42,264 bases of DNA, from contig JAGWHV010000002.1 of the NCBI GenBank assembly GCA_028866595.1, positions 1-42,264 on the forward strand, given 5' to 3'. A program made the translations under genes and the position numbers. A model generated the notes under the pieces. It was not told the DNA's origin, made no database searches, and was given only the letters and a program-made list of their open reading frames with translations. Shown here piece by piece: positions 1 through 42,264 of the stretch (positions are counted from its first letter, which is position 1; each line of letters opens with the position of its first letter). This stretch comes from Patescibacteria group bacterium (GTDB taxonomy: Bacteria > Patescibacteriota > Minisyncoccia > Phycocordibacterales > UBA6065).

Positions 1-2264
1 CTAAGACCAAGAAATCGGCGACCATCGTCGGTGACGTGCTCGGCAAGTACCACCCTCACGGCGACGCCTCGGTATATGACGCTATGGTCAAGATGACCCA
101 GGATTTCTCCATGCGCTATCCGCTCATCATTGGCCAGGGAAACTTCGGCTCGGTCGACGGCGATGGCGCGGCCGCATACCGATACACCGAGGCAAAGATG
201 TCCCGGTTGTCCGGCGAATTGCTCCGCGATCTGGAAAAGGACACGGTCGACTTCCGGCCGAATTACGACAATACCAAGAAGGAGCCCTCTGTTCTTCCGA
301 CGGCCGTGCCCAATCTGCTTTTGAATGGCACGCTCGGCATCGCCGTCGGCATGGCCACGAACGTTCCGCCCCATAACCTCGGCGAAGTCATCGACGCCAC
401 GGTCCATCTCATCGAGAATAAAGATGCGACGACGGAGGATCTCCTCAAATTCATCAAGGGCCCGGATTTTCCGACGGGCGGCACTATATATAGCGAGAAA
501 GATATCCAGCACGCATACAGCACAGGCAAGGGCGGCGTCATTACCCGCGGCGATGCCGAGATCGTCGAGAGCAAGGCTGGCCAGTACCAGATTGTCATAA
601 CTTCGATACCGTACCGCGTCGTCAAAGCTGATCTCATTATGGCGATCGCCGACCTCGTCCGCGACAAGAAGATCGAAGGCATCAAGGGCCTTCGCGATGA
701 ATCGGCCAAGGACATCCGCATCGTCGTCGACCTTAAACAAGGCGCCCAGCCGCAAAAAGTCCTCAATTTTCTTTACAAGCACACCCAGCTCGAGGACACC
801 TTCCACCTCAACATCGTCGCTCTCGTCAAAGGCCGGCCGGAGACGCTTTCGCTCAAGTCCATCCTTGAGAGCTTTGTCGAGCATCGTGTCGAGGTCGTCA
901 AGCGCCGCACGGCCTTTGACCTCAAGGAAGCCGAGGCTCGCGAGCATATCCTCCTCGGTCTTAAGAAAGCTCTCGATCATATCGACGAGATCATCAAGCT
1001 CATCAAAAAATCGAGTTCCGTCGAGGACGCCCGGATAGCCTTGATGAAGACATTCAAATTCTCCGAGATCCAGGCCCAGGCCATCCTCGATATGCGCCTC
1101 CAAAAACTTGCCGGCCTCGAGCGCAAGAAGATCGAGGACGAGCTCGACGCCGTCCAAGCGCTCATCAAAGAGCTCAAAGAGCTCCTTGCTTCGCCGAAAA
1201 AGATCCTTGCCGTCATTAAAAAGGAGCTGGCCGACATCAAAGAGAAATACGGCGACCCGCGTCGGACGAAAGTCATTCGAAGCGGCGTCAAGGCGCTCTC
1301 CGACGAAGACCTCATCCCTGACGTTGAAAGCGTCCTCGTCCTCACCCAGGGCGGCTACGTCAAGCGGACGATGCCCGATGAATACCGCAAGCAACGTCGC
1401 GGAGGCGTCGGCGTCGTCGACCTCGACACCAAGGAAGAGGACTTCGTGACAAATCTCGTGACGACGAACACGCACGCCGACATCCTCTTCTTTACCGACA
1501 AAGGCAAGGCATATCAGATCAAGATGTACGAATTGCCCGAAGGCCGCCGCGCCACCAAAGGCAAAGCGCTCGTCAATTTCCTCTCTCTCGGCGACAGCGA
1601 AAAAGTCACGTCCATCCTGCCGATGCCAAAAGAGTCCAAACAATCGAGCCTTTCGATGATGATGGTCACAAAACTCGGCACGGCCAAGAAAGTAAAGGCC
1701 GAGTCATTCCACGACGTCCGCAGGAGCGGCATCATCGCCATCACCCTCGAGCCGGGCGACTCTCTCATGTCCGTGTCGTTCGTCTCGAAAGGCGACGAGA
1801 TGTCGATCGTCACCGCCCTTGGCCAGTCGATCAGGTTCAAAGAGTCCGACGTTCGCGAGATGGGCCGGTCGGCCATGGGCGTTCGCGGCATCAATCTCGC
1901 TAAGAGCAAAGGACAGAGCGACTACGTCGTCTCCGCCGACGTCGTCAGGAAAGACATGAAGAATCCGCGGATCATGGTTATATCCAAGAACGGCTATGGC
2001 AAAACGACCGAAGCAGGGGAGTACAAGACGCAGAATCGCGGCGGCTCGGGCATCCTTACGATGAATGTCACCGACAAAACTGGTCAGGTCATCGCCGCTA
2101 AAGTCGTCACCGACGAGGATAGCGAGCTCGTCGCCATGTCGAAAAAATCGCAGGTCGTCCGCATCGATATCAAAGAGATCCCCGTTCTCGGCCGATCGAC
2201 CCAAGGCGTCCGCGTCATGAAGCTCCGCGAAGGCGATTCGCTCGCGAGCGTGGTGTGTTTGTAG
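1..2264 (+). CDS. gyrA: DNA gyrase subunit A, 5'-truncated by the window edge
   Basis: Frame 3 is open from base 3 ([21 protein letters not shown]..., the conserved GyrA region). About 754 aa lie in the window, with repeated C-terminal blades. Stop at 2262-2264. Confidence 0.95.
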
Positions 2265-2270
2265 CAAAAG

Positions 2271-2382
2271 AAAAGAGCCGGATATTCCCGTCGAAAACCA
2301 CGAAAAATCTCTGCTGAGATTTTTCTCTCTCCGGCGCCGCCGCGCCTACGAAGGGTTTTCTCAAGGAATATCCGGCTCTTTT
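2271..2382. terminator. ~112-nt nested inverted-repeat element downstream of gyrA (copy A); possibly a complex bidirectional terminator
   Basis: Perfect 18-bp arms AAAAGAGCCGGATATTCC (2271-2288) / GGAATATCCGGCTCTTTT (2365-2382). Inner stem GAAAACC/GGTTTTC (2293-2299 / 2354-2360). Internal hairpins at 2302-2325 (10 bp, loop TGCT) and 2333-2346 (5 bp). The arms carry an A-tract and a T-tract. Confidence 0.5.
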
Positions 2383-2389
2383 CATCTGT

Positions 2390-2395
2390 TATAAT
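2390..2395 (+). promoter_or_regulatory. -10 box TATAAT, 6 nt before the ATG at 2402 (leaderless-type arrangement)
   Basis: TATAAT at 2390-2395 and ATG at 2402. No Shine-Dalgarno sequence fits in between. Confidence 0.45.
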
Positions 2396-2401
2396 CAAAC
2401 C

Positions 2402-2929
2402 ATGTTCTCAGATCCCCAGCACAATATCGAACAGTTCGGTCTTTCTGATGGCGCGATAGTGGCCGATCTCGGGGCGGGGTCGGGATTTTATGCGATAGCT
2501 GCCGCCAAGGCCGTCGCACCCAGAGGGAAAGTCTATGCCGTCGACGTAAAGCGCGACCTTCTCGAACGGCTCAAGCGCGAGGCGGTTCGCGAGCATATTC
2601 ACAACATCGAGATCCTCGCCGGCGACCTCGAAAAGCTCGGCGGCTCGAAGATCAGGGAATCGTCGTGCGATGTCTGCATCGCTTCGAACATACTTTTCAT
2701 GATCGAAGACAAGAAAAGCTTCTTTCTCGAGGCGAGGCGCATCCTCAAAGGTGGCGGCCGCCTATTCCTCATCGACTGGTCGGCGTCCTTCTCCCAGATG
2801 GGGCCGCATCCCGACCATGTCGTCTACAAGGACGCTGCTCGAGAGCTCTGCCGTCAAGCGGGCTTCGAATTCGAACGAGAGGTGAATGCCGGCTCGCATC
2901 ACTATGGTATAATTTTCCGCAAGAAGTAG
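2402..2929 (+). CDS. class I SAM-dependent methyltransferase
   Basis: 175 aa. Motif I VADLGAGSGFYA. Downstream acidic and hydrophobic motifs are typical of the Methyltransf_11/25 fold. Confidence 0.8.
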   Translation: MFSDPQHNIEQFGLSDGAIVADLGAGSGFYAIAAAKAVAPRGKVYAVDVKRDLLERLKREAVREHIHNIEILAGDLEKLGGSKIRESSCDVCIASNILFMIEDKKSFFLEARRILKGGGRLFLIDWSASFSQMGPHPDHVVYKDAARELCRQAGFEFEREVNAGSHHYGIIFRKK

Positions 2930-2938
2930 CGCACAGAG

Positions 2939-4237
2939 ATGACCCGTTTCCAGCTCATATTCACTGGAGTACTCGTAGCCTTGGGCATAGCCGGAGCGGT
3001 GATTTTTGCCATATCCAAGAACGGGAGCTCGCAAGGGCCGGCGGCTGTCGTCATGTGGGGCACGATACCGGCCGACGAGATGAATAGCTTCCTATCGAAA
3101 GTCACGCCGGATAATCGCTCGACGCTCAACGTCTCGTATGTTCAGAAGGACTCATCGACATTCGAGTCTGATCTCATCGCCGCCCTCGCCAATGGCCAGG
3201 GCCCGGACATGGTGCTCTTGCCCCAGGATCTCATCCTCAAGGAGCTTAACAAGTTCTATGTCGTACCCTTTGCTAATTATTCGGAACGGACGTTCCAGGA
3301 TTCTTTCATCCAAGAAGGCGAGCTCTATCTGACCTCGAACGGCGTCATCGGTTTCCCGTTCACTGTCGATCCGATGGTCATGTACTGGAATCGCGACACG
3401 TTCTCGAACGCCGGCGTGTCCGAACCGCCAGTGAGCTGGGCCCAATTCTTCGACCTTGCGCCGAAGATGACCATCAAGGACTCGAACAATAATATCGTCG
3501 AGAGCGCGCTCGCCTTCGGCGAGTCGACCAATGTCGCGCATTTCAAGGATATCCTCTCGCTCCTCTCGCTCCAGGCTGGCACGCCGATCGTCGCCGCCGA
3601 CAGCCAAGGCAATCTCAAGAGCGAACTCGACGCGAGCATAGGTCAAGGCCTCGTGCCGGGCGAAGAGGCGCTCTCGTACTTCACCCAATTCTCTAATCCG
3701 CTCAAGACCATATATTCTTGGAATCGGGCGATGCCTCTCGATCGCGATGCGTTCGTCGCTGGCCAGCTCGCCGTCTATTTCGGCTATGCGAGCGAGCTCA
3801 CGGCTATCCGCGCCGCCAATCCGAATTTGAATTTCGACGTAGCCATGGTGCCGCAGAGCGGCACCAAGAAACTGACGTTCGGCAACATGGAAGCCATCGC
3901 TTTGCTCAAGAGCTCGAAGAATGTCTCTTCGGCATTCACCGCCGCGGTGACGCTCACGAGCGCTCCGCTCGCCACCGAGTGGTCGAGCGAGACTGGCATG
4001 CCGCCAGTCAGGCGCGACTTGCTCGCGACTCTGCCGGGCGATGCGGCTGCGTCGATCTTTTACCAGAGCGCCCTCATCTCGATCGCTTGGCTCGATCCGA
4101 ACAGGGAAGCGACCGCCCAGGTGTTCTCTGCTATGGTCGAAAACGTCATTTCCGGCAATCTGCTCGTCTCCGATTCCGTCAAGGCCGCGAGCGACTCGAT
4201 CGACAGCTATCTCCGGGCCGATTCTTCCGGATCGTAA
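2939..4237 (+). CDS. extracellular solute-binding protein (ABC-type, family 1-like) with N-terminal membrane anchor
   Basis: 432 aa. N-terminal hydrophobic helix (LIFTGVLVALGIAGAVIFAI). The body resembles sugar/oligosaccharide SBPs (PDMVLLPQD..., MVMYWNRD...). No permease or ATPase gene is adjacent. Confidence 0.6.
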   Translation: MTRFQLIFTGVLVALGIAGAVIFAISKNGSSQGPAAVVMWGTIPADEMNSFLSKVTPDNRSTLNVSYVQKDSSTFESDLIAALANGQGPDMVLLPQDLILKELNKFYVVPFANYSERTFQDSFIQEGELYLTSNGVIGFPFTVDPMVMYWNRDTFSNAGVSEPPVSWAQFFDLAPKMTIKDSNNNIVESALAFGESTNVAHFKDILSLLSLQAGTPIVAADSQGNLKSELDASIGQGLVPGEEALSYFTQFSNPLKTIYSWNRAMPLDRDAFVAGQLAVYFGYASELTAIRAANPNLNFDVAMVPQSGTKKLTFGNMEAIALLKSSKNVSSAFTAAVTLTSAPLATEWSSETGMPPVRRDLLATLPGDAAASIFYQSALISIAWLDPNREATAQVFSAMVENVISGNLLVSDSVKAASDSIDSYLRADSSGS

Positions 4238-4253
4238 CAGCTCATAACGTCAC

Positions 4254-4742
4254 ATGAAGCGCATCATCGCCATCTCAATGATCTCTCTCATCGTCGCCGC
4301 GACCTTCGGCGGAGCGGTGGTGTTCGCTGCCCAATCACCGAGTCAGACGGCGGGTTCTGCCTCACCCCAATCATCAAGTTTCCAACTCGTCTCGTGTAAT
4401 CCGACGATCGATCCGTCAGGCCAGTTTGTCCAAGGCACTGAATGTGACTACAGCCAGCTCATCGCTACAGCGACAAGGATCATTATGTTCGTGCTCTATA
4501 TCCTTACGCCGCTTGTCATAGGCATGATCCTCTATGCAGGCTTTAAATACATGATGGCGGGTAGCGATGCGCGCCTTCTGGAAGACGCAAAAAAAATGTT
4601 CAAGCCCATCCTCATCGGCGTCTTCTTTATTTTCGCCGCCTGGCTTATCGTCTATACTATACTGAACGGCCTCCTTGCGAGTCAGATCGGCGATGTAAAA
4701 AAGACCGACATCATCCCCACGACTCCTAATTCAACACAATGA
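4254..4742 (+). CDS. small secreted/membrane protein, TrbC/VirB2-like (T4SS-pilin-like) topology, paralog 1
   Basis: 162 aa. Layout is signal peptide, Cys-containing segment, TM1, charged loop (AGSDARLLEDAKK), TM2. ATGA overlap with the next gene. Confidence 0.6.
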   Translation: MKRIIAISMISLIVAATFGGAVVFAAQSPSQTAGSASPQSSSFQLVSCNPTIDPSGQFVQGTECDYSQLIATATRIIMFVLYILTPLVIGMILYAGFKYMMAGSDARLLEDAKKMFKPILIGVFFIFAAWLIVYTILNGLLASQIGDVKKTDIIPTTPNSTQ

Positions 4743-5281
4743 AAAAGACATCGATCATATTCGCGGTCGCCCTGGCTTCGCTTTTGTTCGCGCAGACAGC
4801 TTTCGCTTTGACCGCCGCGCCGGGCTCGGCGAATTCTCTTCTTACGGGACCATCTCAAGATCAGACGAACCCGAGTACGAGTCAGACCAACCTGCCGCAA
4901 AGCAGTACGAATGCGCCTCAAAGCAGCACTAATCCTCCGCAGTCGACGACGAATCCACCTCAATCGACGACAAATGCAAACACAGGCGCGACATCTCCGT
5001 CTTCGGCGCTAGGCACGATCCCGAATCCACTCAACGGTGTGAATAGCCTCTCTGATCTGTTCTACAAGATCGTCAACCTCGTCGTGAGCATAAGCTATGT
5101 AGTCGTTGCTTTTTTCCTTATCTTGTCTGGATTTAAATTCGTTACAGCCCAGGGGAACGAGAGCAAGCTCGAAGATGCAAAGAGCACTTTTTTTCACACG
5201 GTCATCGGCGCTTTCATCGTCATCGGCGCCCAGGTTATCATCGATGTGGTCAAGAGCATATTCACGAGCTTTGTCTCCTGA
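4739..5281 (+). CDS. small secreted/membrane protein, T4SS-pilin-like, paralog 2, with S/T/P/Q-rich repeat region
   Basis: 180 aa. Signal peptide (AFA), low-complexity PQS(S/T)TN(A/P) repeats, then TM1, loop (AQGNESKLEDAKS), TM2. It shares the KLEDAK loop with paralog 1. Confidence 0.6.
   Translation: MKKTSIIFAVALASLLFAQTAFALTAAPGSANSLLTGPSQDQTNPSTSQTNLPQSSTNAPQSSTNPPQSTTNPPQSTTNANTGATSPSSALGTIPNPLNGVNSLSDLFYKIVNLVVSISYVVVAFFLILSGFKFVTAQGNESKLEDAKSTFFHTVIGAFIVIGAQVIIDVVKSIFTSFVS
4895..4978 (+). repeat. 4 x 21-nt imperfect tandem repeat inside paralog 2
   Basis: Encodes PQSSTNA PQSSTNP PQSTTNP PQSTTNA (residues 53-80 of the ORF). Confidence 0.85.
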
Positions 5282-5319
5282 CAAAATAAAAAGCCGTCGT
5301 CTTGACGGCATTGTGAGAG

Positions 5320-6147
5320 CTATCTCCTCTCGATCGTGAAGGGCTCGTCTGGCGACCAGAAAACCACTCCGTCGGCGTCGTGGATATCGAATCTTCCGTC
5401 GACAAGACGGACAGGCATGGTCTCTTCCCAATGATGAAAGCCGTGGCGGTATAAAAGCACTGCCTGGAGGCCGGAAAAGAAGTGAAGCACTATACGCCCG
5501 CTTTTGATTTGACGGCTCGAAAACTCTTCAGACCTCTCTCCCGGGGAATAGGTGCGCATCCCGCAGAGCTTTTTCACGGGCGTGCTGTCTATTGTCCCTG
5601 TACTCGGTGATGGGACGGTAGGATTTGGTCTATCGACGACAGATCGCGGTTGAGGAGTGTCGGAAAGACTTTCCTCCGGCTCGGCATCTCGGTGTCGTAG
5701 GATATTTCGGAGAGCCTGCTGGGTTTTCTCATTTCCTGAATTGATATCGTGCCGCATCTGACCGTTCGTCTCAGCGAGCGTCGCTCCGACATTGATGGCG
5801 GTCTCCGCGACGTTTTGGAGACCTCTCTCGACCCTTCCTGTCGCCGTCTCAATAGTCTCACGCGTCTTATCTCCGTCTGACGAAAGCGACTCCTTCATCT
5901 GCGTCGTCGCATCAGCTATGGCCGATTTGATGTCCGAGTATCCCATCGTCTCCAGTCGCGACGATGCGCGGTTTCCCGTGACCATCATAACGGCGAGAAT
6001 GCATACGAGAATGGTCGTATACAAGAACAACGTCTCGGGCTTGCTCCACAACCTCTTTTTCCGTCGCCTTTTTCTTTGCACGACTGGCGTAGAAGTCATT
6101 TTCCGTGAGGACTGATTTCCTGGGCTCATGTGATCTTTCAAATGCAA
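5320..6147 (-). CDS. hypothetical single-pass membrane protein (start codon uncertain)
   Basis: 275-aa ORF. Basic N-terminus (RKRRRKKR), then a TM (LFLYTTILVCILAVMMV). No recognisable domain. A hairpin GCCGTC/GACGGC (about 5293-5310) with a T-run on the minus strand follows the stop. Confidence 0.5.
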   Translation of the reverse strand: MHLKDHMSPGNQSSRKMTSTPVVQRKRRRKKRLWSKPETLFLYTTILVCILAVMMVTGNRASSRLETMGYSDIKSAIADATTQMKESLSSDGDKTRETIETATGRVERGLQNVAETAINVGATLAETNGQMRHDINSGNEKTQQALRNILRHRDAEPEESLSDTPQPRSVVDRPNPTVPSPSTGTIDSTPVKKLCGMRTYSPGERSEEFSSRQIKSGRIVLHFFSGLQAVLLYRHGFHHWEETMPVRLVDGRFDIHDADGVVFWSPDEPFTIERR

Positions 6148-6336
6148 GAGAATAGCGAAGCGCGGCCCGCGCTTCCTTGCAGGTACTATTCTGGATATAG
6201 TACGAATGGTTTAGGAAACCATATTCATCGCTCGGCAAACGCCGCGGCGCTCGGGCTGGGGATAAATACGGCGAATATCGACCAGGTCTGATATACTTAG
6301 GATGCAATTTTTGATTATAAAGGTTTACTCAGCACT

Positions 6337-6744
6337 ATGAAGAAAGCTTTCATTATCGGCGCCAGTATCGTCGCTTTGACGCTCTTTTCGGCCTCGACCG
6401 TTTTCGCTGCCGCTACACTCGCACCGGCGGCCGCGTCACAAGCGAATTTGGGTGCCTGTTCTTCGCTCACTACTTATGGTCTGACCGGTGTCGTAAGCTG
6501 CATCATAAGCATATTGAATAACCTTGTTATTCTCCTCATCGCCGGGGCCGTCGTGTATATCGTCTATGGCGCGTTTGAGATGATTCGGAGCGAGGAAAAG
6601 AGAGAAAGCGGCCGTCAGACCATCGTCTATGGCATCATAGGGCTATTCGTGATGATCTCGATCTGGGGCTTCGTTAACATCCTGAGCAGCACATTCAAGC
6701 TCCAATCTGGTCCGATAACTCCTCCAGCGCTCGTAAATCAGTAA
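6337..6744 (+). CDS. T4SS-pilin-like small membrane protein, paralog 3
   Basis: 135 aa. Signal peptide (VFA-AA), TM1, loop MIRSEEKRESGRQ, TM2 IVYGIIGLFVMISIWGFVNIL. TM2 is nearly identical to that of paralogs 4 and 5. Confidence 0.65.
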   Translation: MKKAFIIGASIVALTLFSASTVFAAATLAPAAASQANLGACSSLTTYGLTGVVSCIISILNNLVILLIAGAVVYIVYGAFEMIRSEEKRESGRQTIVYGIIGLFVMISIWGFVNILSSTFKLQSGPITPPALVNQ

Positions 6745-6840
6745 TTTGGGATATCCCCATACGCCGATTTTCCGCCTGTTTTTCTTGGTACAATAGAGGG
6801 GCAAATGATTTTGCGGCATTATTATAAGTTTTAGCGATAT

Positions 6841-7203
6841 ATGAAAAAATTCAGCTACATAGCGGTATTGGCTGCGGCGCTCCCGTTCTCGGCGGATGCC
6901 GCGATCAACAACGTCTGGGACATCTTCCGCTTTATCCAGAGCCTTCTCAACACGATCCTGCCTCTCATCATAGCGGCGGCAGTCGTTTACTTCGTGTGGG
7001 GCATGTTCCAGCTCTTTCTCGCTGGCGATGAGGAAAAGAAGGAGAAAGCCAAGACGACGGTCATATACGGCGTCATCGCGATATTCGTGATGATCTCGAT
7101 CTGGGGCCTCGTCAATATCCTCGTCAACACCTTTGGCTTGAGCAACGTCTCGCCGACATCGAACGGCACAAATCAGCTTCCATCCGTTCCGATAAACGGC
7201 TAA
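6841..7203 (+). CDS. T4SS-pilin-like small membrane protein, paralog 4
   Basis: 120 aa. Signal peptide, TM1, loop AGDEEKKEKAKT, TM2 VIYGVIAIFVMISIWGLVNIL. Confidence 0.65.
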   Translation: MKKFSYIAVLAAALPFSADAAINNVWDIFRFIQSLLNTILPLIIAAAVVYFVWGMFQLFLAGDEEKKEKAKTTVIYGVIAIFVMISIWGLVNILVNTFGLSNVSPTSNGTNQLPSVPING

Positions 7204-7207
7204 GCCG

Positions 7208-7465
7208 ATGAACACGAACGCGCTGAACTATCCTGTAGTCCAGAAGCTGTTCACGCTTGTTGTAAATCCTGTAGTCGAGCTACTCTTTGCCGCGGCTGCT
7301 TTCTACTTTATTTGGGGCGTATTCAAGTACATCAGGAACTCTGATGACCCGAGCGGCAGGGAAGAGGGCGGTAAGCATATCTTATATGGCATCATCGGCT
7401 TGTTCATCATGTTCTCCGTGTGGGGAATAATTCAAGTCGTGAGGAGCACTCTCGGGGTTCATTAA
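7208..7465 (+). CDS. T4SS-pilin-like small membrane protein, paralog 5 (no obvious signal peptide)
   Basis: 85 aa. TM1, loop NSDDPSGREEGGKH, TM2 ILYGIIGLFIMFSVWGIIQVV. Confidence 0.6.
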   Translation: MNTNALNYPVVQKLFTLVVNPVVELLFAAAAFYFIWGVFKYIRNSDDPSGREEGGKHILYGIIGLFIMFSVWGIIQVVRSTLGVH

Positions 7466-7489
7466 GACATTCGACTGAAGAAATAAAAA

Positions 7490-7513
7490 GGGCCGGAGCG
7501 AAAGCTCCGGCCC
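7490..7513. terminator. bidirectional intrinsic terminator between convergent genes
   Basis: GGGCCGGAGC-gaaa-GCTCCGGCCC (10-bp stem). An A-run lies before it and a T-rich tract after it. Confidence 0.8.
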
Positions 7514-7518
7514 TTGTG

Positions 7519-8022
7519 TTAGAGCCTGGTTGCCCTCTCAACACGGAACGCCACGGTTGTTCCCACGGGTTCCAGCCGTTCGTAGGCGACATCGCCGGGA
7601 GTGAATGACACTCCTACTTTGCCGACGGTCGATGCTTTCATCGTGTCGCCGGTGAACGTCTTGTACTCGATGGGGACCTTGGCGTATGCCGGCCAGACGT
7701 GGACGACATATCCCGTGACGGGAATCCAGGAACTCTGCTCGCCGGGGTGGATGACAACGACGTCGGTCATCTGTCCCGGCTGAAGCGAGGAGTATGGATC
7801 CTCCGGCTTCGGCGCTGCCGCCGCTCGCGGTTGAGTCCCGACATTCGGGGTGCCGCTCGCGGCGAGGGTGCCCGTCTGGGCGAGCGCGGTCGCGGCCACC
7901 TGCTGTTTGGCGGTTGAGATGTGAGTCTTGACCGCCAACGTGACGAGACAGATGGCTGTCACGATTATAAGGGTGCCGCCGATTCGGTTGGTGATCTTCA
8001 TCACCTTCTCCGTCGTTGTCAT
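7519..8022 (-). CDS. hypothetical membrane-anchored protein, translationally coupled to the upstream gene
   Basis: 167 aa. N-terminal TM (IGGTLIIVTAICLVTLAV), A/P-rich linker, beta-rich C-terminal part. The start overlaps the upstream stop as ATGA (8019-8022). Confidence 0.6.
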   Translation of the reverse strand: MTTTEKVMKITNRIGGTLIIVTAICLVTLAVKTHISTAKQQVAATALAQTGTLAASGTPNVGTQPRAAAAPKPEDPYSSLQPGQMTDVVVIHPGEQSSWIPVTGYVVHVWPAYAKVPIEYKTFTGDTMKASTVGKVGVSFTPGDVAYERLEPVGTTVAFRVERATRL

Positions 8023-9632
8023 ATTCCTCCTTGTTGCGAACCCTGGCCTTGCGAGCCGGGGTTCTGGTTTTTGCCGCCCTTGCCTTTGTCCGGCCGGCCC
8101 TTGCCGCGATTGCCGAAGGCCCTCGCGACACGGTCGGCCGTAGCGACGGCGGCGCCGATCAGTTGATCTGCGCCGCTCGCGCCCGCGATGTTGATATTGT
8201 CGGTGTTCGCGTTTGTTGACGCGCTGGCGCTCACCGCTACCGGTTGAGCATCCACACCGACTATCTTCGCCATCGCATTGAGCGCGGCATTGGCGTCGAC
8301 GCCATGCGCTCGGAGCTCTTTGATCCCGGCGGCGAGGCGTGTTGTCTTTTCATTGACGCCACGCATCTCGGCCTCCTGGATCTTTTGAGACTCGAGCGCT
8401 TCGGTGACCTTATCCGAGAGAGATATCTCGGTGAGCATCACCTGCTCGATGGCCGCGCCCGATCTCGTGGCGAAGCTCTTGTCGAGCTCCTTTTCGAGGT
8501 CGGGTATCTCGTCATCGGCGTCCTCGACGCTTCCGGCGAGGGTTTTGAGGGCGTTCTTGTCCTTGAACTCCATGACCTGCTCGCGCAAGTCGACGGCGAT
8601 GACGTTCACGAACGGCTTGGGGAACCAATGGGTCCCTTCGCCGACGCAGACGCCGTTGCCCCGTCCCTTGACCCGGCCGCCGAGCATGGTGAGCGCGGCA
8701 CCGAAGCCGACAGGGACATTGTGGAGTCCGAACAGAAACCAACCGAGCGCCAGAGCAGCGACGAGCAACTGGACCTGGTAGTCCGCTGACCGACTGAAGC
8801 CCTCGTACCCGATCAGGCCGCAGATCAGAAGACCCGCGATGATGGTCTTGAGGGGCGTCAGGTACGGATCGAACCGCATCTGATGCGGGTCGGCCTTGTT
8901 CATGCCGTCCCGGATCGATTCGCCCGCCTCCAGTTTCCTGGCGATGAGCGAGTTCGGAAGCGTCCGCGCCGCGATCGAGCGCATCGACGTCTCGTAAAGG
9001 CCGGTGAGAGCCTTGACGACGACATCCTTGCCGCCCATTTCGAGATACCGATAGGGGTCAAAGACCCGCCACCGGATGACCGATGAGATCCGCACCTCTG
9101 CCGTGTCCTTGCCGGGCTTTTCGGGCTCGGCGGGACTGGGATGGGGCGGAGGTGCGGGTGGCGTTGGCGGCGGTACTGACGCTGGTGGCGGGGTCGCCGG
9201 TCCGGATGCCGGGCCGGGAGACCCTGCCGTCGCCGTAGCTGCCGCAGGCGCCGGTGAGGCGACTGGAGCAGACGGAGCCGGAGGGGGCGGAGGTGTCGAC
9301 AACGGGGCCGGAGCGGGCGCTGCGGCGGGTGCCGCGAACGCGCGCTTCAGCTCGTCCTCGATGATCCGCTTGTTCTCGCTTTCGGCGACGGGTGCCATCT
9401 GAAACGGGATGGTGATCTCGACGCTGACTTCAGCATCGGATACTGTCATCGATCCAGATATATCAGTGCCCGAAGCCTTGGCGGTGAACTCGCCTCGATC
9501 TCCGTTCCAGGACTCTTTCAAGTCCTCGATCTCGGAGAAGCGACGCATGATCCTAGATAGGAGCGTTTGTGTACGTCCCAGGGCGTCACCCTTCGTAAGG
9601 TTGTGCCCACATGTGACTATGACTTTTGGCAT
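8019..9632 (-). CDS. chimeric membrane protein: PHA-granule-region-like N-domain, P/A-rich linker, SPFH/band-7-like blocks around a TM hairpin
   Basis: ATG at 9632 is preceded by GAAAGGAAC (SD-like). The track's 9677 start is a TTG. The N-terminus MPKVIVTCGHNL...WNGDRGEF...VSVEITIP resembles the polyhydroxyalkanoic acid system (PHA_gran_rgn) family. The P/A linker is encoded at about 9114-9335. There are two TM helices. Motifs GEGTHWFPKPFVNVIAVDLREQ and GAAIEQVMLTEISLSDKVTEALE are SPFH-like. Confidence 0.6.
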   Translation of the reverse strand: MPKVIVTCGHNLTKGDALGRTQTLLSRIMRRFSEIEDLKESWNGDRGEFTAKASGTDISGSMTVSDAEVSVEITIPFQMAPVAESENKRIIEDELKRAFAAPAAAPAPAPLSTPPPPPAPSAPVASPAPAAATATAGSPGPASGPATPPPASVPPPTPPAPPPHPSPAEPEKPGKDTAEVRISSVIRWRVFDPYRYLEMGGKDVVVKALTGLYETSMRSIAARTLPNSLIARKLEAGESIRDGMNKADPHQMRFDPYLTPLKTIIAGLLICGLIGYEGFSRSADYQVQLLVAALALGWFLFGLHNVPVGFGAALTMLGGRVKGRGNGVCVGEGTHWFPKPFVNVIAVDLREQVMEFKDKNALKTLAGSVEDADDEIPDLEKELDKSFATRSGAAIEQVMLTEISLSDKVTEALESQKIQEAEMRGVNEKTTRLAAGIKELRAHGVDANAALNAMAKIVGVDAQPVAVSASASTNANTDNINIAGASGADQLIGAAVATADRVARAFGNRGKGRPDKGKGGKNQNPGSQGQGSQQGGI

Positions 9633-9723
9633 GGTGCCGTTCCTTTCGTTTTGAGGTTGTGGTTGTTTGACTGTCAAAAAGACAGGGAAGCGCAGGCTTC
9701 CTGCTTGTACTATCTTGGGTCCA

Positions 9724-9752
9724 ATAATACACTAGTTTTGATAAAAAGTCAA
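9724..9752 (-). promoter_or_regulatory. sigma70-type promoter for the 8019-9632 / 7519-8022 operon
   Basis: On the minus strand: TTGACT (9752-9747), a 17-nt spacer, then TATTAT (9729-9724). It sits in an AT-rich spacer just downstream of the REC gene terminator. Confidence 0.6.
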
Positions 9753-9753
9753 A

Positions 9754-9779
9754 TAAAAAAGAGGCCTCAATGAGGCCTC
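9754..9779 (-). terminator. intrinsic terminator of the receiver-domain gene
   Basis: GAGGCCTC-aat-GAGGCCTC (8-bp stem, 9761-9779), followed on the minus strand by TTTTTTATTT. Confidence 0.75.
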
Positions 9780-9811
9780 CGTATAGGTTTTCGCCAGCGA
9801 CTTGCTAGCGA

Positions 9812-10237
9812 TCAGCCGGCGGTCGCCGCCGCATCGACGGCGCAATGGATCGCCATGGAGAGGTCGTCGAGCCCGATCGGCTTGTAGATCCGAACGGCGC
9901 CGACGGCGTACCGCTGCCCGTCGACGACATCGACGAGGATGATCGGCAACTTGGGCCGGGCGGCGCGCAAGACGAAGGAGAAAAGCGCCGCGTTGACGTT
10001 GCCCACCAGATCATCTTGGCTCACGATCGCCAGGTCGACATCGGCTTCGGGGAGAAGCTCGAGGGCTTGCTCCGTCGTGTGGGCGACGATCGCCTGGTGG
10101 CCTCGCCGCTCGAGCATTCGTTTGACGACGTCGACGACGGCGTCGTCGGTTTCGATGAGAAGGACATTCACGATCAACAAAGTAACATCTCGGGTGATGT
10201 TTGTCAAACGCCTTGACGATTGATTCTCGCGCGGCAT
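9812..10237 (-). CDS. stand-alone response-regulator receiver (REC/CheY-like) domain protein, possibly degenerate
   Basis: About 141 aa from the ATG at 10237 (the track ORF extends to 10270). LLIETDD acidic pair and YKPIGLDDL (conserved K-P). The expected phospho-acceptor region reads DLAIVSQDD. No output domain. Confidence 0.6.
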   Translation of the reverse strand: MPRENQSSRRLTNITRDVTLLIVNVLLIETDDAVVDVVKRMLERRGHQAIVAHTTEQALELLPEADVDLAIVSQDDLVGNVNAALFSFVLRAARPKLPIILVDVVDGQRYAVGAVRIYKPIGLDDLSMAIHCAVDAAATAG

Positions 10238-10322
10238 AATACAGTTACGGCCCTGGCCCTGCTGCTTCAATGCACGGGCCGGCTTCGCTGAAATGCGAGC
10301 CGGTCGCAGGGAAAGCCTCCGT

Positions 10323-10581
10323 GGCGGCCCAGAGTTAAAGTGTATGCGTCAGTGTCGAGGTGGCCCGCAAGGGCATAAAGTTGCTCTGCCAAGCAGAGCA
10401 TAGGTAATCCCTGAAAAGGGACGTCCATGTGTGAGAAGGCATTTCTCCACGGTTCGAGTCGGTGCTGTGCGTTCGCGACGAATTCCGGCCTCTCTCGGGA
10501 TGTATCGCACGCGCATTCCGGGCGCGTTTCCGGTTCCGCACCCTTGAACCTCAGCATATGTGCATACGCTACTCTGGGCCG
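10323..10581 (+). ncRNA. candidate retron msr-msd-type structured RNA bracketed by a long-range inverted repeat
   Basis: 10323-10334 pairs with 10570-10581 (12 bp). 10339-10346 pairs with 10561-10568 (8 bp, one G-U). Small hairpins inside lie at 10362-10373 (GCCC-GCAA-GGGC), 10381-10399 (8 bp), 10407-10420 and 10432-10446. A long imperfect stem joins 10450-10464 to 10537-10549. The element lies directly upstream of the RT ORF. Ends and strand are inferred. Confidence 0.5.
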
Positions 10582-10595
10582 CGCTGGCTCTTTCA

Positions 10596-10625
10596 AAACC
10601 GCTACTTCGTGTAGCGGTTGCTTTT
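10596..10625 (+). terminator. terminator-like hairpin between the structured RNA and the RT start
   Basis: AACCGCTAC-ttcgt-GTAGCGGTT (9 bp, 10596-10618), followed by GCTTTTTA. Confidence 0.45.
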
Positions 10626-10643
10626 TATGGCGCGCCGAATAGT

Positions 10644-11585
10644 ATGGGCGTTAGAAATATGAATGACGCTTTATTCGACATTGGTGCTTTCGGGCATCGA
10701 TCCGAGGCGCCGCTCTTTCACAAGCGCTGGATCAATGACATCAACCCATTGAGCGGTCACAACAAGCGCCGTCTCATATGCGCTCCGAATCAGGCGATGC
10801 GCGATGTCCATGCCAAGACCATCAGATGGTTGCGGAGCCTGCGGGTCGCGATGCCTAGTGCGACTGCCTGCAGGCTAGGGGACTCTGCCTATCGGAACGT
10901 CCTGCGTCACAAGAAGGGCACCGGCCGTTCTTTCAACAGGTATTTCTTCTTGATGGACATCGACTCGGCGTACCCTTCGGTCAAGATCGGACGCATGGTC
11001 GACGTGCTCGTCGCTCTCAAGCCAGACCTCGAAGAGAGGCGTTTCGCTCTCTGGGTGTTCTTGGCGAGACATTGCTTCGACGATCAGACGGGCGGTCTCG
11101 TCACTGGAGCGCCGGCGTCTCCTGACCTGTTCAATCTCTACTGCGAAGTAGAGATCGATCGGCCGATGCGCGTCCTCTGCGCTCGTTATGGCCTCACCTA
11201 TACTCGGTACCTCGACGATCTCACATTCTCGTCAGCGAGCCCGATAGGGAAAAAGAAGCGCCGCGCCCTCTCTGACATCGTCCTTCGCGCCGAGTTCCGC
11301 GTGAGCCACAAAAAAGCGCGCGTCTATGACTTGCGCAAAGGCCCGGTCGTCATAAACGGGATGGGCGTCCAGCTCCATGGGAAAGTCTTCGTGCCGCGGC
11401 GCACGCTTGATCACATCCGAGGCCTCTTGCATGTGGCGTCGAACGAGAGCGGAGTGTCCGCATCGGTCATACACGGCAAAATGAGCCTGCTCAAAGCCGT
11501 CACAGGCCGACGTGGCGCCAATCGGACCGAAGAGAAAGTCTTTGAAGCCTACGAGCGCTTCCGAAAATCGTCTCGAACCTCCTAA
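10644..11585 (+). CDS. retron-type reverse transcriptase (about 313 aa)
   Basis: RT motifs: R-LICAPNQAMRDVHAKTIRWL (domain 1-like), NVLRH (NAxxH-like), FFLMDIDSAYPSV (motif A), GLVTGAPASPDLFNLY (motif B), YTRYLDDLTFSS (YxDD box at 11208-11219, retron-like YTRYADD-TFS context) and VINGMGV (VTG-like). Its size fits retron RTs. Alternative ATG at 10659. The track start at 10560 lies inside the structured RNA. Confidence 0.7.
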   Translation: MGVRNMNDALFDIGAFGHRSEAPLFHKRWINDINPLSGHNKRRLICAPNQAMRDVHAKTIRWLRSLRVAMPSATACRLGDSAYRNVLRHKKGTGRSFNRYFFLMDIDSAYPSVKIGRMVDVLVALKPDLEERRFALWVFLARHCFDDQTGGLVTGAPASPDLFNLYCEVEIDRPMRVLCARYGLTYTRYLDDLTFSSASPIGKKKRRALSDIVLRAEFRVSHKKARVYDLRKGPVVINGMGVQLHGKVFVPRRTLDHIRGLLHVASNESGVSASVIHGKMSLLKAVTGRRGANRTEEKVFEAYERFRKSSRTS

Positions 11586-11618
11586 CAGGGGTTTTTTTAT
11601 TTGAGGACTTACTGTTTT

Positions 11619-11702
11619 TGGTGGGCAGGGAGGGACTTGAACCCTCACGCCTTGCGGCACTAGCTCCTAAGGCTAGCGCGTCTGCCATTTCGCCACCTGC
11701 CC
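11619..11702 (-). tRNA. tRNA-Leu (anticodon UAG), CCA encoded
   Basis: The reverse complement folds as a class II cloverleaf. Acceptor GGGCAGG/CCTGCCC, anticodon loop CTTAGGA, long variable arm, T-loop TTCAAGT, 3' ACCA. Confidence 0.9.
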
Positions 11703-11761
11703 GTAACGGATTTGAGCTTATCACAGATAGGCCTCGTCGACGAAGTGTTCTGTCTATCGTG

Positions 11762-11834
11762 TCCGCCCACCAGGGATCGAACCTGGGACCGTTCGCTTAA
11801 GAGGCGACTGCTCTACCAACTGAGCTATGGGCGG
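11762..11834 (-). tRNA. tRNA-Lys (anticodon CUU)
   Basis: Acceptor CCGCCCA/TGGGCGG, D-arm GCTCAGTTGGTAGAGC, anticodon loop CTCTTAA, T-arm CCAGGTTCGATCCCTGG. Confidence 0.85.
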
Positions 11835-11864
11835 GAATCCAATTTTCAGAATCTACCAGAAATT

Positions 11865-12011
11865 TTACTTCTTAGCAATGAATTTTTTGAAGCAGGTCTT
11901 GCAGATGTGATATTTTCTGACGATATCTTTCTTGCTAGGCGGACTGAAAAGCAGGGCTCCAAAATCCTTCAGTTCTTTCTTGCAAAAATCGCATGTCGGT
12001 CGTATCGCCAT
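11865..12011 (-). CDS. 48-aa zinc-ribbon mini-protein embedded in the tRNA cluster
   Basis: MAIRPTCDFCKKELKDFGALLFSPPSKKDIVRKYHICKTCFKKFIAKK carries two CxxC pairs. The segment is locally AT-rich. The track ORF's N-terminal extension runs into tRNA-Leu(UAA). Confidence 0.5.
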   Translation of the reverse strand: MAIRPTCDFCKKELKDFGALLFSPPSKKDIVRKYHICKTCFKKFIAKK

Positions 12012-12014
12012 ATG

Positions 12015-12098
12015 TGCCCGGGGTGGGAGTCGAACCCACAAGACCTTTCGGTCGGGAAATTTTAAGTCTCCTGCGGCTGCCAGTTTCGCCACCCGGGC
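12015..12098 (-). tRNA. tRNA-Leu (anticodon UAA)
   Basis: Acceptor GCCCGGG/CCCGGGC, anticodon loop CTTAAAA, long variable arm (CGACC-GAAA-GGTC), T-arm GTGGGTTCGACTCCCAC. Confidence 0.9.
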
Positions 12099-12117
12099 GT
12101 TTCCGTTTCTGTCGGGA

Positions 12118-12188
12118 GGCCACGGCGGGAATCGAACCCGCGCATAGCGGTTTTGCAGACCGCCGAATTACCACTTTTCTACGTGGCC
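12118..12188 (-). tRNA. tRNA-Cys (anticodon GCA)
   Basis: Acceptor GGCCACG/CGTGGCC with discriminator U, anticodon loop CTGCAAA, T-arm GCGGGTTCGATTCCCGC. Confidence 0.9.
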
Positions 12189-12217
12189 GAGCGGAATTCA
12201 GTATAGGCTAGCCAGAG

Positions 12218-12538
12218 CTATCGCGCCAGGCTCTCGTCGATTCTCTGGCGGGCCCGCTCGCCGCGGTCGATCTCGAAATCGAAGAAGGGGACGCGCATGA
12301 GCCGGGCGTGGTCTTTGGCGTAATCGCGGAATGCCGAGCGCTGGCGCTTGAGGAAGTCGAGCGCCGCCTCTTCCTTGTTCTCGGGTAAGACAGTGAAATA
12401 TATCGTGGCAAAGTCGCCTTTCTCCGTGGCCGAGACGCGGGTGATGGTGATGAGCGACGTGCGGTTCGACTCCGCCTTGAGGAATTCGGCGGCGAGGTGC
12501 TTGAGGATCTCTTCGAAGCGGTCGTGTTTGATGGACAT
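12218..12538 (-). CDS. rbfA: ribosome-binding factor A
   Basis: 106 aa, typical RbfA sequence (LITITRVSATEKGDFATIYFTV...). It lies immediately downstream of infB, the canonical synteny. Confidence 0.9.
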   Translation of the reverse strand: MSIKHDRFEEILKHLAAEFLKAESNRTSLITITRVSATEKGDFATIYFTVLPENKEEAALDFLKRQRSAFRDYAKDHARLMRVPFFDFEIDRGERARQRIDESLAR

Positions 12539-12541
12539 ACT

Positions 12542-14119
12542 CTATTTTTCTACGACGATGAAGTCTTCGATGACGTCGCCTGGCGCGAGCTCGATCGATG
12601 CCTCGATCATCGCTCCGAATTCAAAGCCTTCCTGGACGGAAGACGTCTTGACCTTGGTCTGCTGAAGCTCGCGGATGAGGCCGTCGCCGATGAGCGTCTC
12701 TCGGCGGATGATCTTGACCTGATGACCGAGAGATATCTCACGGTCGGTCACTTTGCCGCCGACGATCTGGCGATCTTTCGTCCGACTGAAGAATTTAAGG
12801 ATCTTGGCCCGGCCGGCGATCTCCTCGACCTGTATCTTTGGCGTGCGCTCTGTGAGGTGCTCTTCGAGCCATTCGCGGAGGTTGTATATGATGTCGAATG
12901 TCTCGTGGGCGATGCCGAGCCTCTCGATCATCGCCGCTGCCTGGCTGTCGACGCGGACGTTGAAGCCGATGACGAGTGCGTCTTTGTCAGCGCCGGCGGC
13001 TTTGATGTCGGACTCGGTGATATCACCTATGCCGGCGAGGAGCGTTTTCAAGGCGATGCGCTCGTGGGAGATCTTGGCGATCTCGTGCTCGATCGCCTCG
13101 ACCGAGCCTTGGACGTCGGCTTTTATGACGAGAGGGATGAGCTTTTTTTCCATCGCGCCCTCGCCGGCCGCCGGCTCGGGCGCTCTTTCCGCCGGCCGAG
13201 GTTTCTTTTCGTCCTCTTCGGCTTCTTCGATATAGGCTTCGAGCGTTTTTTTATCATCGAACGTCACGAAGCTCTCGCCGACGCGCGGCGCTTTGTTCCA
13301 GCCGACGACGCGGATCGGCTGGGAGAACGTGGCCTCGGCAACTTTTTTGCCGGCATGATTCTCGAGGATGCGGGTAGGGGAGAAAGCGCTTCCCGCGGCG
13401 ACGAACATGCCGGGGCCGACTCTGCCGTTTTTCACGATGATCGTGGCTGATATGCCTTTTTTCGGATCGCGATGGGTTTCGATGATAGTGCCTGACCCGA
13501 GAGCGCTCGGGTCGCCCTTGAGCTCGGCGATCTCGGCGGTGAGGACGATGAGATCGAGAAGCTCCTCGACGCCCTGGCCGGTTTTCGCCGATATCGGCAC
13601 GAAAGAGACATTGCCGCCGAAGCCTTCCACGTATATGCCCGCCTCGGCGAGAGACATCTTGGCGCGATCGACGTTTGCCGAGGGCTTGTCTATCTTGTTT
13701 ATGGCGACGACGAAGGGGACTTTGGCTTTCTCGATCTCTCTATAGGCGTCGATGGTCTGCGGCTTGACGCCGTCTTCGGCCGAGACGACGAGTATGGCGA
13801 CGTCGGCGGTCGTAGCGCCGCGCTCGCGCATGCCGGAAAACGCCTCGTGGCCTGGCGTGTCGATGAACGTGATGCGCTCGGTCCTCGTCGCGCCATCGTC
13901 GGCGGTGACGACCCGTTCTATCTCATATGCCGATATGCGCTGGGTGATGCCGCCGGCTTCGCTATCGACGATGTTCGTTTTTCGGATGTAGTCGAGGAGA
14001 GTGGTCTTGCCGTGGTCTATATGGCCGAGGATGGCGACGACCGGCGGGCGCTTGACCAGAGCGCCTTTTGCAAGGGCGCCTGAAATACCGCTTTTCTGTT
14101 GTGCTTTTTTTCCTGCCAT
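12542..14119 (-). CDS. infB: translation initiation factor IF-2 (short form lacking the long N-terminal region)
   Basis: 525 aa. G-domain motifs [20 protein letters not shown] and NKID, plus the C-terminal IF-2 domains. Confidence 0.95.
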
Positions 14120-14146
14120 AGTGATGATGAAGCGAAAGCCGTCATG

Positions 14147-14635
14147 CTATTTCAGCTTGGTCTTGGCGAGAGAGATCGCGCGGCGCTCTTCGTCGGTGAG
14201 CTCGAATTCGGAATCGAAGCGGGCGAGCGGTTTGGCGAAGACAGAGACGCGGTCGCGGGCGTAAAGGCTCGAGAGGATGGCGCCGTCGCCTTCTTCGTTC
14301 ACGAACGCGGTGGCAAAGCTCTGGCCTCCGCCGCCGAAAGCGTTGAACCGGATCGTCTCTGTCGCCTGGTTTGCGCGGCGGAGGCGCTTCTCGACGGTCT
14401 TGAGATAGTCCTCCATGTCGGCGCGGAACTCCGTCAGGTCTTTGATGCTCGCGGCCGTTGCCGAAAGCGTCTCGCCTATGTCCGTGCAGACGCCGTCTTT
14501 GCAATTCTCGTTCTTCATCATCGTGCGGATCTTGCGCCGGAGGCAGAACACGTCGATGGTGAGAGCGAGGATCGTGAGCGCCAGGACGCCGACCAAGATG
14601 TTGGAGTCGAGAATCATGGCCGTATGATAGCTCAT
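14147..14635 (-). CDS. DUF4446-like membrane-anchored protein
   Basis: 162 aa. N-terminal TM. The C-terminal IRFNAFGGGGQSFATAFVNEEGDGAILSSLYARDRVSVFAKP resembles the DUF4446 family. Confidence 0.6.
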   Translation of the reverse strand: MSYHTAMILDSNILVGVLALTILALTIDVFCLRRKIRTMMKNENCKDGVCTDIGETLSATAASIKDLTEFRADMEDYLKTVEKRLRRANQATETIRFNAFGGGGQSFATAFVNEEGDGAILSSLYARDRVSVFAKPLARFDSEFELTDEERRAISLAKTKLK

Positions 14636-14699
14636 GAAAGCACCAAAGGCAATTTTAGAAGCTTTCCGAATCTCGAGGAGACTGGTCAGCAGGACCTCG

Positions 14700-14729
14700 A
14701 AGCCGCAGACTAATCATCTGCGGCTTTTT
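14700..14729 (+). terminator. plus-strand intrinsic terminator with no annotated plus-strand gene upstream
   Basis: AAGCCGCAGA-ctaatca-TCTGCGGCTT (10 bp, 14700-14726) runs into a T-tract (14725-14729). A second hairpin TCGAGG/CCTCGA (14672-14677 / 14695-14700) lies just upstream. Confidence 0.6.
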
Positions 14730-14733
14730 ATTG

Positions 14734-14739
14734 CATAAT
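14734..14739 (+). promoter_or_regulatory. -10-like CATAAT, 6 nt before the ATG at 14746
   Basis: CATAAT at 14734-14739 and ATG at 14746. No SD is possible in between. Confidence 0.4.
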
Positions 14740-14745
14740 AGTCGC

Positions 14746-15951
14746 ATGGCTTTTAACTTTTTCAGAAAAAGGCGCATATACGCCGACTGGGCGGCGACGA
14801 CACCTCTCCATCCGCGCGTGGCGAGGGCGATGAAGCGCGTCAGGCGTGTTCCGGCGAACCCGAGCGCGCTTTATAAAGAGGGAGTCGAAGCGAAGCGGGC
14901 GCTTGAGGCCGCGCGCACGAAGTGCGCGCGGCTCCTTGGCGTTAAACCCGAAGAGATCTACTTTACCTCTGGCGGCACGGAAGCGAACGCGACCATCATC
15001 CAGGGCGTCATCCGGACGCGCTTTGAGCGCGACGACAAGAAGCCTGACGAGATCCATGTCGTCTCATCGTCTCTAGAGCACTCTTCCATCCTCGAAGTCC
15101 TCCGATTGTTCGCCAACCGCGGCGTTCGAGTCACATATATCGATCCGGGCCCTGACGGCATCGTCCGAGCCGACGACGTTCTCGCGGCGATCACGCCCGA
15201 CACCGCTCTCGTCACATGCATGTATGCGAACAATGAGATCGGCACGATCCAGCCGATATCGAAGATCGGCGCCGGCATTCGCAAGATAAAGGCAGGCAAA
15301 GAAAATAGCCTTGGTGCCGAATTCCCTGTCTTTCACACAGATGCATCGCAGGCGCCGCTCTGGCTTTCATGCGATCTGGAAGGCCTGCGCGCCGACGCCA
15401 TGACCCTCGATGCTCATAAAATGCAAGGGCCGAAGGGCGTCGGCGCTCTTGTCGCCAGGCGGCACGTTTCTTTCGAGCCTCTCATGGCCGGCGGCGGCCA
15501 AGAGCGCGGCAAGCGGCCGACGACGGAGAGTCTCGAGCTCGTCACCGGCTTTGCCGAAGCTTTGGTGGCGGCGCAAGAGGGCAGGGAGCCGCGCGCCGAA
15601 GGCGCGCGGCAAATCCGCGACGCCCTCATGTCCCGCATCAAAAAAGAATTGCCCGCAGCCATCGTGAACGGCTCCCTTGAAAAGCGCCTGCCGAACAATA
15701 TCAATATATCTCTCCCCGACATCTCCGATCCCGAGCTCGCCGTGCTTTTTATGGATAAAGAAGGCATTTCCTGCTCGACGAAAAGCTCCTGTCTCAAAGG
15801 CGAAGAGGAATCATACGTTGTCGCCGCTCTCGATCAGAGCGCTCTATCGTGGCGCGCCCGCAACACTCTCCGCTTTAGCCTTGCACCAAATGCCTCCGAG
15901 CGCGACGTATCTATTATCGTGGAGGCGCTTAAAAAACTACCGAAAAATTGA
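14746..15951 (+). CDS. cysteine desulfurase (class V aminotransferase, NifS/IscS family)
   Basis: MAFNFFRKRRIYADWAATTP..., with HTDASQA and LDAHKMQGPKGVGAL (PLP-lysine context). The track start at 14731 is a TTG. Confidence 0.85.
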   Translation: MAFNFFRKRRIYADWAATTPLHPRVARAMKRVRRVPANPSALYKEGVEAKRALEAARTKCARLLGVKPEEIYFTSGGTEANATIIQGVIRTRFERDDKKPDEIHVVSSSLEHSSILEVLRLFANRGVRVTYIDPGPDGIVRADDVLAAITPDTALVTCMYANNEIGTIQPISKIGAGIRKIKAGKENSLGAEFPVFHTDASQAPLWLSCDLEGLRADAMTLDAHKMQGPKGVGALVARRHVSFEPLMAGGGQERGKRPTTESLELVTGFAEALVAAQEGREPRAEGARQIRDALMSRIKKELPAAIVNGSLEKRLPNNINISLPDISDPELAVLFMDKEGISCSTKSSCLKGEEESYVVAALDQSALSWRARNTLRFSLAPNASERDVSIIVEALKKLPKN

Positions 15952-15957
15952 TATGAT

Positions 15958-16704
15958 ATGAGCATGGAGCAACTCACGAAACAGCAAATCGTCCTCCTCT
16001 GCCTCCTCGTGAGCCTCGTCTCGGCGGTCGCTGTCGGCACGGTCATCGTCTCGCTCGTATACCAAGCGCCGGCGCCGGTCACCCAGACGGTGAGCCATGT
16101 CATAGAGCGATCTTCTGGCGCACCGGCGGCGTCCCAGACGACGGTCGTGGTCAAGTCCTACGATCAAGCGGTCACGAGTGCCATCGCGTCTGCCGATAAG
16201 TCGGTCGCCCGGATCACTGATGCATCTGGTCGCTTTATCGCCGTCGGTGTTTTTGTCGGGAGCGCCGGCAGGATCGCTGCTTCGATCGAGCCCGTCTCCG
16301 AGCATGGGCTCGAGGCCCATCTCGCTGATGGAACCGTCGTCCCTGTTACTTTTCTCTCGACGGATCAAGCGACGGACTTGTCGTTCTTTCAGAGCCAATC
16401 TATACAAAAAACATATCCGGCGGCGTCTCTCGCTGACTCTGACGCTCTCAAGCTCGGCGAATCTGTCATCGCTCTCTCGGACACTTCAACGACGACGGTG
16501 GCCCTTGGCATAGTGTCTTCTCTTGACGCCACCGTGATCCAGGCAAGCCCGACCGCCGGCCTGTTTGACTCGCAGGCCATCCTTGTTAATCTTGCAGGTG
16601 AGGTTGTAGGCGTCAAAAAGGCTGCAAACATAAAGATTCAGAGCTCTTCCGCCACCGCCTCTTTCATCCCTTCTAACGTAATAAACGCATATGCCACCTC
16701 TTAA
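15958..16704 (+). CDS. membrane-anchored trypsin-like (HtrA/S1C-like) domain protein with an apparently degenerate catalytic triad
   Basis: 248 aa. N-terminal TM. S1C-like blocks are present (DLSFFQ, LKLGESVIALS, LVNLAGEVVGV). The usual HV(V/I) and GNSGGP motifs are not present. Confidence 0.45.
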   Translation: MSMEQLTKQQIVLLCLLVSLVSAVAVGTVIVSLVYQAPAPVTQTVSHVIERSSGAPAASQTTVVVKSYDQAVTSAIASADKSVARITDASGRFIAVGVFVGSAGRIAASIEPVSEHGLEAHLADGTVVPVTFLSTDQATDLSFFQSQSIQKTYPAASLADSDALKLGESVIALSDTSTTTVALGIVSSLDATVIQASPTAGLFDSQAILVNLAGEVVGVKKAANIKIQSSSATASFIPSNVINAYATS

Positions 16705-19393
16705 CCATTTCACGACGAAAGCAAAAGAAGCCATCCGCCGCGCCCACGAGCTCGCCATCGAGCGCGGCCAGAATCACGTCAATCCGCTCCATTTACTCTC
16801 GGCTCTCATCCTCCAAGAAGAGAGCATCGTCCTTTCCATACTCGAGAAGCTCGACGTCGACGTCCTTCTGTTGAGCGACTCGCTCGCCGAATCGCTCGAA
16901 GGCAATCAGCCAGGCGCGACGCTCTCCCAGTCGTATCAGATATATCTCACTCCCGAGCTCGCCCAGGCTCTCGAGAATTCGGCGAAAGTCGCCGCGGCCC
17001 TCAAGGACGAATTCATATCGACAGAGCACCTTTTCATCGCTCTTCTCGATATCGCCGGGCCGGCCCAGGACATACTCTCGAAATTCAAGATCACAAAGCA
17101 GAACGTCTTGCGCGTCCTCGAAGAGCTCAAGAGCGCCAAGACCGCCGAACCGGCGACCCCGAAGAAGCCGCGGGCGCTTCTCAAATACACCAAGAGCCTG
17201 ACGAAGCTCGCCTCTGAGAACAAGCTCGATCCCGTCATCGGCCGCGATCCGGAGATCAGCCGCATCATCCAGATCCTTTCGCGCCGGACAAAGAATAATC
17301 CGATCCTCATCGGCGAGGCGGGAGTCGGCAAGACCGCTATCGTCGAAGGCCTCGCTTTGCGCATGGCCCAAGGCGACGTCCCCGAATCGCTCAAAGACAA
17401 AGAGCTCGTCTCTCTCGACCTTGGCCTCCTCGTCGCTGGTACGAAATATCGCGGCGAATTCGAAGAGCGCCTCAAGAACATCATGAAAGAGATCGAGCGC
17501 TCCGAGGGCAGGGTCATCCTTTTCATCGATGAGATACACACGATCGTCGGCGCCGGCGCGGCTGAAGGATCGATGGACGCTTCGAACATGCTCAAGCCGG
17601 CCCTGGCTCGTGGCGAGCTCCGGGCGATCGGCGCGACGACTTTGAAGGAGTACCAGAAATACATAGAGAAAGACCCGGCCCTGACGCGCCGCTTCCAGCC
17701 GGTCTACGTCGCCGAGCCTTCGGTCGAAGACGCTATCGCTATCCTTCGCGGGCTCAAAGAGAAATACGAGCTCTACCACGGCGTCCGCATCACCGACGAT
17801 GCTATCGTCGCGGCCGTGAATCTTTCATCGAGATACATAAGCGACCGCTTCCTGCCGGACAAGACCGTCGACCTCATCGACGAGGCCGCTTCGGCGCTGA
17901 AGATCTCTCTAGAATCGAAGCCGCCTCTCCTCGAAGAGACGCACAGGAAGATCATGCGCCTCGAGATCGAGCGCGAAGCTCTTAAAAAAGAAGCCGAGGT
18001 TAAAGGGCCGAAAGCCCGCATCAAAGCGATCGAGAAAGAGATCGCCGACCTCCGCGAGGAGACCCAGGAGCTCGAGCTCAAATGGAAGAACGAGAAAGAG
18101 CTCTTGACCTCGATCAAATCGATAAAGAAAGACCTCGAGAAGCTCCGACTCGACGCCGAGACGGCAGAGCTCCGCGCCGAGCTGTCGAAAGCCGCCGAGA
18201 TCCGCTACGGCCGCATCCCGGCTCTTGAAAAAGACCTCGATACCAAGCTTAAAAAGCTCAAGAAGCTCCAATCCTCGCGGCGCATCCTCAAAGAAGAGAT
18301 CACCGAGCAGGATATCGCCGATGTCGTCTCGCGCTGGACCGGCATTCCCGTCTCGCGGATGATGGAGGAGGAAGCTCACAAGCTCATGCGCATGGAGGAC
18401 GAGCTCTCGAAGCGCGTCGTCGGCCAGAGGGAGGCAGTCAAAAAAATCGCCGACACCATCCGCCGAGCCCGGGCTGGCATCGCTGATCCGAATCGGCCTA
18501 TCGGTTCGTTCCTATTCCTCGGTCCGACAGGCGTCGGCAAGACCGAGCTCACCAAAGCTCTCGCTGAATTCATGTTCAACGACGAGAAAGCGCTCATCCG
18601 CGTCGATATGTCCGAATTCATGGAGAAGCATTCGACATCGAAACTGATCGGCGCGCCGCCAGGCTATGTCGGTTACGAGGAAGGAGGCGCACTCACGGAG
18701 ATGGTCCGCCATCGCCCGTACTCCGTCATTCTCTTCGACGAGATCGAGAAAGCCCATCCGGAGGTCTTTAATATCCTCCTCCAGGTTCTCGATAACGGCC
18801 GCTTGACGGATACCAAAGGCCGCGTCGTCAACTTCAAAAATACCGTCATCATCCTCACTTCGAACATCGGTGCTCAATATATCGATCGTATGGAGAAGAT
18901 CGGCTTTAGCGCCGATTCGAGCGAGAAGCGCAAATATGACGATGTCAAAGGCAAGGTCCTCGAAAGCCTCCGCGATTACTTCAGGCCGGAATTCTTGAAC
19001 CGCCTCGACTCGATCATCATATTCGACGTCTTGTCGCCGGAGGCGATCAAAGATATCGTCCGTATCCAGATCGATCAGGTCGTCAAGCGTCTCGAGAGCA
19101 AAGAGATCCGCCTCGAAATGTCTGCGGCCGTGCTTGACTACTTGGCCAAGGAGGGTTACAACCCTCAATATGGTGCCCGACCGCTCAAACGCCTCATCCA
19201 GGAAAAGATCCTCACGCCGATAGCCGGCTTTATGATCTCGCAGGGCGTTGGCAAGGGTGGCTCCATCACCGTCGGCGTCAAGGAGGCCAAAGGCGCCGCG
19301 CCCGAGTTCACGTTCGACGTCAAAAAAGGCCGCAAGCCCGTGGCGATCAAAACGTTCGGCGAAGAGCACAAAGAGGCGGAGAAAGTCTCCTAA
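16691..19393 (+). CDS. clpB: ATP-dependent chaperone ClpB
   Basis: 900 aa. Clp N-domain, two AAA+ modules ([31 protein letters not shown]), a long coiled-coil middle domain and the C-terminal D2-small domain. Confidence 0.95.
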
Positions 19394-19436
19394 GTGGCGG
19401 AAAAAGAAAAATCTGTTACAGTAGACCCTGTCTCAC

Positions 19437-19520
19437 GCGCAGGTGGCGGAGTGGTCAATCGCAGCAGACTGTAAATCTGTCGCCCATTGGGCTACGGGGG
19501 TTCGAATCCCTCCCTGCGCA
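19437..19520 (+). tRNA. tRNA-Tyr (anticodon GUA)
   Basis: Acceptor GCGCAGG/CCTGCGC, anticodon loop CTGTAAA, long variable arm, T-arm GGGGGTTCGAATCCCTC. Confidence 0.9.
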
Positions 19521-19528
19521 CAAAAAAC

Positions 19529-19550
19529 AAAACCGGCTCGAGCCGGTTTT
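19529..19550. terminator. palindromic terminator after tRNA-Tyr
   Basis: AAAACCGGCTCGAGCCGGTTTT is a perfect palindrome flanked by A and T tracts. Confidence 0.75.
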
Positions 19551-19554
19551 GTGT

Positions 19555-19560
19555 TATATT
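19555..19560 (+). promoter_or_regulatory. -10-like TATATT, 6 nt before the ATG at 19567
   Basis: TATATT at 19555-19560 and ATG at 19567 (MRNSRKK...). Confidence 0.4.
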
Positions 19561-19566
19561 CTTTAC

Positions 19567-20820
19567 ATGAGGAATTCTCGGAAAAAGTCCCGAAAGAAAT
19601 CTCGAGCGCAGCAGAGCGGGAAGAGCATCGAAAGGCGGCATCGCACATGGGTCGAGGTGGACTATCGGGCGATAGAGCGCAACGCCCGCGGCCTCAAAAA
19701 ACTCCTCGCCGAAGGCGCGGCGATGATGGCTGTGGTCAAGTCGAACGCTTACGGCCACGGCATGGTCGCGAGCGCTCTCGCCGCCCTCCGCGGCGGGGCG
19801 ACATGGCTCGCCGTCGACGAGATCGCCGAAGCGCTCGAGCTCCGAGAGGCGGGCATCAAGGCGCCTATCCTCGTCCTCGGCTACACGTTGCCGCCCCTTT
19901 ACGAGACTGCCGCGAAAAAACGGATATCCATCACGGTGTCGTCTCTCGAGGCGCTCCAGCGGCTCGCGGCTATGCGCTTGCCGAAGGCTGGTAAAGCGGG
20001 GAAGAACGATGCGAAAAAGCGCGGCGACAAGGGCGCTCTTCGCATCCATCTCAAGTTCGACACCGGCCTTCATCGCCAGGGCATATCCGAGTCCCATGTC
20101 CAGCAGGCCGCTCGTATCGTCTCGGCTGATGATTTTCCAGCCGTGGTCGAAGGCGCTTTCACTCATTTCGCCGTCATGGAGGATCCGATGAAGCAGGAAT
20201 ATTCGAAAAAGCAGTCGCGCTTGTTCAAAGAAGCCGTCGACAAGCTTCTCGCCAAAGGCGTCGCCCCGATCACGCATGCCGGAGCAACGTCGGCGATCCT
20301 TTTTTCGAAAGATTTTCATTTCGACATGACTCGAGCTGGTATCGGCCTCTACGGCCTCTGGCCTTCGCCAGAGATGCGGAGGTGGGCAGGGGACAGCGTC
20401 GTCCTCGAGCCGGCTCTTTCTTGGAAGACAATCCTTACCGAGATCAAGCTCGTATCAAAAGGCGCTCGCGTCGGCTATGATCTCACTCACGAGATGGGGC
20501 GCGATTCTCGCATCGCTGTCGTGCCCGTCGGCTATTGGCACGGTTTACCTAGGACGCGCCTCTCGGGCACCAATGGCCGGCCGGGCGGCCATATGCTCAT
20601 CCGCGGCAAGCGAGCGCCGATCGTTGGCCGCATATCGATGGACATGACGATCGTCGACGTCACCGACATACCGAGCGCCCGTCCGGGCGACGAGGTCGTC
20701 ATCATCGGCACCCAGGACAAAGAATCTATCCGCGCCGAAGAGGTCGCCGAGAAAGACGGCACGATCAACTACGAGATCGTTACCCGCATTAATCCGTTCG
20801 TCCCGCGCGTCTCGGCCTAA
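19567..20820 (+). CDS. alr: alanine racemase with a short basic N-terminal extension
   Basis: AVVKSNAYGHG (PLP-lysine motif), typical N-terminal barrel and C-terminal beta domain (RISMDMTIVDVT). The start is chosen at the first ATG with an upstream -10. Confidence 0.9.
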   Translation: MRNSRKKSRKKSRAQQSGKSIERRHRTWVEVDYRAIERNARGLKKLLAEGAAMMAVVKSNAYGHGMVASALAALRGGATWLAVDEIAEALELREAGIKAPILVLGYTLPPLYETAAKKRISITVSSLEALQRLAAMRLPKAGKAGKNDAKKRGDKGALRIHLKFDTGLHRQGISESHVQQAARIVSADDFPAVVEGAFTHFAVMEDPMKQEYSKKQSRLFKEAVDKLLAKGVAPITHAGATSAILFSKDFHFDMTRAGIGLYGLWPSPEMRRWAGDSVVLEPALSWKTILTEIKLVSKGARVGYDLTHEMGRDSRIAVVPVGYWHGLPRTRLSGTNGRPGGHMLIRGKRAPIVGRISMDMTIVDVTDIPSARPGDEVVIIGTQDKESIRAEEVAEKDGTINYEIVTRINPFVPRVSA

Positions 20821-20887
20821 CGGCCGCAGTTTGCCCTTTTTCGGGCGCTGTGATACTATCCCTCCTACGTAATTCCAAGGTAAAACC

Positions 20888-21043
20888 ATGTCCCAGGACC
20901 AACTCATCATCCTCCGCAATAAAGAGACAGGCGAGGTCTACTACAGCCGCAAGAACAAGCGCAAAGTAGAGCGCAAGATCGAGCTCAAGAAATACTCCAA
21001 AAAGCTCCGCAAGCGCGTGACTTTTAAAGAAAGCAAGAAGTAG
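20888..21043 (+). CDS. rpmG: 50S ribosomal protein L33
   Basis: 51 aa: MSQDQLIILRNKETGEVYYSRKNKRKVERKIELKKYSKKLRKRVTFKESKK. L33-like pattern (YxxxKNKR...LELKKY...H/V-x-FKE-K). It is too short for the ORF track. Confidence 0.8.
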   Translation: MSQDQLIILRNKETGEVYYSRKNKRKVERKIELKKYSKKLRKRVTFKESKK

Positions 21044-21158
21044 AAAAACAGGAGGAATGCCCCTCGAAAAGTCCGCGTCGCGCCTGCTGGCGCGCGCTTT
21101 GCTCGGCCTCGACGGCCTGCGCAGAGTCTTTTCTCGGAACATTCCTCCTGTTTTTCTA
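21041..21158. terminator. ~118-nt nested inverted-repeat element between convergent genes (copy B)
   Basis: Perfect 19-bp arms TAGAAAAACAGGAGGAATG (21041-21059) / CATTCCTCCTGTTTTTCTA (21140-21158). Inner stem GAAAAG/CTTTTC (21066-21071 / 21128-21133). Internal hairpins GCGCC-tgct-GGCGC (21080-21093) and GGCC-tcgac-GGCC (21105-21117). Confidence 0.5.
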
Positions 21159-21166
21159 TTTGTTTT

Positions 21167-22342
21167 CTAGAATCTATACGTCACCGGCGAACCGAGGCCT
21201 GTGACGTAGTCGTAGCGTTTGCGAGCCGTGCAGTAGAAGACACACGAGCCATTTTTGCCGCTCGTTATGTCGCGGAAGAATCGGGAATTATCGGCGGCAG
21301 CTTTGTCCGCGTAGAGCAGGGCGAGGAATGAAGCGCTCGACGTGCCGGTCGTTCTATCGAGAGCTCGAATAGCGGCCCATTGCGGCGAACCGGCGCTTGT
21401 GCCGCCGACGACATACCAGCCTCTGCCCGTGGCGGCCGCTGACGTGCCGGCGCTCGCGTGATAGACCGAATAGCCCGACGACGGATCGGCGTCGAATGAG
21501 ACATCAGGGATGGCGCGCTTGCCGTTCGCTTTCGATATCGAATAATCTTTTTGAAAAGCAGGCTCGGTTTCGTAGGCGCTCACGCCTCCGCCGCTCCCGG
21601 ACCAGGCTTTTTCAGAGGCATATGCGCCGTTCTTGTCGAAAGACAGGGCAGTGCCGCCGACGGCAACGACGTTCGGGGACGCGGCGGGCCAGCTCGCGGC
21701 GTGGCCGTCGTCGCCGGATGCCGCAAAGAATACCGCGCCGTGGCTACTCTCGAAATGCCCGTCGTCGCTCGCCTCGTTTTTGAATTCGGGGCCGCCCCAG
21801 CTCATCGATATGGCTACGACGTCAGAGCGACTGCGGGCGTAATCGACGGCTTTGAGGAGGGCAGTGCCGCTATCCGACGTCGCTTCGACAAGGAGGATCT
21901 TGGCTTTGGGTGCGATCGCGTGCGACCATTGCGTATCGAGAGCGGTCTCGAGCGCCCAGCCGGATGACTGTTTAAGGGTCTTGCCCATCATGTGTTTTTC
22001 GAAGCATCCATTCGCTGTCGTGCATGCGGCCAGTCCGAATCGGCTGTCGAATGCCGCCAGGTCTGATTCGGCTTCCTTGTCGTCAAAAGCAGCGATGAGA
22101 GCGATCGTCCCCGAACCGCCTGTAGACGGCAGGTCGTATGCCTCTTTTATCTGGCCAGGCGCTAGCCCTTGGGGATTACCCGTGGCGCTACCAAGGACAT
22201 GTATGGGCACATGAGCGACGAAGTCGTCGACCGTAACGGCCGGTCTGATCTTTGTCGCGGCGAGCAACGCGGCGGGGCTTACGAGGCCGCCGCAGATCAT
22301 GCACAGCAAAACCCCGTACAAAATGTTTTTCGTATGTCGCAT
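21167..22342 (-). CDS. secreted S53 (sedolisin/kumamolisin-like) or S8 family serine peptidase
   Basis: 391 aa. Signal peptide. Motifs QIKEAYDLPS, GSGTIALIAAFDD, DLAAFDSRFGL, ISMSWGGPEF and GGTSAGSPQWAAI (catalytic Ser motif). Confidence 0.75.
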   Translation of the reverse strand: MRHTKNILYGVLLCMICGGLVSPAALLAATKIRPAVTVDDFVAHVPIHVLGSATGNPQGLAPGQIKEAYDLPSTGGSGTIALIAAFDDKEAESDLAAFDSRFGLAACTTANGCFEKHMMGKTLKQSSGWALETALDTQWSHAIAPKAKILLVEATSDSGTALLKAVDYARSRSDVVAISMSWGGPEFKNEASDDGHFESSHGAVFFAASGDDGHAASWPAASPNVVAVGGTALSFDKNGAYASEKAWSGSGGGVSAYETEPAFQKDYSISKANGKRAIPDVSFDADPSSGYSVYHASAGTSAAATGRGWYVVGGTSAGSPQWAAIRALDRTTGTSSASFLALLYADKAAADNSRFFRDITSGKNGSCVFYCTARKRYDYVTGLGSPVTYRF

Positions 22343-22403
22343 GGCAATAAAAATTAATGCTATGCGGCTATCCTAACGGACGGCGATAAATTTCTGATGA
22401 AGC

Positions 22404-22476
22404 TGCGGGCGATGAGGGAATCGAACCCCCGCCAAGGCGTTTGGAGTGCCTTGTTCTACCACTAAACTAATCGCCC
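22404..22476 (-). tRNA. tRNA-Trp (anticodon CCA)
   Basis: Acceptor GGGCGAT/ATCGCCC, anticodon loop CTCCAAA, T-arm GGGGGTTCGATTCCCTC. Confidence 0.85.
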
Positions 22477-22514
22477 AAACCGCCTCCTAGGGTAGCATCT
22501 TTCGGCGGATTTTT

Positions 22515-22883
22515 CTATTTCTGTTTCCTTTTATGAAGGGTGATCCGATTGCCGTCCGGATCGGCGATGACGACCATCCGGCAGGGAGGGAAATCGTGCG
22601 GGCCCATGATGATCGGCACGCCTTTTTCTTTTACGAGTGCGAGCGCCTTGTCGAAATCATCGACTTCGAGAGCGGCGGACGCGCCTTTCGGCGAAGGCTC
22701 CCACATGCCCGGAGCGCAACCGATGCCAAGAGTCGTCTCGCCGATGCCGTATTCGATCCACTGGCTATTGGGATCTTTGTCGAACTCGCCGTTCGGTCGA
22801 AGCCCGAGCACGCCTTCATAAAAAGCCCGCGCTTTTTCGATGTCGCTCACCGCGTATGCGAAGAATGCAATGTTTTTGATCAT
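22515..22883 (-). CDS. VOC family protein (glyoxalase/bleomycin-resistance fold)
   Basis: 122 aa. IAFFAYAVSDIEKARAFYEGVLGL ... DPDGNRITLH is typical of the VOC fold. Confidence 0.8.
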   Translation of the reverse strand: MIKNIAFFAYAVSDIEKARAFYEGVLGLRPNGEFDKDPNSQWIEYGIGETTLGIGCAPGMWEPSPKGASAALEVDDFDKALALVKEKGVPIIMGPHDFPPCRMVVIADPDGNRITLHKRKQK

Positions 22884-22901
22884 AGGTATATACTACCATC
22901 C

Positions 22902-24062
22902 ATGGAGCCTCTCGCTAATAAGATACGACCAAAAAAGCTCGACGAATTCATCGGCCAGGAGCACCTCGTCGGCAAGAACGGGCCTCTCCGGAAAGCCGTC
23001 GAAGGCAGGGAGCTTTTTTCGTTCATTCTCTGGGGGCCGCCCGGCGTCGGCAAGACGACTATCGCTCGGATATATGCGGCCGCCCTCGACGCCCGTTTCT
23101 ATGAGCTCTCCGCCGTTTCCGCCGGCAAGGACGATATCAGAAAGATCGTCGACGACTCGACACTCCTCGACCAGCGGCCAAAAGTCCTTTTCCTCGACGA
23201 GATCCATCGTTTCAATAAAGCCCAGCAGGATTATCTCTTGCCTTTCGTCGAGAGCGGCCGGCTGACGCTCATCGGCGCGACCACCGAGAATCCGAGCTTC
23301 GAGGTCATCTCCGCTTTACTTTCTCGCTGCCGTGTTTTCGTATTGAAAAGCCTGTCCGAATCTGAAATAAAGACGATACTCAAACGTACAAAGATAAAGA
23401 TACCGAAAGGCGCTCTCGACTGGCTCGCGGCTCTGGCGAATGGCGATGCCCGCATCGCTATCACCGCCCTCGAGAATGCGCGACAGCTCTACGGCTCGGT
23501 CAGCCTCGAGAGCCTCAAGAAAGCGTTCGAACAGGTCTTCGTCAGGTTCGACAAGAAAGGCGACGAGCATTACGACACCATATCCGCTTTTATAAAGAGC
23601 ATGCGCTCGGGCGACGCCGACGCAGCGCTCTACTATCTGGCGCGGATGATACAGGGCGGCGAAGACCCGAAATTCATCGCTCGACGGATGGTCATATTCG
23701 CCTCCGAAGACATCGGCCTCGCTCAGCCGACGGCTCTCGTCGTGGCGAACGAGGTGTTCCGGGCCGTCGAGACGATAGGCTTGCCGGAGGCCCAGATCAA
23801 CCTGGCGCATGGCGCCGCCTATCTCGCTCTCGCCGCCAAGGACAGAAGCTCCTATGACGCGTATTTTGAAGCTCTCGGTGACGTCGAGAAGTTTGGCAAT
23901 CTGCCGATCCCGATGAAGATCAGGAATGCGCCGACCAAGCTCATGAAAGAGCTCGGATATCACAAGGGTTATACGAAGTACGATGCCGACAGCTACTTGC
24001 CCGACAAGATCAAAGGCAAGAAATATTTAAAAAGAAAAAATAAAGACAATGACTCACGATGA
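22902..24062 (+). CDS. rarA: replication-associated recombination protein A (AAA+ ATPase MgsA/RarA)
   Basis: [24 protein letters not shown]..., Walker [10 protein letters not shown], Walker [10 protein letters not shown], and the C-terminal MgsA domain ([15 protein letters not shown]-like, YLARM). The track's N-terminal extension is antisense to the VOC gene. Confidence 0.9.
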
Positions 24063-24321
24063 GAAACGATATGCCGCCGACATGGCGCTTGCGACGATCG
24101 AAGGCTTAGCCGCCCTCGGTTTTCTCCTATTCTTATTCATAAATTGGAAAGCGAGCCTCGTATGCCTGCTCGTTTTTATCGCCGCTTTGCCGGTGCGGAA
24201 TTTCGCGAAGTACGGCGCGTTCTACCCGGGCCGCGCAAGCGCGAAGAAAGCCGAGGCCGTAGAAAACTCTGGACTTGCTGCAGAACCCGTCGCGTCTCCC
24301 GAGGCGAAAACCACGTTATAG
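24049..24321 (+). CDS. hypothetical small 2-TM membrane protein
   Basis: 90 aa with two clear hydrophobic helices. Its 3' half overlaps the 3' tail of miaA (convergent), so it is uncertain. Confidence 0.35.
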   Translation: MTHDEKRYAADMALATIEGLAALGFLLFLFINWKASLVCLLVFIAALPVRNFAKYGAFYPGRASAKKAEAVENSGLAAEPVASPEAKTTL

Positions 24322-25189
24322 CCGGATTCCTTTTGAACCAGCGCATCTGGCGTTTTGAGAAATCGAATATGTCCTGTCCGAGCCGCGCGAGCGTGCGCTC
24401 GCGCGGCGTCTTGTTCCGGATATGATCGGCGATATGCCTGTATTCAAGGCCGAATTCATGGAGGCGTTTCCATGAGACGCCTTTTTTGTGCAAGCGGGCG
24501 ACTTCCCGGATCATTTTATCGCCTTTCATCCTTTTCAAAAGGCGCGCCCGGATACGCGCGCGGATCGCTGGCCTGTCGGCGGTAAGGCCGATAAAGAGCG
24601 TCTCGTATTTTGCGTCTTTCGCCCTGATTTTCTCGAGAGGCGGCACTTTGCCGAGAGCGCGGGCGATCTCGATAGCTCGGATGATCCGGACTTTGTTATG
24701 CGGGTCTATATCGCGAGCGCGGCGAGGGTCGAGTCGGCGGAGCTCGCGCATGAGCGCCGCTGTCGAGCGTCGCGCCAGGCGAGCGCGCAGTCTTTGATCA
24801 GGAGGCACAGCGGGGAATGATCCGCTGGACAAGAGCGCGTCTATGTAAAAGCCGGTGCCGCCGCAGACTATCGGCACTTTGCCGCGGGCGATGATACCGT
24901 CGATCGCTCGCGCCGCGTCTCGGCGAAAATCTTCGGCCGTGTAGCGGCGGCCTTTCGGATCGGCGACGTTGAGGAGGTGGTGGGGGACGCCGCGCATCTC
25001 GCGGGTGGTGATCTTGCCAGCGCCTATGTCGAGACCGCGGTATACCTGGCGCGAGTCGGCGGAGACGACCTCGCCGCCGAACCGACAAGCAATCTCGACC
25101 GCGAGGTCGCTCTTTCCCGTGGCTGTCTGGCCGAGGACGACGACGATCCGCGGTCTACCATCGTGGCGTTGCTTTTTCATCGTGCTCAA
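24176..25189 (-). CDS. miaA: tRNA dimethylallyltransferase
   Basis: P-loop VLGQTATGKSDLA, VSADSRQVYRGLDIG, GGTGFYI and RQMRWF. It has an unusually long Arg-rich C-terminal tail. Confidence 0.9.
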   Translation of the reverse strand: MSTMKKQRHDGRPRIVVVLGQTATGKSDLAVEIACRFGGEVVSADSRQVYRGLDIGAGKITTREMRGVPHHLLNVADPKGRRYTAEDFRRDAARAIDGIIARGKVPIVCGGTGFYIDALLSSGSFPAVPPDQRLRARLARRSTAALMRELRRLDPRRARDIDPHNKVRIIRAIEIARALGKVPPLEKIRAKDAKYETLFIGLTADRPAIRARIRARLLKRMKGDKMIREVARLHKKGVSWKRLHEFGLEYRHIADHIRNKTPRERTLARLGQDIFDFSKRQMRWFKRNPAITWFSPRETRRVLQQVQSFLRPRLSSRLRGPGRTRRTSRNSAPAKRR

Positions 25190-25465
25190 GTAATATCAAG
25201 CATGAACAAGTTTGGCAACCATGGAAAATGCGCATGCTGGAATAGATGCTCCCGCGCCGACCGCGCTGTCTCCCGATGACTGGCGAAGGATCGCCCAGAA
25301 CATAAAGGACGGCATCGACGTCGAACACGCCGAAAACGCCGTGCGACTCGTCGAAACATTTGAGTTGGCTCTCATGCGGGCGCACTTTCGGATAAAACTG
25401 ACCGAGCCCCTGAGCAAGCCATAGCGCGTGCTGGTCATATCTCCTCTCACGGAGATTTTTCTTTG

Positions 25466-25538
25466 TCGGGATGGCGGGATTCGAACCCGCAGTCACACGT
25501 ACCCGAAACGTGCATGTTAGCCGTTACACCACATCCCG
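25466..25538 (-). tRNA. tRNA-Pro (anticodon CGG)
   Basis: Acceptor CGGGATG/CATCCCG, anticodon loop TTCGGGT, T-arm GCGGGTTCGAATCCCGC. Confidence 0.85.
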
Positions 25539-25556
25539 TGTCTAGTCATTATATGC

Positions 25557-26126
25557 TTAGCTCTTATTGATATTCAATTCTTTAATGAGATCCAAACTTC
25601 TTGTACAGACTCTTACTACATATTTCGGTTTAGAACGGGGATTTCTGTCCTGTACACATTGAGTCGAATAAGAATATCCAAGTCCTGCCAGCATTCTTTC
25701 AACGTCAAGAACGAGCGTCGGTATGATTGAGGTAAAGTTCACGTGTGTATAAGTCCTATCTCTAAAGATAGATCCATCTGTCTCGATAAGGCCGCGCAAG
25801 CAATTTCTTATGAAGTGTTTTTTATTAAATATCCAAGCCGAGGCGCACACTTTTTGTTCATACTTTGACCCTTTACCCGCTTTCCATCCCAAGATATTTT
25901 CCAGACGATTCGAATAACAGGATATATCAATAGATGTTCCATGGTCGATGAGCCCGATCTTGTTGTCGGGCAACAGGATCCTGATAGATCTTTCGATATT
26001 CGTGATGATATTCGGGTATTTTTTGTCGCAAAAGATGCGTAGCCGAACCGCCCGACCATTCGGGTTCGAAAGGTTGCCATCGCCCAAAGCCACGCCTATC
26101 ACATAGGCTGTGTTTTCGTCATGCAT
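25557..26126 (-). CDS. double-motif LAGLIDADG homing endonuclease, free-standing between two tRNA genes
   Basis: 189 aa from MHDENTAYVIGVALGDGNL (motif 1), with a second motif LRGLIETDGSI. The segment is visibly AT-rich compared with its flanks. The track ORF's first 44 codons are read-through of tRNA-Leu. Confidence 0.8.
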   Translation of the reverse strand: MHDENTAYVIGVALGDGNLSNPNGRAVRLRIFCDKKYPNIITNIERSIRILLPDNKIGLIDHGTSIDISCYSNRLENILGWKAGKGSKYEQKVCASAWIFNKKHFIRNCLRGLIETDGSIFRDRTYTHVNFTSIIPTLVLDVERMLAGLGYSYSTQCVQDRNPRSKPKYVVRVCTRSLDLIKELNINKS

Positions 26127-26137
26127 AAAGTGATTTG

Positions 26138-26221
26138 TGCTGGAGGTGGGACTCGAACCCACACGGGCTTGCGCCCACAGCATTTTGAGTGCTGCGCGTA
26201 GACCAATTCCGCCACTCCAGC
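26138..26221 (-). tRNA. tRNA-Leu (anticodon CAA)
   Basis: Acceptor GCTGGAG/CTCCAGC, anticodon stem CAGCA/TGCTG with loop CTCAAAA, long variable arm, T-arm GTGGGTTCGAGTCCCAC. Confidence 0.9.
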
Positions 26222-26307
26222 TCGCGTACAATCTACAACAAAATGCAGCCTTTCTCAATCAACGCCGGCTTGTGGCTGTGCTAAAATAAGAGCAACAATC
26301 TCTTCAC

Positions 26308-27339
26308 ATGGCATCGCAATTTTTCGGAGACTCCATATTCTGGATCGAGACTGACAAGATCAGGCCGAATCCATACCAGCCTCGCCGCGATTTCGACGAG
26401 GCGGCCCTGCGCGACCTCGCCGAATCGATCCGGATGTACGGCTTGCTCCAGCCGCTCGTCGTCACAAGGACGGAGATAGCCAAGGAAGACGGCGGTCTAG
26501 CTGTCCAATACGAGCTCATATCGGGCGAGCGCCGTTTGCGCGCCTCGAAACTCCTCGGCCTCCAGCAGGTGCCGGCGATCATTCGCGCCGACACTGACGA
26601 TGCCCGTATCAAGCTCGAGCTCGCTATCATCGAGAACCTCCAGCGCGAGGACTTGAACCCTGTCGAGCGCGCCCGCTCGTTCCATCAGCTCTCGAATGAA
26701 TTCGGCCTCAAGCACGTTCAAATCGCCCAAAAAATCGGCAAGTCTCGCGAATACGTCTCGAACACCATCCGCCTGCTCGCATTACCCGCCGATATGCTCG
26801 AGTCGCTGTCTCAAGGCAAGATATCCGAAGGCCATGCCCGACCGCTCCTCATGCTCTCCGAGCGGCCGGAGGAGCAGGCGACTTTGTTCAAAGAGATCAC
26901 GTTCAAGCGGCTCACCGTTCGCGAGACGGAGGCATATGCCCGCAAGATCGCCGTCGAGCGTGCCCGCGGCAAGAATCGTTTCCCGAACGTCGAATTCGCC
27001 GAGCTCGAGCGCAAGCTCTCCGAGACCCTTGGCACCCGCGTCTCGATCGAGCAGAAGCAGAAGGGCGGCAAGATCACCATAGACTTTTTCTCGACGGACG
27101 ACCTGCGGGCTATCATGGACATCGTTGAGCACCCGACCGGCGCCAAGCACGACCCGAACGAAATGCTCAACAAGCATGCTGCCGAGACGGCGGCTATCGT
27201 CGCGGACCTCACCGCCGCCTCGGCGCCGGCCGCCGCTCCGGAGGCGCCTGCGGCCCCTATCGACGATCGCTCGAAAGAAGAGAAGCAAGAAGACGAGAAC
27301 TCCGAAGACCTCTATTCGATAAAAAATTTTTCGGTATAG
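26308..27339 (+). CDS. parB: ParB/Spo0J family partition protein with an A/P/E-rich C-terminal tail
   Basis: IRPNPYQPRRDF, LIESIRMYGLLQPLVV, ELISGERRLRASK, and an HTH region (QIAQKIGKSREYVSNTIRLL). No parA is adjacent. Confidence 0.9.
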   Translation: MASQFFGDSIFWIETDKIRPNPYQPRRDFDEAALRDLAESIRMYGLLQPLVVTRTEIAKEDGGLAVQYELISGERRLRASKLLGLQQVPAIIRADTDDARIKLELAIIENLQREDLNPVERARSFHQLSNEFGLKHVQIAQKIGKSREYVSNTIRLLALPADMLESLSQGKISEGHARPLLMLSERPEEQATLFKEITFKRLTVRETEAYARKIAVERARGKNRFPNVEFAELERKLSETLGTRVSIEQKQKGGKITIDFFSTDDLRAIMDIVEHPTGAKHDPNEMLNKHAAETAAIVADLTAASAPAAAPEAPAAPIDDRSKEEKQEDENSEDLYSIKNFSV

Positions 27340-27397
27340 TTCCGCAAAATATTTTCGAGCTTTGTCTTGTGAGGTATATAATGGGCGAGGAGTTCCT

Positions 27398-27628
27398 ATG
27401 CCCATACGATATCCGAACACCGATCGCTCGACGAAGGTGCTTAGGGCCTGTGCGAAGGCGGAGAAGGACGGAACCATCGCAGATCCGAAAGTCCATGCCC
27501 GCATTTTCGGGACCAAGAAGCAAAGAATGGCCAGCGCGAAACGTGTTGAGCGCGCTGTCGCGCGTTTTGTCAAAAACGAAGAGCGATATGCGAAGAAATG
27601 CCGGCGGGTGAATTCCGGTGTATATTGA
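27398..27628 (+). CDS. hypothetical small basic protein
   Basis: 76 aa. GAGGAG SD lies 7 nt before the ATG, and TATAAT is at 27377-27382. An intrinsic terminator follows directly. Confidence 0.5.
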   Translation: MPIRYPNTDRSTKVLRACAKAEKDGTIADPKVHARIFGTKKQRMASAKRVERAVARFVKNEERYAKKCRRVNSGVY

Positions 27629-27637
27629 GTTTCTTCC

Positions 27638-27659
27638 AGCCGGGATTTTCCCGGCTTTT
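27638..27659 (+). terminator. intrinsic terminator
   Basis: AGCCGGGA-ttt-TCCCGGCT followed by TTTTA. Confidence 0.75.
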
Positions 27660-27676
27660 ATATGGAGAGAGCGGGC

Positions 27677-29932
27677 CTAAGCGGTTTTTTTGCGAGCGAA
27701 GCCGCGGCGCTTTTTCGGCTCGCGCAGGATCTCGAGGGCGCGCTCGAGGGCGATCGTATAGACGTCGTCGGGCGCTTTGACGGATCGGAAGTCGCCGTCA
27801 TGGACTATGTACGGGCCGAAGCGGCCGATCGAGGCGCTGATTATTTTGCCCGTCTCCGGATGGACGCCGAGCTGGCGGGGCAGGGACAAATAATGGACGG
27901 CTTGGTCAAGGGTGACGTCTTCTGGTTTGACGTCTTTTGGCACGCTCGCCCGGCGCAGTTTCGGTTTCGGCGCCTTTTTTGATTTCTTCTCTGGTTTTTC
28001 TTCATCGGCCGGCATGACCATCTCCACGTACGGGCCGTATTTACCCGTCTTGAGAGTTATCTCGCTGCCGGTATCTGGATGGATGCCGATGACTTTGTCT
28101 TTCGGCAATTCTTTGCCTTCGATCGTGAGAGCGCCGGTGCAATCAGGATAGCGGGAGCATGACAGGAATTTGCCGGAGCGGCCGAGCTTGATGATCATCG
28201 ACGCGCCGCAGATAGGGCATGTGAACCGCGGATCGGCCTCGCCGAGCGTCGTCGCTTTGTCGAGCTTGTCTTTGGCTTTGACTTCTTTGGCGAAAGGCTT
28301 ATAGAAATCGGAGAGGGTCTTCTCGTACTGAGCCTTGCCATCGGCGATGAGGTCGAGCTTGTCTTCCATCTCGGCGGTGAAGGTGTCGCTTATATAAGAG
28401 CCGAAATTATCCTCAAGGAAGCCGGAGACGACCTCGCCCGTATCCGTCGGTCGGAGGTTGCGGTTCTCTTTTGTGACGTACTCGCGGTCCTCGAGCGTCT
28501 TGATGATCGACGCGTACGTCGAAGGGCGGCCGATGCCGCGCTTTTCGAGCTCTTTGACGAGGCCGGCTTCGGAGTAGCGGCTCGGCGGCTCGGTGAACTT
28601 TTCCTGAGACGAGATATCGACGATCGTGAGAGGGTCGCCCTGCGAGACTTTCGGCAATTCGACGTCTTCGCCCTGGGCGGCGGGATCGGCTTCGAGCCAG
28701 CCCCTATATATTGTGCGCGAGCCGTTCGCTTGGAAATCGGGGATGGACTGAGTCCCCGTGCTTTTCGGAGCCGCGGCCGCGACTGCGGCCGCGGCGATAT
28801 TCGCCACGATCTTCGTCCTCATGACGCGAGCGTCCGCCATCTGCGAAGCGACGGCGCGAGCCCAGACGAGGCCATAGAGCTTTTTCTCTTCGTCTGTCGA
28901 ACCGGCGGCATGGCGTGAGGCATCTGTTGGGCGGACGGCCTCGTGGGCTTCCTGGGCATTCTTGGATTTTGTCGCGAATGTCCGGATATGGACGGCTTCT
29001 TTACCGAACGTCCGCTCTATCATGCCGGCGATCTGACCCACGGCCTGCTTGGAAAGGTTCGTCGAGTCCGTGCGCATGTAGGTGATGAGACCGGCTTCGT
29101 AGAGTTTTTGGGCTATGCGCATTGTCCGGGCAGGCGAGAAGCCGAGTCGCGTCGAGGCGGCCTGCTGGAGCGTCGATGTCGTGAACGGCGCCCGCGGGCT
29201 GCGCTTGGCCTCGGTCTCTTCGACGGAGACGACATGCCAAGGATTCTCTTTGCCTGTTTTGACGATCCGCTCGGCCTCGGCCGCGGCACCCGGGCCTTTC
29301 GGCTCTTCGGAGCAGACGAGAGAAAGATCGGCAGAGCCGGTCTTCGTCTCTGCTGTTATGACGAAATATCGTTCGGGCGTGAATGCGCGGATCTCGCGCT
29401 CGCGCTCGACTATGATGCGGAGAGCGGGGGACTGGACGCGGCCGGCGGAGAGGCCGTAGCGGACTTTTTTCCAGATGACGCCGGAGAGGTCGTAACCAAC
29501 GAGGCGGTCGAGGACGCGCCGCGCCTCTTGGGCGCGGCGCAAGCTCTCGTCGATCTCTCGCGGGTGTCCGAGCGCTTCGACGATCGCGTCTTTGGTTATC
29601 TCATGGAAGACGACGCGCCGGACGGGCTTGCCGTGGAAATCTACTGCCTGGGCGATATGCCATGCGATTGCTTCGCCTTCGCGGTCGGGGTCGGTCGCGA
29701 GCAAAACCTCGTCGGACTTCTTGGCGAGCTTCTCGATCTCATGAAGGACTTTTTCTTTGCCAGCGGAGACTTCGTAATGGGGAGTGAAATGCTCCATGTC
29801 GATCGCTTTTTTATTCGATTTGGGCAAGTCGCGGACATGGCCGATCGACGCGACGACGGTGTAATCGCTTCCGAGGTATTTGCCGATGGTCTTGGCTTTT
29901 GCCGGAGACTCCACGATGAGCAGTTTCGACAT
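27677..29932 (-). CDS. topA: DNA topoisomerase I
   Basis: MSKLLIVESPAKAKTIGKYLG (Toprim), DPDREGEAI, the active-site region GLITYMRTDS, and C-terminal zinc-ribbon (CPICG...CSRYPDC) and repeat domains. Confidence 0.95.
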   Translation of the reverse strand: MSKLLIVESPAKAKTIGKYLGSDYTVVASIGHVRDLPKSNKKAIDMEHFTPHYEVSAGKEKVLHEIEKLAKKSDEVLLATDPDREGEAIAWHIAQAVDFHGKPVRRVVFHEITKDAIVEALGHPREIDESLRRAQEARRVLDRLVGYDLSGVIWKKVRYGLSAGRVQSPALRIIVEREREIRAFTPERYFVITAETKTGSADLSLVCSEEPKGPGAAAEAERIVKTGKENPWHVVSVEETEAKRSPRAPFTTSTLQQAASTRLGFSPARTMRIAQKLYEAGLITYMRTDSTNLSKQAVGQIAGMIERTFGKEAVHIRTFATKSKNAQEAHEAVRPTDASRHAAGSTDEEKKLYGLVWARAVASQMADARVMRTKIVANIAAAAVAAAAPKSTGTQSIPDFQANGSRTIYRGWLEADPAAQGEDVELPKVSQGDPLTIVDISSQEKFTEPPSRYSEAGLVKELEKRGIGRPSTYASIIKTLEDREYVTKENRNLRPTDTGEVVSGFLEDNFGSYISDTFTAEMEDKLDLIADGKAQYEKTLSDFYKPFAKEVKAKDKLDKATTLGEADPRFTCPICGASMIIKLGRSGKFLSCSRYPDCTGALTIEGKELPKDKVIGIHPDTGSEITLKTGKYGPYVEMVMPADEEKPEKKSKKAPKPKLRRASVPKDVKPEDVTLDQAVHYLSLPRQLGVHPETGKIISASIGRFGPYIVHDGDFRSVKAPDDVYTIALERALEILREPKKRRGFARKKTA

Positions 29933-30005
29933 ATTGTGCCAAGTATTACACGAAGCGAAAAAATATAGCAAATGATGGCAAGAAAAAACCGCTCGAGAGA
30001 GCGGC

Positions 30006-30521
30006 TCAAAGCAAGCTGTGCACGCGATCCGTAGCGCGGCCCGAAGGCCTGGTCAGACGGAGGTCTTTCTGGGATCCAAACGCGAGATCGATCACCAGGG
30101 CGAGACAAGGTCCCTGCAGTTTTCCTTGAGGGATCTTCGCTATTCGCCAGCCGCCCGCGATCATATCGAGCGCCCAGCCTTGGCCGGAAGCGTCGCGCGC
30201 TACGATGCGGATTTCGCCGTCGAACCAGCGTCGCAGAGATGCGAGCTCTCGCGGCTGTTCCTTTTCAAGACGCTCAAGCCACTCGGGAGCGGCGAGCGTC
30301 CTGCCAAGGTTCCGGATATAGCTGTCGATCTCGAGCACGTCGCTATCCTTTTTCACGCGGAGGACGTTGATCCGTTCGGGGCCGTCGAAACGGATCCGCT
30401 TGCCCAGGCGGTAGTAACTCGTCCAACCGAGAGGGTCTACGAGCTTGTAAAGGATGCACACGACGAGAGCTGCGGCCGCCGCAAATTCCATAAGCGACAA
30501 TACGTCAGTTTGAAGATTCAT
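30006..30521 (-). CDS. hypothetical protein with N-terminal TM helix
   Basis: 171-aa ORF between dprA and topA on the same strand. No recognisable motif. Confidence 0.45.
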   Translation of the reverse strand: MNLQTDVLSLMEFAAAAALVVCILYKLVDPLGWTSYYRLGKRIRFDGPERINVLRVKKDSDVLEIDSYIRNLGRTLAAPEWLERLEKEQPRELASLRRWFDGEIRIVARDASGQGWALDMIAGGWRIAKIPQGKLQGPCLALVIDLAFGSQKDLRLTRPSGRATDRVHSLL

Positions 30522-30566
30522 CGGGAGTGGGGTCCGGATATATTTCTAACAGAATACAAGTCGAAG

Positions 30567-31454
30567 TCAAATGCGCCGCCGGCGCAACGCGCCGGCGGCG
30601 CCCTCCAGCAAACCCTTCATCTCAAGCGCCGAAACCGCGCCGGCGAAGCGAGCCGCGTCGAGGCCGCTCCGTCGGCAGGCTTCTTCTCGCGAGATCGGCT
30701 CCTCGAGGACCTTGAAAACCTGCCGCTCGTCTTCGGAGAGCGCGAGCTTCTCATCAGATCGAGGCGCGTCCGCGTCAAACCCGAGCCTCTCCGCCAAGTC
30801 GCGGCTCGACAAGACAGGGGAAGCGCCATCGCTGATGAGCTTATTCGAACCGGTGCTCCTCTTTGAGAAGATCTGTCCTGGCACGACGAAGACGTCGCGG
30901 CCGAGATTTGCCGCATGTTGGGCAGTGATAAGAGTTCCCGAGCCCTCTGCCGCCTCGACGACGAGCGTCGCATGAGCGAGGCCGGCCATAATGCCGTTTC
31001 TCACCGGGAATGTCCAATTATTCCCCATGATTGTCTCGGCGAAAGGACTGACGAGCGCGCCGCCCGCGGCAAGGATCCTCCGGGCGAGCCCTATATGCGC
31101 GGCGGGATATATCATATCGTCGGCGAGCCCTGATCCCGGCACGGCGATAGTGGTGAGACCATTCTCAAGAGCTGCCTCGTGGGCGATCGAGTCGATACCA
31201 TAGGCAAGGCCGGATATGATGACGACAGACAAGCCGCGCAGGCCGGCGATGAGCTCCTTGCAGGCGGCCGCTCCATATTCCGTGCACCGTCTCGAACCGA
31301 CGACGGCGAGAAAGATCGTCGAACCTTCCGCGGGCATAGCTCCGCGGACATAGAGGCGGTCGGGCTTGTAGACAGAGCCATCCAGAGCTTCACGGAGAAG
31401 TCGCGGAAAATGCTCGCTCTCTATCGTATGTATCGGATAGTCAATGGAATTCAT
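30567..31454 (-). CDS. dprA: DNA-processing protein DprA (Smf)
   Basis: 295 aa from MNSIDYP.... Rossmann-like DprA core (VVGSRRCTEYG, ISGLAYGIDSIAHEAAL, VEAAEGSGTLITA) and a C-terminal winged-helix-like tail. Confidence 0.9.
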   Translation of the reverse strand: MNSIDYPIHTIESEHFPRLLREALDGSVYKPDRLYVRGAMPAEGSTIFLAVVGSRRCTEYGAAACKELIAGLRGLSVVIISGLAYGIDSIAHEAALENGLTTIAVPGSGLADDMIYPAAHIGLARRILAAGGALVSPFAETIMGNNWTFPVRNGIMAGLAHATLVVEAAEGSGTLITAQHAANLGRDVFVVPGQIFSKRSTGSNKLISDGASPVLSSRDLAERLGFDADAPRSDEKLALSEDERQVFKVLEEPISREEACRRSGLDAARFAGAVSALEMKGLLEGAAGALRRRRI

Positions 31455-31511
31455 AGCCGAATCATTGTAGGATAGAGGAGCTAAACGACCGCCCAAGAAA
31501 AGATAAATCCC

Positions 31512-32819
31512 ATGCTCGACATCAAATTCATCCGAGAGAACAAGGAGCTCGTCAAGGCAGGCGCACTCAAAAAGCGCGTAAAGATAGATATTGACGCCCT
31601 CATCAGCCTTGATGACAAGCGCCGGGCGCTCGCGTCTGCCGTCGAGGCGAAACGCGCCGAGCAGAACGCCGTTTCCCTGAAGATCCCATCCGCCAGCCCG
31701 GAAGAGAAGGCGGGCATACTTGAATCGATGAAGCGCCTCAAGACAGAGATGCAGGTGGAGGAAAACGAGCTTTCTTCGATCATGAAAGACTGGCAGGCGG
31801 CGATGCTCCGCGTGCCGAACATACCCGATATGTCCGTGCCCGACGGCGATAGCGACGTCGATAATCAAGAAATCAAGGCTTGGGGTGCCAAGACAGCTTT
31901 TTCTTTTGAAGCCAAAGATCATGTCGAGCTCATGACCGCTCTTGGCATGGCCGATTTCGAGCGCGGCGCCAAAGTCCACGGCTTCCGCGGATATTTTCTC
32001 ACTGGGCCGGGCGCGCGCCTCTCGTTCGCCATCTGGAATTACGCCCTTGAATTCTTTTCTAAACGCGGGATGACGCCGATCATTCCGCCTGTCATTGTCC
32101 GCAAGGAGAACCTCTACGGCACCGCTCATCTGCCTGGCGATGTCGAAGATTTCTATGAGACCCAGGATCATGACGTCCTCGCCGGCACGGCCGAAGTCCC
32201 CGTCATGGCATATCATTCCGGCGAGACACTCGACGTCGCCCGGTTTCCGATAAAATATCTTGGCTTCTCGCCGTGCTTCCGCCGCGAGGCCGGCAGTCAT
32301 TCCAAGGACGTCAAAGGCCTCATCCGCGTCCATGAATTCTATAAATTGGAGCAAGTCGTCCTCTGCGAAGCTTCGCATGAGACGTCGGTCAAGCTCCACG
32401 ATGAGATCAATCGCAATACCGAGGAATTCATCGAATCGCTCGGCATACCGTATCAGACGGTCGTGAACTGCGGCGCCGATCTCGGCCTCGGCCAAGTCAA
32501 GAAATACGACATCAATCTCTGGGTGCCGAAAGAAGGGAAGTACCGCGAGATATCGTCGGCTTCGTACTTCCATGATTTCCAGTGTCGGCGCTTCAACATC
32601 CGCTATCGCGACGCGGACGGCAAGCTTCGGTACGCTCATTCCCTTAACTGCACCGCTATTCCGACGCCCCGCATCCTCGTGTCTCTTGTCGAGAACAATC
32701 AGCAAGCAGATGGCTCTATCCGCATCCCGCCCGCCCTTCAGCCCTATTTCGGTTCCGACGTTATCAAGAAGGCCGCGCCGGCGGTCGCCGGCGCGGCCAC
32801 ACCTGGCGCGAACGCCTAA
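31512..32819 (+). CDS. serS: seryl-tRNA synthetase
   Basis: 435 aa. N-terminal coiled-coil arm and class II motifs (FRGYFLTGPGARL, CFRREAGS, GLGQVKKYDINLW, NCTAIPTPRILV). Confidence 0.95.
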   Translation: MLDIKFIRENKELVKAGALKKRVKIDIDALISLDDKRRALASAVEAKRAEQNAVSLKIPSASPEEKAGILESMKRLKTEMQVEENELSSIMKDWQAAMLRVPNIPDMSVPDGDSDVDNQEIKAWGAKTAFSFEAKDHVELMTALGMADFERGAKVHGFRGYFLTGPGARLSFAIWNYALEFFSKRGMTPIIPPVIVRKENLYGTAHLPGDVEDFYETQDHDVLAGTAEVPVMAYHSGETLDVARFPIKYLGFSPCFRREAGSHSKDVKGLIRVHEFYKLEQVVLCEASHETSVKLHDEINRNTEEFIESLGIPYQTVVNCGADLGLGQVKKYDINLWVPKEGKYREISSASYFHDFQCRRFNIRYRDADGKLRYAHSLNCTAIPTPRILVSLVENNQQADGSIRIPPALQPYFGSDVIKKAAPAVAGAATPGANA

Positions 32820-32825
32820 TCTCAT

Positions 32826-33734
32826 ATGCGCGGGCAGGTCAAAATCTATCAGAAGAAGCTCGCCGCCCGCCGCCGCAGGCGCATCGCTCTCATAATCCTG
32901 TGCTCCGTGGCGGCGGCGGGCCTTATCGTCTCTGGCCTTTCGTATCTTTCAGAGCTCGATGCCCTGGCTATCCGGAACATCTCTGTGGCTGGTAACGAGC
33001 GCCTTTCATCATCTACGGTCGATGCGATCGTCCTTCGCGATCTCGCCGGTAATTATCTCGGCTTCTTTTCGCGGGCAAATGCACTCCTGTATCCGCATGG
33101 CGAGATCATCAGCGACATCGCCGCTTTGCCTCTCGTCCGATCGGTCTCCGTGTCTCGCGATGGCTTCTCCGGCTTGGCTATCGATATAGCCGAGCGCGAT
33201 GAAGTAGCCGAATGGTGCGATGGCCAGGCGCCTCCGCTTTCCTATGTCACAGCGACAGATACCACGGCATATGACGCTATCGGCACGGACGTCCGATCGC
33301 TCGCGTGCTATTCGGTCGATGAAGACGGTCTCGTATTCGCTGCGGCCGCGCCGGCTTCGGCCGGCGCGGCCACCTCTGCCCCATCCTTTATATATAGAGG
33401 CATTCTTGCCGGAGATCCTGTAGGTCAACAGCTCATGCCGGCCGCCGATTTCAAGAAAGTCCAATTCTTTATGACGGAGCTCTCCAATCTGCCTGTTGAT
33501 CCGCGCGAAGTATACATGTATGGCACGACGACCGCTCCTGATTATATGGATGTTCTCCTCGGCGGCGGAGGCAGGCTCGTCATCGACAGCCGCGACGATC
33601 TCTCATCTGTTCTTGACAATATCGCCACCGTGCTCTCTGACAAGATCGTCGTGCCTGATGAGGCGGCGTTTCTCGACCGCCTCGATTACATGAAGCTCGA
33701 CATCGGTGACAAGATCATATACAAGCTTCGATAA
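32826..33734 (+). CDS. FtsQ-like cell-division protein (TM + POTRA)
   Basis: 302 aa. Basic N-terminus, a TM, then a POTRA-like block (LAIRNISVAGNERLSSSTVDAIV). Confidence 0.6.
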   Translation: MRGQVKIYQKKLAARRRRRIALIILCSVAAAGLIVSGLSYLSELDALAIRNISVAGNERLSSSTVDAIVLRDLAGNYLGFFSRANALLYPHGEIISDIAALPLVRSVSVSRDGFSGLAIDIAERDEVAEWCDGQAPPLSYVTATDTTAYDAIGTDVRSLACYSVDEDGLVFAAAAPASAGAATSAPSFIYRGILAGDPVGQQLMPAADFKKVQFFMTELSNLPVDPREVYMYGTTTAPDYMDVLLGGGGRLVIDSRDDLSSVLDNIATVLSDKIVVPDEAAFLDRLDYMKLDIGDKIIYKLR

Positions 33735-33737
33735 AAA

Positions 33738-33756
33738 AGCCCCGCAGGGCGGGGCT
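33738..33756. terminator. intrinsic terminator between convergent genes
   Basis: AGCCCCGC-agg-GCGGGGCT with an A-run on the plus-strand 5' side, which reads as a T-run for the minus-strand gene. Confidence 0.7.
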
Positions 33757-33760
33757 CTCG

Positions 33761-34093
33761 TTACAATATATCCATGAGGCCGCTTGTTTCTTCTTCAGGG
33801 ACGGTCCTCACGGAGAAATATGACGCACCGATCAGTTCGATGGATATCTCCCTGTTGCCCTTGTCGTTCGGCCGCGCGCTTATCGAGAGGCCGATGAGAT
33901 CGCCGAGATCTCCCGAGGGGAGTCTGCAGAATCTCACCTCAAACTGTCGCCTATGCAAGCCCTCGAATCTCACGACCGGATAGGAGTCGCCGTCGAGTCC
34001 GACAGTGGTCCGGTTGCGGAAGAGGACGTCGTTCTTCGGGATGTGGTACGGGATCTCGCACCTCTCTGACATCACTCTCGTGCTATTATTCAT
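33761..34093 (-). CDS. hypothetical protein
   Basis: 110-aa ORF with a terminator directly downstream. No recognisable motif. Confidence 0.4.
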   Translation of the reverse strand: MNNSTRVMSERCEIPYHIPKNDVLFRNRTTVGLDGDSYPVVRFEGLHRRQFEVRFCRLPSGDLGDLIGLSISARPNDKGNREISIELIGASYFSVRTVPEEETSGLMDIL

Positions 34094-34182
34094 CTCTTCC
34101 TAGCTTAGTACTCGTGCTACGCAAGTCAAGGATGTGGATCCTTGCTCTGGTCCTCTCAATCATTTAGAGTTCACCTATTCGC

Positions 34183-35154
<972 letters not shown>

Positions 35155-35207
35155 TGGCTTAAAATAAAGGTGTTTTTGCAGTCACAGCGTTTTTCCTCAA
35201 AAGGCGC

Positions 35208-35236
35208 TTGACAAGACTTAATATACATGCTACCAT
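35208..35236 (+). promoter_or_regulatory. sigma70-type promoter candidate
   Basis: TTGACA (35208-35213), a 17-nt spacer, then TACCAT (35231-35236), at the start of a roughly 440-nt region with no convincing ORF. Confidence 0.45.
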
Positions 35237-35242
35237 TTCACT

Positions 35243-35562
35243 GTAACCCTGAGTGCTCGTTCTGCTCGCGCAATAAGGGTTCGGCTTCGCCCGGTATATG
35301 TACGCTCACCGGGCCGATGATTGAAAAGCAAACCAGGCGTGAGCGTCGCCATGTCTGAAAGCCGCCGAGCAGGTCTACTCTTCTCGGCGGCGCCAACACA
35401 CTGCTCTTACACAATGCGAAGGTGAAGGTTAAGTAGTCGAAAGGGAGTTTTTTGTCCCCGTTTTTACTCTCTACTCCGTAAAAATGGTGATCCTAGAGGA
35501 AGAAGATCCTCCAAGAGGGTACAAGACCCTCAAAAGCGCCGAAGCCACAAGCTTCGGCGCTT
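35243..35562 (+). ncRNA. candidate structured RNA or long 5' leader (unclassified)
   Basis: Hairpins: ACGCTCAC/GTGAGCGT (35302-35346), GCCGCCGAG/CTCGGCGGC (35361-35391), GAGGA/TCCTC (35496-35511), GAGGGT/ACCCTC (35515-35531) and a 12-bp stem AAGCGCCGAAGC/GCTTCGGCGCTT (35534-35562). Boundaries are inferred. Confidence 0.3.
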
Positions 35563-35649
35563 AAACTTTGTCTGGACAAATGCTCACGCGGGGCGTAGGG
35601 TAGTCCGGGGTATTCACAATCATTCACCGAACAGAAAAGGAGGAGGAAA

Positions 35650-35994
35650 ATGAAAAAGAAGAAAGGGGTACGCACGGTCCGTTGGTTCCTGCGCGCTATC
35701 ACCAACGAGACGCATCACAATCTCGGACAGTCGCTCGGCACCGACGGCGCCTCTGACCCAACTCGTCTCCAAGAGAAGATGCGGACGGCCGACGGCGAAT
35801 ATGATCTCTGGGATTGTCAGGGCATGTCGTCGAAAGACGTCAAGCGCCTGGCGCTCGACTTCCTGAACAGCCTTCAGCTCGTCTACATTTACCGCAAGGT
35901 AGGGGACGGTTTGCCGAGGCGCTGGAGAGACGAGGACGTCAGGCTCGCCGAGGAAGCGATCGAGGCCATTGCGGAGAAGCCGGCCCGGGTGTAG
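35650..35994 (+). CDS. hypothetical protein
   Basis: 114 aa. A strong SD (AAAGGAGGAGG) lies 5-6 nt before the ATG. The overlapping 170-aa minus-strand ORF has no comparable signals. Confidence 0.5.
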   Translation: MKKKKGVRTVRWFLRAITNETHHNLGQSLGTDGASDPTRLQEKMRTADGEYDLWDCQGMSSKDVKRLALDFLNSLQLVYIYRKVGDGLPRRWRDEDVRLAEEAIEAIAEKPARV

Positions 35995-36165
35995 GCTCAA
36001 AGCATCCGGCCAATCGCTTCCAAGCGTGCCGGCAGGGAAGCGGCGAGGCATTCGCAGGATAGTCTCCCGCGCTCGCTCTATCGCCGCTCCCTCTGATCTT
36101 TTCAGAGGTCGCATGAGAGCCCCTTTCTCCATTTTGGGGCTGTTGTTGATCTGAAATTACGCCAC

Positions 36166-36207
36166 GAGGGCGGGACACGCGACTTGTCCCGCCCTCTTCT
36201 CGTTTTT
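36166..36207 (+). terminator. intrinsic terminator upstream of dnaX
   Basis: GAGGGCGGGAC-acgcgactt-GTCCCGCCCTC (11 bp) followed by TTCTCGTTTTT. Confidence 0.75.
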
Positions 36208-36209
36208 GA

Positions 36210-36215
36210 TATACT
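36210..36215 (+). promoter_or_regulatory. -10-like TATACT, 6 nt before the dnaX ATG
   Basis: TATACT at 36210-36215 and ATG at 36222. Confidence 0.4.
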
Positions 36216-36221
36216 TGGGCC

Positions 36222-37268
36222 ATGTCGCACGAGGTGCTCTACAGAAAATACCGACCGCAATCTTTCGATGAAGTGATCGGCCAAGATGCCGTCGTCAAAG
36301 CGCTCAAAGGCGCGATAGCGAATAGCGCGATCGCTCACGCATATCTTTTTGCCGGTTCGCGCGGCATCGGCAAGACGTCGATCGCCCGCATATTCGCCCG
36401 CGAGATCGGCACGAGCGGCAATGACGTATACGAGATTGATGCCGCTTCGAATCGCGGCATCGATGACATCCGGGCGCTCCGCGACGCCGTTGCCGTCCTG
36501 CCTTTCGAGTCGAACTACAAAGTCTACATCATTGACGAGGTCCACATGCTCACGAAAGAGGCGTTCAATGCGCTTTTGAAGACGCTCGAGGAGCCGCCGC
36601 GGCACGTCGTTTTCATCCTCGCGACGACAGAGATCCATAAATTGCCGGAGACGATCGTCTCGCGTTGCCAGGTCTTTGAATTCAAGCGGCCTTCGGCCGA
36701 GATCCTCCGCGATACCGTCGCCCTCGTCGCCAAGAAAGAGGGATATTCGATCGAGCCGGCTGCCGCCGAGCTCGTCGCTCTGGTGGGCGACGGCTCGTTC
36801 CGCGATGCCCACGGCACGCTCGAGAGAGTCATCGCCGCGAAGGTGGGCGGGAAGAGCGGCGCCAAAAGCGCCGCGAATATCAGCCGCGATGACGTCGAAG
36901 AAGCGACAGGCTCGCCGAAATCGGAGCTCGTGAGGGGATTCGTTGGCGCTCTCGCCGCCAAGGACGCGCCGGCCGCGTTCGCCTCTCTCGCGAAAGTCCG
37001 GGAAAAATCGTTTGATCCGAAGCTTTTTCTCGAGCTCGCGCTCTCGCTCGCCCGGCTCGCGCTCCTGCGGAAGATGGGCGTCGCCGCCGCGAGTCTCTCG
37101 GAAGAAGACGAGCGATTCGTCTCGGCGACGCCCGCCGTCGATTCCAAGCTCATCCGCGGGCTCCTCGGCGCGTTCGACTATATCGGCGTTTCGCCGATAC
37201 GCGAATTGCCCCTCGAGCTCGCCGTGCTTGATATCGTCGGAGAAAAAGAGCAGAATCTGTTCCAATAG
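36222..37268 (+). CDS. dnaX: DNA polymerase III subunit gamma/tau (short form)
   Basis: 348 aa. YRKYRPQSFDEVIGQ, Walker A GSRGIGKTS, DEVHMLT and SRCQVF. Confidence 0.9.
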   Translation: MSHEVLYRKYRPQSFDEVIGQDAVVKALKGAIANSAIAHAYLFAGSRGIGKTSIARIFAREIGTSGNDVYEIDAASNRGIDDIRALRDAVAVLPFESNYKVYIIDEVHMLTKEAFNALLKTLEEPPRHVVFILATTEIHKLPETIVSRCQVFEFKRPSAEILRDTVALVAKKEGYSIEPAAAELVALVGDGSFRDAHGTLERVIAAKVGGKSGAKSAANISRDDVEEATGSPKSELVRGFVGALAAKDAPAAFASLAKVREKSFDPKLFLELALSLARLALLRKMGVAAASLSEEDERFVSATPAVDSKLIRGLLGAFDYIGVSPIRELPLELAVLDIVGEKEQNLFQ

Positions 37269-37296
37269 AGTCAGCCTAATGGCAGCTCTAACATAT

Positions 37297-37367
37297 TGCC
37301 GGATCGTCTAATGGTAGGACACGGGCCTTTGGAGCCTGGTATCTTGGTTCGACTCCAAGTCCGGCAA
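37297..37367 (+). tRNA. tRNA-Gln (anticodon UUG)
   Basis: U1-A72 acceptor TGCCGGA/TCCGGCA, D-loop AATGGTA, anticodon loop CTTTGGA, T-arm CTTGGTTCGACTCCAAG. Confidence 0.85.
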
Positions 37368-37392
37368 CAATCATAAAATAAAAAACACCCTC

Positions 37393-38457
37393 TCAAATAG
37401 AGAGGGCGCGGAGGGCCTGGAAATCTTCCGGGTCGAGATGCGTGCTGTACTTGTCGAGGTACAGGAGCGGCGTGTCGGGGCAGAGGAACACGGCCACGAC
37501 CTTGCCGTCTTCGTTTCGGATCTGATCAAGGGCGCCGTCGTCGACGACTTTTCCCAAGAATCGGATCAAGCCGGCGAGCGCGAGTCCCGACGTCGGGCCG
37601 CCGAGGATGCCGATCGCCGTGAGAGTAGCGCTCCAGAGGAACGATTCCCTCGTCTCGCCTTCGACATAGTTGTCGAGCGCACCCCGCCAGTCGAAGCCGA
37701 CTTCCTTGAGCCGTTCGAACGACCGGGCGCCAGGCACGGCGTTGCCGGGCGCGCAGGCGACGCCGACGATGCGGGGGAGCCGATGGCTATCGGTGGCCCG
37801 GCGCAGATATGCGGCCGTACCGATGATCGTTCCCGTCGTGCCGAGAGCTGCGCAGAAAACGCTGAGGCGCCCATCGGTCTGTTTCCAGATCTCGGGACCG
37901 AGCCATTTTTCCGCGCCGCGCGGGTTCGCCGGGTTATCGTACTGGGAAGGGTTGAACATTCCCGGTCGCGCGCCGAGCTGGCGCGACCGCTCGATGCCCG
38001 TGGGGCCGCCCGGTTCCTTGATATGGAGCACCGGCTCAGCCCCCATGACGCGCAGGATGTCCTGCTTGCCGGCGGGGATGTCGGCCGGCAGGATCGCTTG
38101 GAGGTGACCGGCGCCGAACGCTCTCGCCAGAACGGCGAGAGCCGAAGCGGTATTTCCGGAGCTGTTCTCGACGATTTTGTCGCCAGCTTTGAGCTGGCCC
38201 GCCTCGGCCGCTTCCAGGAGCATGTTGTATGTCACATACCATTTGACATGGAGGAGCGGGTTGAGGAAGGCGCATTTGGCGAGGATCGAGACGCCCTTGT
38301 CCGCGAACGGATTGAGCGCTTTCGGCAACTCGACCAGGGGCGTCTCCTGAGCATAATCGGGGTTGAGGTAGTCCCTGACGGCGTTTTCGCCGAGGAAGAC
38401 TGATTGCGAGGTTCTCATTTCTGTCCCGACTCTACTCCGCGCCTCGGGGCACGTCAA
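37393..38457 (-). CDS. PLP-dependent enzyme of the cysteine synthase / tryptophan synthase beta (PALP) family
   Basis: 354 aa (alternative ATG at 38418). FLNPLLHVKWY (Lys context), ENSSGNTASALAV and ALGTTGTIIG (Gly-rich phosphate loop). Confidence 0.7.
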   Translation of the reverse strand: MTCPEARSRVGTEMRTSQSVFLGENAVRDYLNPDYAQETPLVELPKALNPFADKGVSILAKCAFLNPLLHVKWYVTYNMLLEAAEAGQLKAGDKIVENSSGNTASALAVLARAFGAGHLQAILPADIPAGKQDILRVMGAEPVLHIKEPGGPTGIERSRQLGARPGMFNPSQYDNPANPRGAEKWLGPEIWKQTDGRLSVFCAALGTTGTIIGTAAYLRRATDSHRLPRIVGVACAPGNAVPGARSFERLKEVGFDWRGALDNYVEGETRESFLWSATLTAIGILGGPTSGLALAGLIRFLGKVVDDGALDQIRNEDGKVVAVFLCPDTPLLYLDKYSTHLDPEDFQALRALSI

Positions 38458-38474
38458 TGGCTTTCGATGCGTTC

Positions 38475-39188
38475 TTAGCCGCGCCGGACGATGCAGAGAG
38501 GCGTCATTTCGTCGGATTGGCCGAGAGGATTATCGCGGAAGACTTTTTTGACAAAGTCCTCGGCGACGTTTGCGCTCGATCGGCCGAGAGAATAGACGCC
38601 GCGGTAGTTCGCGTCGACGATAACGGTGTCATGGCCGAAGCGCTCGCATATGCGCCGAGCCGCGCCCTTTGGATCGATCGGCGGCAGTTTGGCATACATG
38701 TTATATGGCTGAATGACGAACGACATCGGGCAGTCGATGGATTTCGCTCGCTTGCCGCAGAGTATGTAAAAAGCGCCGTGGATGCCGATCGGCCTCGTCA
38801 CAGCCGCGACGGCCGCGGCAAAGAGCACTCTCGGCCGGCCGATTTCGTTTATGATGAGCTGCATCGCCATCGACGTGCCGTGGCCGAAGCCGCCGAACTT
38901 CTCCGTGCCGAAATGATTTTTGACGTTTCGGGCGAGCAGGCGGGCGAGAGGCGTCGTTTTTATGTCTTTGAGATGGATGAGCTGGCCCTGGGTGAGAGCG
39001 AGGACTTTTTCGCTCACGAATATGACGTCGCCGGCCTGGAGATGAGGCTTGACGTGTCGTTCGATGAGCTCGAATATGTCGTCTTTTTCCGTGACAAGTC
39101 CTGTCGGGATCGGCAGACGGAGATATGTCGCGCCGTCGACGTCGATCGGTAGCCGCTTTCCCTCGTTAGGTTTGAACATGCCGCTCAT
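38475..39188 (-). CDS. CofE-like (F420-0:gamma-glutamyl ligase family) protein
   Basis: 237 aa. AGDVIFVSEKVLALTQGQ and the later ...VDANYRGVY... blocks resemble the CofE/FbiB N-terminal ligase fold. Confidence 0.55.
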   Translation of the reverse strand: MSGMFKPNEGKRLPIDVDGATYLRLPIPTGLVTEKDDIFELIERHVKPHLQAGDVIFVSEKVLALTQGQLIHLKDIKTTPLARLLARNVKNHFGTEKFGGFGHGTSMAMQLIINEIGRPRVLFAAAVAAVTRPIGIHGAFYILCGKRAKSIDCPMSFVIQPYNMYAKLPPIDPKGAARRICERFGHDTVIVDANYRGVYSLGRSSANVAEDFVKKVFRDNPLGQSDEMTPLCIVRRG

Positions 39189-39286
39189 TTTACCTCATGC
39201 TGTGGAGGTTGTCTTTCTTGCGGTTTTATATATAGTGTGGGAAAACGTTCATTTCCATCATTCAACCACACAGAAAGGCACAATCA

Positions 39287-39688
39287 ATGCACATAAGAGC
39301 CTGTATGGCAAAGATCCACCGGGCGACTGTGACACAGGCCGACCTTAACTACGTCGGCTCGATCACGATCGACGAGGCACTCCTCGCGGCGAGCGGCATG
39401 TCCGAGTTCCAGATGGTGAATATCACCAACTGCTCAAACGGCGTGTTCTGGCAGACGTACATCATGCGCGGCGAGTGGGGCAGCGGAGTCATCTGCCTCA
39501 ACGGACCGCCGGCTCGGCACTTCCAGCCGGGCGACAAAGTCATCATCATCGCCGAAGCCTACCTCGAGCAGTCCGAGCTCAAGGATCTCGATCCGGTCGT
39601 CGTCTTTGTCGACGACAAGAACCGGGTGACGGAGATCAAGAAGCACGCGGCGATCAATCACGGCGACACGGAACCTCGTGATCCTTGA
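39287..39688 (+). CDS. panD: aspartate 1-decarboxylase (pyruvoyl-dependent)
   Basis: KIHRATVTQADLNYVGSITIDEALL, with the Gly-Ser self-cleavage site in YVGS, and later GSGVICLNGPPARHFQPGDKVII. Confidence 0.85.
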   Translation: MHIRACMAKIHRATVTQADLNYVGSITIDEALLAASGMSEFQMVNITNCSNGVFWQTYIMRGEWGSGVICLNGPPARHFQPGDKVIIIAEAYLEQSELKDLDPVVVFVDDKNRVTEIKKHAAINHGDTEPRDP

Positions 39689-39703
39689 CGTGAGTGCTCT
39701 GAA

Positions 39704-40237
39704 ATGGTATCGTCCTGTCGAATGAATACCAGCTCTCCCAATCACCCCGATCTGGCCCGGCGCTTCGCTCAACGGATCTTCGTTCTGCGCACCCTCCTCC
39801 TCATGGAGATGGCGCGCAAGACCGATCCGATACGCGACACGCTCGAGAGCTCGATGATCATTGAGCTCCTCTATCTCCACGGCATGTACGGAGTGCCCAT
39901 CGCGCAGATCGCGATGAAACTCGGCCGGCCGCTGGAGGAGGTCTTCCATTGGGCCGTCCATCACGAGAGGAACGGCCTCGTGGACATCGGGCAGGATAGC
40001 AAGGGCAAGACCATCTCCCTTACGAAGACCGGCCAGAATTGGCGCCAAGGTCTCATCCACGGCCCGCTCTTCAACATCGTCGATGCCCTTTTCCGCGAGG
40101 TCCCGCGCGAGCGGCTCGGCGCGGCGAATGAAGGACTTGATCTCCTCTCCGTTGCCGAGGAGGCGGTTCTGCGAGACGTCGTCGAAGGGTCCTGGACGCT
40201 CTCCCAAATCGCCGCCGCGGCGACTGTGGCCGTCTGA
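39704..40237 (+). CDS. MarR-like winged-helix transcriptional regulator
   Basis: 177 aa. wHTH region VPIAQIAMKLGRPLEEVFHWAVHHERNGLVDIGQDSKGKTISLTKTG. Start uncertain (ATG at 39722 is also possible). Confidence 0.55.
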   Translation: MVSSCRMNTSSPNHPDLARRFAQRIFVLRTLLLMEMARKTDPIRDTLESSMIIELLYLHGMYGVPIAQIAMKLGRPLEEVFHWAVHHERNGLVDIGQDSKGKTISLTKTGQNWRQGLIHGPLFNIVDALFREVPRERLGAANEGLDLLSVAEEAVLRDVVEGSWTLSQIAAAATVAV

Positions 40238-40347
40238 CAACACGCTGTCCCAAAGGGACAGCTTTTCATTTCTACAGGAAACTTTGGCATTTTCGGCGAA
40301 GTACTATCCTCGAAAGGGTTTATCGGCGAGTAGCGTATACTTTTTAT

Positions 40348-41013
40348 ATGAAAGACATGAAAGGACAAATGACGGTTGGGCTCATGGTGGCGCTTCTCGG
40401 CGCGCTCGTCATCGGCTTCGTCGTCATCACCATGGAGACCTTCTCTCCGGCCGCCGCTCCTATGATCGGTTTTGAAGAACCGCAGATCGCTACGACGACA
40501 TCTGTGGTTCAGGCGGCCGATGCGACAAGCCCCGCGAGCCCGCCATCGCCCTCGTCGCCTCGGCCGAGAGCCACAGTTTCCGTGCCCGAGCACCCGGATT
40601 TCCGTCTTTGCACAGCGAACGATCTGACAGGCATGGCTGATTGGCAAGGAGCGACCGGCGCCCTCGCTGGCACGCTCCGCGTCACCGACTCGGCCAGCTC
40701 GGCATGCTCTCTCTCGCATGATGATTACATGCAGATCATGTCAGGCGACCAAGTATTGCCCGTAGGCCAAATAGCCGATGGCAGCGTCAACTCGTATACC
40801 GATCTCCAGCCGAGAGATAGCGTTTCCTTGCGCTTCGTCTGGTACAACTGGTGCGACGGGGCCTTGCAGGCTCCGGCGTCGGTGCGCTTGATATTGCCTT
40901 TGGGCGGCGGATACCTCCAGGTGCCTGTTATAGATTCGAATGGTACGCCGCTCTCCGATGCGCCGGCGTGCGGATCGCCGCAGACATATTCGTCCTTGGC
41001 GATATGGCAATAG
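40348..41013 (+). CDS. secreted/anchored hypothetical protein, DUF4232-like C-terminal domain
   Basis: 221 aa. N-terminal TM, P/S-rich linker, then a Cys-containing beta-type domain (LCTANDL...GATGALAGTLRVTDSASSACSL...WYNWC). Confidence 0.4.
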   Translation: MKDMKGQMTVGLMVALLGALVIGFVVITMETFSPAAAPMIGFEEPQIATTTSVVQAADATSPASPPSPSSPRPRATVSVPEHPDFRLCTANDLTGMADWQGATGALAGTLRVTDSASSACSLSHDDYMQIMSGDQVLPVGQIADGSVNSYTDLQPRDSVSLRFVWYNWCDGALQAPASVRLILPLGGGYLQVPVIDSNGTPLSDAPACGSPQTYSSLAIWQ

Positions 41014-41303
41014 GGAACAAAAGCATCCTGTCTCTCGTAGTAATCATTACCTCCGGAGGGTTTTTAGGTCGGATTAGTCGACTTTAATGCTACCCAAATA
41101 TGTGAAGACTCAACAATTGGAACCAAAAGACGTGCGTCCTTCTGATGAATACGAAGCGCGCAACAAGATCAATCTATTCTTTCGTTCACCGCCTCACTTC
41201 CGTCGCTAACAGTTCTTAATACGGCCAAAGTAAACCGCCCTTCTCCAAAGGGCGGTTCGTGTATAATGGGTGAAGCTATTATCAGCAATAACCAACATAG
41301 CAT

Positions 41304-41687
41304 ATGGGACTCGCATTTCTTATCGGACGGATCGCTGTGGGGTACTACTTCCTCATGAATTCGTATAATCACCTTTTCAAGTCTGGGCACATGACAGGGT
41401 ATGCCGCTTCCAAGGGCGTGCCTTCACCTAAAGCCGCCATCATCGTGAGCGGCCTCTTGCTCCTCGCTGGAGGCCTCTCGGTTCTCCTTGGCGTCGCTGT
41501 CATCTGGGGCCTCATAGCGCTCCTTGTTTTCATGATCCCGGTCACGTTCATGATGCACAACTACTGGAAAGAAACAGATCCTATGGATCGCGCTAATCAG
41601 AAGATCTCGTTCTGGAAGAATATCGCCATCATCGGCCTCCTGCTCATGCTCTTTGCCGTTCCGACTCCGTGGCCGTTTGCCCTCTAA
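41304..41687 (+). CDS. DoxX family membrane protein
   Basis: 127 aa, four hydrophobic helices, N-terminal LIGRIAVGYYFLMNSYNHL typical of DoxX. TATAAT at about 41261-41266 upstream. Confidence 0.7.
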   Translation: MGLAFLIGRIAVGYYFLMNSYNHLFKSGHMTGYAASKGVPSPKAAIIVSGLLLLAGGLSVLLGVAVIWGLIALLVFMIPVTFMMHNYWKETDPMDRANQKISFWKNIAIIGLLLMLFAVPTPWPFAL

Positions 41688-42264
41688 ACTCCCAAAGGAA
41701 TCTAGCTGCCTCGTTTCGTTCGCTGAGCGCCCGTTCTGCCGACCTCTCCAGAGGCGATATGAGCGACTCCAAATACCCATAATCGATGACTCCACGGAGC
41801 CGCTTCGCCGCTGTCCGAGCGCTCTCTATGCGGTACATGATCCGGCGGACGACGACGTCGAGAGCCCTGTCCCAAAAGATATCCCTCCAAAGCCCGACGC
41901 TCCGAGCGTCGGGCTTTGTATTCGTGTCGGAGAGCATATCTGCTATCACCGAGCTCGCGCTATTGAGACGTCCCTGTCGCGCGTCTTGCTCCCAATCGTG
42001 AGCATCGTCGCTCATCTGCTTGGCGGCGATGTAATTCCTGAAAAAAGATTCGACGAGGCGGAAATATGTCGAGCCGGGGCGATGGCCGGCTCTCATGAGC
42101 ATGATGAGAGGCCCGAGCGCGTGGCCGAATGATTTATGGGCGAGGATGTCTCCAGCTCGGGCGGGAGCATGCTGTGAGGATGCGCTGATCGCGCAGTTGG
42201 CTGCTTCCCAGGCATTCGCTTCATCCATAGCCGCGAACGTTTTGTGGATGTAGGCCGCGCCGCC
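41644..42264 (-). CDS. hypothetical alpha-helical protein, possibly isoprenoid-synthase-like (5' end beyond the window)
   Basis: The frame is open to the window edge (GGAAYIHKTFAAMDEAN...). Acidic motif SDDAHDWEQD. Its 3' end overlaps the DoxX 3' end by 44 nt. Confidence 0.3.
   Translation of the reverse strand, partial: GGAAYIHKTFAAMDEANAWEAANCAISASSQHAPARAGDILAHKSFGHALGPLIMLMRAGHRPGSTYFRLVESFFRNYIAAKQMSDDAHDWEQDARQGRLNSASSVIADMLSDTNTKPDARSVGLWRDIFWDRALDVVVRRIMYRIESARTAAKRLRGVIDYGYLESLISPLERSAERALSERNEAARFLWEFRGQTATESERQRA

Follow-up and report, generated by a model that had tools for sequence, protein, structure and literature searches.

Does a retron-type reverse transcriptase (RT) gene that adjoins a bracketed, structured RNA and no effector gene represent an effector-less retron, a retron whose partner is encoded divergently or in trans, or an RT-plus-RNA system with a different logic, of the kind used by DRT2? 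These were the three options left by a first-pass annotation of a locus in the window (the whole stretch of 42,264 nts analysed here, from a CPR, or Patescibacteria, genome). The first remains, as a family-wide condition, and a partner in trans is possible, while a divergently encoded partner and a DRT2-like logic have not stood up. The locus is probably a stand-alone retron-type cassette, consisting of a minimal RT (10644–11585) and its cognate msr/msd-like RNA (10324–10582), and belongs to a CPR lineage. In the literature surveyed, no paper was found that links retrons to Patescibacteria/CPR or cites the representative accessions, and the reports there of CPR retroelements deal mainly with DGRs and leave retrons unmentioned.

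The reverse transcriptase

The open reading frame of 313 codons, annotated earlier for its NVLRH and VINGMGV motifs, is indeed present on the plus strand at 10644–11585 (a gene caller preferred the ATG at 10659, for a protein of 308 aa). Its series of retron-type RT motifs runs NVLRH, GAPASPDLFNLY, YTRYLDDLTFSS, VINGMGV, with a YLDD catalytic box, NVLRH as an NAxxH-like and INGMG as a VTG-like element. On alignment, NVLRH is opposite NAKIH of Ec83 and NATPH of Ec86, and INGMG, whose family form is [IV][NT]G, is opposite the VTG of retron RTs; the A-to-V and T-to-N replacements are conservative variants of NAxxH and VTG. R188, Y189, D191 and D192 never vary among 40 diverse family members aligned, in which the N..H and xxG motifs are conserved as well. 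Such constancy of YxDD and other polymerase residues in so diverse a set means that polymerase activity is under selection.

The PADLOC retron RT models match the window protein at 1e-14 to 2e-23, with all retron types scoring similarly (50–81 bits). For the family, the top PADLOC models are retron RTs only; all 40 aligned members match every retron type, up to 1e-37, and the best-scoring model is RT_VI (1.5e-37). A family profile run against PDB sequences finds retron RTs at 1e-20 to 8e-32 (Ec83 at 8e-32, Ec86 at 2e-30) as against 1e-8 for group II RTs, 4e-7 for Drt2 and 4e-3 for AbiK. The AlphaFold model (pLDDT 93.3) has retron RTs as its first 15 fold matches, all over the full length, and the DGR RT appears at rank 27. 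Judged by these four independent measures (HMMs, family profile, predicted fold and aligned motifs), the RT is of retron type, and in none of the HMM, profile and fold comparisons does it side with RTs of the group II, DGR or UG/Abi classes. It reaches member-level score for no single retron type model, with 86 bits against a 235-bit cut-off for NCBIfam retron_St85 and 65 against 600 for the TIR-type retron model, and can be assigned to none of the 13 types of retron described so far. Its scores are far below every type-specific cut-off. It may belong to a sister group of known retrons, with different chemistry.

Other identities were considered for the locus. A group II intron or G2L origin is opposed by the Rfam search, which returned only tRNAs, and by the match to group II RTs being 1e-8 compared with 1e-30 for retron RTs. 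No repeat in the 42-kb window involves 10300–10640, so there is no template/variable repeat pair of the DGR sort. A phage origin was rejected: the RNA is unmatched in phage, and the only phage homologues of the RT are distant (23–31%). Membership of UG38, a UG/Abi group of CPR, is argued against, indirectly, by the family's affinity for retron over UG/Abi RTs.

The window RT is a bare enzyme of ~300 aa with no fused effector domain. A fused DnaG zinc ribbon is present in the RTs of one distant sub-branch only.

The RNA 5′ of the reverse transcriptase gene

The structural elements that had been described 5′ of the RT gene are all present, most of them one base further 3′ than first placed. The density of structure exceeds chance: 10300–10643 folds at −165.1 kcal/mol, compared with −124.6 ± 5.3 for shuffled sequences (z = −7.6; none of 100 shuffles as good). 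Delimited by its inverted repeats and fold, the complete unit is on the plus strand and extends for 259 nts, from 5′ arm to 3′ arm, at 10324–10582. Its outermost helix, P1, is the perfect 12 bp pairing reported earlier, between an a2-like 5′ arm, GCGGCCCAGAGT (10324–10335), and an a1-like 3′ arm, ACTCTGGGCCGC (10571–10582), which are 100% complementary; compensatory changes in P1 are seen in the closest relatives (L119, L124, L126 and L002). After a 3-nt internal loop comes P2, in which AGTGTATGCGT (10339–10349) faces GTGCATACGCT (10560–10570). This second helix, put initially at 8 bp, has 9 bp at 89% (10339–10347 with 10562–10570), or 11 bp when G-U pairs are counted. A two-part outer helix is also found in L001, L008, L058 and L024. 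Within it, in the MFE fold, GAGGT at 10357–10361 (family consensus YUGAGG) pairs with ACCTC at 10548–10552 to form P3, the 3′ strand of which is contributed by a CCTCAGC motif (10549–10555; CYUCAGC in the family) directly 3′ of the variable hairpin described below.

The 5′ half of the enclosed sequence has the four short hairpins expected. Hairpin A (10363–10374, GCCC-GCAA-GGGC in the MFE fold) is window-specific, being missing from most relatives and outside the family core. Hairpin B, msr-like, conserved and covarying, is an 8 bp stem of TGCTCTGC (10382–10389) and GCAGAGCA (10393–10400) closed by CAA. Hairpin C (10408–10421, TCCCT-GAAA-AGGGA), with a GNRA-type loop, also covaries, and comes after a conserved purine junction that is TAGG in the window and AGAGG in the family. 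The fourth is at ~10434–10447. Covariance models built on the core of hairpins B and C match 10364–10432 (R1, 36.9 bits, E = 1.4e-7; R2, 39.5 bits, E = 6e-7), the sole match in the 42-kb window. The long imperfect stem of the 3′ half was likewise recovered by MFE folding, as a variable, msd-like hairpin at 10451–10550, the presumed cDNA template, with a basal stem, P4, of GGTTCGAG (10451–10458) and CTTGAACC (10543–10550). Its apical loop holds a pyrimidine run, CCTCTCTC (10489–10496), which is a short and displaced version of a tract found in the family.

The order of bracket, hairpins, long stem, bracket and RT is that of retrons, as proposed. The labels msr, for hairpins B and C, and msd, for the variable hairpin, are nevertheless assigned by position only. 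Rfam (E ≤ 10) found tRNAs in the window and no known RNA family or msr match, and there was no phage match for the RNA. A 109-aa antisense ORF across it (10267–10596) lacks conservation and was treated as spurious.

The terminator-like element noted at the outset (10597–10626), a 9 bp hairpin, AACCGCTAC/GTAGCGGTT, at 10597–10619 followed by GCTTTTT, separates the RNA from the start of the RT gene. It was set aside as a family feature, a comparable hairpin being found in just 8 of 25 upstream-type loci. The promoter suggested at 10265–10293 was missed by a consensus scan, which gave instead a candidate TTGACG-16-CATAAT at 10213–10240, ~85 nts 5′ of the RNA's 5′ arm; this matches at 10 of 12 hexamer positions of a consensus that may not fit CPR, and is not conserved. 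Neither promoter-like site counts as evidence of function.

Conservation and covariation in relatives

Conservation and covariation alike show the RNA to be a partner of the RT. The RNA recurs in relatives (~125 loci were fetched, and the named sources are all Patescibacteria/CPR), and the architecture seen in the window is repeated in dozens of homologous units. What the family shares is two strongly covarying hairpins, the CYUCAGC motif, complementary arms specific to each unit, and a variable hairpin with a 5′ polypyrimidine tract. In an alignment made from sequence only, with MAFFT, hairpins B and C have compensatory changes in 17 of 18 pairs (all but one of the 9 pairs of hairpin B, while every pair of hairpin C has changes on both sides), so that the bracketed RNA and its stems do covary in homologous loci, as the first-pass annotation had required of a real element. 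The covariation score of the two hairpins is 0.743, as against 0.333 when shuffled (0 of 500) and 0.16–0.28 for slid partners, and the outcome is the same on 70 distinct matches, across which 94% of hairpin B cells are paired. P3 covaries family-wide, with UGAGG/CCUCA alternating with UGAAG/CUUCA. A CYUCAGC-type motif, exact or with one mismatch, is 50–170 nts 5′ of the RT start in most relatives of at least 40% RT identity, and CCTCAGC is found in downstream-placed units too.

Searching both strands of 803 kb gave 64 covariance model matches at E < 0.01, all on the RT strand and within ~500 nts upstream or 440 nts downstream of an RT gene; the models miss about one third of loci with good flanks. 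Taking all units together, the RNA shares the strand of the RT in nearly every case (the opposite strand was seen once), and is upstream or downstream of the RT, with 20 downstream matches, in one to three tandem copies. In ~970 kb searched with covariance models it is absent away from RT genes. Downstream placement, tandem arrays, the polypyrimidine tract and confinement of the lineage to CPR were all beyond what had been noticed originally.

The arms are specific to their unit. In 28% of loci the outer arms contain a perfect inverted repeat of 11 bp or longer; the corresponding frequency is 0.8% in shuffled sequences and 2.2% in control windows. With flank windows fixed independently of the inverted repeat, a unit's own 3′ flank was the best partner of its 5′ flank in 27 of 43 units, and cognate flanks pair at −47.6 versus −31.1 ± 7.3 kcal/mol; the unit described here ranks first in its cognate versus non-cognate comparison (−59.6 kcal/mol). 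Where one locus has paralogous units the core is kept, and the arms and variable hairpin differ, with compensation. The P4 base covaries across units, e.g. GGUUCUAGG/CCCUAGAACC and GUUAGUC/GACUAAC, with cognate pairing at −11.1 and non-cognate at −7.3 kcal/mol.

The interior of the variable hairpin ranges from 25 to 231 nts across the family. Pyrimidine runs of 10 nts or more, usually beginning directly 3′ of the P4 5′ strand, occur in 30 of 38 units, and the mean run is 12.0, compared with 5.7 for purine runs and 7.4 in shuffles. Two roles for the tract were tried by eye and dropped: mimicry of the anti-Shine Dalgarno sequence, and pairing with the AGAGG junction or the A-rich linker, each of which fits just a minority of units.

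Absence of a linked effector and descent of the lineage

The RT gene was described as running without a co-oriented effector into a tRNA cluster, and this is so: four tRNA genes are 3′ of it on the minus strand (11619–12188), with no co-oriented ORF between them and the RT stop codon. The divergent gene upstream exists, but its reported receiver domain is a weak Pfam match (E = 2e-5), below the curated cut-off, and as a partner it is excluded, since it is conserved beside no homologue. No PADLOC defence proteins are near the RT in the window. When ORFs of at least 50–60 aa within ±4 kb were clustered, for 44 and then 93 non-redundant loci and at three sensitivities, with called-gene contexts in addition, no conserved neighbour protein was found, and neither was a conserved small ORF of 28–130 aa near the RT. 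The clusters found are of housekeeping families only, in small syntenic subsets, and the called-gene neighbourhoods of homologues are heterogeneous. The two closest relatives have 99-aa ORFs 3′ of the RT gene, which were considered as a lost effector and discarded, as they are mutually unrelated and absent from the window. Since neighbour proteins of whatever size lack conservation, an effector is missing from the family as a whole and was not lost in the window locus; the homologous loci do not carry one. The cis-encoded effector, or fused effector domain, that is required of tripartite retrons is thus absent here.

The lineage comprises several hundred sequence clusters, found in Patescibacteria/CPR only, and its RT loci are among housekeeping genes and not in defence islands. 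An apparent association of IF2 with the RT in 6–7 loci was overstated, because EF-G and other GTPases had been clustered with IF2; genuine synteny of IF2 is confined to the window, L024 and L026. There, tRNA-Cys and IF2 synteny is kept although IF2 is 36% and the RT 38–39% identical, and its persistence at such divergence argues for vertical inheritance and against a mobile defence module. Synteny of this depth suggests a domesticated cellular role in these minimal-genome organisms.

The alternative that survives best is that of an ordinary toxin-antitoxin retron with its effector elsewhere in the genome, the complex restraining an unlinked host protein or activating it on phage infection. Every characterised retron of known function uses an effector (Mestre 2020, PMC7736814, and later structural papers), and the arms and variable hairpins change quickly and undergo duplication, a pattern that an arms race would produce; a divergent PRTase-family gene beside the RT in one relative (L120/L121) could also be enlisted. 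The lack of a linked partner in ~90 non-redundant loci would, however, be unprecedented for a defence operon, which needs co-inheritance, and both the housekeeping setting and the vertical descent indicated by tRNA-Cys/IF2 synteny tell against it. It is accordingly considered unlikely.

Proposed mechanism

An effector-less lineage of this sort probably works by a different logic from that of toxin-carrying retrons. In the mechanism proposed, the RNA would be transcribed jointly with the RT or immediately before it. P1 and P2, the unit-specific counterparts of a1 and a2, and the conserved UGAGG/CCUCA P3 would close a junction, and hairpins B and C with the purine junction between them would be recognised by the RT, in the role of an msr. 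Retron RTs prime from the 2′-OH of a G. By analogy, the RT here would prime at the P3 junction in the same way; there is no conserved unpaired G 3′ of the a2-like strand, where the P3 5′ strand, YUGAGG, leads into an A-rich linker, and one of the paired Gs of P3 could be the branching G. Copying of the variable hairpin would proceed from its 3′ base, beside CCUCAGC, toward the 5′ polypyrimidine tract, at which, purely conjecturally, synthesis might stop. The window's own tract, being short and displaced, counts against that role. The predicted product is a short (tens of nts) RT-bound single-stranded DNA, and in relatives with two or three RNA units per RT several different DNAs would come from one enzyme.

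As there is no toxin gene, the output must lie either with the RT-RNA-DNA particle as such or with a host factor that is unlinked. The full reading, an ancient and largely vertical CPR retron lineage with a non-toxin logic, in which one minimal RT serves one to three templates and the DNA or the RT-RNA-DNA particle is the output, is put forward tentatively. As to what such an output is for, a conflict or sensing role is favoured, while falling somewhat short of probable, over a domesticated housekeeping role, for which the case is decidedly thinner. The DNA might act on single-stranded DNA or replication transactions, as the DnaG zinc-ribbon fusions of sister RTs hint, or alternatively might serve as a nucleic-acid decoy.

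A different possibility is that the RT and RNA form a ribonucleoprotein that normally makes no DNA, with the RNA as scaffold or regulator, or with the RT triggered specially as in type VI retrons. RT_VI being the best-scoring model for the family, the lack of a clear branching G, and the finding that type VI retrons have no detectable msDNA at rest, in the absence of phage (bioRxiv 10.1101/2025.10.22.683967), are all compatible with it. The invariance of the polymerase residues in the 40 diverse members is not what it would predict, and the type VI hallmarks, an HTH gene and an embedded small toxic ORF, are missing; it is rated as distinctly improbable.

Much less likely still is rolling-circle copying of the hairpin-closed template, as in DRT2, with a de novo gene encoded by the concatemeric cDNA so produced. 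The locus has the single RT gene, upstream RNA and lack of effector that this calls for, and P4 joins the template ends in superficial resemblance to the DRT2 RNA. However, the RT scores 20 bits against the 390-bit cut-off of the NCBIfam Drt2 model (NF041746), and the family profile matches Drt2 structures at 4e-7 as against 1e-30 for retron RTs. Stop-free frames are not clearly enriched, either in linear templates (0.895 versus 0.762 shuffled in the sense and 0.842 versus 0.663 in the antisense direction) or in concatenated ones (0.47 versus 0.35, and 0.37 versus 0.27), and the template lengths, 25 to 231 nts, have no multiple-of-3 bias (13/12/13) or other periodicity. It is equally improbable that the structured region is a mere 5′ leader or attenuator of the RT, or a repeat or mobile-element end, with no trans-acting template: in the window it does occupy the RT 5′ region and precede a terminator-like hairpin, but that hairpin is not conserved, the RNA is elsewhere downstream of the RT (the 20 matches), in tandem arrays of 2–3 units or once on the opposite strand, its constant RT adjacency in ~970 kb and unit-unique arms show that it is not a dispersed repeat, and the window has no TR/VR-type repeat.

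Relation to known systems

Closest in organisation are the cassettes of clade 11 and of the Retron-Eco5/Ec107 branch of clade 2 of Mestre, which also consist of an RT and a bracketed RNA with no specific protein partner; they are taxonomically confined and show indications of being inherited vertically, and Mestre et al. 2020 suggested that they were domesticated for non-defence roles (PMC7736814). The CPR lineage differs from them in its RT (the RT_Ec107-like model gives just 2e-15 and is not the best match), in its hosts (CPR as against Gammaproteobacteria and Actinobacteria) and in its RNA, which in the window is without an Rfam or known msr match and in the family may be downstream, in arrays of 1–3 units, with a conserved polypyrimidine tract.

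Type VI retrons (Retron-Vpa2, Retron-Sen3) have in common with the CPR family an RT of ~280–310 aa and a long RNA closed by inverted repeats. What sets them apart is an HTH gene and, embedded in their hybrid RNA, a small toxic ORF, both of which are lacking from the CPR family (embedded small ORFs were looked for and none is conserved), and the RT score is far below member level. With the solved retrons (Ec86/Eco1 of type II-A, Ec83 and Ec78 of type I-A, Eco2 and Eco8) the predicted fold matches over its full length, at TM 0.60–0.68, the NAxxH/VTG positions align and the order of a2, msr hairpins, msd hairpin and a1 is shared. Identity is, however, ~18–20%, the window lineage is without effector or identified branching G, and its msd-like hairpin is hypervariable as well as short. 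DRT2 (UG2) resembles the window locus in having an RT and an RNA and no protein effector, but its RT is of the UG/Abi class, and the signal of a stop-free repeat-unit ORF is lacking in the window lineage; with no clear frame enrichment or length periodicity, a DRT2-like de novo gene was rejected. Shared with retrons, then, are a retron-class RT, NAxxH/VTG/YxDD motifs, an RNA on the RT strand flanked by a1/a2 counterparts, and msr-like and msd-like hairpins.

Retron-type elements are hereby extended to CPR. All retrons of known function act by way of a linked toxin. Known orphan clades are few (Ec107-like and clade 11), and the CPR lineage is a large and well-conserved addition to them, whose comparative signal is clean; its several hundred RT clusters, RNA core, unit-specific arms and multi-template arrays make the question of effector-free retrons directly testable. 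If true, the non-toxin reading would constitute a new retron type outside the effector-based abortive-infection paradigm. Compact RTs of ~300 aa that apparently accept several templates are also of practical interest for retron-based DNA production.

Reverse transcriptase family

The ORF at 10644-11585 (+) of the window encodes a 313-aa product in which Pfam detects an RVT_1 domain (E = 1e-10), and its locus is a real, intact member of an effector-less lineage, specific to CPR (candidate phyla radiation) bacteria, in which a retron-type reverse transcriptase (RT) is accompanied by a non-coding RNA. Retron RT models are the top PADLOC matches of the window RT (50-81 bits, no single type prominent), and in NCBIfam it scores 86 bits with retron_St85 (cut-off 235) and 20 bits with Drt2 (cut-off 390). 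Every retron type is matched by 40/40 aligned family members, RT_VI being the top one at 1.5e-37. Against PDB sequences the family profile finds the retrons Ec83 (8e-32), Ec86 (2e-30), Ec78/Sen2-like (1e-23 to 1e-26) and Ec67 (3e-20), and, among non-retrons, a group II RT (1e-8), Drt2 (4e-7), Drt3 (7e-5) and AbiK (4e-3). In these alignments the NAxxH and VTG positions of retrons correspond to N[V]xRH and [IV][NT]G in the family, in which YxDD, like other residues of the polymerase, is invariant. Fold ranks 1-15 for the AlphaFold model of the window RT (pLDDT 93.3, pTM 0.89) are all retron RTs, aligned at full length with TM 0.60-0.68. Models, profile, predicted fold and motifs therefore make the RT retron-type, as the first-pass annotation had proposed, but outside the described types. 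A DGR reading was tested and is disfavoured; the group II and Drt2 values likewise disfavour a group II reading and the DRT2-like logic that had earlier been an option. According to a 2021 review, DGRs account for ~80% of CPR RTs; UG38 is a small UG/Abi group from CPR.

A word-indexed search gave 165 homologues of ~300 aa each, whose named sources are all CPR (Paceibacterota, Parcubacteria, Berkelbacteria, Patescibacteria), and an exhaustive profile search gave 520 representatives (50% clusters) at E <= 1e-30. Loci were fetched from genomes (43), metagenomes (75) and contig look-ups (8); they carry L handles and their own coordinates. The genome records are Patescibacteria MAGs except for two that a third-party assembly labels Gammaproteobacteria. 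In a distant sub-branch of 13 clusters, all PF00078+PF01807 and one annotated 'primase' by NCBI, the RT carries at its C-terminus a fused zinc ribbon of the DnaG CHC2 type (PF01807, E = 1e-24 to 1e-28; L038:5920-7167; L039:6010-7284; L041:5926-7143); these loci, too, have an upstream RNA that is bracketed and contains a CCUCAGU motif. Such a fusion is a hint that the RT product may have to do with ssDNA or priming. In a Saccharibacteria MAG a 640-aa ORF (L043:5929-7851) contains both an RT domain and a YaaA/peroxide-stress domain (PF03883); the fusion may be genuine, or ORF calling may have read through.

The associated RNA

The region upstream of the window RT (10300-10643) has no credible ORF and folds at -165.1 kcal/mol, against -124.6 +/- 5.3 for shuffles (z = -7.6), which bears out its description as ORF-free and structured. 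A repeat finder recovered there a perfect 12-bp inverted repeat (10324-10335 / 10571-10582), together with a second helix that pairs 10339-10347 with 10562-10570 and two hairpins, one of 8 bp (10382-10400) and one of 9 bp (10597-10619), the latter with a T-run after it; the first-pass annotation had described the locus accurately, its positions being mostly one base low. Folded upstream regions of relatives have a common architecture: a 5′ arm, second helix, YUGAGG strand, A-rich linker and hairpin B, then a purine junction (AGAGG) and hairpin C with a GNRA-type loop, and finally a variable hairpin (its base, P4, then a polypyrimidine tract), a CYUCAGC motif and the 3′ arm.

RNAalifold, given a MAFFT-only alignment of 18 cores (hairpins B and C), returned a structure of 18 pairs; compensatory changes occur in 17. 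Paired cells amount to 88.5%, against 69.3% in shuffles, and covariation scores 0.743, compared with 0.333 when shuffled (reached in 0/500 shuffles) and 0.16-0.28 with slid partners. A covariance model built from this alignment and run over both strands of 803 kb gave 64 matches at E < 0.01, all on the RT strand, 44 upstream of the RT ORF within ~500 nt and 20 downstream within ~440 nt; the window match lies at 10364-10432 (36.9 bits, E = 1.4e-7). The core pairs were confirmed on 70 distinct matches, and further searches added loci with the RNA, as well as a single opposite-strand unit. (Core matches adjoin an RT on the opposite strand at L020:5842-5910 and L122:6176-6244, both minus.) About one third of loci with good flanks lack a model match, brackets being present in several of these. 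That the RNA lies upstream or downstream of the RT, depending on the locus, disfavours a leader or attenuator.

The outer helices were assessed in 75 loci as perfect Watson-Crick repeats enclosing 120-360 nt and ending <=150 nt from the RT. Brackets of at least 11 bp occur in 28% of loci (0.8% of dinucleotide shuffles, 2.2% of control windows) and of at least 12 bp in 18.7% (0% and 0.8%). With flanks fixed against circularity (70 nt before the core match, 75 nt after the motif), cognate duplexes have -47.6 and non-cognate ones -31.1 +/- 7.3 kcal/mol, and, with 43 partners to choose from, 27 units pair best with their own flank and 34 have it among their top three. Compensation is direct among the closest relatives, where the 12-bp arm reads GCGGCCCAGAGT in the window, CGGGGCCTGGAGT in L119, GGGCCCGGAGT in L124 and GGGTCCAGAGAGA in L126, each with its own complement. 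The inner helix P3 covaries (UGAGG/CCUCA vs UGAAG/CUUCA), as does P4 across units. Both the bracket and the stems of the first reading are thus conserved and covarying in homologues.

Arrays and the variable hairpin

The closest relative with DNA, L119 (RT 56% identical to that of the window), has three complete tandem RNA units (L119:2090-3129), as has L123 (3932-4950). Two units are found at L122:4299-4820 and L124:253-814 and in L005, L007, L014, L060 and L063, and L027 has one on either side of the RT (5691-5908 and 7008-7247). Units of one locus have near-identical cores; arms and variable hairpin are unit-specific, with compensation. No description of multi-unit arrays beside one RT was found in the retron literature consulted.

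A pyrimidine run of at least 10 nt, usually starting directly 3′ of the P4 5′ strand, is present in 30/38 units (mean run 12.0 nt, vs 5.7 for purine runs and 7.4 in shuffles); that of the window is merely CCTCTCTC (10489-10496), in the apical loop. Variable regions range from 25 to 231 nt. Flexible position, arrays, the polypyrimidine tract and this length range are features that a retron specialist would not expect. The comparisons establish the RT class, an RNA that is conserved and covaries, its linkage to the RT and the lack of a linked effector. We infer that the variable hairpin is copied into cDNA, along with the site of priming, a stop at the pyrimidine tract and the cassette's biological role. 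The near-identical units of L071, L072 and L023 differ mostly by indels and substitutions in the polypyrimidine part of the hairpin, which, from sequence comparison, appears to be its fastest-evolving segment.

Gene neighbourhood and inheritance

ORFs within +/-4 kb were clustered for 44 loci (>= 50 aa, 1e-5) and for 93 non-redundant loci (>= 60 aa, 1e-4), and in neither is any family common beyond small syntenic subsets. The neighbour families that are shared are housekeeping ones (ABC-F ATPase, translational GTPases, permease, acylphosphatase, Mur enzymes), and called-gene contexts are heterogeneous (L20/IF3/SmpB-tmRNA/FtsH; GroES/EL; ATP synthase). There is no conserved ORF of 28-130 aa within +/-1.3 kb of the RT, which disfavours a type VI-like system; L119 and L124 each have a 99-aa ORF 3′ of the RT, and the two are unrelated. 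With no conserved neighbour, large or small, the effector noted as missing was therefore not simply lost here. A divergently encoded partner, also raised at first, is not borne out either: the window's receiver gene recurs beside no other RT locus. The cassette may act with an unlinked effector, or may have a DNA-silent resting state. Clade 11 and the Ec107 branch of clade 2 are described as containing stand-alone (msr-msd)-RT cassettes, with vertical inheritance and possible domestication noted (Mestre et al. 2020, PMC7736814). A divergent phosphoribosyltransferase-family gene (PF00156) upstream of the RT in a single lineage (L120:3780-4421 and L121:1743-2384, both minus) is reminiscent of PRTase-associated retrons and of the gene neighbouring Ec107. 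The literature search found no link of retrons to CPR and no citation of the family's representative accessions; a 2026 metagenome survey, which lists retrons in 13 phyla, was not among the papers with both "retron" and "Patescibacteria".

The window cassette has a core-chromosome setting (GyrA, ClpB, cysteine desulfurase, alanine racemase) of even GC content, with no PADLOC defence proteins near the RT. Four tRNA genes (Leu, Lys, Leu, Cys; 11619-12188, minus) follow the RT stop, then RbfA and IF2; 5′ of the RNA comes a divergent gene with a weak receiver-domain match, beyond which lie an SPFH-like gene and T4SS-pilin-like genes. The window (10644-14119) and two Parcubacteria-group MAGs (L024, L026) have RT, tRNA-Cys(gca) and IF2 in the same order; in the MAGs tRNA-Leu(taa) and tRNA-Cys flank the cassette, unlike that of the window, which precedes all four tRNAs. 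Identities among the three are 36-37% for IF2 and 38-39% for the RT. A second syntenic block (permease, RT, RNA, acylphosphatase) is found in L003, L010, L022 and L062. The two blocks and the similar identities point to prolonged vertical inheritance within sub-lineages, at fixed loci, an unusual pattern for defence modules.

Within the tRNA cluster, 3 nt past tRNA-Leu(taa), begins a ~48-aa ORF (11865-12011, minus) with two CxxC pairs (MAIRPTCDFCKK...HICKTCFKKF); Pfam and PADLOC give no match for it, nor is it conserved beside other RT loci. Four neighbouring small T4SS-pilin/TrbC-like genes (PF18895; 4254-5281 and 6592-7465) account by paralogy for a 104-nt direct-repeat family (6592, 7030, 7349). 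Intergenic inverted repeats at 2246-2407, after gyrA (54 nt, 78% complementarity), and at 21035-21164 (37 nt, 84%) are possible terminators or regulatory hairpins.
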